64,000 nucleotides of DNA from Candidatus Magasanikiibacteriota bacterium (GCA_030650025.1 JAUSEN010000009.1:93144-157143), one strand, 5' to 3'. Shown: positions 1-64,000, counted from the first letter of the stretch. Numbers and translations: made by a program. The notes: generated by a model from the sequence alone, not told the origin.

Positions 1-9354: not shown

Positions 9355-9722
9355 TGCCGCGAATGTCTCTGCCGATAGGCTCGCAAATCTGCCGCGCTGG
9401 GTCGGCGGTAGAGCGCGGCAGTTTCTCGTCGATCTTCCTCCGACTCATCTTCGCGCTTTTTTGCTAATTCCTCTTCACTTAAAGCTGGTAGCGGCAGTTT
9501 TTCGCTACCTCTAAACGGCAGATTCAGGGTTCTGGTGTCGTGTAAAATTTTTCTCATGTAGATAAATTAAGTATATTAATATCCCAACCATTATATATAT
9601 TAGCAAAAAATTACAAAAACAAAAACCCCTCTAATTTTTAGAGAAGCTTTTGGTTGGCCACGTCCGTGCTATTGATTCGGACGGGATTAGGCTGCCGTTA
9701 GGTTAGGTGCGTGTCACACACA

Positions 9723-9743
9723 TAGCTCCTGGGGTAGGAATTG
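9723..9743. repeat. 21-bp direct duplication of the tRNA-Asn 3' end (att-like remnant)
   Basis: tagctcctggggtaggaattg is repeated at 9793..9813 inside the tRNA. The intervening 50 nt form hairpins but not a tRNA. Confidence 0.7.
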
Positions 9744-9795
9744 CCATGAACCACAAAGGGTTCATGGTCCGCCTTTGGCGGAAACCTATCCGTAG

Positions 9796-9867
9796 CTCCT
9801 GGGGTAGGAATTGAACCTACAGTAACTGCATTAACAGTGCAGCGTTTTACCATTAAACTACCCAGGA
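9796..9867 (-). tRNA. tRNA-Asn (anticodon GTT)
   Basis: It folds as TCCTGGG/CCCAGGA acceptor, D-arm GTTT-AATGGTA-AAAC, anticodon arm CTGCA-CTGTTAA-TGCAG and T-arm GTAGG-TTCAATT-CCTAC. The CCA end is not encoded. Confidence 0.85.
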
Positions 9868-9871
9868 ATAA

Positions 9872-9898
9872 AAACAGTCCGCCCGAGGCGGACTGTTT
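9872..9898. terminator. 12-bp perfect hairpin aaacagtccgcc-cgag-ggcggactgttt (bidirectional terminator)
   Basis: Perfect inverted repeat immediately 5' of tRNA-Asn. Confidence 0.6.
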
Positions 9899-10045
9899 AG
9901 AAGCGTGCCTAAGTTTTAGGCAACAACAAACTCATCCGCCGAAGAGGTATTATTATTGCGACGATTATTGTGGCGAATGAATAACTGCATAGTGTAAATA
10001 TAGAATATCAGATAGCGTCCAGTTTTGTCAAGGGTCGATTTCATT

Positions 10046-10429
10046 TTATGCCTCTTTTCTCCTTACTAGCCACCAGTGGTAGCCAAACAACGGCAAGCCG
10101 ACAATAATCATAGACAAATCGCGCACCAGGTCGCGTTGGCGTTGTCCGGCGCGATTTTCGGTTTCCTGTTTTTCCCGGCTTGCTTTATCCAGGCAGGGCG
10201 GGCCGCCAAATTCTTTGCCGCGCGGCGTGCCGGTGGCGGCGGCGAGATCGCACGTCGGTTCCGGATAGCCATAAATATTTTTATCGGCCAGAGTAAAAAC
10301 ATAAGTGCGCAGAACAATGTTAATTACGTCGCCCAGCGAAAACACCATCATCATTAGGGCGACAAACGAGACGAGGTAGAGGTAGAGGTTTTTGAGGAAA
10401 GAAACTTTTGACGAAGCTGGAGAGTCCAT
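10046..10429 (-). CDS. small membrane protein, hypothetical
   Basis: A 127 aa ORF with two hydrophobic segments. Confidence 0.4.
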   Translation of the reverse strand: MDSPASSKVSFLKNLYLYLVSFVALMMMVFSLGDVINIVLRTYVFTLADKNIYGYPEPTCDLAAATGTPRGKEFGGPPCLDKASREKQETENRAGQRQRDLVRDLSMIIVGLPLFGYHWWLVRRKEA

Positions 10430-10457
10430 ATTTTTGAATTAGGAATTAAGTTACCAT

Positions 10458-10718
10458 TTATGCTTCGAGGGCGGCAATCAGGCTTTTGGCAGTTTTATGA
10501 GTAGTGTAATTCCCCAAGGCATAATCGAGCCGCGCTTCATTGATAATTTCGTCGAGCGTTTCGGCGCGGTTTACTCGTTTTAGGTCTTTGATTCCAATCT
10601 CTACCACAATTTTTTTCTCCAGCGGATAAGTGGAAAGATAACGAAAAGCCGACAAAGGTATATTAACCATCGCCTCGCCTGTTCTTTTTGAATTTTTGGT
10701 TAGAATTTTGGTTTCCAT
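10458..10718 (-). CDS. hypothetical small protein, possible AbrB/MazE-like DNA-binding fold
   Basis: An 86 aa ORF with a weak resemblance (NIPLSAFRYL ... KKIVVEIGIKD) to swapped-hairpin antitoxins. Confidence 0.3.
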   Translation of the reverse strand: METKILTKNSKRTGEAMVNIPLSAFRYLSTYPLEKKIVVEIGIKDLKRVNRAETLDEIINEARLDYALGNYTTHKTAKSLIAALEA

Positions 10719-10896
10719 AGTGTTTGGTTATTTAACCCGACTATGATAACACGAAATAAAAATCCAAGCAAATTTGGGTGCGCGCCGAGCCGAGGCGCGC
10801 ACCATAGGGGGCTGACGGGGATATAATTAGTTAGGCGCTAGTAATAAAAAGCCGATTCGTTCAATAATGATTTTGGCGATTTATCTTTAATGTCTT

Positions 10897-11115
10897 CTAT
10901 TCCTTGTATCCATCTTTGCTTAGGTTTGCTTGATGCCGAGGGGTGCCGTAATCATTATAAAATTTTATAATGGAAACGTCGGCTTGTAACATGCCATCCG
11001 TTTTAAGTTGGTCATAGAGCATTCCAAATGTCCATCCATGAATATCTGGAAGCATTTTAGCTCTAACGTCCTGTTCTCCTAATTCGGCAAACGATTGTGG
11101 AAGTCTATCAGACAT
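10897..11115 (-). CDS. hypothetical small protein
   Basis: A 72 aa ORF downstream of fic. Confidence 0.3.
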   Translation of the reverse strand: MSDRLPQSFAELGEQDVRAKMLPDIHGWTFGMLYDQLKTDGMLQADVSIIKFYNDYGTPRHQANLSKDGYKE

Positions 11116-11177
11116 ATAAAATTTATAAAAAGTTATTAACAGTTATACTCGACCACCCAATAAATTGCTAAAATAAT

Positions 11178-12131
11178 TTATTTCGCAATTTTTCTCTGCC
11201 TCGTTCTGTTTTTCAGGTACCGCTCAACTGCTTCTTTCGTCGTTAGCCAATCCCTACCCTCTTTATGCGCCTCTAACTTCCCTTGCCTAGCCAGCAAGTT
11301 TAAATATTTTGCAGTAAAAGGTGCAGTTTTAGATATTTCAGTTAGTGATACAAACTTTTCCTGTTTCATAGTCGCGGGAGTCAAAGTCTTAAGATAAATA
11401 TCAAGCGAGCGCTCTATCGATTGAGCGACAAATTTAATTAGAGGCTCATATTTGCCACTATCCGCTTTATCCAAAACGTCATAATATTTCTTTCGGTCAG
11501 TTTTCATAATGACTACCAGCGGATATCCGGCCTGCATTAAAAATAAATTCATCGTTAGGCGAGCGGTTCGGCCGTTGCCGTCAAAAAATGGGTGAATGTG
11601 GACTAATTTATGGTGTAACAGGGCGGTCAATTCAATTACATTCAGCTTGTTTTTTTGTGAAGCAAGCCACGTAATTAAATCCCGCATTTTTTGTGGTACT
11701 TGTAGCGCGTCGGGTGGCGTATGTTTGGCACCGCCAATAATGACGTTGGCGTTTCGGTAGCGGCCAGCCCACTCTTTATCGGTTTCTTGTAAAATAATTT
11801 GGTGCAAATTTTTTATGAGCATTTCGGAGACAGTGTGTTTTTTGTCTTTGTCTACCAAGTCGTACAAATATTCCAGCGCGGCATGGTGGTCTTTGGCCTC
11901 CAAATGGTCTTTTAAAGGTTTGCCTTTTACCGTAATACCTTCGTTAATAACCAAAAAAGTCTCTTTTAAGGTCAAAGAGTTGCCTTCAATGGCATTTGAG
12001 TTGTAGGTCATTTCAATCTGAAATTTTTCTCGAAGTTTTTGGACAGCAGATTTTGGTAGGGGACGGAGCTTATTGAGTTTAGCCAGCTTTTCTTCCAGGC
12101 GGGTTTTTATCATTGGTGAAAGGTAGGGCAT
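11178..12131 (-). CDS. fic: Fic family protein (class II, AMPylation-type motif)
   Basis: It carries the canonical HPFFDGNGRTARL motif. The N-terminal SNAIEGN matches the intramolecular inhibitory (S/T)xxxE(G/N) motif. Confidence 0.85.
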   Translation of the reverse strand: MPYLSPMIKTRLEEKLAKLNKLRPLPKSAVQKLREKFQIEMTYNSNAIEGNSLTLKETFLVINEGITVKGKPLKDHLEAKDHHAALEYLYDLVDKDKKHTVSEMLIKNLHQIILQETDKEWAGRYRNANVIIGGAKHTPPDALQVPQKMRDLITWLASQKNKLNVIELTALLHHKLVHIHPFFDGNGRTARLTMNLFLMQAGYPLVVIMKTDRKKYYDVLDKADSGKYEPLIKFVAQSIERSLDIYLKTLTPATMKQEKFVSLTEISKTAPFTAKYLNLLARQGKLEAHKEGRDWLTTKEAVERYLKNRTRQRKIAK

Positions 12132-12293
12132 AGAGGAAAATGCTTAATATGGTTTAGGTGAATATTTACAGTATACCATATTAAGGAATTATGGTCAATA
12201 TATAGATAAAAAAAGCCCAATCAAAATGAATGACCTCGAGGCTCTGCCCAGGGATCATTCATTTAATTAGCTAGAAAAAGAATAATAATTCGG

Positions 12294-12728
12294 TTAACGA
12301 GATTCGCCGGTATCCCTATTTCGGGCGACACGCAACAACGCTTCTGCAACGGAAATTGTTCGCAATTCTTCATAGGAACCTTTGCGGTAGCCGACTGTTC
12401 CGCCGTGTTTTGAAATATCGTCCATCTTTTCTTTTAACAGTCTTAGCGCTTTTCGGTTTATGTCATCACGTTGTTGGTCGGAAAAAGTAATGCCCTTCCT
12501 GATTTCAAATTCTCTAATTTGTTTATCATTGCTAGTCCCACTATCTTTTTCTGCGTACGTCGTATCGTTTTGTTCTGCCGAATGCTTTAATTTGTCCGCG
12601 ATCCCCATTCCCGCGGCGAACATCCCCGCCGCTATTGCCGCGCTCCGCAAAGCTCTTTCGCCGACTCCTCTTTTCCTCGGCGCTGTTTGTTCCTCAGCGG
12701 CGTGTGGTCTAGTCAACCCTTCTTTCAT
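12294..12728 (-). CDS. hypothetical protein
   Basis: A 144 aa ORF with no motif recognised. Confidence 0.35.
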   Translation of the reverse strand: MKEGLTRPHAAEEQTAPRKRGVGERALRSAAIAAGMFAAGMGIADKLKHSAEQNDTTYAEKDSGTSNDKQIREFEIRKGITFSDQQRDDINRKALRLLKEKMDDISKHGGTVGYRKGSYEELRTISVAEALLRVARNRDTGESR

Positions 12729-12855
12729 ATTGTATGGGTTAAATAAAATTGCTAAAATTATTTGATTTCACTATTTTGGATTTTTTATTATTTCGCCTAA
12801 TGGCCGGCAACTCCGCATACGCCGGGTTGGGGTAACGTTTTTTTTGCCTCCGTCA

Positions 12856-13839
12856 TTATCGTAAGCCAACAAGTTTCCGTACGTCTGCCATGGTTTTTTT
12901 AGCCACCCCGCGCGCGCGCTCGGCGCCATCTTCTAAAATCGCGTCGAGTTTTTTAGGGTTAGCCAAAAGTTCGGCGCGGCGCGCTCTAAATCCCGCGAAA
13001 TAATTGCCAATCGCGCTCGCCAGTTCGGCTTTTAAATCGCCATATCTAATACTCCCGTTTTTTTCGGCGGCCGTAAATTCCGTGTACATTTTTTTATCAC
13101 CAAATTGTTTGAGAAGGGCAAGCAAATTGGCCGCGCCCGGGGCTTGACCGCCGCCCGCCGTGGCGGTTACAGCTTTTTTGAGTTTGGCGGCAATAATTTT
13201 TGGTTCATCCGCCATGCCAATATAGTGGCTTTCGCCCGCGCTCTTGCTCATTTTTTTCGTAGGTTCCAGCAAGCTCATTATTTTGGGGAATTGCGTGAGG
13301 AGCGGCTTGGTTTCCGGAAAATAATGGCCATAACGATTGTTAAACCAGCGCGCGCAGTCGCGCGTCATTTCCAAATGTTGCACTTGGTCCTGGCCGACTG
13401 GGACAAGAGCGCCGTGGTATAAGAGCACGTCCGCTGCCTGGAGAGCGGGGTATGTGAGCAAGCCAGCGTTAATATTTTTCGCGTTATGCTCGGATTTATC
13501 TTTAAATTGTATCATCCGAAAAAGTTCGGTCACTGGTGTTACCGTGCTAAAAATCCAAGTGAGCTCCGTGTGCTCCGGGATGTGCGACTGGACAAAAAGC
13601 GTTACTTTTTTTGGGTCAAGGCCGGAGGCAATATATTCCGCGGCCAAAAGGCGGATATTTTTGCGACGCGTTTCCGGCTTCATATCAATAGTTAGGGAGT
13701 GCAAATCCGCCACAAAGAAAAATAATTCATACTGGCCGGAGTTTTGCAGTTCCACCCAATTTTTTAAGGCGCCCAAATAGTTGCCAATATGGAGGCTCCC
13801 CGTGGGCTGCATGCCCGAAAGAATAATTGGTTTAGACAT
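12856..13839 (-). CDS. trpS: tryptophanyl-tRNA synthetase
   Basis: It carries the class I HIGH motif (TGSLHIGNYLG) and the KMSKS motif. Confidence 0.9.
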   Translation of the reverse strand: MSKPIILSGMQPTGSLHIGNYLGALKNWVELQNSGQYELFFFVADLHSLTIDMKPETRRKNIRLLAAEYIASGLDPKKVTLFVQSHIPEHTELTWIFSTVTPVTELFRMIQFKDKSEHNAKNINAGLLTYPALQAADVLLYHGALVPVGQDQVQHLEMTRDCARWFNNRYGHYFPETKPLLTQFPKIMSLLEPTKKMSKSAGESHYIGMADEPKIIAAKLKKAVTATAGGGQAPGAANLLALLKQFGDKKMYTEFTAAEKNGSIRYGDLKAELASAIGNYFAGFRARRAELLANPKKLDAILEDGAERARGVAKKTMADVRKLVGLR

Positions 13840-13848
13840 ATTTATTAT

Positions 13849-14130
13849 TTAAGACTTCGCGGGAATTTTAATGGATGGATTAGTTGGTTCCGGGTCTTCG
13901 ATTTCCGCGAGCATTTTGCCGCAGGCCAGAATTTTTTCTTTGGCCGGATGCTCAGCGAATTCTTCAAAACTAATTAGTTCCAAGTAGATATTATAGACCA
14001 AGCGCCACAGCCGCGGATCAGCGGCCAGGACGTCCCTTTCTTTAAGAATTTTGCCGCTTACTACCAGCCCGGTTAAGCGCGCCAGCTCGGTCGCGGCCGC
14101 TTCAGAACGGCCGCGATTTTCGTCTATCAT
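13849..14130 (-). CDS. hypothetical protein
   Basis: A 93 aa ORF between trpS and rlmH on the same strand. Confidence 0.35.
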   Translation of the reverse strand: MIDENRGRSEAAATELARLTGLVVSGKILKERDVLAADPRLWRLVYNIYLELISFEEFAEHPAKEKILACGKMLAEIEDPEPTNPSIKIPAKS

Positions 14131-14142
14131 AGAGGACGGTAG

Positions 14143-14622
14143 CTAATAATGATATGATCGGTTATTTTGAATCATCATAGCACGGTACAGTTGCTCGAGC
14201 AAGGTAACGCGCGCCATTTGGTGAGTGATGGTAATGGCGCCGAGCGAGAGCACCAGCTCTGCTTTTTTTCTCACGTCTTCAGAGAGCCCCAAAGGCCCCC
14301 CGATTATAAATACAACCCGGCTTCCATATTGCATGGTAATTTGAGAGATTTTTAGAGAGAGCGCTTCCGAAGAAAATTGCTTCCCAGTGGCATCGAGCGC
14401 TATTACATAGGCAGGCGGTATTTTTTTAAGCGTTGCTAAAATTTTTTCGCCCTCAAGTTTTTTAATTGCCTCTTGGCTACTTTTCTCGTCAAAGCTCTCT
14501 TCTTTTAATTCAACAATTTCTACCCGGGCATAGGGCGTAAGCCGCTTAATATATTCCGCGGCTGCCTCGCGCCAGTAAGATTCTTTGAGTTTGCCAATTG
14601 TTATGATATTTATCTTCAGCAT
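14143..14622 (-). CDS. rlmH: 23S rRNA (pseudouridine1915-N3)-methyltransferase RlmH
   Basis: A 159 aa SPOUT-family protein with the typical RlmH N-terminus MKINIITIGKLKESYWREA. Confidence 0.8.
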   Translation of the reverse strand: MLKINIITIGKLKESYWREAAAEYIKRLTPYARVEIVELKEESFDEKSSQEAIKKLEGEKILATLKKIPPAYVIALDATGKQFSSEALSLKISQITMQYGSRVVFIIGGPLGLSEDVRKKAELVLSLGAITITHQMARVTLLEQLYRAMMIQNNRSYHY

Positions 14623-14727
14623 ATCAGCCTAGCATAGAATACTGCCCAAAAAAATTCAAGTATTGACAATTTTTGTCGCTTTGCTACGATTACTCTATTA
14701 ACCCACTTATAACTCACTTAAACGCCT

Positions 14728-15087
14728 TTGATTATGGGCCAAATTACTCATCATGCCGAACCTGCCGCCATCGGCACGCCCGGCAGAGAAAAAGACCCCC
14801 AGCGCCTTGAAGACAGGATGATTGCTCACTTGGATACTAGGAGAGCGCATGTTGATAGGGAAAAGGCTAGAGAGAGAAATGCCGCTGCTCACCGCCCAGC
14901 ATCTAGGCCGAGCCTGGAAGCTAAACCCGCTGCTAGGTTTGAAGTAACCGTTACCCAGAAGAAGAAAGGCGAAACCCGCCGCCCCGGAAGCGCCACGTTT
15001 GGTGATTTGCTTCGGCTAAAAGCTCAAGAAGATCCCGATGCCAACGTTACTTTGCATCGCATAGAACGAGGCAGAAAAGGCGAATAA
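14728..15087 (+). CDS. hypothetical basic protein
   Basis: A 119 aa ORF whose probable start is the ATG at 14734. It is preceded by a TTGACA-16-TACGAT promoter near 14660-14690. Confidence 0.35.
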   Translation: MIMGQITHHAEPAAIGTPGREKDPQRLEDRMIAHLDTRRAHVDREKARERNAAAHRPASRPSLEAKPAARFEVTVTQKKKGETRRPGSATFGDLLRLKAQEDPDANVTLHRIERGRKGE

Positions 15088-15125
15088 ATTACTTTTTAAT
15101 TATTTAATATTTTAATTAAAAAAAT

Positions 15126-15611
15126 ATGGCTGGTAGATCTCATTTTGATAGCGTCCATGTGCCAAGCGACGAGCTTATTACAGATGCTCAAGGGCACTGG
15201 ACAGGCACCAGTGCTTATCCACGCACTACCGAGCCAGGCACAGGCATGCCCGAAGCGCCCAGCTTTGCTTCTGACCCCGAACAACAGGCCACGTTTAATG
15301 AATTAGTAGAGAAGATGCAAGCCACTAGCGACCGAGTTGCTTGGTATAAATTAGCGGATGATCTTAAAGACTTGCTTAGAGAAACAGGCAACGATGCTTC
15401 GGAAGAAGCCGTCGAAGATATTGTTGGGTTACCTCCCCACAGGGAGACTGCCCAAGACGTAGCGAACGCTCAAAGAGTCGCGGCAGAAGTAGCTGTGGGA
15501 AAAAGGCAGAGGAGAAAAAAAGAACCCCGCGTCAATGTAGTGGGTGGCACATTTCACAGCCACGCGGAAGTTGCCCAAATGCCCCGGCCTGCCAAAGAGA
15601 AAGCGGCTTAA
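15126..15611 (+). CDS. hypothetical acidic protein
   Basis: A 161 aa ORF with no motif. Confidence 0.35.
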   Translation: MAGRSHFDSVHVPSDELITDAQGHWTGTSAYPRTTEPGTGMPEAPSFASDPEQQATFNELVEKMQATSDRVAWYKLADDLKDLLRETGNDASEEAVEDIVGLPPHRETAQDVANAQRVAAEVAVGKRQRRKKEPRVNVVGGTFHSHAEVAQMPRPAKEKAA

Positions 15612-16918
15612 AAGCCGTCGCTGGATTTTGATATCCAATTTTTTATAAAATCCGCAAATTTATCCTGCATAATCGCTTCCCGCGCTCGGCGCATTAAATT
15701 GAGCATAAAATGCAAGTTGTGAATACTAGCGAGGCGCAAAGCCGTGATTTCTTCGGCCGCGAAGAGATGGTGAAGGTACTGGCGTGAATAATTTTTACAC
15801 GTAGAGCACTCACAACTCTCGTCCACCGGACGGGAGTCTTTTTTATATTCAGAATTTTTTATATTCAAGCGATTTTTGCTAGGAGGGTCAAAAGTAAAAA
15901 GCATACCGTGGCGCGCTAGGCGCGTAGGCGCCACGCAGTCAAACATGTCGGCTCCGTGCTCCACCGCGATCAACAAGTCGGCTGGGTTTAGCCCCACGCC
16001 CATGGCGTAATGCGGTTTGTTTTCCGGGATGAGTGGATACACCCAATCTAAAATCTCCGCCGTCGCTGGCATATTATATCCGATACTTTCGCCGCCAATC
16101 GCTATGCCGTCAAAATCTAAACTGGAAATAAAGCGCGCCGATTCTTCGCGCAAGCTTTTATGCTGTCCGCCCTGGATAATGCCAAAGATAAAGCGTTGAT
16201 GTGGCCAGTCCTCCCCCTCGCCCCCTCCTTTGCAAAGGAGGGGGGACGACGATTCCCCTCCCCTTCGCAAAGGGGAGGGCGGCCCGCCCGAATCGCTACG
16301 CGAAGCGTTGCGGGCGGGGGGTGGGGTGTCGCTCAAGCGTAGGTGCTCAGCCAAACTTCTTTTTGCCCACGCATGCGTGCGTTCCATGGCGGCGCGGGCG
16401 TATTCTGGCGCGGCGTCGTCTGGCGTGCACTCGTCAAAGGCCATAATAATATCAGCGCCCAGTTTGTGTTGGATTTCAATAGAAGTTTCGGGAGTAAAGC
16501 GGTGCGTAGAGCCATCAATATGGCTCGTGAACGTAACGCCGTCATCATCGATTTTTACGAGGCGTGCTTGCGACACCACCCCCTTTTTCTTCTGCAACCC
16601 CAAACTAAAAACCTGGAACCCTCCCGAATCAGTCAAAATCGGGTGCGGCCAGTTCATGAATTTATGTAGCCCACCTGCGGCATAAACCAAATCTTCACCT
16701 GGCCGCAAATGCAAATGATACGTGTTGCCGAGAATTACGGGCGCTTGTAAATTTTCTAAATCTTGGCTGTCAAGCGTCTTGACTGCTCCCTGCGTTCCGA
16801 CTGGCATAAACGCCGGAGTTAAAATATCGCCATGGTCCGTATGCATAACGCCGGCGCGCGCCTGCCTGCCGGCAGGCAGGCCTGCGCCGCTGGTTTTTTG
16901 GAGTTCAAAAAATGGCAT
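15608..16918 (-). CDS. tgt: queuine tRNA-ribosyltransferase carrying two in-frame palindromic-element insertions
   Basis: The Tgt core motifs are present (PAFMPVGT, zinc site CxCxxC...H). An extra segment of about 40 aa and an 8-aa PAGRQ segment are both encoded by GC-rich palindromic repeats. Confidence 0.9.
   Translation of the reverse strand: MPFFELQKTSGAGLPAGRQARAGVMHTDHGDILTPAFMPVGTQGAVKTLDSQDLENLQAPVILGNTYHLHLRPGEDLVYAAGGLHKFMNWPHPILTDSGGFQVFSLGLQKKKGVVSQARLVKIDDDGVTFTSHIDGSTHRFTPETSIEIQHKLGADIIMAFDECTPDDAAPEYARAAMERTHAWAKRSLAEHLRLSDTPPPARNASRSDSGGPPSPLRRGGESSSPLLCKGGGEGEDWPHQRFIFGIIQGGQHKSLREESARFISSLDFDGIAIGGESIGYNMPATAEILDWVYPLIPENKPHYAMGVGLNPADLLIAVEHGADMFDCVAPTRLARHGMLFTFDPPSKNRLNIKNSEYKKDSRPVDESCECSTCKNYSRQYLHHLFAAEEITALRLASIHNLHFMLNLMRRAREAIMQDKFADFIKNWISKSSDGF
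16211..16332. repeat. GC-rich tri-hairpin element copy C1, inserted in frame within tgt
   Basis: About 92% identical over roughly 115 nt to the copy at 20764..20882 in uvrD. It contains the palindromes cccctcctttgcaaaggagggg and cccgccc...gggcggg. Confidence 0.85.
16861..16880. repeat. 20-nt perfect palindrome cctgcctgccggcaggcagg inside the tgt N-terminal codons
   Basis: The same 16-nt core, cctgccggcaggcagg, recurs at 30931..30946 in the rpsJ leader. Confidence 0.7.
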
Positions 16919-16990
16919 AGAATAGCGTCATTATACTGTTTTTGAATTTTTAATCAAGTTAGTGTAAGATGTAGATGTAACAAATTTATT

Positions 16991-17704
16991 TTGATTATAA
17001 ATCATATGGGAGAATCAGAGAACAGTGGCGAGGGGTTAGCGCCGAGGACAACGCCTGGCCGGGTAGTTGCCGAAAGTCACGATGAATTTATGGCTAGGGT
17101 GGGCGTGGCTGGCCAAGTGCCCGGCCCGGAGATTGCGCGCGAATTGCCAGCGCCATCTGTTTTAGTTTTTGATCAAGATGGATCTGTCCAAATCGATGGT
17201 AAAACTTTGCGCCCCTGGGGAGATGTTTTTGCCGGTGGCGAATTAAATCAGTATAATGGCGATCTTCAGGAGGGCTTGGTAGCCACTCCGCCTTTAGTTG
17301 AATATGATCCCGCCACCAAAATATTAAAACTAACCGCCGCCGGCCTTACTATGGTAAGAGCCAAAAATAGCGCGCCGCGCGTGGCCAAAAAAATAAAAAT
17401 AAAATCAGCTAGAGAAAAAGAAATTGAAGACGAACCAGATGCCCGGACCAGAATACTAAGCGCCCTCGGCGCTACTGCCGAAGCTATTAAAAAAGCGGGG
17501 CTACAAATTAGAATCACAGTGCTTAAAGAAACTAAACGCACGGCCACCCACCAAGTCGCGCTCGTTCAGCCCAATCGCTGGAAAAATGGCAAAGTCAGAG
17601 TGGAGCATAGCACAGACAGTCTTTTTTACCTTGATTTGAGCGACGAGAAAAATTTTCGGCGTGGGATTAAAGCCATTTCTGATTATATTGGCACCAAGTT
17701 TTAA
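16991..17704 (+). CDS. hypothetical protein
   Basis: A 237 aa ORF with no motif. Confidence 0.4.
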   Translation: MIINHMGESENSGEGLAPRTTPGRVVAESHDEFMARVGVAGQVPGPEIARELPAPSVLVFDQDGSVQIDGKTLRPWGDVFAGGELNQYNGDLQEGLVATPPLVEYDPATKILKLTAAGLTMVRAKNSAPRVAKKIKIKSAREKEIEDEPDARTRILSALGATAEAIKKAGLQIRITVLKETKRTATHQVALVQPNRWKNGKVRVEHSTDSLFYLDLSDEKNFRRGIKAISDYIGTKF

Positions 17705-17717
17705 ACTAATATTTTAT

Positions 17718-18920
17718 ATGGCGAAAGTAGAAGGACAGAGGGGCAAAAGAGGAGGAAGTAACCAAGGGCCCACCAGAAGCATGCTGGAACGAGGGCTCCG
17801 CTTCACCGGCGTTTTAGTTGCTGGTGGAATTATTTTTTCTGGGGATGATAATTTGCCTGCTCATACTGCGGATACAAATATTTCGGCTTTAACTTCTAGA
17901 GCCAGTGGCAATCCAGAAAAACGCGAGCCCGAATCAGAGCCGCTAACAATAGATCTGCAGGAAAAAGGTGGCCTGGTGCCACAAGAAGCTAAAGATAAGC
18001 TCATGGGAGTGCTTCGCCCCCAAATCGAGCGCCAAATAACTAGGATGTTGGCGATCGAGAAAGCTCGCTCCGGCTCCGCGCCTATTAAAACCGAAGTTCA
18101 AATAATTATTGAAACTGGTTTAATCGAAGTCGGAGCCGTGGCTCCGGAAGAGCGCTCCCAGATAATAGAAGTCGTGGATCCGGCAATTAAAGACGCGACA
18201 GAATTTTTTAATCACTCCAGTTTAGTCGCCCCCAAAATAACCCACGATTTTCCTCCTCATGACGGACAAGTTAAGCTTGCCAAGCTTCCCGCCTATAGAC
18301 AAGATACCAGCTTGCCCCTCATGTATGTAAAACACCCCAAAAATGTTTATAATTTTTCTTTTACGGTTAAGGTAGGTGAGAGCAGTTTTTCCGATCATGC
18401 TCAAATGGTTTACCATAATCGTGCGGCTGGCACCATTAACCGGGAAATGAATTTTGAGTACGATGATGGTCACCGCTTAATTGGCGCGACATTTTCTCGT
18501 GACCCTGTTTTAATTATGACCGACCAGGCTCGCTCTAGAGAAGACCTGGCCGCGTTTGCAACGGCTGAGATGTTACACGCCGTACTTTCTACTGTGAGTG
18601 ATAGTAGGATGCTTTCTGGCCTCATGAGCAGTGACCTTACCTCTGGCGCACAACTGGGTGCATTTTTTGCTCCTTACCATAAAACAGAAGAAGCAGTTGT
18701 GCATGCCGCTAGCCGCATTTGGATGGAGTCGTATATTGCCAAAACTGGCATAAAGTTTTCCGGAACAATGCTAGATTCTTCAACCAAAATGTACCCAGGC
18801 CTGGCTAAATTATTAGATAAAGTTCCTCATACCCAAGCTGGTGCCAACCAGCTTATTGATTGGTATATCAACAGCCCAGAAAAAATTCAAAGAATTATTG
18901 GAACTGAAATCTCCCGATAA
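17718..18920 (+). CDS. hypothetical membrane-anchored protein
   Basis: An N-terminal TM segment (GVLVAGGIIF) is followed by a large soluble domain. The stop overlaps the uvrD start (ATAATGA). Confidence 0.45.
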   Translation: MAKVEGQRGKRGGSNQGPTRSMLERGLRFTGVLVAGGIIFSGDDNLPAHTADTNISALTSRASGNPEKREPESEPLTIDLQEKGGLVPQEAKDKLMGVLRPQIERQITRMLAIEKARSGSAPIKTEVQIIIETGLIEVGAVAPEERSQIIEVVDPAIKDATEFFNHSSLVAPKITHDFPPHDGQVKLAKLPAYRQDTSLPLMYVKHPKNVYNFSFTVKVGESSFSDHAQMVYHNRAAGTINREMNFEYDDGHRLIGATFSRDPVLIMTDQARSREDLAAFATAEMLHAVLSTVSDSRMLSGLMSSDLTSGAQLGAFFAPYHKTEEAVVHAASRIWMESYIAKTGIKFSGTMLDSSTKMYPGLAKLLDKVPHTQAGANQLIDWYINSPEKIQRIIGTEISR

Positions 18921-21298
18921 TGATCAATTTCTCTCAAGAACTTAACCCCGAACAACTTCGGGTCGTTACCGAGGGCGACGGCCCTTGTTTAGTTTTGGCC
19001 GGGGCCGGCTCGGGCAAAACCCGTACCATCACCTATCGCGTCGCGCATCTTCTAGAACAGGGAATAAAACCTGAAGAAATTCTCCTCGTTACCTTTACCA
19101 ACAAAGCCGCGGCCGAAATGAAACGGCGGGTAGAGCAAATTACAGCGTTGTCATCCCGAGCGGAGCCGAGGGATCCCTCCGCTCGCTCGCTACACTCGCT
19201 CGGTCGGGATGACAGTGTGGTTTTACCCTGGTCCGGCACGTTCCATTCGATCGGTTATCGGCTACTACGAATGTATGGTGGATTATTAGGTTATAAAAAT
19301 AATAATGCCCTGAACCGGAGCGGAGCGACTGGTTCGGGGTTTACGGTTTTAGACAGCGACGATTCAGAGTCGCTTATTAAACTTTGTATTAAAGACGTGA
19401 AAAGCGACGAAGCTGGGAAACGTTTTCCGTCCGCGGCGGTGGTAGCCGCGGTTATTAGTTTTAGCCGCAACGCCGAAATTTCTATTCAAGAAATTTTGGC
19501 CAAACGGTTTGAACAATGGCAAGCTTTCGAAAGTGAGATTTTAACAATTAGCAATTTATATATTGGCAAGAAAATGGCCGCGAATGCCCTGGACTTTGAC
19601 GATTTGCTCACTAAGACTCTCGCCCTTGTAAAAATGCCTCAAATCAAGCAAAAATATTCCGAGCAATTTAAGTATATTTTAGTGGACGAATACCAAGATA
19701 CTAATAGAATTCAGGCCGCGCTTATCAAAGAATTATCCGGCGTTCATAATAATGTGCTAGTGGTGGGGGACGATGCCCAGAGTATTTATAGCTTTCGCGC
19801 CGCGGATATCGAGAATATTTTAGGGTTTGAAAAAGAATACCCGGGAGCCAAAATTTTTAAACTTGAAACTAATTATCGCTCCACTAAACCAATTTTAGAC
19901 GTGGCGAATTCTGTTATCGAGAATAACGTTGACCAGTATCAGAAAAATTTACGAGTAGTCATAGACCCCCTCCTAAAAAGGAGGGGGCAGGGGGAGGTGT
20001 CGCCCTTACCAGTTCTTCAACCCGCTGTTGATTCCTCTGGCGAAGCCATGTTTATCGCCAATAAAATCGAGGATCTATTAAACAAAAAAACTGCGGCGCC
20101 CGAAATCGCGGTTTTATTCCGCGCCGCGTTTCACTCGCAGGCCTTAGAAGTTGAACTGGTGAGTAGAGGCATAGATTATGACTATCGTGGCGGCGTGCGC
20201 TTTTTTGAGCGCGCCCACGTGAAAGATATTTTGTGTTATCTCCGGATTTTTAATAATTTAGCGGACACGGCCGCGTGGCTACGCGTTCTGACGCACGAAG
20301 AAGGCATCGGCCCCGCGGCGGCGGAAAAAATTATTGAAGCGGTGCGCCCGCTGTCTGTCATCCCCGCGGAAGCGGGGATCCAAAACGTTGACACGGCAGA
20401 TTCCCGCTTACGCGGGAATGACAACGTTGATCAAGTCGAATCAATCGGCCGTTCCGTTCTCACCGGCCGCGCTCTTGGGGGTTTTGAAAATTTTTTACAA
20501 ATTTGGAATGTAATGTTGGGTTGTAGGGGCGCGGTTTCCGCGCCCCAGGGCGGGGCAACCCCGCCCCTACGCCCGCGACCAAATGAACTCGTGCTTGCGA
20601 TTTTAAAATCTCCATACCAAGAATATTTAGAATCCGAATACGTAGACAGCAAAGATCGTCAGCAAGATTTGCTCCAGCTCGCCGAGTTTGCCAAGCGCTT
20701 TGACAATTTAGAAGAATTTTTAGCTTCGGCCACGCTCCAAGAATCGTTTCGGACGATCGACACCTCCCCCAGCCCCTCCTTTGCTAAGGAGGGGGGCCGC
20801 GATTCCTCTCCCCTTAGCAAAGGGGAGGGCGACCCGCCCGAATCGCTACGCGAAGCGTTGCGGGCGGGGGGTGGGGTTTCGCATCGATCTAGAATCATTC
20901 TCTCCACCATCCACCAAGCCAAGGGCCTAGAGTGGGAGGCGGTGTTTGTGATGAATCTATCCGCCGGCGCTTTCCCCAACGACCGCGCCAGCCGCGAAGA
21001 TAAAGGGTTAGAAGAAGAGCGCCGGCTTTTTTACGTGGCAGTAACGCGCGCGAAAAAATATTTGTATTTAACCTACCCCATGGCGGGCGGCAGTTTTGGC
21101 GACTTTCTCTCTGGGCCAAGTATTTTTATTAACGAAATCAAGCCCGGCCTAGTTGAGGACCATTCGCTGTTGTTAAAAGGCTCTTCGGTTTTTAATTCTG
21201 GTGAATTAACATATGTCAGCGAAGAGGATGAGCCCTTTTCTAGTAAACCAATTAAAATTAAGCCCGGTAGTTTGCTTAGAAACATCGAAGATCTTTAA
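18920..21298 (+). CDS. uvrD: UvrD/PcrA-family ATP-dependent DNA helicase with five in-frame palindromic-element insertions
   Basis: A 792 aa ORF with Walker A AGAGSGKTRTIT, motif Ia WSGTFHSIGYRLL, motif II DEYQDTN and C-terminal VAVTRAKKYLYL. The insertion positions are listed as separate repeats. Confidence 0.9.
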   Translation: MINFSQELNPEQLRVVTEGDGPCLVLAGAGSGKTRTITYRVAHLLEQGIKPEEILLVTFTNKAAAEMKRRVEQITALSSRAEPRDPSARSLHSLGRDDSVVLPWSGTFHSIGYRLLRMYGGLLGYKNNNALNRSGATGSGFTVLDSDDSESLIKLCIKDVKSDEAGKRFPSAAVVAAVISFSRNAEISIQEILAKRFEQWQAFESEILTISNLYIGKKMAANALDFDDLLTKTLALVKMPQIKQKYSEQFKYILVDEYQDTNRIQAALIKELSGVHNNVLVVGDDAQSIYSFRAADIENILGFEKEYPGAKIFKLETNYRSTKPILDVANSVIENNVDQYQKNLRVVIDPLLKRRGQGEVSPLPVLQPAVDSSGEAMFIANKIEDLLNKKTAAPEIAVLFRAAFHSQALEVELVSRGIDYDYRGGVRFFERAHVKDILCYLRIFNNLADTAAWLRVLTHEEGIGPAAAEKIIEAVRPLSVIPAEAGIQNVDTADSRLRGNDNVDQVESIGRSVLTGRALGGFENFLQIWNVMLGCRGAVSAPQGGATPPLRPRPNELVLAILKSPYQEYLESEYVDSKDRQQDLLQLAEFAKRFDNLEEFLASATLQESFRTIDTSPSPSFAKEGGRDSSPLSKGEGDPPESLREALRAGGGVSHRSRIILSTIHQAKGLEWEAVFVMNLSAGAFPNDRASREDKGLEEERRLFYVAVTRAKKYLYLTYPMAGGSFGDFLSGPSIFINEIKPGLVEDHSLLLKGSSVFNSGELTYVSEEDEPFSSKPIKIKPGSLLRNIEDL
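19149..19214. repeat. TGTCAT...ATGACA element (66 nt) in frame within uvrD between motifs I and Ia
   Basis: tgtcatcccgagcg ... cgctcggtcgggatgaca forms terminal inverted repeats. It encodes about 22 extra residues (SSRAEPRDPSARSLHSLGRDDS) relative to UvrD homologues. Confidence 0.75.
19966..20005. repeat. mini GC-rich hairpin element (ccccctcctaaaaaggaggggg plus tail) in frame within uvrD
   Basis: It resembles the first hairpin and the 3' tail of the 115-nt tri-hairpin element. Confidence 0.6.
20356..20423. repeat. TGTCAT...ATGACA element, CCCGCG subtype (copy B3), in frame within uvrD
   Basis: tgtcatccccgcggaagcggggatc ... gattcccgcttacgcgggaatgaca has the same architecture as the intergenic copies at 6925 and 42756. 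Confidence 0.8.
20523..20570. repeat. GTAGGG...CCCTAC composite palindrome in frame within uvrD
   Basis: gtaggggcgcggtttccgcgcccc-agggcggggcaaccccgcccctac shows nested hairpins. Its ends match the intergenic palindromes at 8123 and 30770. Confidence 0.7.
20764..20882. repeat. GC-rich tri-hairpin element copy C2, in frame within uvrD
   Basis: Near-identical to the copy at 16211..16332 in tgt and in the same plus-strand orientation. It is therefore translated in the forward frame here and in the reverse-complement frame in tgt. Confidence 0.85.
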
Positions 21299-21465
21299 AT
21301 TACTTATTTTAGAAACCCTAAAATAGGCAGCACGGAAGTTAAATATATTTATAAAATTTTTTTAGTTTATATACCACCTGTATCCGGGTGGTTTTTTTGT
21401 TAACGACCCCCGCCAAAGGCGGAGTGTCAGTTAACAAACCGCCTCTAGCGGATCTCTCCACTCTC

Positions 21466-21495
21466 TTGACGTTTCTGTCTATATTATGATATTAT
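21466..21495 (+). promoter_or_regulatory. promoter TTGACG-18-TATTAT upstream of GC-rich island 1
   Basis: An AT-rich native-style promoter followed by a GC-rich leader and an SD-bearing ORF. Confidence 0.45.
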
Positions 21496-21593
21496 ACTTT
21501 GTTTTTCGTGGGGCATCTTGCCTCTCGGAAGCCCGGGCGCGACCCCGGTAAAAATCGCGTAACCGCCAACGACGTCTTTTTTCGGAGGAATTC

Positions 21594-22019
21594 ATGAGCC
21601 CCATCACCCGCACCACCCTGGTGTTCGTCATCGGGCTCCTCGCGGGCCTGCCGCTCGGCCACCTCCGCCAGGAGGTTGCGGATCTCCGCCAGGTGGCGGA
21701 GCTCGAGCGCTTCGTCGCGGCCCATCACAATTTCGTCGTGGCCCATCACAATACGGTCGACACGCTTCTCGACTCGGCCATGCACTGCACGGAGAACTTA
21801 CTCGTGCTGGGGTACTCCACGGTGCATGTCTCCGACTCCTGCCAACGAGAGATCGCCGCGCAGATCCCACGGGCAACGTGGCTGGTCAGCGCGGTGGACA
21901 GCTGCGCTTCGGAGGAGGATGGCGAGGACTCGTCCTTCGACCCGCAGGTCGTCCCGAACGACGAACTGCGCCGGAACTCCACCCGCATCATCCCCATCCC
22001 GAGCCGCTGGCCGCGCTGA
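21594..22019 (+). CDS. hypothetical membrane-anchored protein (high-GC island 1)
   Basis: A 141 aa ORF with about 68% GC, a strong SD (GGAGGAATTCATG) and an N-terminal TM helix. Confidence 0.5.
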   Translation: MSPITRTTLVFVIGLLAGLPLGHLRQEVADLRQVAELERFVAAHHNFVVAHHNTVDTLLDSAMHCTENLLVLGYSTVHVSDSCQREIAAQIPRATWLVSAVDSCASEEDGEDSSFDPQVVPNDELRRNSTRIIPIPSRWPR

Positions 22020-22032
22020 GGAGGCGCACAAG

Positions 22033-22182
22033 ATGGAACTTGTTTTCGCGCTCGTCGTGCTCTACCTGCTGGGGAGGTTCGGTGCCACGATCTTCATCGG
22101 GGGGATGAAGATCGTGTTCTACATCTTCCTCGGCCTCGTGGCCCTGACCATCCTCGGCGCCATCGCCGCCCTGCCGCGCTAG
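22033..22182 (+). CDS. small hydrophobic protein, 49 aa (high-GC island 1)
   Basis: SD GAGGAGG is 7 nt upstream of the ATG. The product has two predicted TM helices. Confidence 0.45.
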   Translation: MELVFALVVLYLLGRFGATIFIGGMKIVFYIFLGLVALTILGAIAALPR

Positions 22183-22240
22183 ACTCGGAATCTAGCGCGC
22201 AAGTCGTACGGATATGCTCTGGCGGTGTTCTCAAAAACCA

Positions 22241-22297
22241 CCCGATCATGTCCCAGTCAACGCAAGTATTTGTGTTGAGTGGGATCGGGTGGTTTTT
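22241..22297 (+). terminator. hairpin plus T-tract terminator (ccacccgatc...gatcgggtgg ttttt)
   Basis: A long inverted repeat followed by TTTTT. Confidence 0.55.
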
Positions 22298-22323
22298 AAA
22301 CCCGGTTATTTAGGAGGAGAGAA

Positions 22324-22662
22324 ATGATCCGCGCGAAGTTTTTGGTCGTAGACGACGACCCGGATAACAGGGAGGTCGTCGCCAGTGTCCTTAGGGACAA
22401 GGGCTTCGAAGTAGATGAGGCGTTGTGCGCGCAGGACGCGCTCACCCTGCTCGGGCAGGTGGAGTATGACGTCCTGATCACGGACGTCGACATGCCGGGC
22501 ATGAGCGGCCTCGAGTTGGTGCGCCTGGTGCGCGCCAAGCCGGAAAGCCCCTACGCGGTTGTGATGTCCGGCCGGGCCATGGCTCAGTTGGCCGCAGCTG
22601 CCGGAGCCGAGGAGTTCTTCGAGAAGCCGTTCGACCTCGAAGAGTTTCTCGCCGTGTTCTAA
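22324..22662 (+). CDS. stand-alone response-regulator receiver domain (CheY-like), high GC
   Basis: A 112 aa ORF with the acidic pocket VVDDD, the phospho-acceptor Asp in LITDVDMPGMSG and a conserved Lys in EKPFD. SD AGGAGGAGAGAAATG. Confidence 0.8.
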   Translation: MIRAKFLVVDDDPDNREVVASVLRDKGFEVDEALCAQDALTLLGQVEYDVLITDVDMPGMSGLELVRLVRAKPESPYAVVMSGRAMAQLAAAAGAEEFFEKPFDLEEFLAVF

Positions 22663-22832
22663 CAGCCGCGTTCAGTTAGCCTCTGCCTACACACCGCGCC
22701 ACCGTGTCCCGCCAGGCGGGATCCTTCCAAAGACGCTCCTGGCGTCAACTCCGGGCCAGGAGTTATTTCTGGAAGAATTCGCGTCGGTAGCAGGTGGCCT
22801 ACCCGGCCGACGCATTTTTCCTCTAGTCACGA

Positions 22833-22900
22833 AAACCACCCCGTCGCTATCTCAATGGCAATAAGTTATTTACTGCTAGCGAGATGGGGTGGTTTTTTGT
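22833..22900 (+). terminator. terminator hairpin aaaccaccccgtcgc...gcgagatggggtggtttttt at the end of island 1
   Basis: An imperfect long stem plus a T-tract. The GGGTGGTTTTT tail motif is shared with the hairpins at 21369 and 22241. Confidence 0.6.
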
Positions 22901-22905
22901 TTCTC

Positions 22906-22934
22906 TTGACAATTTCTCCGCTTTCTAATATAAT
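22906..22934 (+). promoter_or_regulatory. perfect consensus promoter TTGACA-17-TATAAT of the str operon
   Basis: Exact hexamers 70 nt upstream of the rpsL ATG. Confidence 0.75.
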
Positions 22935-23006
22935 CTTCGCAGAACGTGAAACAGAACCAATCTCGTGGCTGAGACAATTCGTTTCAGTTTTATTTTTTTA
23001 AAAACT

Positions 23007-23441
23007 ATGCCCACAATTAGTCAGCTTATCAAACGACCCCGCAAAGCTAAACAGCGCAAAACCAAAACTCCGGCTTTACAATTTACCATCGACAACCTCC
23101 ACCGCCGCGTTACGCCTTTTAGGAAAGGGGCGGCTTTTAAGCGTGGTGTTTGTACCAAGGTGTATACCACCACTCCCAAAAAACCAAACTCCGCGCTCCG
23201 TAAAGTGGCCAAGGTCCGCCTAAGTAACGGCACCGAAGTTATCGCCTATATTCCGGGCGAAGGCCACAACCTCCAAGAGCACTCCATTGTGCTTATTCGC
23301 GGCGGCCGGGTGAAGGATTTACCAGGGGTGCGCTACCACATTGTGCGGGGCGTTTACGACGCCCAAGGAGTCGCGAATCGTCGCCGCGGCCGTAGCCTTT
23401 ACGGCAACAAGCGCCCGAAAGAGGCGAAAGCTAAGAAATAA
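23007..23441 (+). CDS. rpsL: 30S ribosomal protein S12
   Basis: [13 protein letters not shown] is the canonical S12 start. The track ORF begins 42 nt earlier. Confidence 0.95.
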
Positions 23442-23474
23442 TGCGCCTCTTCGGCGCATCCGCCGACGAGGCGG
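23441..23474. repeat. double-hairpin repeat atgcgcctcttcggcgcatccgccgacgaggcgg (copy G1)
   Basis: The sequence is 33/34 identical to the sequence after the rpsJ stop (31281..31314). Confidence 0.8.
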
Positions 23475-23508
23475 ATTTATTCTAAGCATTTGTTTGAAAA
23501 TTTATCAT

Positions 23509-23988
23509 ATGCGTGGAAAATCTCCCAAAAAACGTGTTATCTTGCCTGATCCTAAATTTGGCAGTACAAACTTGGCCAAGTTTATTAACTATGTCATGGA
23601 ACGCGGTAAAAAAACTGTGGCCCAGTCGATTGTTTACAAAGCGCTCGATATTATTAAAATTCAAAACAAAGTCGCTGATGCGGTTAAAACTTTTGATGAA
23701 GCCCTGCGCAATGTTATGCCTCAAGTAGAAGTGCGCTCGCGGCGCGTGGGCGGCGCTAATTATCAAGTGCCTTTGCCGGTGCGCGGCGAACGCCAATTTT
23801 CGCTGGCTTCGCGCTGGATTATCGGCGCGGCGCGCGCTAAAAAAGGCCTGCCCATGCACAAAAAGCTTGCCACTGTGTTATTTGAAGCCAGCCAAAACCT
23901 CGGCGATGCCATCAAAAAACGCGACGAGGTGCACCGCATGGCCGAAGCTAACAAAGCCTTCGCGCATTTTGCCCGCTTTGCTAAGTAA
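23509..23988 (+). CDS. rpsG: 30S ribosomal protein S7
   Basis: MRGKSPKKRVILPDPKF is the canonical S7 start. Confidence 0.95.
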   Translation: MRGKSPKKRVILPDPKFGSTNLAKFINYVMERGKKTVAQSIVYKALDIIKIQNKVADAVKTFDEALRNVMPQVEVRSRRVGGANYQVPLPVRGERQFSLASRWIIGAARAKKGLPMHKKLATVLFEASQNLGDAIKKRDEVHRMAEANKAFAHFARFAK

Positions 23989-24019
23989 AACACAAAATAA
24001 ATCTGTTTAAATCTTTGTT

Positions 24020-26125
24020 ATGCCTCGAGAATATTCCCTAGAAAAAACTCGTAACATCGGCATCGCGGCGCACATTGACGCCGGCAAAACCACCACCACC
24101 GAGCGTATTTTATTTTACACCGGCAAGAAGCATAAAATCGGCGAGGTGCACGAAGGCGAAGCCACCATGGACTGGATGGAACAAGAAAAAGAACGTGGCA
24201 TCACTATAACTTCCGCCGCGACCACCTGTTTTTGGAAGGGCCACCGCATTAACATTATTGACACCCCGGGCCACGTGGATTTTACCGTGGAAGTAGAAAG
24301 ATCTCTGCGCGTCCTTGATGGTGCCGTGGCTGTATTCGATGGCTCTCAAGGCGTGGAGCCCCAAAGCGAAACTGTTTGGCACCAGGCCGACAAGTATAAT
24401 GTCCCGCGCGTTTGTTTTATTAACAAGATGGACAAGCTCGGCGCGGATTTTTTTATGTCGCTTAATTCTATTTTAGAACGCTTGTCGGTAAACGCGCGCG
24501 CGGTCCAGCTCCCGATTGGCGCGGACAGTACTTTTTCTGGTCTAGTAGATTTGATTGAGAAAAAAGCCATGAAGTTTGAGGGCGACAAGGGTCAAAATAT
24601 TATTGATATCCCGATTCCTGAAGATATGTTGGCCCAAGTTGAAGAATATCGCGCTAAGCTGGTTGAGAAAGTCTCTGAAGCTAACGACGAACTGATGGGC
24701 AAATTTTTAGAAGGCAAAGAATTAACCGTGGCCGAAATTAAAGCCGGCATCCGCCAGATGGTTATTAAAGGCGAACTCTACCCAGTCTTGTGTGGGTCAG
24801 CTCTCGGTAACATTGGCGTCCAGCCCATGCTCGATTCAGTCGTAGATTTTTTGCCCGCTCCCACCGATGTCCCCGAGCTCAAAGGCATTAACCCAGATAC
24901 GGATGAACCTGCCGTGCGCCACCCCAGTGACTCCGAACCATTTTCGGCGCTCGCTTTCAAAATCGCGACCGACCCGTTTGTGGGCAAACTTATTTTCTTC
25001 CGCGTTTACTCGGGCGTAGTTTCGGCCGGTACTTATGTTTATAACGCGAGCAATGGCAAGAAAGAACGCCTCGGACGCATTGTCCGCATGCACGCCAATA
25101 ACCGCGAAGATGTCACCGAAGTTTACGCCGGGGAGATTGCCGCCGCGATTGGCCTTAAAGAGGTAAAAACCGGGGACACTTTGTGCGACGAAAACAGCCC
25201 GATTATTCTAGAGCGTCCCACTTTTGCCGAGCCGGTTATCTCGATGGCGATTGAGCCTAAGACCAAGCAAGATCAAGAAAAAATCGGCCTGGCCATGCAA
25301 AAATTGGCCGAAGAAGACCCCACCTTCCGCGTCTCGACCGACTCCGAAACTCTGCAGACCATTATTTCGGGCATGGGGGAGTTGCATTTAGATATCATCG
25401 TGGATCGCATGAAGCGCGAATTTAAAGTAGAAGCCAATGTGGGCGCGCCGCAAGTCGCTTACAAAGAAACTATCAAGAGTAGCGCCGAAGCCGAAGGCAA
25501 GTATGTCAAACAGTCGGGCGGTAAAGGCCAGTATGGCCACTGTTGGCTACGCGTGGAACCGGCCGATATGGTTGATGAGGACGTCAAGAAAGAAGTTGCC
25601 AAAAACGGCTTCCAATTTGTGGACGAAATTAAAGGTGGTGTGATTCCGCGCGAATTTATTCCCGCTATTCAAAAAGGTGTCAAAGAAAGCGTCTCGCGCG
25701 GTATTCAAGCTGGCTACCCGGTCGTGGATGTTAAAGTCACGGTCTACGACGGTTCTTACCACGAAGTTGACTCCAGCGAAATTGCTTTCAAAATGGCCAG
25801 CTCGTTTGCGTTTCAAGATGGTTGCAAAAAAGCTAAGCCCGTAATACTCGAGCCCATCATGAAGATCGAAGTTGTCACCCCGGAAAACTTTATGGGCGAT
25901 GTGATTGGTGACTTAAATAGTAAGCGCGGCCAAATTTTAGAAATGACTGATCGCGGCCAAATGAAAGTTGTAAAAGCCATGGTGCCGCTCGCCAGCATGT
26001 TTGGCTACGTTACTTCGCTCCGTTCTATGTCCCAAGGCCGGGCCTCTTCCAGCATGGAATTCGACCACTACGCCGATGTGCCGAACAACGTGGCGCAAAC
26101 AATAATTGAAGGGAAGAAGAAATAG
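24020..26125 (+). CDS. fusA: elongation factor G
   Basis: A 701 aa ORF with [20 protein letters not shown] and NKMD motifs. Confidence 0.95.
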
Positions 26126-26391
26126 AGTTGTGGATAAGAGTTTGACAGGTAACAAATTTTGTTTTACCCTATAATTTAGGTATCAAGTCGCGTTCTGTAT
26201 TGGCATAATTTATTCTCCGCCACTAAAATAATTCTCTTTAAAAAAGAGGATTATTTTTTTATTGCGCTGGCACTGCGAAGCTTTAGCGAAGCAGTGTGTA
26301 TAGCTTTTTATACAACCTTGCTTTTTTTTTGCAACTTGATAGACTTATTTGAGAGCGGCCCAGTAAGCCGCACAATGAAAGGAGGTTGCCC

Positions 26392-26529
26392 ATGCGGACC
26401 TCACCGACCACGTCCCGCAGCACCGGCTCCCCGCCCGTCACCGCCACCACCGAGCCGAAGACCGAGAAGAAGGCCCCCCCGAAGCGCGCGACGAAGACCA
26501 CCACCGGCGGCATCACCAAGGCGAACTAG
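26392..26529 (+). CDS. small Thr/Lys/Pro-rich ORF (45 aa) with strong SD, high-GC island 2
   Basis: GAAAGGAGG lies 7 nt upstream of the ATG and terminator hairpins follow. It falls below the ORF-track cutoff. Confidence 0.35.
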   Translation: MRTSPTTSRSTGSPPVTATTEPKTEKKAPPKRATKTTTGGITKAN

Positions 26530-26555
26530 CTCCCGCACGGGAGCATCACCCCACA

Positions 26556-26582
26556 CCCCCGACCGCCCAGCGCGGTCGGGGG
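26556..26582 (+). terminator. GC hairpin cccccgaccgc-ccag-cgcggtcggggg
   Basis: An 11-bp stem. Confidence 0.5.
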
Positions 26583-26676
26583 TCGTGGCTAAAATTCAAA
26601 ACCCTCAATCTCCTGTTAGCCACAAATTCTTGCGGCCAGCAGGAGGGTTTTGAAAAGAATTCTCTATAAAAACAAT

Positions 26677-26710
26677 CCCCCGAGCATAGTCGAGGGGGGT
26701 TGTTTTTTTG
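26677..26710 (+). terminator. hairpin cccccgagcatagtcgagggggg plus TTGTTTTTTTG
   Basis: A G/C-clamped stem followed by a T-run. Confidence 0.55.
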
Positions 26711-26720
26711 TTTTAAATGC

Positions 26721-26749
26721 TTGACTGTTTAATATCTGCACGTTACGAT
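26721..26749 (+). promoter_or_regulatory. promoter TTGACT-17-TACGAT upstream of the desaturase
   Basis: Correct spacing, with SD AAGGAGAG 25 nt downstream. Confidence 0.5.
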
Positions 26750-26780
26750 TAAGATGGATAAAACAACCAAGGAGAGTGCC

Positions 26781-27659
26781 ATGCCCACGACCAACGCTGG
26801 TTCCAACCCGCCCCGCCCCGCCCGTCTGCCCCGCCAGCCCGATGAGAACCTCCGTGTCGTTGGCGCCTTGCCGTTCTTCACCATCCACCTCGCCGTTATC
26901 TTCGGCGTCTTCCTGGTGGACTTCTCGTGGAAGGCGGCGATCTTGTGCGCCGTGGCGTACTACGTGCGCATGTGGGGAATCGCCGCCGGATTCCACCGAT
27001 ATTTGGCGCACCGTAGCTTCAAAACGTCTAGAGCCTTCCAGTTCTTCTTGGCCTTGCTCGGAACCATGGCCGCGCAGCGCGGCCCGCTCTGGTGGCTTGG
27101 GAAGCACCGCGAGCATCACCGCAACACGGATACGCCGCTCGATGTGCACTCGCCTTCGGTCCAGGGGTTTTGGTGGGCGCACATGTTGTGGTTCTTGTGC
27201 GCCAAGCACGACGGTACGGCGGACAAGATCAAGGCCGAATTTCAGGCTTACCCGGAAATCGGGTGGCTCGACCGGAACTATCTCATTCCGCCGCTCGCCC
27301 TCGCCCTCGCTCTCCTCGCCGTGTGGGGCCTCCCCGGCCTCTTCTGGGGGTTCTTCGCCTCCACCGTGCTCTTGTGGCACGGAACCTTTACGGTGAACTC
27401 CGTGATGCACCTCGAGAGCGTTGGCCAGCGGCGCTACCCGACACCGGATACCAGTCGCAACGTCTGGTGGCTCTGGCTCGTCACCCTCGGCGAGAATTGG
27501 CACAACAACCACCACCACTACCAGGGTGCCGAGAGCCAGGGCTTTTTCTGGTGGGAGGTGGATCTCGCCCACTACGGCCTCAAGGTCTTGTCGTGGTTCG
27601 GCTTGGTGTGGGATATCAAGAAGCCCACGCCCGCGGCCCTCGCCCCGCCGACTGCGTAG
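26781..27659 (+). CDS. membrane acyl-CoA/acyl-lipid fatty-acid desaturase (delta-9, DesA3/stearoyl-CoA desaturase family)
   Basis: Three histidine boxes are present: HRYLAHRS, HREHHR and HNNHHHY, with TM segments between them. The region is about 66% GC. An alternative start is at 26754. Confidence 0.85.
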   Translation: MPTTNAGSNPPRPARLPRQPDENLRVVGALPFFTIHLAVIFGVFLVDFSWKAAILCAVAYYVRMWGIAAGFHRYLAHRSFKTSRAFQFFLALLGTMAAQRGPLWWLGKHREHHRNTDTPLDVHSPSVQGFWWAHMLWFLCAKHDGTADKIKAEFQAYPEIGWLDRNYLIPPLALALALLAVWGLPGLFWGFFASTVLLWHGTFTVNSVMHLESVGQRRYPTPDTSRNVWWLWLVTLGENWHNNHHHYQGAESQGFFWWEVDLAHYGLKVLSWFGLVWDIKKPTPAALAPPTA

Positions 27660-27960
27660 CGGCCACCAGCGCTAATCATTATGCCCCTACCCTTGGCTTC
27701 AGCGGGCAGGAGGCTTCACAAGGTCTCCTCGCTCGTTATAACGGAAAAAATTTTTCGCTATAACGAGGGAGATCTTGGAGAAAATAAATAAGATAAATCG
27801 CCCCGACGTTATGCCGGAGCGGTTTTGTTTTTATATCGGATTTTATATCGATATCTTGACTTTTAGCAATTTTTATGATATTATCTTTTTCAACCACGTG
27901 GCAGTTTGGCTCCGGATCTACCGGCGCTAACCCGCCCCTCAACCCTCTTGAGAGGGAAAC

Positions 27961-28158
27961 ATGACGCGTTCCGATCGCCATCGCATCGAGGAGGCCCGCA
28001 CGGGCCGCGACCAGCCGCGCGCCGCGGCCACCACCCTGGGCAGTTCGCCTGACGCCGAACCGGGCGGCTCCACACCCCGTGGCACGAAGCCCGGCTTCAA
28101 GCTCGTGAAGCGCGGCACCCGCCGCACCGACCGGCGCCCGGGGGGAGGCTGCTTCTAG
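27961..28158 (+). CDS. small basic Arg-rich ORF (65 aa), high-GC island 2
   Basis: The product MTRSDRHRIEEARTGRDQPR is preceded by the hairpin ccctcttgagaggg. Coding status is uncertain. Confidence 0.3.
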   Translation: MTRSDRHRIEEARTGRDQPRAAATTLGSSPDAEPGGSTPRGTKPGFKLVKRGTRRTDRRPGGGCF

Positions 28159-28415
28159 CGGCCACCCCTGCCGCCCCTCCGCGAAGGAACCACCGGGGCG
28201 CCCAGTCATTCGACTGGGCGCCCCAAAACTAAAAATTAATTCCCTGCTTGTCTTAATTAAGATGAGCGGGGATTTTTTATTCGGGGATTACTTAGCCTGT
28301 TATTTAGTCCTTGCGTTTTTTTATAATTTGTATTAGTATGGTTCTCATTGTCGTGCCATCTTGCCCGCACTTTCGCGGGCCGATTGGCCGATTCGCCTCT
28401 GAAAGGAGGCTTCCC

Positions 28416-28736
28416 TTGAGCAAAATCATCAGGCACACCCGCGTCAGAGGGCACGTCACCAACGGCGACGTCGCCGCGGAGCTCGACCCCGCCGCGGTCG
28501 CCCGCTCCCAGCGGGCGTTCCGGGAGGAGTGCGGCGGGCCCCGTCGCCCGCGGCTCGCCCCCTCGCCCGCGCCCCAGGCGCAGGAACCGCGGCCGTCCAC
28601 CGATGCGGCCATCGCCGAGCTCGAGCGCAAGCTGGCGGCGCGCGGGATCATCACCCCCCGCGCCACCTCCGCGCCGCAGCCGGGCACGGCTCCGGGCGAG
28701 CCCCGCCCGGCCGGTTCCACGCCCGAGGCCTTTTAG
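28416..28736 (+). CDS. hypothetical Pro/Ala-rich protein with TTG start, high-GC island 2
   Basis: GAAAGGAGG lies 7 nt upstream of the TTG, the same SD context as the ORF at 26392. Confidence 0.35.
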   Translation: MSKIIRHTRVRGHVTNGDVAAELDPAAVARSQRAFREECGGPRRPRLAPSPAPQAQEPRPSTDAAIAELERKLAARGIITPRATSAPQPGTAPGEPRPAGSTPEAF

Positions 28737-28777
28737 GCCAGAGGGCGCCCCCCAGTAGGGGGGCAAGCAACATAACG

Positions 28778-28812
28778 GGGCGGCGTCTCTCGATGCACTT
28801 GAGACGCCGCCC
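28778..28812 (+). terminator. 12-bp perfect hairpin gggcggcgtctc-N11-gagacgccgccc
   Basis: It shares the GAGACGCC core with the hairpin at 29344..29372. Confidence 0.55.
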
Positions 28813-28818
28813 TAGCTT

Positions 28819-28848
28819 CACCTCTTTAGCAGTAGAGGTTTTTTATTT
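28819..28848 (+). terminator. hairpin cctctttagcagtagagg plus TTTTTTATTTTTTT
   Basis: A classic intrinsic terminator marking the end of GC island 2. Confidence 0.65.
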
Positions 28849-28853
28849 TTTTA

Positions 28854-28881
28854 TTGACACAATTTTCTTTCTTGTTATAAT
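28854..28881 (+). promoter_or_regulatory. consensus promoter TTGACA-16-TATAAT followed by hairpin gacaggaggggaactctgtc plus T7 (leader attenuator?)
   Basis: Exact hexamers. A terminator-like hairpin (28889..28921) lies between the promoter and the ATG at 28936. Confidence 0.6.
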
Positions 28882-28935
28882 AACTAATAGACAGGAGGGG
28901 AACTCTGTCTTTTTTTATAATTTCAAACTTTGCTT

Positions 28936-29340
28936 ATGAACAATTCCCATTTACAAAAAGTTCTGCGTTTAATAAGGAAGACTCGCGACCGAGTGGTGGT
29001 TTTAGACCAAGAGAGTGATGATGTTCTCGTAATACTTCGTCTTGAAGATTACGAAGATTTAGTAGATGCTACTAAGACAGTAAGTAATACCGGCAGTAAT
29101 GCCGAGAGTAATAATAATCAAGAATCAATTTTGCCTTCTCCGGCTGACGAAGAGCAATTTACCTCGCCGCCAGGCGGGGCGCCTCTCCCTTCACAAAATA
29201 TTCACAGCTTCCCTAATGCTAAACAAAAATTAGATTTTAGCAGTGACTGGCAGGAGCAAAATGCCTCGCATTTCGAGCCTCTGGACAGCCTCCCAGAGGA
29301 CGAGGTTGAAGAAAAATTTTACCCCGAACCGGTGGAATAA
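28936..29340 (+). CDS. hypothetical protein with Phd/YefM-like N-terminal domain and acidic disordered tail
   Basis: RVVVLDQESDDVLVILRLEDYEDLVDAT resembles the YefM antitoxin fold. No toxin partner is adjacent. The track ORF starts at the TTG at 28930. Confidence 0.4.
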   Translation: MNNSHLQKVLRLIRKTRDRVVVLDQESDDVLVILRLEDYEDLVDATKTVSNTGSNAESNNNQESILPSPADEEQFTSPPGGAPLPSQNIHSFPNAKQKLDFSSDWQEQNASHFEPLDSLPEDEVEEKFYPEPVE

Positions 29341-29343
29341 TTG

Positions 29344-29372
29344 GTAGAGACGCCCCGCCGGGGCGTCTCTAC
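29344..29372 (+). terminator. 13-bp perfect hairpin gtagagacgcccc-gcc-ggggcgtctctac
   Basis: It lies immediately after the stop of the preceding ORF. Confidence 0.55.
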
Positions 29373-29407
29373 ATGGTTTGTTCAGGTTTTGTCCACACTT
29401 TGCCCTC

Positions 29408-29436
29408 TTGCCAAAATTTGGCTAACCTGTTACAAT
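29408..29436 (+). promoter_or_regulatory. promoter TTGCCA-17-TACAAT for tuf
   Basis: Good hexamers 130 nt upstream of the tuf ATG. Confidence 0.6.
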
Positions 29437-29567
29437 GGTGGCGAATTACATTTGCCTATTTGGGCTATTAATTTTTTTATCTAATTGTAGCTATTTTGCT
29501 ACGCTTGCGGCTGGACAATAAATCTGCGTGGGATCCTCCCCGCCAGTGCCGCGTAACGTTTTTACAT

Positions 29568-30758
29568 ATGGCAGAGTTTGTACGCTCCAAGCCACACGTA
29601 AACATTGGAACCATTGGCCACGTCGATCATGGCAAAACCACGACGACCGCCGCGATTTTAAAAGTATTGGCCGCCCACGGCCAAACTGCTGATGTCGCTT
29701 CAGCCGACAAGCTCGACAAGGCTCCCGAATCTAAGAGCCGCGGTATTACTATCGCCACCGCTCACGTGGAGTACGAAACCGCCAACCGCCACTACGCTCA
29801 TGTGGATTGCCCTGGCCACGCGGACTATGTTAAGAATATGATCACGGGCGCGGCCCAGATGGACGGCGCTATTTTGGTGGTCTCCGCCGCGGACGGCCCC
29901 ATGCCGCAAACTCGCGAGCACATCTTGCTCGCTCGTCAAGTCGGCGTGCCTTACATCGTGGTTTACCTCAACAAGGTAGATATGGTGAGCGATCCCGAAT
30001 TGATTGATTTAGTCGAAGCCGAAGTGCGCGACCTTTTAACCAAATATAAATTCCCGGGCGACAAAATTCCGGTTATTCGCGGTTCCTCTACCAAAGCTTT
30101 GGAAAACCCATCTGATGAAGCCGCCGCCAAGCCAATTTTGGACTTGATGGCCGCCTGCGATCAGTATATTCCCGAGCCCACTCGCGCGACCGACAAACCA
30201 TTCCTCATGCCAGTTGAAGACGTCTTCTCCATTGAAGGCCGCGGTACAGTCGTGACCGGCCGTATCGAACGCGGTATTGTAAAAATCAATGACGAAATTT
30301 CGATCGTTGGCCTGCGTGAAGAGCCCATGAAGACCGTCGTTACCGGAATCGAAATGTTTAACAAGAGCCTGAAAGAAGGCCAAGCGGGCGATAACGCCGG
30401 CATTCTGCTCCGTGGTACTAAAAAAGAAGAAGTGGAACGCGGCATGGTGCTTGCTAAACCCGGCTCCATTACTCCTCACACCGAGTACGAAGGCCAGGTT
30501 TACGTTTTGACCAAAGAAGAAGGCGGCCGCCACAAGCCTTTCTTCAAGGGTTACAAGCCCCAGTTCTATATTCGCACTACCGATGTTACTGGCGAAGTAG
30601 AGCTCCCGGCTGGCACGGAAATGGTTATGCCGGGCGACACCGTCAACATCAAAGTCAAGCTTATCACTCCGGTTGCCATGGAAGAAAAGATGAACTTTGC
30701 TATCCGTGAAGGTGGTCGCACGGTCGGCGCTGGTGTGGTAGTGAAAATTATAAAATAA
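29568..30758 (+). CDS. tuf: elongation factor Tu
   Basis: [25 protein letters not shown]. The track ORF is extended 72 nt upstream of the true ATG. Confidence 0.95.
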
Positions 30759-30769
30759 ATTATTTTTTT

Positions 30770-30797
30770 GTAGGGGGCGCATATATGCGCCCCCTAC
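30770..30797 (+). terminator. perfect palindrome gtagggggcgcatatatgcgccccctac (GTAGGG...CCCTAC family) after tuf
   Basis: A 12-bp G/C-rich stem followed by AAAATTTTG. Confidence 0.7.
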
Positions 30798-30822
30798 AAA
30801 ATTTTGTTCTTTTAAGACTAAC

Positions 30823-31281
30823 ATGAACGCCACTGCTCCAAAAACTACCGCGGTCAAACATCATGCGCCCAAGGCCAGTGCCGCTAAAGCCGCTGTTACC
30901 AAAGTAGCCGTACTCGCCAAAGGCGCCATGCCTGCCGGCAGGCAGGGACCCGCCTCGGGCGGGAAAAAAGAAGAAGCGGTGAGCCGTATTCGCTTAAAAA
31001 TTCGCGCTTACGACAGCCGCATTATCGACCAGGCCACCAAGACTATTGTTGATACCGCGAACCGCTATGAAGCCAAAGTAGTGGGCCCCGTGCCCTTGCC
31101 GACCGAAAAGACTAAATTTACTGTTAACCGCTCCAGTTTTATTGACAAAAATGCCCGCGAACAGTTTGAGATGCGCACCCACAAGCGATTAATCGATATA
31201 ATCAACGCCAATCCGCAGTGTGTGGACGCTCTTATGAGCCTGAACCTCCCGAGCGGCGTGGATGTAGAAATTAAGATGTAA
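30823..31281 (+). CDS. rpsJ: 30S ribosomal protein S10, with Ala/Lys-rich N-terminal extension or leader containing a palindromic insert
   Basis: The S10 core ([11 protein letters not shown]...) starts at the GTG at 30979. The in-frame upstream 52 codons (alternative ATG at 30928) carry the cctgccggcaggcagg palindrome. Confidence 0.85.
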
Positions 31282-31314
31282 TGCGCCTCTTCGGCGCATC
31301 CGCCGAAGAGGCGG
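31281..31314. repeat. double-hairpin repeat copy G2
   Basis: atgcgcctcttcggcgcatccgccgaagaggcgg, matching the copy at 23441. Confidence 0.8.
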
Positions 31315-31479
31315 GCTTGACAGCCAATAAAAAATAGTATAAACTGGTGCCAAGTATAAAAAATCAAAACCACTAAACGCCAAGTCAATAAGATCCGCCG
31401 ATGAGGCGGAAAACATTGCGGCGGCGGTTTAGAGGCAGGAGTAAAATAAGCTTGACAACTACCAACACAAAACCTTATC

Positions 31480-31569
31480 TGTCATTCTGAGGTCGCCTAA
31501 GGCGACCGAAGAATCTAAGCGTAAAAACCCTTAAAATAACTCAGATCTTTCGCTACGCTCAAGATGACA
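31480..31569. repeat. TGTCATTCTGAG...CTCAAGATGACA intergenic palindromic element (copy A1)
   Basis: A 90 nt element with an internal extra hairpin ggtcgcctaaggcgacc, lying between rpsJ and rplC. Confidence 0.8.
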
Positions 31570-31595
31570 AAAAACGCGACTGGCGTTTTGTAAGG

Positions 31596-31645
31596 CTAGA
31601 AGCGCGGGTACTAAAATTTTTTAGTATGAGCGCTTCTAGTTTTTT
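31596..31645 (+). terminator. long hairpin ctagaagcgc-N24-gcgcttctag plus TTTTTTG in the rplC leader
   Basis: A 10-bp outer stem plus an inner palindrome tactaaaa-tt-ttttagta. It may act as an attenuator before rplC. Confidence 0.5.
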
Positions 31646-31678
31646 GTTCGGGAAACAAAAAAATAAAGGGAAAAGATT

Positions 31679-32416
31679 ATGAAGTTTATTTTAGGCAAAA
31701 AAATTGGCATGACTCAAGTTTTCCGCCCCTCGGGAGAGATGGTGCCGGTTACTCGTGTATTAGCAGGTCCTTGCCAGGTTGTGCAAATTAAAGACGGCTC
31801 CAAAGAAGGTTCCAAAGATAATCAAACCGCTTTGCAAATTGGTTTTGGCGTCAAACGCGCTTTCCGGGTAAAAAAACCAGAGCAAGGCCATTTGAAAGAT
31901 TTAGAACTCTCCGCATTTTTAACAGATTTTGCCGTGGAAAAAGTTGCGGGCGTCGCGCGCGGCGATTTAATTTTGGTAGATACTTTTGCGGTTGGTGATA
32001 TTGCGAATGTGGTAGGCGTCAGCAAAGGCAAAGGTTTTGCCGGGGTGGTTAAACGCCACCATTTTAGAGGCGCTCCCAAGAGCCACGGCCACAAGCACGA
32101 TTTGCGCGCTCCGGGGAGTATTGGCGCCGGCGGCGTTCAGCGCGTTTTTAAAGGCATGCGCATGGCTGGCCGCATGGGCGGCGATCGCGTCACTGTTAAA
32201 AATCTGGAAATTGTCGAGATTCACCCCGAGACTAACGAACTTTATATTAAAGGCGCTGTTCCCGGCGGTCGCAATGCGATTTTACAAATTCTCGCCCCTG
32301 GCGAATTAAAAATTACCAAACCAAACCCAGCCAAGGGCTCGGAAGTGGCTCTGTCCGAAGAGGTGGTTATTCCCGTTATTGATAGTGTGCCTGCTCCGGC
32401 CGCGGCCACTGTTTAA
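31679..32416 (+). CDS. rplC: 50S ribosomal protein L3
   Basis: Canonical L3. Confidence 0.95.
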   Translation: MKFILGKKIGMTQVFRPSGEMVPVTRVLAGPCQVVQIKDGSKEGSKDNQTALQIGFGVKRAFRVKKPEQGHLKDLELSAFLTDFAVEKVAGVARGDLILVDTFAVGDIANVVGVSKGKGFAGVVKRHHFRGAPKSHGHKHDLRAPGSIGAGGVQRVFKGMRMAGRMGGDRVTVKNLEIVEIHPETNELYIKGAVPGGRNAILQILAPGELKITKPNPAKGSEVALSEEVVIPVIDSVPAPAAATV

Positions 32417-32424
32417 TTGAACAT

Positions 32425-33054
32425 ATGCAGTTAAAAGTTTATACCAAGCAAGGCCAAGAAGCGAGCAAGCTGGAAGTAGCGGACGCGGTTTTTGGCGTTA
32501 AAATTAAACCGGCTCTGGTCCACGAAGTTTTTGTCGCTCAAACCAACAACCAGCGTGAGCCCTGGGCCGCCACCAAAACTCGCGGTGATGTTAGGGGCGG
32601 TGGTAAAAAACCTTGGAAGCAAAAAGGCACTGGCCGCGCTCGCCACGGTTCAACGCGTTCCCCAATTTGGGTCGGTGGCGGCGTTACCATGGGCCCTAAA
32701 GCCGACCGTTCTTACAAATCCAAAATTAATAAAACCGCGCGCCGCCTGGCTACCAAAATGTGTCTGTCGGACAAAGTCAAAAACGAGGCGTTTTATGTAA
32801 TTGACCAGTTTGATTTCGCGGCGCCCAAAACCAAATTATTTGTCGCTTTAATCAAAGCTTTGCCCACGAATAAACATTCTTTCTTAATTTTAACCGACGG
32901 CAAAGACGAAAACGTCATTCGCCAAACTAAGAATTTGCCAAAAATCACCACGGTCCGCGCTGAAGATGTGAGTGTGATGGATTTAGTTAAGAAACAAGTA
33001 GTGGTGGCGAGCGTGGACGCTGTTAAGCGCCTGGAAAAATTATTTGTAAAATAA
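32425..33054 (+). CDS. rplD: 50S ribosomal protein L4
   Basis: Canonical L4. Confidence 0.95.
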
Positions 33055-33055
33055 T

Positions 33056-33505
33056 ATGGGGTTACTTGATCGCTGGAGCAAAAAAATTACCTCTGCCAAG
33101 CTTAAAAATAACGACGATAAGTCCGCTCCGGTTAAGGCTGCCCTCAAGTCTGCCACAGCTGAAACCAAAACAGAAAATAAAGGCGAAACCAAAGTAACCG
33201 CTGTTAGCAAAACCACCGCCTCTAAGCATTTTAATATTGTCATTCGCCCTTTGGTTACCGAGAAGTCAGCGCGGGCGGAATCGGTTCGTAAATATACTTT
33301 TATAGTGGCGGCCTCGGCCAACAAGACTGAAGTTAAAAATGCCGTAAAAAACATGTATGGTGTCTTGCCCGTATCGGTAAATATCGTTAATGTTCAAGGT
33401 AAAAATATTCGTTTTGGGAAGAGCCGCGGCCGCCGCTCGGATTTTAAAAAAGCGATTGTCACTTTGCCTAAAGGAGAGAAGCTGACAGTACATGAGGGTG
33501 TTTAG
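33056..33505 (+). CDS. rplW: 50S ribosomal protein L23 with Lys/Ala/Thr-rich N-terminal extension of about 55 aa
   Basis: The L23 core begins at HFNIVIRPLVTEKS. Confidence 0.9.
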   Translation: MGLLDRWSKKITSAKLKNNDDKSAPVKAALKSATAETKTENKGETKVTAVSKTTASKHFNIVIRPLVTEKSARAESVRKYTFIVAASANKTEVKNAVKNMYGVLPVSVNIVNVQGKNIRFGKSRGRRSDFKKAIVTLPKGEKLTVHEGV

Positions 33506-33528
33506 TTACTAGAGTCTAAAGTCCAATT

Positions 33529-34377
33529 ATGCCGATTAAAGTTTACAAACCAACCAGCCCGGGCCGCCGTAAATCGAGCGTTGATTCGTTTTCTGATATT
33601 ACCAAATTTAAACCCGAAAAGAGTTTAATCACGATTTTAAAGAAAAATTCCGGGCGCAATAACCAGGGCCGCATTACCGTGCGCCATCAGGGGGGCGGCG
33701 CCAAAAAAATGTACCGCTTGGTGGATTTTAAACAACAGAAATTTAATATTTCCGCCACAGTTGAAGCCATTGAATATGACCCTAACCGCGGCGCGCGCAT
33801 CGCTTTAGTTAAATATACCGATAACGCCAAGGCTTACTTGCTTGCCCCCGAAGGCATCGCGGTCGGCGCTAAAGTCATGTCTTCCGAGCAGACGATTGAA
33901 GCCAAAACCGGCAACCGTATGCCTCTCGAGTTTATTCCCGGTGGCTTGTTCATTTTCAATATCGAACTGACTCCCGGCAAGGGCGGCCAAATTGTGCGCG
34001 GCGCCGGCCTCTCGGCCCAGCTCCTTGGAGTAGAGGGAAAATATGCTAATGTAAAATTACCGAGTGGCGAAATTCGCATGATTCTTAAAGAATGCGCCGC
34101 GACTATCGGCGTCCTTTCCAATCCGGACCGCCGCCTCATTCGCTGGGGCAAAGCCGGGCGCATGCGCCACCGCGGCATTAAACCTACCGTTAAAGGTAAA
34201 AATATGAACCCGGTGGACCACCCGCACGGTGGCGGCGAAGGCCACAGCCCCATTGGCCAAAAGCGCGGCGCCATGACTGTTTATGGCAAAAAGGCGCGCG
34301 GCATTAAGACCCGTAAACCTCAAAAATGGAGCAATAAGTTTATTATTCAGCCGCGTAAAGGCAAGTTAAGCGCCTAA
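33529..34377 (+). CDS. rplB: 50S ribosomal protein L2
   Basis: Canonical L2. Confidence 0.95.
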   Translation: MPIKVYKPTSPGRRKSSVDSFSDITKFKPEKSLITILKKNSGRNNQGRITVRHQGGGAKKMYRLVDFKQQKFNISATVEAIEYDPNRGARIALVKYTDNAKAYLLAPEGIAVGAKVMSSEQTIEAKTGNRMPLEFIPGGLFIFNIELTPGKGGQIVRGAGLSAQLLGVEGKYANVKLPSGEIRMILKECAATIGVLSNPDRRLIRWGKAGRMRHRGIKPTVKGKNMNPVDHPHGGGEGHSPIGQKRGAMTVYGKKARGIKTRKPQKWSNKFIIQPRKGKLSA

Positions 34378-34387
34378 TTAATCATTT

Positions 34388-34723
34388 ATGTCTAGAAGTT
34401 TGAAAAAAGGTTTGTATGTTGATGAGCGCATCTTAAAAAAAGTTGCGGCTTTAAAAGCGCAGGGTAAACGCACGCCGATTAAAACCTGGATCCGCGCTTG
34501 TGTTATTTCTCCGGAAATGGTTGGCTACACTTTTCAAGTGCACAATGGCAAACTATTTATTGATGTTTTAGCCGAAGAAAATATGGTGGGGCATCGCTTG
34601 GGTGAATATTCGCCGACGCGCAAATTTGTCCGCCATGGCGGTAAGATGCAAAAAGAAATCGAAGCCAAAGCCTCTGGCTCGGCCGTTCCGGCCTCGGCTG
34701 CCGCTCCCGCTAAAAAAAAATAG
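34388..34723 (+). CDS. rpsS: 30S ribosomal protein S19 (Ala-rich C-terminal tail)
   Basis: Canonical S19. Confidence 0.95.
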
Positions 34724-34744
34724 TCTAAATTCGAAATTAATTAT

Positions 34745-35125
34745 ATGATCAGTGTCACTGCCAAATTACGTTACTACCGAATGGGCCCGCGCAAAATGCG
34801 CCTCTTGGCCGATGTTATTCGTGGTCGCGATGTGGCCCGTGCCGAATCCGCTCTGTCGGTTTTAAATAAAAAAGGCTCTCCGGTACTGATCAAGCTATTG
34901 CGCTCGGCAGTGGCGAATGCTAAAAATAATCATAATTTAGATACTAATCTGCTCCGCGTCGCGTCCCTGACTGTGGACGGCGGCCCCAGCCTAAAGCGCT
35001 GGCTGCCGCGCGCCCATGGCCGCGCCACTCCTATCCGCGAGCGCACTTGCCATGTCACTTTAACTTTAGCGCCTTTTGAAAAGAAAACTAAAGTTAAAGT
35101 AAAAAAAGATAACAAAATTTCATAA
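34745..35125 (+). CDS. rplV: 50S ribosomal protein L22
   Basis: Canonical L22. Confidence 0.95.
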   Translation: MISVTAKLRYYRMGPRKMRLLADVIRGRDVARAESALSVLNKKGSPVLIKLLRSAVANAKNNHNLDTNLLRVASLTVDGGPSLKRWLPRAHGRATPIRERTCHVTLTLAPFEKKTKVKVKKDNKIS

Positions 35126-35146
35126 ATAAAAAAAATTTTCCAAATC

Positions 35147-35226
35147 TGTCATTCTGAGCGAAGCGAAGAATCTAAGCGCTTACAACGCTTAATCAACTTA
35201 GATCTTTCGCTGCGCTCAAGATGACA
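35147..35226. repeat. TGTCATTCTGAGCGAAGCGAAGAATC...GATCTTTCGCTGCGCTCAAGATGACA element (copy A2)
   Basis: An 80 nt element between rplV and rpsC. Its terminal ATGACA provides the spurious track start of rpsC. Confidence 0.85.
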
Positions 35227-35244
35227 AATACGAAGCAACATTTT

Positions 35245-35997
35245 ATGGGTCACAAAGTCCATCCAAAAATTCATCGCACGCCAGCCATCTTCCCTTGGGA
35301 TTCTCGCTGGTACGCCAAAAAGGAATTATATCCCGAATTTTTAGAGCAGGAAATCGCTATCCGCGAACTGCTGGGGAAGAAGCTGAAAGACGCCGGGCTC
35401 GACGCTATTAGCGTTGAACGCAGCCCCAAAGAAATGGTGATAACTATTTTGGCGGCTAAACCCGGCGCGGTTATTGGCCGCGGCGGCTCCGGGCTCGAGG
35501 ACATTCGTAAAATAATTGAGCGTAAGATTTTAAAATTTAAAATCAAAGTTAAGTTAAATATTCAGGCTGTCGCCCAGCCCGCTCTGTCCGCCGCTATTGT
35601 GGCGCAAGCCTGCGCCGCCGAAATCGAGCGCCGCTTGCCCTTTCGCCGCGTGATGAAGCAAGCCATTGAAAAAACTATGTCCGCCGGGGCGCAGGGTGTC
35701 AAAATTAACATGTCGGGCCGCCTCAACGGCGCCGAAATCGCGCGCACCGAAAAACTAGGTTCTGGTAAAATGTCCCTTATCACCGTGCGTAGCCATGTGG
35801 ATTACGCTTTAGCCGAAGCCCAGACTTTGCAAGGTAAAATTGGCGTTAAAGTTTGGATTTATAAGGGCGAAGTTTTTGGTAAATACGATAAATTTGAAAA
35901 ACAAGCCGAGCCTACCCACCAGAACCACTCTAGTCAGCGCCCCGCGCCCCGCGCCCCCTCCCGACCGGCTACTGCCCCCGCGCGGCCGATTAAATAA
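35245..35997 (+). CDS. rpsC: 30S ribosomal protein S3
   Basis: MGHKVHPKIHR is the canonical S3 start. The track start at 35221 lies inside the repeat. Confidence 0.9.
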   Translation: MGHKVHPKIHRTPAIFPWDSRWYAKKELYPEFLEQEIAIRELLGKKLKDAGLDAISVERSPKEMVITILAAKPGAVIGRGGSGLEDIRKIIERKILKFKIKVKLNIQAVAQPALSAAIVAQACAAEIERRLPFRRVMKQAIEKTMSAGAQGVKINMSGRLNGAEIARTEKLGSGKMSLITVRSHVDYALAEAQTLQGKIGVKVWIYKGEVFGKYDKFEKQAEPTHQNHSSQRPAPRAPSRPATAPARPIK

Positions 35998-36003
35998 TAT
36001 ATT

Positions 36004-36420
36004 ATGCTGTTACCTAAAAAAGTAAAACACCGTAAATGGCATAAAGGGCGCCGCCGCAACCTGGGCGTCGCGACGCGTGCTACCAAACTTTCTTTTGGCG
36101 ACTATGGTTTGAAATCCGAGACCCACGGCTGGGTTACCAGCCGCCAAATTGAAGCCGCCCGTAAAGTTTTAACGCGCTATGTTCGCCGCGGTGGTAAAGT
36201 CTGGATCCGTATTTTTCCGGACAAGCCAGTTACTAAAAAAGGTAACGAAGTACCGATGGGCGGCGGCAAAGGCGCTCCCGATCACTATGTAGCCGTAATC
36301 AAGCCAGGCACTGTCATGTTTGAGATGGTGGGAGTGCCAGAGAGTGAAGCCAAAGAAGCTTTGGCTATGGCCGGCTACAAGTTCGGCGTTCAAACCAGAT
36401 TTGTGCAAAAATTAGTCTAA
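36004..36420 (+). CDS. rplP: 50S ribosomal protein L16
   Basis: Canonical L16. Confidence 0.95.
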
Positions 36421-36430
36421 ATATTTTGGT

Positions 36431-36622
36431 ATGGACCTAAAAGATTTAAAAGCTGTTAATACTGATGAATTGAAAAATCTGCTCCAAGAGAAGCGGCTCG
36501 CTTTACATGGCTTAAAGCAAAAGTCCAAGAGCCGCACTTTAAAACAAGTACATTTGCCCAAAACCACCCGCCGCACTGTTGCTCGTATTTTAACCATTTT
36601 AAAAGATCGCCAGCCCGTTTAA
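36431..36622 (+). CDS. rpmC: 50S ribosomal protein L29
   Basis: Canonical L29. Confidence 0.9.
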   Translation: MDLKDLKAVNTDELKNLLQEKRLALHGLKQKSKSRTLKQVHLPKTTRRTVARILTILKDRQPV

Positions 36623-36626
36623 TTAT

Positions 36627-36896
36627 ATGACTACTACGCAACCAGCCAACTCAACTAAAAATTTGCGCGCTTTTTCCGGCACGGTTATTTCTGCCGCTAT
36701 GGCCAAAACTATCGTGGTTCGGGTCGATCGTTTTAAACTCCACCCCAAATACCAAAAGCGTTATAAAGTTTCCGGCAAATACCATGTTCACGACGAGAAG
36801 AATACCGCCCAAGTAGGGGATACAGTAAAAATTGTAGCCTGCCGCCCTATGAGCAAAACCAAGCGCTGGCGTTTAGCTGCCGTTGTCCAAAAATAA
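36627..36896 (+). CDS. rpsQ: 30S ribosomal protein S17
   Basis: Canonical S17. Confidence 0.95.
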
Positions 36897-36897
36897 T

Positions 36898-37269
36898 ATG
36901 ATCCAACATCGTTCCATGATCAAAGTCGCGGATAATACCGGAGCCAAAAAGCTCCAGTGTATTCGCGTCTTAGGGGGCTACAAAAAACGCTATGCTCGCC
37001 TTGGTGACGTTATTACCTGCGTGGTTAAAGAAGCGGCGCCGCGCGGTTTAGTTAAAAAAAGCGATATCGTGCACGCGGTTTTGGTTCGTATTCATAAAGA
37101 AACCCGCCGCGTTGACGGCACCTATATTCGTTTCGATGAAAATGCCGCTGTAATTATTGACCGGGCCAGCAAAGAACCCAAGGGCACTCGTATTTTTGGT
37201 CCGATCGCGCGCGAGCTGCGCAGTATGGGTTTTCAAAAAATAATTTCTTTAGCGCCTGAAGTAGTATGA
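36898..37269 (+). CDS. rplN: 50S ribosomal protein L14
   Basis: [18 protein letters not shown]. The true start is the internal Met of the track ORF. Confidence 0.95.
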
Positions 37270-37580
37270 AATTAAAGACCAACGACAATGTAAAAATTTT
37301 AAGCGGCAAGGACCGTGGCAAAACCGGCAAGATTATTCAGGTTTTTTCCGCCGAAGGCAAAATCGTAGTGGAAGGCGTTAATAAAATCAAGCGCCATCTT
37401 AAAGCTAAAGGCCAGGGCCAAAGCCAAAAAGGCCAGGTTTTAGAACTCTCGGCCCCTATTCCAGCTTCGCGCGTAGCTTTAATCTGTCCCAAGTGTAGTC
37501 AACCAATTCGAGTTGGCTACAAAACCGAAGCGGGCGTAAAAAAGCGCGTTTGCCGTAAATGTAAAGAATATGTCGACTAA
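37266..37580 (+). CDS. rplX: 50S ribosomal protein L24
   Basis: Canonical L24. Confidence 0.95.
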
Positions 37581-37593
37581 CCCTAGGGTCAAT

Positions 37594-38148
37594 ATGGAAT
37601 CCTTATATCAAATCTATTTAAAAACAGTGGTGCCTAAACTCAAGACTGAACTGGGCTATAAAAATGTTATGCAAGTTCCGCGCGTCACTAAAGTGGTGCT
37701 CAACGCTGGTATCGGCCGTTTTATAAAAGACGCTGGTTTTATTGAAACTGTCGAAACCACCCTGTCGCGCATTACCGGCCAAAAGCCAGTGCGCACCAAA
37801 TCCAAGAAGTCAATTTCCAACTTTAAAATTCGCGAAGGCCAGGAAATTGGCGTCATGGTCACTCTGCGCGGCAAACGCATGTACCAATTTTTAGAAAAAT
37901 TAGTCCGGGTTACTTTCCCGCGGGTACGCGATTTTCGTGGTATCCCGAGCACGGCTTTTGACCGTCAAGGCAATTACACGATTGGATTTAAAGAGCATAT
38001 TGCCTTTCCCGAAGTTAAGACCGAAGAAATTGACAAGATCCACGGCCTCCAGGTTATTATCGGCACCACGGCAAAAAATCAGGAGCAAGGCCGCGCGCTC
38101 CTTAAAGCCCTGGGTTTTCCCTTTGCAAACAGTCTTAAAAAATCTTAA
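37594..38148 (+). CDS. rplE: 50S ribosomal protein L5
   Basis: The probable start is MESLYQIY. The track ORF starts 24 nt earlier. Confidence 0.9.
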   Translation: MESLYQIYLKTVVPKLKTELGYKNVMQVPRVTKVVLNAGIGRFIKDAGFIETVETTLSRITGQKPVRTKSKKSISNFKIREGQEIGVMVTLRGKRMYQFLEKLVRVTFPRVRDFRGIPSTAFDRQGNYTIGFKEHIAFPEVKTEEIDKIHGLQVIIGTTAKNQEQGRALLKALGFPFANSLKKS

Positions 38149-38165
38149 AACCACCGCAATAATCT

Positions 38166-38351
38166 ATGGCTACTTGGGCACAAATCAGTAAATCTGCTCG
38201 CAAACCAAAATTTTCTACCCGCCTCGTGCGCCGTTGTTGGCGTTGTGGTCGCGTCCGCGGGTATATGCGCCGTTTTAAATTGTGCCGCATCTGTTTCCGC
38301 GAACTGGCCAATGATGGCAAGATCCCCGGAGTCAGGAAAAGTAGCTGGTAA
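38166..38351 (+). CDS. rpsN: 30S ribosomal protein S14 type Z (zinc-binding)
   Basis: A 61 aa ORF with CWRCGR...CRICFRE. Confidence 0.9.
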
Positions 38352-38387
38352 TCCGCTTAATATAAAATATTTTCTGAAAACTAACGT

Positions 38388-38777
38388 ATGATGACAGATC
38401 CAATTGCCGACATGCTCACCCGAATCCGCAACGCGGTGGGGGTCAAGAAGAGCGCCGTCACAATTCCTTATTCTAAGCTGAAGAAGTCCATCGGCGAAAT
38501 TTTGGTGCGCGAGGGCTATGTCGCTAAAATCGAAGAAGCCAAGACCCCGAGCCATGTTTTGGTTGTGACCCTTAAGTATAACGGCCCCTCTGGCGCGGTG
38601 CAAAGTTTAAAACGTATCAGCCGCCCGGGTAGCCGCCGCTACGTTAAAAAAGATGATATCGAGAGGGTGCTCAATGGGCTGGGGCTCGCGATTCTTTCCA
38701 CGCCCCGCGGCGTCATGACTGATAGCGACGCTATCAAGGCTGGGGTTGGCGGCGAGCTCCTCTGTGAAATTTACTAA
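38388..38777 (+). CDS. rpsH: 30S ribosomal protein S8
   Basis: Canonical S8. Confidence 0.95.
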   Translation: MMTDPIADMLTRIRNAVGVKKSAVTIPYSKLKKSIGEILVREGYVAKIEEAKTPSHVLVVTLKYNGPSGAVQSLKRISRPGSRRYVKKDDIERVLNGLGLAILSTPRGVMTDSDAIKAGVGGELLCEIY

Positions 38778-38789
38778 CGAACAAACAAT

Positions 38790-39338
38790 ATGTCCCGCAT
38801 TGGTAAAAAAATTCGCAATTTCCCCGCTACCGTTTCTGCTGAAGTGAAAAACGGTGAGCTGGTGATTAAGGGCCCAAAAGGCGAACTTAAGCAACGCCTG
38901 CACCCGCATGTTTCGGTTGTTATTCAAAACAATGCTATTGAGGTTAAGGTAGCGAGCGAGGCGGCCAAACGAGACCGAGCCATTTGGGGTACTTTTTCTA
39001 GCCTTATCAACAACATGATTGTGGGCGTTACGGATGGTTTTAAAAAACAGCTCGAAATTAACGGGGTTGGCTACAAAGCTAATCTCAAAGGCGCTGCTTT
39101 AGTTTTAGAAGTGGGTTTTACGCATTCGGTTACTATAGAGCCAGCTTCCGGTATCAAATTTTCTGTTGAGAAAAATCTTATTACCGTGGAGGGTATCGAC
39201 AAACATATGGTCGGCGAAATGGCCGCGCAAATCCGCAAAGTAAAACCGCCGGAGCCTTACAAGGGAAAAGGCATTAAATATATTGACGAAATAATCCACC
39301 GCAAGGCTGGTAAAACTGCCGCCAAAGCCGCGGCCTAA
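38790..39338 (+). CDS. rplF: 50S ribosomal protein L6
   Basis: Canonical L6. Confidence 0.95.
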   Translation: MSRIGKKIRNFPATVSAEVKNGELVIKGPKGELKQRLHPHVSVVIQNNAIEVKVASEAAKRDRAIWGTFSSLINNMIVGVTDGFKKQLEINGVGYKANLKGAALVLEVGFTHSVTIEPASGIKFSVEKNLITVEGIDKHMVGEMAAQIRKVKPPEPYKGKGIKYIDEIIHRKAGKTAAKAAA

Positions 39339-39352
39339 AATAGTATTATTCT

Positions 39353-39727
39353 ATGAAACGCCTCATCATCAATAACAAAAATTCTCGCCGTCAGGTTCGG
39401 CACGCCCGCATCCGCCGGGCGCTGAAAGGCTCCGCGGCTCTGCCGCGCCTTTCCGTTTGGCGCGGGCTTCGTTCCACCACCGCCCAAATCATTGATGACT
39501 CCAGCCACCAGACTTTGGTTTATGTTTCAAGCCGCTCGGTTAAAGCTCCAGTCAGTAAAGACAAAACCATCAAAGTAGCTCTAGCTTATGCCGTCGGTGA
39601 GAAGTTAGCCGCCGCCGCGCTTGAGAAAAGCATTACTAAAGTCGTATTTGATCGGGGAGGTTACAGATATCATGGCCGCGTTCAGGCCTTGGCCGAGGGC
39701 GCTCGCGCCGGCGGTCTCAAGTTTTAA
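39353..39727 (+). CDS. rplR: 50S ribosomal protein L18
   Basis: Canonical L18. Confidence 0.95.
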   Translation: MKRLIINNKNSRRQVRHARIRRALKGSAALPRLSVWRGLRSTTAQIIDDSSHQTLVYVSSRSVKAPVSKDKTIKVALAYAVGEKLAAAALEKSITKVVFDRGGYRYHGRVQALAEGARAGGLKF

Positions 39728-39739
39728 TATTGATTTTTT

Positions 39740-40291
39740 ATGGATAAAAATTTTTCCAAACGCCGCTCGGATAAACCGCGCGAACGGCCAGAGTTTGACC
39801 AAGAGATTTTAGATCTCGCCCGCGTCACACGCGTTACTAAAGGCGGCAAACAATTAAGCTTTCGCGCTTGCGTGATTTTGGGCGATCGCCATGGTAGAGT
39901 GGGCTTAGGTTTAGCCAAAGGTAAAGATGTGCAAAAGGCGGTTGATAAATCCGTGCGCCAAGCTAAAAAGAACATGATTAAAGTGCCAATCGTTAAGGAA
40001 ACTATTCCGCACCATGTCGTAATAAAGTTTAAAGCCACCGCCATCATGTTGAAACCAGCCCCGCGCGGCTCTGGTATTATCGCGGGTGGCGCGGCGCGCG
40101 CCGTGCTCGAGCTCGCGGGCGTTCCGAATGTCTCTTCCAAAATTTTAGGTAAAACTAAAAATAAAATCGTCGTGGCTAAAGCGACCATGGCGGCGCTTGC
40201 CAGTTTTAAGCGTGGCCGCACTGTTAAACAATCGTTTCAGGCTCCGGTTGCGCCCCTAGTTTCAGAAATTAACGCCATTACCGCTGTTTAA
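39740..40291 (+). CDS. rpsE: 30S ribosomal protein S5
   Basis: Canonical S5. It is followed directly by rplO with no L30 gene. Confidence 0.95.
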   Translation: MDKNFSKRRSDKPRERPEFDQEILDLARVTRVTKGGKQLSFRACVILGDRHGRVGLGLAKGKDVQKAVDKSVRQAKKNMIKVPIVKETIPHHVVIKFKATAIMLKPAPRGSGIIAGGAARAVLELAGVPNVSSKILGKTKNKIVVAKATMAALASFKRGRTVKQSFQAPVAPLVSEINAITAV

Positions 40292-40299
40292 TTATTTAT

Positions 40300-40737
40300 A
40301 TGCTCCAAGCTCATACTTTAAAACCAAAACACGGCTCTAAACATCGCGCTAAAGTAGTTGGCCGCGGCAATGCTTCGGGCCACGGCACTATGTCCACCCG
40401 GGGTGGCAAAGGCCAAACCGCTCGTTCCGGCGGATCCGCGGGTCTGCGTACTAAAGCCTTCAAACAAATGATGCAGTCCGTGCCTAAACTGCGCGGTTTT
40501 CACACGCAATTTGTCAAACCGAGCGAAGTTTATCTTTCTGATCTAGACAAGCATTTTGCATCTGGCGATATTGTTACTCTCGCTACTCTCAAAGCCAAAA
40601 ATATTATTAACAACACTGCCAAGCAAGCCAAGGTAGTGCAAACCGGCGAATTGAAGAAAAATTTAACTATTCAAGGGCTCTTGGCCACCCCAGGCGCCGC
40701 GGCTAAGATTAAAGCCGCCGGTGGTGAACTTAAATAA
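40300..40737 (+). CDS. rplO: 50S ribosomal protein L15
   Basis: Canonical L15. Confidence 0.95.
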   Translation: MLQAHTLKPKHGSKHRAKVVGRGNASGHGTMSTRGGKGQTARSGGSAGLRTKAFKQMMQSVPKLRGFHTQFVKPSEVYLSDLDKHFASGDIVTLATLKAKNIINNTAKQAKVVQTGELKKNLTIQGLLATPGAAAKIKAAGGELK

Positions 40738-40750
40738 TTATTTTTAATGC

Positions 40751-40830
40751 TGTCATTCTGAGCGAAGCGAAGAATCTAAGCGTCTCAACGCTTATAACCA
40801 CTTAGATCTTTCGCTTCGCTCAAGATGACA
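40751..40830. repeat. TGTCATTCTGAGCGAAGCGAAGAATC...GATCTTTCGCTTCGCTCAAGATGACA element (copy A3)
   Basis: An 80 nt element between rplO and secY, about 90% identical to copy A2. Confidence 0.85.
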
Positions 40831-40837
40831 TATTCAT

Positions 40838-42112
40838 ATGTGGGAGCGTTTTGTAAGGGTTTGGAAAATTAAGGACATTCGCAATAACCTATTATTTGTC
40901 ATTGCTCTTTTGGTTATTTTTCGTTTAGTGGCGCACATTCCTATTCCGGGCGTTAATATTGGCAACCTCCGAAATTATCTCGCCGGTAATCAAATCCTCG
41001 GCCTCTTGAATGTTTTCTCCGGTGGCACTCTGCAAAATTTTTCCATTGTCATGCTCGGCGTCGGCCCTTATATTACCTCTTCCATCATCTTCCAGCTTTT
41101 AGCTATGATTGTGCCGAGTCTAGAGGAGTTGTCTAAAGAAGGCGAGAGCGGCCAGCAAAAAATCAGCCTTTATACTCGCTGGCTCGCGGTACCATTGGCT
41201 TTTTTGCAGTCCTTTGCCATGATCAAGTTACTGAATCAGTCCGGCGCCGCGATTTTGAGCAACCTCACCCCGTTTCGCACCATTGCCATCATGTTCACTA
41301 TCTCGGCTGGCACCATGTTTTTAATGTGGATTGGCGAATTAATTTCCGAAAAAAAGGTGGGTAATGGCGTTTCCCTCTTAATCTTTGCCGGTATCGTGGC
41401 GGCTTTGCCCGGGAGCGTGCGCAATCTTTTAGTTAACTATGACCCTTCGCAATTATACACGTACGTTATGTTTATTGCCGTCGCTGTTCTTACGGTTGTT
41501 GGTGTGGTTTTTATCAACGAGGGCCAGCGCAACATCCCCGTATCTTATGCCAAGCAGGTGCGCGGCAATCGCATTTACGGCGGCACGAGCACGCACTTGC
41601 CCCTACGCGTTAACATGGCTGGCGTTATTCCCATCATCTTCGCGGTTTCGCTCATCCTTTTTCCTTCCATGATCGCGCAATTTTTTGTCACGGCGCGTTC
41701 GGCTTGGATGGCGGGTTTTGCCTCCGGCACTATTAGACTTTTCCAAAATCAATATTTTTACAACACTTTGTATTTCTTGTTAGTTTGCGGTTTTACTTAC
41801 TTCTACACCGCGGTTGTTTTCCAACCTCAAAAAATGGCCGAGAATCTCCAAAAGCAGGGAGGCTTTATTCCTGGCATTCGCCCGGGCAAAGAAACCGAAG
41901 GCTACCTGGCCTCAACCATGAATCGCCTTAATTTTACCGGCGCTATGTTTCTGGGTGTAATCGCGGTTTTGCCGCTACTCGTCGGCAGTCTGACTGGCAC
42001 GCAATCTCTTCAAATTGGCGGCACTAGCATTTTAATCGTAGTCGCTGTCGCCATTGAAACCGCCAAACAAATCGAGTCCCAGCTTACCATGCACGAATAC
42101 GATTCAGTTTAG
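40838..42112 (+). CDS. secY: preprotein translocase subunit SecY
   Basis: A 424 aa polytopic protein with the SecY signature. Confidence 0.95.
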   Translation: MWERFVRVWKIKDIRNNLLFVIALLVIFRLVAHIPIPGVNIGNLRNYLAGNQILGLLNVFSGGTLQNFSIVMLGVGPYITSSIIFQLLAMIVPSLEELSKEGESGQQKISLYTRWLAVPLAFLQSFAMIKLLNQSGAAILSNLTPFRTIAIMFTISAGTMFLMWIGELISEKKVGNGVSLLIFAGIVAALPGSVRNLLVNYDPSQLYTYVMFIAVAVLTVVGVVFINEGQRNIPVSYAKQVRGNRIYGGTSTHLPLRVNMAGVIPIIFAVSLILFPSMIAQFFVTARSAWMAGFASGTIRLFQNQYFYNTLYFLLVCGFTYFYTAVVFQPQKMAENLQKQGGFIPGIRPGKETEGYLASTMNRLNFTGAMFLGVIAVLPLLVGSLTGTQSLQIGGTSILIVVAVAIETAKQIESQLTMHEYDSV

Positions 42113-42154
42113 GCTCTTGACATTGCCCTCGGTGTGTAGCTATACTTAAAGTGT

Positions 42155-42322
42155 ATGAACGAAGACTTAGTTTTAAACAAATTGTTAGAGCACGATAAAC
42201 GGTTTGAGCGTCTGGACAATAAAGTAGATGGTACGATGACCAAAGAAGATGGGCAAAGAATAATGAGCACGCTTGAGCAGGTGGTAGTAATAGTGAAAAA
42301 AATCCAACTGCAAATGGCGTAA
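42155..42322 (+). CDS. unannotated small ORF (55 aa) with consensus promoter TTGACA-18-TATACT (42117..42146) and terminator (42343..42371)
   Basis: MNEDLVLNKLLEHDKRFERLDNKVDGT... is a leaderless-type start, followed by the hairpin atggctagtttagccat plus a T-run. It falls below the ORF-track cutoff. Confidence 0.4.
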   Translation: MNEDLVLNKLLEHDKRFERLDNKVDGTMTKEDGQRIMSTLEQVVVIVKKIQLQMA

Positions 42323-42461
42323 GCAGTCAAGTACGTTTCTACAATGGCTAGTTTAGCCATTTTTTGTTATAAAAACCAAAATTATTAAACCTGTTTTTTG
42401 TTTGCCAAATTAAAAAAAATTTGCTAAGATTACACTGTTCATTATTTAATTTGCCGTAAAT

Positions 42462-42752
42462 ATGGGCTTTTTTTCCTCTGTCAAATACTCTACTGTCGAG
42501 CATTATTTAACCGAGCACGACGTTAAACGTGTAATTACGTATATCAAAATCCCAACCTTGGCTAGTCACCCGGAGCGCGACCGGTTGATTCAGGATGCTA
42601 TTTTAGGGCGTCGCCGCGGTGATGGCAAAATTTCGCTTCAGCAAATCTACGATGTTTTAACAAGTTTAAAAAATGCTAATCAGATAACTAAATACGATCG
42701 CGCTGAAGTAATGAAAGAGATGAAATTGTTTTATGAACAGAAAGATGCATAA
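42462..42752 (+). CDS. hypothetical protein
   Basis: A 96 aa ORF with a TTGCCA-17-TAAGAT promoter upstream. Confidence 0.4.
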   Translation: MGFFSSVKYSTVEHYLTEHDVKRVITYIKIPTLASHPERDRLIQDAILGRRRGDGKISLQQIYDVLTSLKNANQITKYDRAEVMKEMKLFYEQKDA

Positions 42753-42755
42753 TTT

Positions 42756-42824
42756 TGTCATTCCCGCGCCAGCGGGAATCTAGTTTTTTTAAAACGCTGG
42801 ATCCGCGCTGGCGCGGGGATGACA
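42756..42824. repeat. TGTCATTCCCGCG...GGGGATGACA element (copy B2)
   Basis: It lies between the hypothetical ORF and adk. The track start of adk (42819) lies inside the repeat. Confidence 0.8.
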
Positions 42825-42839
42825 GCAAAGCATAGGATC

Positions 42840-43499
42840 ATGAAAAAAATTATTATTTTACTGGGGCCACCGGGGAGCGGCAAAGGCACCCAGGCCAAAA
42901 TTATCGCCACCAATCATAGTTACGGTCATATTTCCACCGGTGATTTATTGCGCGCGCTTTCTACTCGCCACGACCTCGATGCCGATGAAACTAAAGCGCT
43001 ACGCGAAATGTCTTTCGGGCGCTTGGTCCCGGATTGGCTTATTTATAAACTCGCTTTTGCCGCCGCCGACCAATATTTAAATAATAATCAGGGTGTAGTT
43101 TTCGACGGCGCCATTCGCAACATTTCGCAGGCTCAAGTTTACCAAGAATATTTTTTTGGCAAAAATTTAGCAACCGAAGTTTTGGCGCTGGAGGTCTCTT
43201 TACCAGATGCCCAATCATTTTTGCGCCTTACCGAGCGGAAAATTTGCCGGAATTGCGGAGCGATTTTTGCGCTAGCCAGCGCGCCCGGCGGCCTCTGTGC
43301 TAATTGCGGCGGCGCGTTAATTAGCCGCGCTGATGATAATATCGACGTCGTTAAAAAACGCATTCAGGAACAAGGTAATGCCGCCCTTGAACCGCTCCGT
43401 GAGTTTTATAAAAATCAGAATGCCTACAGCGCAGTGGACGGCCGCGCTACAGTTGATGATGTTAGCCGCCAGATCGAAACGGTTTTGGCGGCTACCTAA
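42840..43499 (+). CDS. adk: adenylate kinase (zinc-lid type)
   Basis: MKKIIILLGPPGSGKGTQ plus a CRNCG...CANCG lid. Confidence 0.9.
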   Translation: MKKIIILLGPPGSGKGTQAKIIATNHSYGHISTGDLLRALSTRHDLDADETKALREMSFGRLVPDWLIYKLAFAAADQYLNNNQGVVFDGAIRNISQAQVYQEYFFGKNLATEVLALEVSLPDAQSFLRLTERKICRNCGAIFALASAPGGLCANCGGALISRADDNIDVVKKRIQEQGNAALEPLREFYKNQNAYSAVDGRATVDDVSRQIETVLAAT

Positions 43500-43502
43500 A
43501 TT

Positions 43503-44324
43503 ATGCTTATCAAATCACCAATCGATCTAAAAAATTTAAAAACCAGCGGCCAGTTAATGGGCAAAGTTCTGGAGCAACTCTCGGCTTTTTGTAAAATAGG
43601 CATGACTACGGCCGCTCTCGATGCTGAAGCGGAGCGTTTAATTTTGGCTTGCGGCGGGAGCCCGGCCTTTAAAGGCTATCATACCGGCGCCGCTCCGGCG
43701 CCCTTTCCCGCTTCAGTTTGTGTCTCCCTCAATGATGAATTGGTTCACGGTATTCCGAGTCGTGAGCGAATAATCAAAGTTGGCGACGTCGTGAGCCTAG
43801 ACATTGGCATGAAATGGGCTCCTAAAAAAATTATTTCCCGTAAAAAAAATATTGATTCTGGCGTATTTACCGATACCGCTGTCACGTTTATAATGGGTAA
43901 ACCAAAATCAGAAGCTGTTAAATTACTGGACGTTACCCGCCAGTCTCTGGAAGCAGGCATCAAGGCCGCGCAGCCCGGCTCTAGTGTCGCCGCCATCGGT
44001 AAAGCCGTGGAGTCTTATGTAAAATCCCAAGGCAATTATGGAATCGTCCGCGATTTAGTTGGCCACGGCGTGGGCCACGCTGTCCACGAAGAGCCGTATA
44101 TCCCGAATTATTACGATCCCAGTTTAGAAAATATTAAACTTGTCCCGGGCATGGTGATCGCGATTGAACCCATGATCGCGCTTGGCGACTGGCGGGTGGT
44201 TACCAAACCCGACGGTTGGACTATTAAGATGAAGGACAATTCACTCTGCGCGCATTTCGAACACACACTAATTATTACAAATAAAGGAAATATTGTAGTA
44301 ACACGCCGCCCAGAAGAAAAATAA
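43503..44324 (+). CDS. map: type I methionine aminopeptidase
   Basis: A pita-bread fold with metal ligands in the region VGHGVGHAVHEEP. Confidence 0.9.
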   Translation: MLIKSPIDLKNLKTSGQLMGKVLEQLSAFCKIGMTTAALDAEAERLILACGGSPAFKGYHTGAAPAPFPASVCVSLNDELVHGIPSRERIIKVGDVVSLDIGMKWAPKKIISRKKNIDSGVFTDTAVTFIMGKPKSEAVKLLDVTRQSLEAGIKAAQPGSSVAAIGKAVESYVKSQGNYGIVRDLVGHGVGHAVHEEPYIPNYYDPSLENIKLVPGMVIAIEPMIALGDWRVVTKPDGWTIKMKDNSLCAHFEHTLIITNKGNIVVTRRPEEK

Positions 44325-44336
44325 CGCCGCGCTTCT

Positions 44337-44726
44337 ATGAAAATTCTCGCCGTTGATTTTGGACAAAAACGCCTCGGCCTCGCTTTTAGCGACATTAATT
44401 TAGATATGGTATTGCCGTTTGGTTTGGTAGTCAAGCGTACTCTTACCGCCCAAGTCAGAGAATTGGCCGCGCTGATTAATAAAGAGGGGGTTAAGCAGGT
44501 GGTGGTGGGGTTTCCGGTTTCTCAAAATGGCCAGGAAAACAAAAACACCGAGCGCGTTAAACAATTCGTTTATGAACTGGGCAAATTAATAGCAGTGCCG
44601 ATTGCATATTTTGACGAACGTTTTACCTCGCAGGCCGCTGATGCCATGGGTGGTAATGTGACGCGGGACGAAAAATCCGCCATGCAAATTTTGGAAGGGT
44701 ACTTGATAAGAAATAAAAAAACATAA
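44337..44726 (+). CDS. ruvX: Holliday-junction resolvase-like RuvX/YqgF
   Basis: MKILAVDFGQKRLGLAFSD. Confidence 0.85.
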   Translation: MKILAVDFGQKRLGLAFSDINLDMVLPFGLVVKRTLTAQVRELAALINKEGVKQVVVGFPVSQNGQENKNTERVKQFVYELGKLIAVPIAYFDERFTSQAADAMGGNVTRDEKSAMQILEGYLIRNKKT

Positions 44727-44728
44727 GA

Positions 44729-44813
44729 CGTCATTGCGAGGAGCGTAGCGACGAAGCAATCTTTCACTAGTCATGAGATCGCCACGACTCGCTTTGCGGG
44801 TCTCGCGATGACA
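44729..44813. repeat. degenerate TGTCAT...ATGACA element (copy A4)
   Basis: cgtcattgcgaggagcgtagcgacgaagcaatc ... ctcgcgatgaca, lying between ruvX and recO. Confidence 0.6.
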
Positions 44814-44820
44814 AACACAT

Positions 44821-45558
44821 ATGCAAGCTATCGTACTATCTAGGCGGCCGTGGCGCGACCACGACGAAGTTATTACGCTTTTTACCGATGAACTTGGTAA
44901 GATAGAAGCGCTGGCGCGCGGCAGTAAAAAAATTATTTCTAAAAATTCTCCTTCTTTAGAGCCGCCCTCTCTTTGCCAGGTGTCCTTAATTCCTGCTAAA
45001 GAAAATTGGTTGCTAACCACTGCCGAGGCGGTTACCAGTTTTTCGAATATCCGGCAAAATTTAGAGAAGGCTTTGGTTGCCGCGCGTTCCTGTGCCGTGA
45101 TTGAAAAAATATTACCACCAGCCGAGCCCGACAGCGAATTATTTAATAATTTTAAAGATTGGCTAATTTTTTTAGAGAGCGCCACTCTCGGGCTAACGTC
45201 GCTGTATCCGGCTTTTATTCTTAAACTGGTTGGCCACTCTGGTTTTCGCCCAAATTTATACGCCTGCGCCGAGTGCGCCGAGGATAAATTGCCCAAGCTT
45301 AATTTATATTTCTCTGTTTCCTCGGGCGGGCTTTTATGTGAGGCTTGCGCTACTGGATCCGTTCTTTCCGGGCAACCTCCACAACCCATCTTTAAGATCT
45401 CGACCGATGTTGTGAAGGCGCTACGCTTATATTTAGTTGGCTCTTGGGATGTAATTAGCCGGCTTAAATTAAGTGAAGAAAATTTAAAGCAGATTACGGC
45501 TGTTATCAAGAATTTTTTTGAATTTCATTTCGCGCAAAAAATAAATATTTTTATCTAA
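44821..45558 (+). CDS. recO: DNA repair protein RecO
   Basis: A 245 aa protein with an OB fold and a CxxC...CxxC zinc motif. Confidence 0.8.
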   Translation: MQAIVLSRRPWRDHDEVITLFTDELGKIEALARGSKKIISKNSPSLEPPSLCQVSLIPAKENWLLTTAEAVTSFSNIRQNLEKALVAARSCAVIEKILPPAEPDSELFNNFKDWLIFLESATLGLTSLYPAFILKLVGHSGFRPNLYACAECAEDKLPKLNLYFSVSSGGLLCEACATGSVLSGQPPQPIFKISTDVVKALRLYLVGSWDVISRLKLSEENLKQITAVIKNFFEFHFAQKINIFI

Positions 45559-45640
45559 AAAAATTACAGTCAGTTCTTGCGGAATTTAGCTAGCTGTAGT
45601 ACAATTTAGAGCATAAGTTGCAATATAAAAACCTTGATTT

Positions 45641-46933
45641 ATGGAAGTTTTTATTCCTCAAATGGCCGAGCAAGTTGGCCAAAATGTTACTCTCCAAGGC
45701 TGGCTGAACAATAAGCGCAGTAGCGGCCCGATTAGCTTTTTAGAAATTAGGGATGGCCAGGGTTTTGTCCAAGCAGTCGCCGCTAAGAAAGATTTATCAG
45801 AAACAATCTGGGCTGAAGTCGAGAAAGCGACTCAAGAATCTTCGGTTATAATTTCTGGAGTTGTTGCTAAGCACCCCAAGCGCGAGGGCGTTTATGAACT
45901 GCAAGTGACAGATTTTAAAATTATTCAGCTCGCGCACGATTATCCAATCGCTAAAAAAGATCACGGCCCGGATTTTTTAATGGACCACCGCCACTTGTGG
46001 CTCCGCAGTCGCCGCCAGTGGGCGATACTGCGTATTCGCGACGCTATCAAAACCGCTATTCACGCTTATTTGCATCAGGAAAAATTTATCAGCGTGGATT
46101 CACCGATTTTTACTCCCAACGCCTGTGAAGGCGCTACTACCTTGTTTAAAATTCCCTACTTTGATTTAGGCGATGCCTACCTCTCGCAATCCGGCCAGCT
46201 TTATATTGAAGCCGCCATTGCTTCTGTCGGGCGGTGCTACGATTTTGGGCCGGTCTTCCGAGCCGAAAAAAGCAAAACCAAACGCCACCTCACGGAATTT
46301 TGGATGATGGACGCCGAAGGAGCGTTTATGGATCACGAAGCTAATCTCAAGAATCAAGAAGGATTGGTGCGCGCCATAATCCGCCATTGTTTAGCCAATT
46401 GCCAAGCAGAGCTGGCTATTCTAGAGCGTAATATTGACAATCTTAAAAAAGCTGACGCGCCGTTTACACGCTACACTTATACCGAGGCAATCAAAAAATT
46501 GCATGAACTGGGGAGCGATATTAAATTTGGCGAAGATTTAGGCAACGATGACGAAGGTTTGCTCACCAAAGATAGCGCCGTGCCCATATTTATCGAAAAA
46601 TGGCCAAAATCAATTAAGCCATTTTATATGAAACGAGATCCCAATAATCCGGACCTGGTTTTAAACGACGATCTCATCGCTACCGAAGGCGGTGGCGAAA
46701 TAATTGGTGGTTCCGAGCGTGAAGATGATTTTGATTTGCTTTCAGAAAAAATCGCGGCCGAAGGTTTGCTAGGAGAAGAATACCAGTGGTATCTTGATCT
46801 GCGCCGCTATGGCGCCGTGCCGCACTCTGGCTTTGGCATTGGTCTAGAGCGCGTCGTGCGCTGGATCTCCGGCACCGAGCATATTCGCGAGTGTATTCCC
46901 TTTCCGCGCACGATTGGAAGATTGCGGCCATAA
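45641..46933 (+). CDS. asnS: class IIb aminoacyl-tRNA synthetase, AsnRS-like (Asn/Asp)
   Basis: An N-terminal OB anticodon-binding domain, a motif 2 FRAE and a motif 3 GFGIGLERVV. LSQSGQL is more AsnRS-like than the AspRS QSPQ motif. gatB is also present in the window, so ND-AspRS cannot be excluded. Confidence 0.7.
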   Translation: MEVFIPQMAEQVGQNVTLQGWLNNKRSSGPISFLEIRDGQGFVQAVAAKKDLSETIWAEVEKATQESSVIISGVVAKHPKREGVYELQVTDFKIIQLAHDYPIAKKDHGPDFLMDHRHLWLRSRRQWAILRIRDAIKTAIHAYLHQEKFISVDSPIFTPNACEGATTLFKIPYFDLGDAYLSQSGQLYIEAAIASVGRCYDFGPVFRAEKSKTKRHLTEFWMMDAEGAFMDHEANLKNQEGLVRAIIRHCLANCQAELAILERNIDNLKKADAPFTRYTYTEAIKKLHELGSDIKFGEDLGNDDEGLLTKDSAVPIFIEKWPKSIKPFYMKRDPNNPDLVLNDDLIATEGGGEIIGGSEREDDFDLLSEKIAAEGLLGEEYQWYLDLRRYGAVPHSGFGIGLERVVRWISGTEHIRECIPFPRTIGRLRP

Positions 46934-46954
46934 AATTAAAAAAATTGGCTAAAA

Positions 46955-47611
46955 TTAGCCAATTTTTTTATTCCACCAAACCAGACCGGTTGCCAACAGC
47001 ATTCCCCCAAGCGCTCCCAGTATCAAATCCTTCATCGTGTCCCACACGCTGGGTTGAAAGACAGTGCCGCGCAGAGTGTCGCTCAAAAATTCGTAGCCTT
47101 CCCAAAGCACTGTCACAGCCATTACACTTACTAAAATTATTAAAATTCGGACCAGAGAATTTTTTATTTCCAATAATTTTGCTCGCTCTAGTATTTTTAT
47201 AAAAATAAACATTGCCATGGCCACGCTCGCGCCGCCAAAAAAATGTAGTGGTGTATCTAGTTGATAATACAGAGCCCACTCTGGCCACAGGCCATAAACC
47301 GTGGTGCTCAAGATATAAATAAACCAAGGCGGCAAAGTTATTAAAAATAATTCCCGCCAATAAATAAAGGGCGCAATTTTTATGAGGGGAGTAAACCGCG
47401 CCACTGTTTTGCCATTTTGCTCCACTGTTTCTAAAAATACGCTAAGCGGCCTAGTCCAGAGCGAGCCTTTAGGGAAAAATTTTTCTTCGTGTGTTTTATC
47501 TTGAAGTGATTTGTATAGCACGACGTCTTCTCCGGTCGCTTCCACTTTCCCAACCCCAATCACCTCACAGCGCCCGCCCTTAAAGTGTTGGTAAATTCCC
47601 AGTTGCATTGG
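46955..47611 (-). CDS. DUF-type N-terminal domain fused to a membrane domain, hypothetical
   Basis: MQLGIYQHFKGGRCEVIGVG... The track start at 47692 overlaps hicA, so the internal Met at 47611 is more likely. Confidence 0.45.
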   Translation of the reverse strand, partial: PMQLGIYQHFKGGRCEVIGVGKVEATGEDVVLYKSLQDKTHEEKFFPKGSLWTRPLSVFLETVEQNGKTVARFTPLIKIAPFIYWRELFLITLPPWFIYILSTTVYGLWPEWALYYQLDTPLHFFGGASVAMAMFIFIKILERAKLLEIKNSLVRILIILVSVMAVTVLWEGYEFLSDTLRGTVFQPSVWDTMKDLILGALGGMLLATGLVWWNKKIG

Positions 47612-47615
47612 TTGT

Positions 47616-47837
47616 TTATAATTTATTAAATTCTTCAATATCCAGACGCATTTCTTTGATAAGTTTGTGCAAGAGGCCAGTCGGAATATCACGTGAATGT
47701 TTGTGAGGCACTGGAATCGTGATTTGTTTTAGCGGATGAAATTAAATAGTATGTTTATTTTTGCGAATTGGAATGTAGCCAGCGCGCTGAATTTTTTTGG
47801 CGAATTCAGTATAGCGTATAGGTTTTAATTTAGGCAA
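47616..47837 (-). pseudogene. hicA: hicA toxin gene interrupted by an in-frame TAA stop at codon 32
   Basis: The N-terminal part (M)PKLKPIRYTEFAKKIQRAGYIPIRKNKHTI matches the HicA N-terminus. After the TAA at 47742-47744 the same frame continues as FHPLKQITIPVPHKHSRDIPTGLLHKLIKEMRLDIEEFNKL, matching the HicA C-terminus. The TTG start overlaps the hicB stop. Confidence 0.65.
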
Positions 47838-48084
47838 AATCCGGTATGCGCACGAAAGAAAATTTTCGAGCTATAGTAGGGGTAATGGTTTCTTGCGGCA
47901 GTGTCTGATTAAAATCTTTAATTACCTCAAGGCACTCTTTAATCGCCGCATAGATATTTTTGTGTGCTACAGTGAGGGTTTTACCATATACCGCACAACC
48001 AGGTATGGCCGGCACGGCAGCAATATAACCGCCTTTTTTATCCCATTCGTACGTTATATAATATTGGTTAGTAGAAGGCTTCAT
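47830..48084 (-). CDS. hicB: HicB-family antitoxin
   Basis: YEWDKKGGYIAAVPAIPGCAVYGKTLTVAHKNIYAAIKECLEV is a typical HicB/UPF0150 sequence. Confidence 0.8.
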   Translation of the reverse strand: MKPSTNQYYITYEWDKKGGYIAAVPAIPGCAVYGKTLTVAHKNIYAAIKECLEVIKDFNQTLPQETITPTIARKFSFVRIPDFA

Positions 48085-48092
48085 ATATCAGC

Positions 48093-48153
48093 AGTATAGA
48101 TAAAAAATATTTGCTTGTCAAATCAAAAATTTGACATGTCAAAAATTTGACAT
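48093..48153 (-). promoter_or_regulatory. hicB promoter TTGACA-17-TATACT with two copies of the operator palindrome ATGTCAAA-N2-TTTGACAT
   Basis: Exact hexamers. The direct repeat caaaaatttgacat occurs twice (48124..48137 and 48140..48153), forming overlapping inverted repeats. Confidence 0.65.
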
Positions 48154-48164
48154 TTTCCTCGTTG

Positions 48165-48248
48165 TGCCGCGGGAGAGAATCGAACTCTCATGACCTTGCG
48201 GTCGCTGGATTTTGAGTCCAGTTCGTCTACCAGTTCCGACACCGCGGC
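48165..48248 (-). tRNA. tRNA-Leu (anticodon CAA)
   Basis: It folds as GCCGCGG/CCGCGGC acceptor, a 3-bp D stem, anticodon arm CTGGA-CTCAAAA-TCCAG, a long variable arm GACCGCAAGGTC and T-arm GAGAG-TTCGATT-CTCTC. The discriminator is A. Confidence 0.85.
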
Positions 48249-48439
48249 CTAAAAACTAGTTTAAATTATAGCAAATCTTCGCTTCTTGTCAACCCTGCAC
48301 CAAGCCCTGTCACATATTTTTAATTTAAAAAAAATTTAGCCGTTAGGCAGTGTTGCTTTATTTGTTTTGTTATAAATAAAATTTAATTTAGGATTTGGTG
48401 CAGGGTCAATCCTGTGATATAATAATGACAGATACAGTT

Positions 48440-49210
48440 ATGTCTGTCATTATTTCGGTCGTCAACCAAAAAGGCGGGGTGGGTAAAACCACCACTGCCG
48501 TAAACCTGGCCGCGGCGCTTTCTGAAGCGGGCAAATTTGTGTTACTCGTTGACCTTGACCCGCAAGGCAACGCTTCTTCCGGTCTTGGCCTTAAACCCGA
48601 AGGGGTTATCAAGAGTTTGTATCACGCCATCATGGGTAGCCAACGGCTCCACGATGTAGTGCAAAATACGCCACACGCCGGCCTCCGTCTCGCGCCCGGC
48701 ACGCCGGATTTGGCTGGAGCCAACGTGGAGTTAGTAAATATGGAGGGGCGGGAGGGGAAATTAGCGGACATTTTAAGCGAAGTAAAACACGCTTACGATT
48801 ATATTATTATAGATTCTCCGCCATCGCTTGGCCTCCTCACCTTGAATGGCCTGGTCGCGGCCGACCATTTACTTATTCCCGTTCAAGCCGAGTATTACGC
48901 GCTCGAAGGCCTCGGCCAACTGCTTAAAACTATCGAACTTGTGCGCGCCAATTTAAAACCTAATTTAAAAGTTTTGGGCGCTGTCTTAACCATGTTTGAC
49001 GCTCGTACCAAACTCTCGACCGAAGTTATGCACGAGCTATATAAATATTTTCCTAATAATATTTTTCGTTCGGTTATTCCGCGCGCTGTGCGTTTGGCCG
49101 AAGCCCCGAGTTTTGGCCAGAGTATTTTTCATTACGAACCAGGCGGCAAAGGCGCCCGCGCCTACGAAAAATTGGGAAGAGAATTATTAGAGTATTTTGA
49201 AAGATCATAA
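48440..49210 (+). CDS. parA: chromosome partitioning ATPase ParA/Soj
   Basis: Deviant Walker A NQKGGVGKTTTAVN. The probable start is MSVIISV. The start lies inside the 12-bp inverted repeat aataatgacaga...tctgtcattatt (48421..48454). Confidence 0.9.
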   Translation: MSVIISVVNQKGGVGKTTTAVNLAAALSEAGKFVLLVDLDPQGNASSGLGLKPEGVIKSLYHAIMGSQRLHDVVQNTPHAGLRLAPGTPDLAGANVELVNMEGREGKLADILSEVKHAYDYIIIDSPPSLGLLTLNGLVAADHLLIPVQAEYYALEGLGQLLKTIELVRANLKPNLKVLGAVLTMFDARTKLSTEVMHELYKYFPNNIFRSVIPRAVRLAEAPSFGQSIFHYEPGGKGARAYEKLGRELLEYFERS

Positions 49211-49213
49211 TAG

Positions 49214-49312
49214 CTGGCAAAGCTAGTGTTTCCGAGCGGGTTTGACCCGCCCAGGGCGGGTCACCCCGAGGCCTCGCGGCCGAGGAAAGCGAGGAGACGC
49301 TAGCTTTGCCAG
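49214..49312. repeat. 99-nt GC-rich element with 13-bp terminal inverted repeats ctggcaaagctag...ctagctttgccag, between parA and parB
   Basis: The interior is about 70% GC with nested hairpins (gacccgcc-cag-ggcgggtc). It is unlike canonical parS. Confidence 0.65.
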
Positions 49313-49330
49313 ATTAATAAAAAAAATTTT

Positions 49331-50182
49331 ATGCCTCTAGGAAAAGGGCTTGGCGCCTTGATTGGCCCGAGTAGCCGCAAAACAACTGTGTTACAAACCG
49401 GTTCGGGCGCCGCGGGTCTGGATAAATTGTGGTTAGTGCCGCTTAGCGAAATCACCGCGAATCCAAATCAACCCCGCAAAAACTTCGCTCCCGCCGAACT
49501 CGAGGAATTAGCCGCGTCTATCAAAGAACACGGCATACTTCAGCCGCTTTTAGTTTCCGAAAAATCCGATGGCGGTTATGAGTTAATTGCCGGCGAGCGG
49601 CGTTTGCGCGCGGCTCGGCGCGCTGGCCTCACCAGTGTCCCCGTTATTGTAAAAAAATATTCAGACGAAACCAAACTCTCCATTTCTTTAATCGAGAATA
49701 TCCAGCGGGCCGATTTAAATCCAATCGAAGAAGCTTTTGCTTACAAGCGCTTGATAGAAGAATTTGGTTTGACCCAAGAAGCGGTGGCGAGTAAAGTCGG
49801 CAAAAGTCGCCCGTCGGTTGCTAACATGATCCGGTTGCTGGAACTGCCGAACGAAGTTCAGCAAGCTTTGATTGACGGCAAAATTTCCACGGGTCAGGCC
49901 CGGGCGGTTTTAAGTATTGGCGACAAAAAAGCCCAGCTCGATATTTTAGCCTCCATGCTCGGCAGTAAAATTACGGTGCGCGAGTTAGAGAGAACCGCGA
50001 CCGCCCAAAATCCCAGCCGGGCGCGCGGGCGGGATCCGAACCTTAATTATCTAGAAGAAAAACTTCGCGCCGCGCTTGGCACCAAAGTAACCATCTCACA
50101 AAAAGGCGAGCGCGGGGCTGTTGTCATCGATTATTTTTCTAAAGAAGAGCTGGCCCGCATCATTAAAAAAATTGCTCCCTAA
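49331..50182 (+). CDS. parB: chromosome partitioning protein ParB/Spo0J
   Basis: ParB box GERRLRAARRAGL plus an HTH. Confidence 0.9.
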   Translation: MPLGKGLGALIGPSSRKTTVLQTGSGAAGLDKLWLVPLSEITANPNQPRKNFAPAELEELAASIKEHGILQPLLVSEKSDGGYELIAGERRLRAARRAGLTSVPVIVKKYSDETKLSISLIENIQRADLNPIEEAFAYKRLIEEFGLTQEAVASKVGKSRPSVANMIRLLELPNEVQQALIDGKISTGQARAVLSIGDKKAQLDILASMLGSKITVRELERTATAQNPSRARGRDPNLNYLEEKLRAALGTKVTISQKGERGAVVIDYFSKEELARIIKKIAP

Positions 50183-51705
50183 ATTCGCTGTTTTCTTTTG
50201 GGCAGGACAAACTTCAGCCAGGAATCATGCTCGGCTGTCTTAAGCGCGTTCTTAATATGATTTCTGGCCAAATGGGTTTTCACAAATTTAATCCAGTCTT
50301 GGCTTGGAGTTTTGCGGTTTTTATCAATAATAATTTCAATAACGTCGCCGCTTTTGAGCGGGGTGCTTAAACTGGCCAGGGAGTCGTTAATTTTAACGCC
50401 ACTGCAACGATTGCCAATTTCGGTATGAATGTGGTAAGCAAAATCAACCGGTGTCGCGTCCTCCGGTAAATCAATCACGTCACCCTTAGGCGTAAACACA
50501 AAAATGCGATTTTTAAAAAAATCAATTTTTAACTGTTCCAGGTCGCCCACATTATTGAGCACTTCTTTTTGAATGGCGGCCAAGTCCTCGGCCCAGCGAA
50601 TATTTTTCGCCGGCTGTTTAATTCCAAATTCATCATAGTGCCAATGCGCCGCCACGCCAAACTCGGCGTCATTATGCATTTCTTGGGTGCGAATTTGAAA
50701 TTCCACAATTTTACCCTCGTCGTAAAACACCGTGGTATGGAGCGACTGATACCCGTTGGGTTTGGGTTGGGCGATGTAGTCTTTAATCCGGCCTTTCAAG
50801 GGGCGCCAGAGTTTGTGAATGATGCCAAGCGTGGCGTAGCAATCGCTCACGTCCTTTAATATAACGCGGAGGGCTATAACGTCATAAACTTTGTCCGAAT
50901 CCCAGCCTTTGCGCAGTAGTTTTTGGTAAAAACTGTAAAGTTGTTTGCGGCGGCCATGCAAGTCTATTAATTTTACTTGCGATTCCTTCAACTCTTTGCG
51001 GAGCATGGTGAGAATTTTTTCAATCAAGGTTTCGCCTTCAGTAAACATCCGGTCTTGGATTTCTTTAACTTTTTGGTATTCTTTCGGGAAGACGTATGGA
51101 AACGACAGGTCTTCGAGCAAGCCGCGAAATTCGCCCATCCCCAGGCGGTTAGCGATGGGCGCGTATATCTCCAAACTCTCTAAGGCAATTCGGTATCGTT
51201 TGTCCTCGGGCAAGGCCGAGAGAGTGGTGAGGTTGTGGACGCGATCCGCGAATTTAATAATCATGACGCGGACATCCTCGGCCATAGCCACGAACATTTT
51301 GCGCAGGTTCTCCATATAGCGCTCCATACCGCGGTATTTTAATTTACCGAGTTTAGTGATGCCGCTCACCATGCCCGCGATATCTTTACCAAAATCTTTT
51401 TCAATTTCTTCGATAGTAACATTAGTATCCTCGGGCACATCATGGAGCAAGGCCGCGGCTACCAGTTGCACATCGAGGCGCATGCCAGCCAGTATGTAAG
51501 CCGCCGCTAGGGGGTGGATAATATAGGGGGCCCCCGAAACTCGCTTTTGCTCGGCATGAGCCGCTTTGGCTGTTTCATAAGCTAACCAAATAAGGTCTAA
51601 ATCCTTATGGGTAGAGTACTTTTTGACCTTTTCAACCAGGTCATTTATGCTTAAATTGTCGGGGATTTTTAGCCTATCAGGCATATTATGCTTTAGTTTA
51701 GTCAT
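50179..51705 (-). CDS. relA: bifunctional (p)ppGpp synthetase/hydrolase Rel (HD, synthetase and TGS domains)
   Basis: HD motif HDVPEDT, synthetase region ...YQSLHTTV and TGS domain. The likely start is MTKLKHNMPD. The track start at 51732 is a TTG inside the promoter palindrome. Confidence 0.85.
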   Translation of the reverse strand: MTKLKHNMPDRLKIPDNLSINDLVEKVKKYSTHKDLDLIWLAYETAKAAHAEQKRVSGAPYIIHPLAAAYILAGMRLDVQLVAAALLHDVPEDTNVTIEEIEKDFGKDIAGMVSGITKLGKLKYRGMERYMENLRKMFVAMAEDVRVMIIKFADRVHNLTTLSALPEDKRYRIALESLEIYAPIANRLGMGEFRGLLEDLSFPYVFPKEYQKVKEIQDRMFTEGETLIEKILTMLRKELKESQVKLIDLHGRRKQLYSFYQKLLRKGWDSDKVYDVIALRVILKDVSDCYATLGIIHKLWRPLKGRIKDYIAQPKPNGYQSLHTTVFYDEGKIVEFQIRTQEMHNDAEFGVAAHWHYDEFGIKQPAKNIRWAEDLAAIQKEVLNNVGDLEQLKIDFFKNRIFVFTPKGDVIDLPEDATPVDFAYHIHTEIGNRCSGVKINDSLASLSTPLKSGDVIEIIIDKNRKTPSQDWIKFVKTHLARNHIKNALKTAEHDSWLKFVLPKRKQRI

Positions 51706-51725
51706 TATTCCAGATCCTGCCCCAC

Positions 51726-51754
51726 TTGACAAGCTGTCAATAGTATGGTATACT
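51726..51754 (+). promoter_or_regulatory. perfect consensus promoter TTGACA-17-TATACT pointing away from relA
   Basis: Exact hexamers. No ORF lies downstream on the plus strand. Confidence 0.6.
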
Positions 51755-51761
51755 CTTCTCG

Positions 51762-52043
51762 TGATTCTAAGACAAAACCTTAACGCGAACTCCCCCCACT
51801 AATCTTTTGAGCAGTGGGGGGTTGTTTTTGTAACTGGCCCGAAAATAACGAGCCCGCTTTAGCGGGCGAAGATATTTTCGTTGGCAGTTACAATCCGCCG
51901 CAGGCGGATACGCTTGCCAAAACAGTCGTTTTATATTAAACTCACCCCTGTAGGCGATGACGGGCCTTAGAATCACCATAGGCATTAAGGACACCCTCAT
52001 CCCTACATTAAGCACCCCTTGGGGCAACCCCAGAGGGGTTTTT
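51762..52043 (+). ncRNA. candidate structured small RNA of about 280 nt, family unknown, possibly 6S-like
   Basis: It is promoter-driven. The 5' segment gtgattctaag pairs perfectly with cttagaatcac about 205 nt downstream to form a closing stem. There are several internal hairpins and it ends in ccccagagggg plus TTTTT. Confidence 0.4.
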
Positions 52044-54261
52044 ATTTATCAGCTATATAACCGCATTCTTTGTCGCTACACTTAACCGTTTGTTTGGCGC
52101 CATAGACCAGAAGTTTGCCGCAATTCGGGCATTTGTCCCCGGTGGGTTTATCCCAGAGCGCGAAAGTGCATTTGGGGTAAGCGTTACAGCCATAAAATAA
52201 TTTACCGCGTTTGCTTTTGCGCGTCACCAAATCACCCTCGCCGCAATCCGGGCATTTGATGTTTAATTTATTTTCAATTCGTTTAATATTTTTGCAATCC
52301 GGGTAACCGCTGCACCCGAGGAATGGCCCAAACCGGCCCACGCGCCTCTGCATGGGTTTACCGCACTTCTCGCATAATTCGTCTGTTAGTTCGGCCGCGC
52401 TCCGTTCCTCGGCTTCTTTGCCAAATGGCTTCGTGTGTTTACAGTCCGGGTAGCCGCTACAAGCCAGAAATTTTCCAAACCGCCCGACTTTAATCACCAT
52501 GGGTTTCTCGCATTTTTCGCATTTCTCATCGGTTTTCTCTTCGGTTAGTTCTTTTTTATTTAACTCCTTGTCTTTTTTAATCAAGTTTTCTTTAAACGGC
52601 TTATAAAAATCCGCGATCACCGGCTGCCATTTTTTTAAACCCTCCGCGATCTCATCTAATTGATTCTCTAGCTCGGCCGTGAATTTGTAGTCCACTATAT
52701 GAGGGAAGTGTTCCACCAGAAGGTCATTGACAATATAGGCGATGTCGCTCGGGAAAAAGCGTTTTTTATCATCGCGTTCAACGTACAGGCGAGCCTCAAT
52801 CGTTGCGATAGTTGGAGCGTAAGTACTGGGGCGGCCAATGCCATATTCTTCAAGCGTTTTCACGAGCGTCGCGTCGCTGTAGCGCGCCGGCGGTTCGGTA
52901 AAATGCTGTTCGGGTTTTAGCTCACTGCAAACCGCCGCTTCGCCGTTCTCTAATTTTGGCAAAGCGTTCTCTTTGGCTTTTTCCGGGTAAAGTTTCAGCC
53001 AGCCGTCAAAAGTAATAACCTGGCCCGTGGCGCGGAAGGTGTAGTCATTACTGCTTTTAATGTCAACGCTCGTGGCATTAAGTTCGGCGGCGGCCATTTG
53101 GGTGGCCAGGGCGCGGTTCCAAATTAAATGGTAAAGCCGATGTTGGTTTTTATTTAAAAATGGTTTCACTTCCTCGGGGGCGCGGCTGGCTTCGGTGGGG
53201 CGCACCGCTTCGTGCGCTTCTTGCGCGGATTTATTTTTATTTTTATAAAAACGGGGAGCCTCGAGCGCGTAATTTTTCCCAAACGAAGTGGTAATAGTGG
53301 CTTTGGCGTCGTCTAAAAATTTTTGCGATAAATTAACCGCGTCCGTGCGCATGTAGGTAATTAAACCAACCTGCCCGCCGCTCCCGAGTTCCACGCCTTC
53401 GTAGAGTTGCTGGGCCAGCATCATGGTTTGTTTGGCCGAGAACCCGAGGCTGTTATTGGCATCTTGCTGTAAACTTGAAGTCGTGTAGGGCGGCGGGGGA
53501 GTGCGGCTGGTTTTCTTTTCTTCTAATTCCGCAATTTTATATTTAACACCAGCCAGGTCTTTAACGATGGCATCTACCTCCGCGGCATTTTTCAAATCCA
53601 TTTTGTCTAGCCTCTTGCCTTTAATCGCCGCGAGTTTAGCCGGGAAAATCTCTGTCTTATTTTTTAAAGTGGAAAATTGCCCCTCAATCGTCCAGTATTC
53701 TTCTTTATTAAAAGCTTTAATTTCGCGCTCGCGCTCTACCACGAGGCGCACCGCCACGCTTTGCACCCGGCCTGCCGACAAACCCCGCGCGACTTTCCGC
53801 CATAAAAACGGGGACATTTCATAACCGACTAGCCGGTCTAAAACGCGCCGCGCTTGCTGGGCGTCCACCAGTTTTAAATCCAGCGCCCGGGGGTGTTCGA
53901 GCGCTTCTGTTAAAGCAGTTTTAGTAATTTCATGAAACGTAATGCGTTTAGCATTCTCTGGTTTAATACCGAGCAGATACGCCAGATGGTAGGAAATGGC
54001 TTCGCCTTCGCGGTCTTGGTCCGACGCGAACAAAATCTCGCCCGCTTTGGCCGCGGCGTCTTTTAGTTCTTTAACGACCTTGATTTTGTCTTTGCTCACA
54101 ACGTACGTGGGCTCGAAACCGTGTTCAATATCGACGCCGATCTTGGACTTGGGCAAATCGCGCACATGCCCGAAAGACGACAAAACGCGGTAGTCTTTAC
54201 CGAGGAATTTTGTAATGGTTTTGGCTTTAGTGGGGGATTCGACGATGACCAAAGTTTTCAT
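52042..54261 (-). CDS. topA: DNA topoisomerase I with C-terminal zinc ribbons
   Basis: A TOPRIM N-terminus, the active-site Tyr region and three Cys4 repeats CEKCGKPM...CSGYPDCK. Confidence 0.95.
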   Translation of the reverse strand: MKTLVIVESPTKAKTITKFLGKDYRVLSSFGHVRDLPKSKIGVDIEHGFEPTYVVSKDKIKVVKELKDAAAKAGEILFASDQDREGEAISYHLAYLLGIKPENAKRITFHEITKTALTEALEHPRALDLKLVDAQQARRVLDRLVGYEMSPFLWRKVARGLSAGRVQSVAVRLVVEREREIKAFNKEEYWTIEGQFSTLKNKTEIFPAKLAAIKGKRLDKMDLKNAAEVDAIVKDLAGVKYKIAELEEKKTSRTPPPPYTTSSLQQDANNSLGFSAKQTMMLAQQLYEGVELGSGGQVGLITYMRTDAVNLSQKFLDDAKATITTSFGKNYALEAPRFYKNKNKSAQEAHEAVRPTEASRAPEEVKPFLNKNQHRLYHLIWNRALATQMAAAELNATSVDIKSSNDYTFRATGQVITFDGWLKLYPEKAKENALPKLENGEAAVCSELKPEQHFTEPPARYSDATLVKTLEEYGIGRPSTYAPTIATIEARLYVERDDKKRFFPSDIAYIVNDLLVEHFPHIVDYKFTAELENQLDEIAEGLKKWQPVIADFYKPFKENLIKKDKELNKKELTEEKTDEKCEKCEKPMVIKVGRFGKFLACSGYPDCKHTKPFGKEAEERSAAELTDELCEKCGKPMQRRVGRFGPFLGCSGYPDCKNIKRIENKLNIKCPDCGEGDLVTRKSKRGKLFYGCNAYPKCTFALWDKPTGDKCPNCGKLLVYGAKQTVKCSDKECGYIADK

Positions 54262-54329
54262 ATGCCCATACTAATAGAGATTGACAGTCGTGTCAACTAG
54301 CAGTACTATTAGATTATAAAATTAATTTT

Positions 54330-54860
54330 ATGCCAGAAGATAATTTTACTGATAAATTAGCTAGAGAAATACTTGGGGGTAGCGGGCAGAAAGACTTGCC
54401 CCCAACACCGGGGAGAGAACCATCGATTGATGCGTTAGCCTTGCAGGTAATGAAGAGAGGGCGTCGGCAAGGAGAGGTGGATAAGGCCGAGGCGCTGGCT
54501 TTGGTATTTGGCGGCAGTAACGAGTTCAGAGAGGTGCAGGAATTGCAAACCAGATTACCTGCAATTGGCGTCGCTGCGGAAGCCATTGCTACTTTGGAAC
54601 GTTACTGGAAAAACGACCCCGAGGTAATGGGTCAAGTTTTGGTTTGGCGGCAAGGGCTAATTAGAGGCGCCGCGGAGCTGCGACAAGCATCACAAAAGAT
54701 TGGCGATACACGAGGATTTTTACAAACATTACAAAATAGAGATTTTGGTGCCGCGGCCGAAACAGCCGCGGTGAGCGCTTTCGAGAGATTTCGTCAAATG
54801 GCTGATGCCATTGCCAAAGCCGCCGCGGGCGAACTCGCTCGTTTGCGGGCTTTGGAGTAA
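54330..54860 (+). CDS. hypothetical protein
   Basis: A 176 aa ORF with no motif. Confidence 0.4.
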   Translation: MPEDNFTDKLAREILGGSGQKDLPPTPGREPSIDALALQVMKRGRRQGEVDKAEALALVFGGSNEFREVQELQTRLPAIGVAAEAIATLERYWKNDPEVMGQVLVWRQGLIRGAAELRQASQKIGDTRGFLQTLQNRDFGAAAETAAVSAFERFRQMADAIAKAAAGELARLRALE

Positions 54861-54882
54861 ATTGGCCTAAGGTTTGGGTGGT

Positions 54883-56244
54883 TTAGCGGCGTTTAAAATA
54901 TGGCCGCAACTGCCCGCTTAAAAATATCGAACCCGTAGCTAGGAGCAACCCCCTGGTCTTTTTTTGTTCTGCCTTACTCCAGGCCAGAGCCTCGGCTGGT
55001 TCCAGAAAAGTTTTGATAAGGCCATTAAAAAAATTATTTTTTTTATTTTTATTTTTTTTCAAATTATTTTTAAATTTCTCGGCAATAAAACGCGGGTCCG
55101 CGGCTTTGCGGAAGGTATTGCTTGTAAACCGGGTCGCCGCGATCGTTTGGGGGTTGAGAGTCGCGAGCTGGCGTATCATGTTTTTAATATCTTTATTAGC
55201 CGCGAAGCCGGCCACCAAATGCAGAGACCCAATATTTTCTTGTGCTACTAATTTTTTTAAGGTCGTTACTGTCGAGCGCATTTTATCGGGGTTATGCGCG
55301 CCGTCCAAAATTATTAGCGGGTTTCTTGCTACCACCTCAAAACAAACCGGTAACACGATGTTTTGAAAAGCCTTAATTATTTCTGGTTCGGTTACGCCCG
55401 CGCTTTTAAGAGCCGCCCGCGCGATTAAGGCGTTATTTATTTGATGCTCTCCCGCTACGGGGAGAGTATATTTTTGGCCGTCAATGATAAAGCTACTACC
55501 TTGGCTATCACTGCTTAAAACTTTAACTCCCGCCTGGCTAATTCTGGTGAGCGACCTCGCTCCGGCGCGGCGAATCTCGCGCTCAAAAATTTTTACTAAT
55601 TTTTTGTCTTTTTCCGCGGTAAAAACTCGGGCTCCGCGCTTGATTATTCCCGCCTTCTCGTAAGCGATATCTTTCTTGGTGGGGCCGATAATATCCACGT
55701 GGTCGAGGCCAATGTTGGTGATAATGGCAATGTCTTTACGCGGTATTATATTAGTCGCGTCATAACGCCCGCCACAAGCCACTTCTAAAACCGCGAAGTC
55801 TACTTTATGCTTAGCAAAATACATGATGCCGAGCATGGTCATGATTTCGCTAAACGAAGGGACGTCATGCCGGCTGATTTCTAAAAATTTTTCCAAAGCC
55901 GGTTTAAGCTTGCTCACTAGAGCATTGAACTCATTTTTGGCCATGGCGCGGCCATTAATCTCCCAGCGCTCTTGCATTGTAGAAGGGTGAGGCGAAGTAA
56001 CGAGGCCAACCCTTTTCCCACTCTCTATAAGCCCCGCGGCCAGAAGGCGCGCCACCGAACCTTTGCCGCTCGTACCCGTGACATGGGCAAAGTGGGGTAT
56101 TTTTTTTTCCGGATTCCCCAAAATCTTCAAGAGCACCCGCATGCGCTCTAAATAAACACCCGAATGCCGCGGGTCGCTGATATATTCGCGCCGCGGCAAA
56201 TTGTTAAGAGACAAGATAAAATTGTATGCTTCGGCGTAAGTCAC
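54883..56244 (-). CDS. folC: folylpolyglutamate synthase/dihydrofolate synthase (Mur-ligase family)
   Basis: ATP site HVTGTSGKGSV. It contains an AT-rich low-complexity insert encoding KKNKNKKNNFFNG (about 55010..55070). Confidence 0.8.
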   Translation of the reverse strand: MTYAEAYNFILSLNNLPRREYISDPRHSGVYLERMRVLLKILGNPEKKIPHFAHVTGTSGKGSVARLLAAGLIESGKRVGLVTSPHPSTMQERWEINGRAMAKNEFNALVSKLKPALEKFLEISRHDVPSFSEIMTMLGIMYFAKHKVDFAVLEVACGGRYDATNIIPRKDIAIITNIGLDHVDIIGPTKKDIAYEKAGIIKRGARVFTAEKDKKLVKIFEREIRRAGARSLTRISQAGVKVLSSDSQGSSFIIDGQKYTLPVAGEHQINNALIARAALKSAGVTEPEIIKAFQNIVLPVCFEVVARNPLIILDGAHNPDKMRSTVTTLKKLVAQENIGSLHLVAGFAANKDIKNMIRQLATLNPQTIAATRFTSNTFRKAADPRFIAEKFKNNLKKNKNKKNNFFNGLIKTFLEPAEALAWSKAEQKKTRGLLLATGSIFLSGQLRPYFKRR

Positions 56245-56285
56245 AGGAAGAATTTTTTATACCGTTTGGTTTTTGTACTTTTGAA

Positions 56286-64000: not shown

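What the first reader, a model, noticed from the sequence alone, without database searches (positions are those of the whole stretch)
51726..52043. Promoter-driven structured RNA of about 280 nt between relA and topA with no coding potential
An exact TTGACA-17-TATACT promoter fires into a region with no plausible ORF. The predicted 5' end (gtgattctaag) is perfectly complementary to cttagaatcac 205 nt downstream, forming a closing helix. The interior contains at least four G/C hairpins, and the transcript ends at an intrinsic terminator (ccccagagggg plus TTTTT) that overlaps the topA stop on the other strand. A closing stem, internal bubbles and a size near 200-280 nt fit a 6S-type or otherwise uncharacterised regulatory RNA. 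I found no tmRNA, RNase P or SRP sequence motifs.
Basis: partly seen in the sequence, partly recalled or inferred. Interest (0 to 1): 0.55.

Follow-up and report, generated by a model that had tools for sequence, protein, structure and literature searches.

The report
Two paired small RNA genes beside relA
The gap between topA and relA in this Patescibacteria genome most likely holds two small non-coding RNA genes in tandem, not one 280-nt RNA. The first RNA's 5' end is complementary to the hairpin of the second; no function is known.

Summary
Nothing matches Rfam.

Among about 12 distinct syntenic topA-relA loci from related Patescibacteria, the element is present in 4 besides the window, a deletion remnant in 1, and absent in the rest, including the closest relative.

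The conserved parts suggest two units rather than one long RNA:
- **RNA1** (about 70 nt, 51761-51831) has a near-consensus promoter P1 in 5 of 5 loci. Its terminator-like hairpin T1 has 7 of 12 pairs with compensatory changes.
- **RNA2** (about 95 nt, 51950-52045) has its own promoter P2 in 4 of 4 loci. It is a 57-nt hairpin (4 of 10 basal pairs compensatory) followed by terminator T2.
- The spacer between them is not conserved.

It joins the RNA1 5' end to the 5' arm of the RNA2 hairpin and competes with that hairpin.

P1 lies back to back with the relA promoter and shares its -35 box.

The 6S-type reading is not supported. This is a candidate new small RNA family. Its function is unknown, it is seen in only five loci, and no expression data exist.

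The parts
51726..51754 (+). Promoter P1: -35 TTGACA (51726-31), 17-nt spacer, TG-extended -10 TATACT (51749-54). The predicted +1 is G51761.
   Evidence: for the window. The same layout is found in L021, L022, L024 and L031: perfect -35, 17-nt spacer, TG, and 6 nt to GTGAT.
51761..51831 (+). RNA1, a candidate small RNA of about 70 nt. The 5' conserved block GUGAUUCUAAG-N6-CCUUAACGCGAAC comes first. Then comes hairpin T1 (stems 51792-51800 and 51813-51821) with U-tract UUGUUUUUGU (51822-31).
   Evidence: Alignment A4 of 5 loci. T1 has 12 pairs, 98% paired, 7 with compensatory changes, and 0 of 500 shuffles reach that score. One-nt indels in the 5' block break any reading frame.
51761..51771 (+). 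Element A: the 5'-terminal 11 nt of RNA1, complementary to A' inside RNA2.
   Evidence: The complementarity starts exactly at the predicted +1 in all 4 loci that have both RNAs.
51832..51913 (+). Non-conserved spacer with two strong hairpins. One spans 51828-51893 with apex GCCCGC-TTTA-GCGGGC at 51852-67. The other is ATCCGCC-GCA-GGCGGAT at 51893-51909.
   Evidence: The spacers of L021, L022 and L031 cannot be aligned with it.
51914..51942 (+). Promoter P2: -35 TTGCCA (51914-19), 17-nt spacer, -10 TAAACT (51937-42), then 7 nt to G51950.
   Evidence: 9 of 12 matches. The homologous positions are TTGATT-17-TGcTATACT-7-GTAGG in L021 and TTGATT-17-TGtTATCAT-7-GTAGG in L031. L022 has TTGCTT-17-TGgTATACT-7-GTAGG, read directly, with a -35 too weak for the scan.
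51950..52045 (+). RNA2, a candidate small RNA of about 95 nt. It is a 57-nt hairpin (51950-52006), then the linker AUUAAG, then terminator T2 (about 52014-52043). The T2 U-tract overlaps the topA stop codon.
   Evidence: Alignment A5 of 4 loci. The basal stem has 10 pairs, 97.5% paired, 4 with compensatory changes. Each homologue folds to the same hairpin at -20 to -21.5 kcal/mol. T2 is flagged.
51966..51976 (+). Element A' in the 5' arm of the RNA2 hairpin, the complement of the RNA1 5' end.
   Evidence: One search gives a duplex of -21.9 kcal/mol against a shuffle mean of -10.4, with 0 of 500 shuffles as good.
51704..51732 (-). relA promoter: -35 TTGTCA (51732-27), 17-nt spacer, -10 AATAAT (51709-04). 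Its -35 occupies the same base pairs as the P1 -35, offset by 1 nt on the opposite strand.
   Evidence: The same back-to-back layout is found in L021, L022, L024 and L031.

Best explanation
The topA-relA spacer carries a lineage-restricted, non-coding module of two tandem small RNA genes on the + strand.

**RNA1.** It is fired by a near-consensus extended -10 promoter (P1). It starts at G51761 and ends about 70 nt later at an intrinsic-terminator-type hairpin (T1).

**RNA2.** It is fired by its own weaker promoter (P2). It starts at G51950, folds into a 57-nt hairpin, and ends at T2. T2 is a terminator shared head-on with topA.

**Pairing.** The first 11-12 nt of RNA1, and less regularly about 26 nt, are antisense to the 5' arm of the RNA2 hairpin. 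RNA1 could therefore invade and open RNA2. Equivalently, RNA2 could sequester the RNA1 5' seed. This would be a small RNA / anti-small-RNA pair, or a two-state switch.

**Link to relA.** P1 and the relA promoter are back to back and use the same -35 base pairs. Occupancy of one should exclude the other, so the module is probably also wired into relA transcription.

**Shown and inferred.** Shown in silico: the promoters, the hairpins and their covariation, the complementarity and its covariation, the absence of coding potential, and the patchy orthologous distribution. Inferred: transcription itself, the transcript ends, pairing in vivo, promoter competition, and any biological role.
For: **Source and synteny.** The window comes from a Candidatus Magasanikbacteria genome assembled from a metagenome. 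The order topA, relA, parB, parA is conserved in relatives.

**Distribution.** The element is present in the window, L021, L022, L031 and L024. In L024 only RNA1 is seen because the contig ends. RelA identity between the window and these four is only 70-72%.

**P1.**
- It has a perfect -35 and a 17-nt spacer.
- It has TG plus TATACT, TATTAT, TATAAT or TAACAT as the -10.
- It lies 6 nt from GTGAT, in 5 of 5 loci.

**T1.** 12 pairs are 98.3% paired and 7 have changes on both sides. 0 of 500 shuffles reach that score, and slid controls are at most 55% paired. A YUGUUUU tail follows in 5 of 5 loci.

**P2.** The spacing is fixed at 17 nt plus 7 nt to GTAGG in 4 of 4 loci, inside sequence that otherwise cannot be aligned.

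**RNA2 stem.** 10 pairs are 97.5% paired and 4 are compensatory.

**RNA1:RNA2 helix.**
- 12 pairs are 97.9% paired, 2 are compensatory, and none changes on one side only. There are three haplotypes: UUC/GAA, UAU/AUA and UAC/GUA.
- Duplex energies are -21.9 to -28.5 kcal/mol, against shuffle means of -10 to -13. At most 1 of 500 shuffles does as well.
- The window's and L031's RNA1 pair best with the RNA2 of their own locus.
- The complementarity begins exactly at the predicted +1.

**No conserved ORF.** The leaderless GUG frame runs 7 to more than 25 codons and is broken by 1-nt indels. L022 has no ORF of 30 aa or more in the element.

**Remnant.** L019/L020 keep the P1 -35 box (the -10 is degraded) fused to the RNA2 loop, 3' arm and T2. 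This points to descent with loss rather than insertion.
Against: - There is no expression evidence of any kind.
- Only 5 loci are known, and only 4 have both RNAs, so the covariation statistics are thin. The tool's own caveat is that related sequences can beat shuffles without any structure.
- The simple terminator scan flags T1 only in L021. The others have long loops or a bulge.
- P2 matches only 9 of 12 positions, and its -35 in L022 is 3 of 6.
- The extended part of the RNA1:RNA2 duplex (helix 2) is only 71% paired and is not conserved in register.
- The element is missing from the closest relative (79% RelA identity, L017) and from most syntenic loci, so it is dispensable.
- A DNA-level explanation predicts the same coupled changes at A and A'. 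Examples are three copies of a roughly 27-bp repeat kept alike by gene conversion, or sites bound by one protein.
- No target other than RNA2 was found.
Confidence: 0.55

Rival explanations
1. One RNA of about 285 nt runs from P1 to T2. It is closed by the 5'-end/A' helix, whether 6S-like or another large structured RNA. On this view T1 is a structural hairpin and P2 is incidental.
For: - The closing helix is conserved and covaries.
- In full-length folds its probability is 0.98 in L021, 0.36 in L022, 0.22 in the window and 0.05 in L031. Forcing it costs at most 2.6 kcal/mol.
- The fold has a strong z-score.
- Read-through of T1 cannot be excluded.
Against: - T1 always carries a U-tract, and P2 keeps exact spacing in 4 of 4 loci.
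- The roughly 100-nt interior is not conserved in sequence or shape.
- No 6S, RNase P, SRP or tmRNA match was found.
- The structure is multi-branched with no central bubble.
- The helix competes with the covarying RNA2 hairpin.
Confidence: 0.2
2. The conserved blocks act as DNA rather than RNA. They would be about three copies of a 27-bp repeat: the RNA1 5' block, the RNA2 5' arm inverted, and the RNA2 3' arm. These would serve as protein-binding sites or cruciform-forming sequence regulating relA or insulating topA from relA. The hairpins would then be ordinary terminators.
For: - The repeats lie next to the relA promoter. The -35 region CTTGACAAG is near-palindromic even in loci without the element.
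- Coupled changes at A and A' would also arise from co-evolution with one binding protein, or from gene conversion.
- Both strands fold equally well.
- The L019 deletion looks like recombination between the direct copies.
Against: - The repeat boundary coincides exactly with the predicted +1 of a consensus promoter in all loci.
- The RNA2 hairpin base coincides with the +1 of P2.
- T1 is oriented: its U-tract is on the + strand only.
- The RNA2 3' arm tolerates mismatches and wobbles where RNA1 stays perfectly complementary. This fits RNA pairing better than a shared DNA motif.
Confidence: 0.12
3. The element is a decaying or mobile insertion, a MITE-like element with 11-nt terminal inverted repeats, and has no function of its own.
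For: - Inverted repeats flank about 200 bp.
- The distribution among close relatives is patchy.
- One remnant exists (L019).
Against: - There are no other copies in the 64-kb window or in 32 loci.
- Nothing matches in phage, plasmid or viral collections.
- The element always sits at the same orthologous site, in genomes whose RelA is only about 71% identical.
- Conservation extends beyond the supposed terminal repeats on both sides (promoter and T2), and the stems show compensatory changes.
Confidence: 0.05
4. The region is a small-protein or type I toxin-antitoxin locus, with RNA1 as the antitoxin and RNA2 as a toxin mRNA.
For: - Two adjacent small transcripts share about 20 nt of complementarity, which resembles tisB/istR-1 or zor/orz (from general knowledge).
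- ORFs of 42 aa (+) and 86 aa (-) exist in the window.
Against: - No ORF is conserved. The RNA2 frame has no AUG in L021 and hits stops after 5-11 codons in L031 and L022.
- L022 has no ORF of 30 aa or more.
- Pfam finds nothing.
Confidence: 0.03

Closest known systems
6S RNA (SsrS; Rfam RF00013 and related 6S models)
   Same: It is a promoter-driven, non-coding, highly structured RNA with no downstream gene. Its 5' end is complementary to a distal segment.
   Different: - No 6S model matches even at E<=10.
- The fold is not a single rod with a central bubble.
- The interior is not conserved.
- There is an internal conserved terminator and a second promoter.
- The element is dispensable among close relatives.
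Small RNA / anti-small-RNA (sponge) pairs such as GcvB-SroC or the prophage AgvB/AsxR anti-sRNAs (from general knowledge)
   Same: Two small terminator-ended transcripts are involved. One carries a 5'-terminal seed and the other offers an extended complementary site. The predicted duplex is at least as stable as the partner's own fold.
   Different: - Both partners are encoded side by side as one conserved module.
- The sponge site is locked inside a hairpin.
- No mRNA target is known, and no chaperone has been looked for.
- The organism belongs to the Patescibacteria.
Tandem small RNA loci with a read-through product (PrrF1-PrrF2/PrrH of Pseudomonas aeruginosa; from general knowledge)
   Same: Two promoter-terminator units lie in tandem. 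Read-through of the first terminator would give a longer RNA containing both.
   Different: PrrF1 and PrrF2 are near-identical direct duplicates. Here the two RNAs are mutually complementary and differ in architecture.
Type I toxin-antitoxin loci with a neighbouring, non-overlapping antitoxin RNA (tisB/istR-1, zor/orz, shoB/ohsC; from general knowledge)
   Same: Adjacent small transcription units share about 20 nt of complementarity, and the regulator pairs through its 5' end.
   Different: There is no conserved toxin ORF.
Antisense control RNAs that attack a target hairpin (CopA/CopT of plasmid R1, RNA I/RNA II of ColE1; from general knowledge)
   Same: An antisense RNA pairs with one arm of a stable stem-loop and must displace the other arm.
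   Different: Those pairs are transcribed from opposite strands of the same DNA on plasmids. Here the partners are tandem, non-overlapping and chromosomal.

Membership tests
6S RNA | Match to a 6S covariance model | tested here: not met
   There is no 6S family among matches up to E=10 on 51500-52300, and none at gathering score on the whole window. None appears in L021, L024 or L031 either.
6S RNA | A single extended hairpin with closing stem, large central bubble and terminal stem, conserved among relatives | tested here: not met
   The minimum-energy fold is multi-branched with several independent hairpins. The central roughly 100 nt is not conserved between loci.
6S RNA | Binds the RNA polymerase holoenzyme and templates product RNAs | not testable with these tools
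   This needs biochemistry.
tmRNA / RNase P RNA / SRP RNA | Match to a covariance model or an ARAGORN call | tested here: not met
   The only tmRNA match scores 8.3 bits against a gathering score of 47.
Independent bacterial small RNA gene (own promoter to intrinsic terminator) | Conserved promoter at a fixed distance from the conserved RNA 5' end | tested here: met
   P1 is found in 5 of 5 loci. P2 is found in 4 of 4, three by scan and L022 read directly from the sequence.
Independent bacterial small RNA gene (own promoter to intrinsic terminator) | Terminator hairpin with a U-tract, maintained by compensatory changes | tested here: met
   T1 has 7 of 12 pairs compensatory and is 98% paired, with a YUGUUUU tail. 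T2 is flagged. The strict scan flags T1 only in L021.
Independent bacterial small RNA gene (own promoter to intrinsic terminator) | No conserved reading frame | tested here: met
Independent bacterial small RNA gene (own promoter to intrinsic terminator) | Detected as a discrete transcript | not testable with these tools
Small RNA / anti-small-RNA pair | Extended complementarity kept by compensatory change | tested here: met
   The core helix has 12 pairs, 97.9% paired, 2 compensatory and 0 single-sided changes. Duplex energies are far below shuffles. Only 4 sequences were available.
Small RNA / anti-small-RNA pair | The two RNAs are separate molecules that interact in vivo | not testable with these tools
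   This is inferred from P2 and T1 only. Pairing in cis within a read-through transcript is energetically equivalent.
Type I toxin-antitoxin | Conserved small (hydrophobic) toxin ORF on the target RNA | tested here: not met
Riboswitch / transcription attenuator | A regulated gene downstream on the same strand | tested here: not met
   Downstream on the + strand there is only RNA2 and then the convergent topA.
MITE / mobile element | Multiple copies at unrelated sites | tested here: not met
   There are no further copies in the window or in 32 loci, and none in viral, phage or plasmid collections. Whole genomes could not be scanned.

The most novel reading that the evidence does not exclude
The module is a stringent-response circuit specific to a Patescibacteria lineage.

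- Both small RNA promoters initiate with G in every locus.
- P1 shares its -35 base pairs with the relA promoter.
- Small RNA output and relA transcription would therefore be mutually exclusive. They might respond to the GTP pool that (p)ppGpp synthesis controls, by analogy with +1G promoters in Firmicutes (from general knowledge).
- The RNA1/RNA2 pairing would add a post-transcriptional toggle.

If true, this would be the first regulatory RNA circuit described in these ultra-small bacteria.
Probability: 0.08. Interest if true: 0.7.

Novelty: new member of a known kind. Interest (0 to 1): 0.4.

Why it matters
I know of no regulatory RNA described in Patescibacteria (Candidate Phyla Radiation), and two literature searches found none. 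These are uncultivated bacteria with tiny genomes and very short intergenic regions. A roughly 310-nt spacer kept for non-coding transcripts next to the only (p)ppGpp synthetase/hydrolase gene seen in this window is therefore notable.

If the two RNAs are real and pair as predicted, they offer a compact natural example of a small RNA with a hairpin-caged partner. They also offer a back-to-back promoter arrangement that could couple small RNA synthesis to relA expression.

The practical value now is modest. This is a well-delimited candidate family: two covariance-model-ready alignments with defined ends. It can be searched across metagenomes and metatranscriptomes.

Tried and rejected
- **Rfam.** Searches at gathering and permissive thresholds on the window and on homologous loci gave nothing relevant. 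The sub-threshold hits (SSRC34_2, STnc490, miRNAs) are generic hairpin matches.
- **ARAGORN.** It found only tRNA-Asn and tRNA-Leu elsewhere in the window.
- **Repeat element.** No other copy was found by BLAST, regex or nhmmer in the window or in 32 loci.
- **Shared hairpin family.** GCCCGC-N4-GCGGGC occurs twice in the window, which is no more than chance.
- **Genome and metagenome scans with RelA.**
  - The genome-contig scan gave only non-syntenic relatives of 59% identity or less.
  - The metagenome-contig scan gave one syntenic locus, L010, whose spacer is not homologous apart from the relA -10 box.
- **Other collections.** DNA-pattern scans of viral contigs gave 0 hits. Searches of the phage and plasmid collections gave no match.
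- **Coding potential.**
  - The 86-aa ORF on the - strand, the 41-, 42- and 59-aa ORFs on the + strand, and the leaderless GUG frame are not conserved.
  - The 176-aa ORF upstream of topA (54330-54860) was compared with the 176- and 180-aa ORFs that sit between topA and relA in L025 and L022. There is no similarity.
- **Second RelA search.** A search with P0006 added no new close relatives.
- **Literature.** Searches for small RNAs or RNA motifs in Patescibacteria or the Candidate Phyla Radiation found nothing related. The TIGR-Tas paper surfaced, but there is no guide-RNA array here and no RNA-guided effector gene among the neighbours scanned with Pfam.

Full report
**1. What is in the sequence**

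- A TTGACA-17-TATACT promoter with a TG extended -10 sits at 51726-51754 on the + strand.
- Seven bases after it, GTGATTCTAAG (51761-71) is perfectly complementary to CTTAGAATCAC (51966-76).
- The interval folds far better than shuffles: z = -8.5 on the + strand and z = -7.0 on the - strand.
- It ends in CCCC-AGA-GGGG plus TTTTT, and this T-run overlaps the topA stop codon at 52042-44.
- The flanking genes are a RelA/SpoT protein (50179-51684) and TopA (52042-54261), both on the - strand.
- Nothing in Rfam 15 matches, ARAGORN finds no tmRNA, and no ORF has a Pfam hit.
- An 11-nt perfect inverted repeat arises in 1.5% of shuffles of the region, so on its own it is only suggestive.
- In the window's full-length fold the closing helix is not in the minimum-energy structure. 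Its probability is 0.22 and forcing it costs 0.7 kcal/mol.

**2. Where the window comes from, and the relatives**

The RelA protein is identical to one from a Candidatus Magasanikbacteria (Patescibacteria) genome assembled from a metagenome. The gene order topA, relA, parB, parA is conserved in relatives, so the spacer could be compared at an orthologous site.

- **Absent.** About a dozen distinct syntenic loci were retrieved. Most have a spacer of only 76-116 nt holding a terminator and the relA promoter. These include L017, the closest relative at 79% RelA identity.
- **Present.** L021, L022 and L031 carry the whole element, and L024 carries its first half before the contig ends. Their RelA proteins are 70-72% identical to the window's.
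- **Remnant.** L019/L020 keep the P1 -35 box, with a degraded -10, fused to the distal half of the second conserved block and its terminator.

The element is therefore old in this clade, always at the same site, and repeatedly lost.

**3. Anatomy shown by the comparison**

Conservation falls into two blocks separated by sequence that cannot be aligned.

*Block 1 (RNA1).*
- P1 has a perfect TTGACA, a 17-nt spacer, TG plus a good -10 and then 6 nt, in 5 of 5 loci.
- GTGAT(A/T)(T/C)TAAG(G), a short variable loop and CCTTAACGC(C/G)AAC follow.
- A GC-rich hairpin comes next. Its sequence differs in every locus but its position is fixed, and YUGUUUU follows it.
- On alignment A4 this hairpin (T1) has 12 pairs, 98.3% paired, and 7 have changes on both sides. 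No shuffle reaches that score, and slid controls are at most 55% paired.
- This is the signature of an intrinsic terminator on the + strand about 70 nt after the start.

*Block 2 (RNA2).*
- A second promoter-like site has exact geometry in 4 of 4 loci: TTGCCA, TTGATT, TTGCTT or TTGATT, then 17 nt, then TAAACT, TATACT, TATACT or TATCAT, then 7 nt.
- Three of the four have a TG extension.
- GTAGG follows, which is the first base of a 57-59-nt hairpin.
- The basal stem of this hairpin has 4 of 10 pairs with compensatory changes and is 97.5% paired.
- A short AUUAAA linker and terminator T2 complete the block.

They have no counterpart elsewhere.

**4. The complementarity is real, and what it connects**

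- The RNA1 5' end pairs with a segment in the 5' arm of the RNA2 hairpin. Across the four loci with both blocks there are three haplotypes:
  - GUGAUUCUAAG / CUUAGAAUCAC
  - GUGAUAUUAAGG / CCUUAAUAUCAC
  - GUGAUACUAAGG / CCUUAGUAUCAC
- This gives 12 pairs that are 97.9% paired. Two pairs have compensatory changes and none changes on one side only.
- The pairing starts exactly at the predicted +1 of P1 in every locus. The flanking discriminator is not complementary.
- RNAduplex extends the interaction irregularly to about 26 nt. Energies are -21.9 to -28.5 kcal/mol, against shuffle means of -10 to -13 and RNA2's own hairpin at -20 to -21.5. The window's and L031's RNA1 prefer the RNA2 of their own locus.
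- The extension is not conserved in register (71% paired).
- The hairpin and the RNA1:RNA2 duplex use the same nucleotides, so they are alternatives.
- In a hypothetical read-through transcript the two states are nearly iso-energetic. Helix probability ranges from 0.05 to 0.98 depending on the locus.

**5. Coding potential**

There is none that is conserved.
- The conserved 5' block carries 1-nt indels.
- The leaderless GUG frame gives 7 to more than 25 codons.
- The RNA2 frame is stopped early in L022 and L031.
- L022 has no ORF of 30 aa or more in the element.
- The 86-aa ORF on the - strand matches only across the nucleotide-conserved hairpin.

**6. Relation to relA**

- The relA promoter is TTGTCA-17-AATAAT at 51732-51704 on the - strand.
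- Its -35 occupies the same base pairs as the P1 -35, offset by one on the other strand.
- This holds in all five element-bearing loci.
- Simultaneous occupancy by two polymerases is therefore unlikely. That is an inference from promoter geometry.
- Both P1 and P2 start with G in every locus. This is an observation, and any link to GTP sensing is speculation.

**7. Interpretation**

- **Best-supported reading (confidence about 0.55).** There are two tandem small RNA genes whose products pair. RNA1 is a short RNA with a 5' seed and a terminator. RNA2 is a hairpin RNA whose 5' arm is the RNA1 target, or equivalently a caged sponge for RNA1.
- **Single long RNA (about 0.2).** The conserved internal terminator and promoter and the unconserved interior argue against it as the primary product. 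It fails every testable 6S criterion.
- **DNA-level repeat or binding-site explanation (about 0.12).** This cannot be excluded with four sequences. However, it does not explain why the repeats begin at the predicted transcription starts, or why T1 is oriented.
- **Mobile element or small protein.** Both are unlikely.

**8. Limits**

- There are no expression data.
- Only five loci are known.
- The collection-wide DNA scans that would have widened the family were exhausted on protein-anchored searches.
- No target beyond RNA2 is known, and the function is unknown.

**9. Verdict**

This is a real, conserved, unannotated non-coding module. It is most likely a new small RNA pair in a Patescibacteria lineage, not a 6S-type RNA. 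Interest is moderate: 0.40.

Noticed in passing
window 47616-48121 (- strand): A HicB-like antitoxin gene (84 aa, 47830-48084, PF15919 E=4e-6) sits behind a near-consensus promoter at 48121. The HicA-like frame after it is interrupted by an in-frame TAA, leaving two 31-aa ORFs at 47742-47837 and 47616-47711. It is probably a decayed toxin gene.
   Followed up: partly
window 48164-48292 (- strand): tRNA-Leu(CAA) is preceded by a perfect TTGACA-16-TATAAT promoter with TG. This suggests that consensus sigma-70-type promoters drive stable RNA genes in this genome, which fits P1 driving an RNA gene.
   Followed up: no
window 51724-51734; also L019, L025, L030: The relA -35 region reads CTTGACAAG / CTTGTCAAG, a near-palindrome that gives a -35 hexamer on both strands. 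It is also present in syntenic loci that lack the RNA module. It could be a leftover of the divergent promoter or a regulator's binding site.
   Followed up: partly
L019/L020 3340-3500: This is a deletion derivative of the module. A P1-like promoter (TTGACA, with a degraded -10) is fused directly to the loop, 3' arm and terminator of RNA2. This is what recombination between the similar RNA1 5' block and the RNA2 3' arm would produce.
   Followed up: partly
L031 1-203: A 56-nt, 98% inverted repeat lies at the contig end, inside the topA 3' region. It is probably an assembly artefact. It produces spurious plant-miRNA matches in Rfam.
   Followed up: partly
L022 2655-3197 and L025 892-1422: In two relatives an extra ORF of 176-180 aa with no Pfam domain on record lies between topA and relA. 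Neither is similar to the window's 176-aa ORF at 54330-54860, which also has no Pfam hit.
   Followed up: partly
window 1-64000: Most genes run on the - strand up to about 15 kb and on the + strand from about 15 to 47 kb. This divergence resembles the layout around a replication origin near 15 kb. It was not examined.
   Followed up: no
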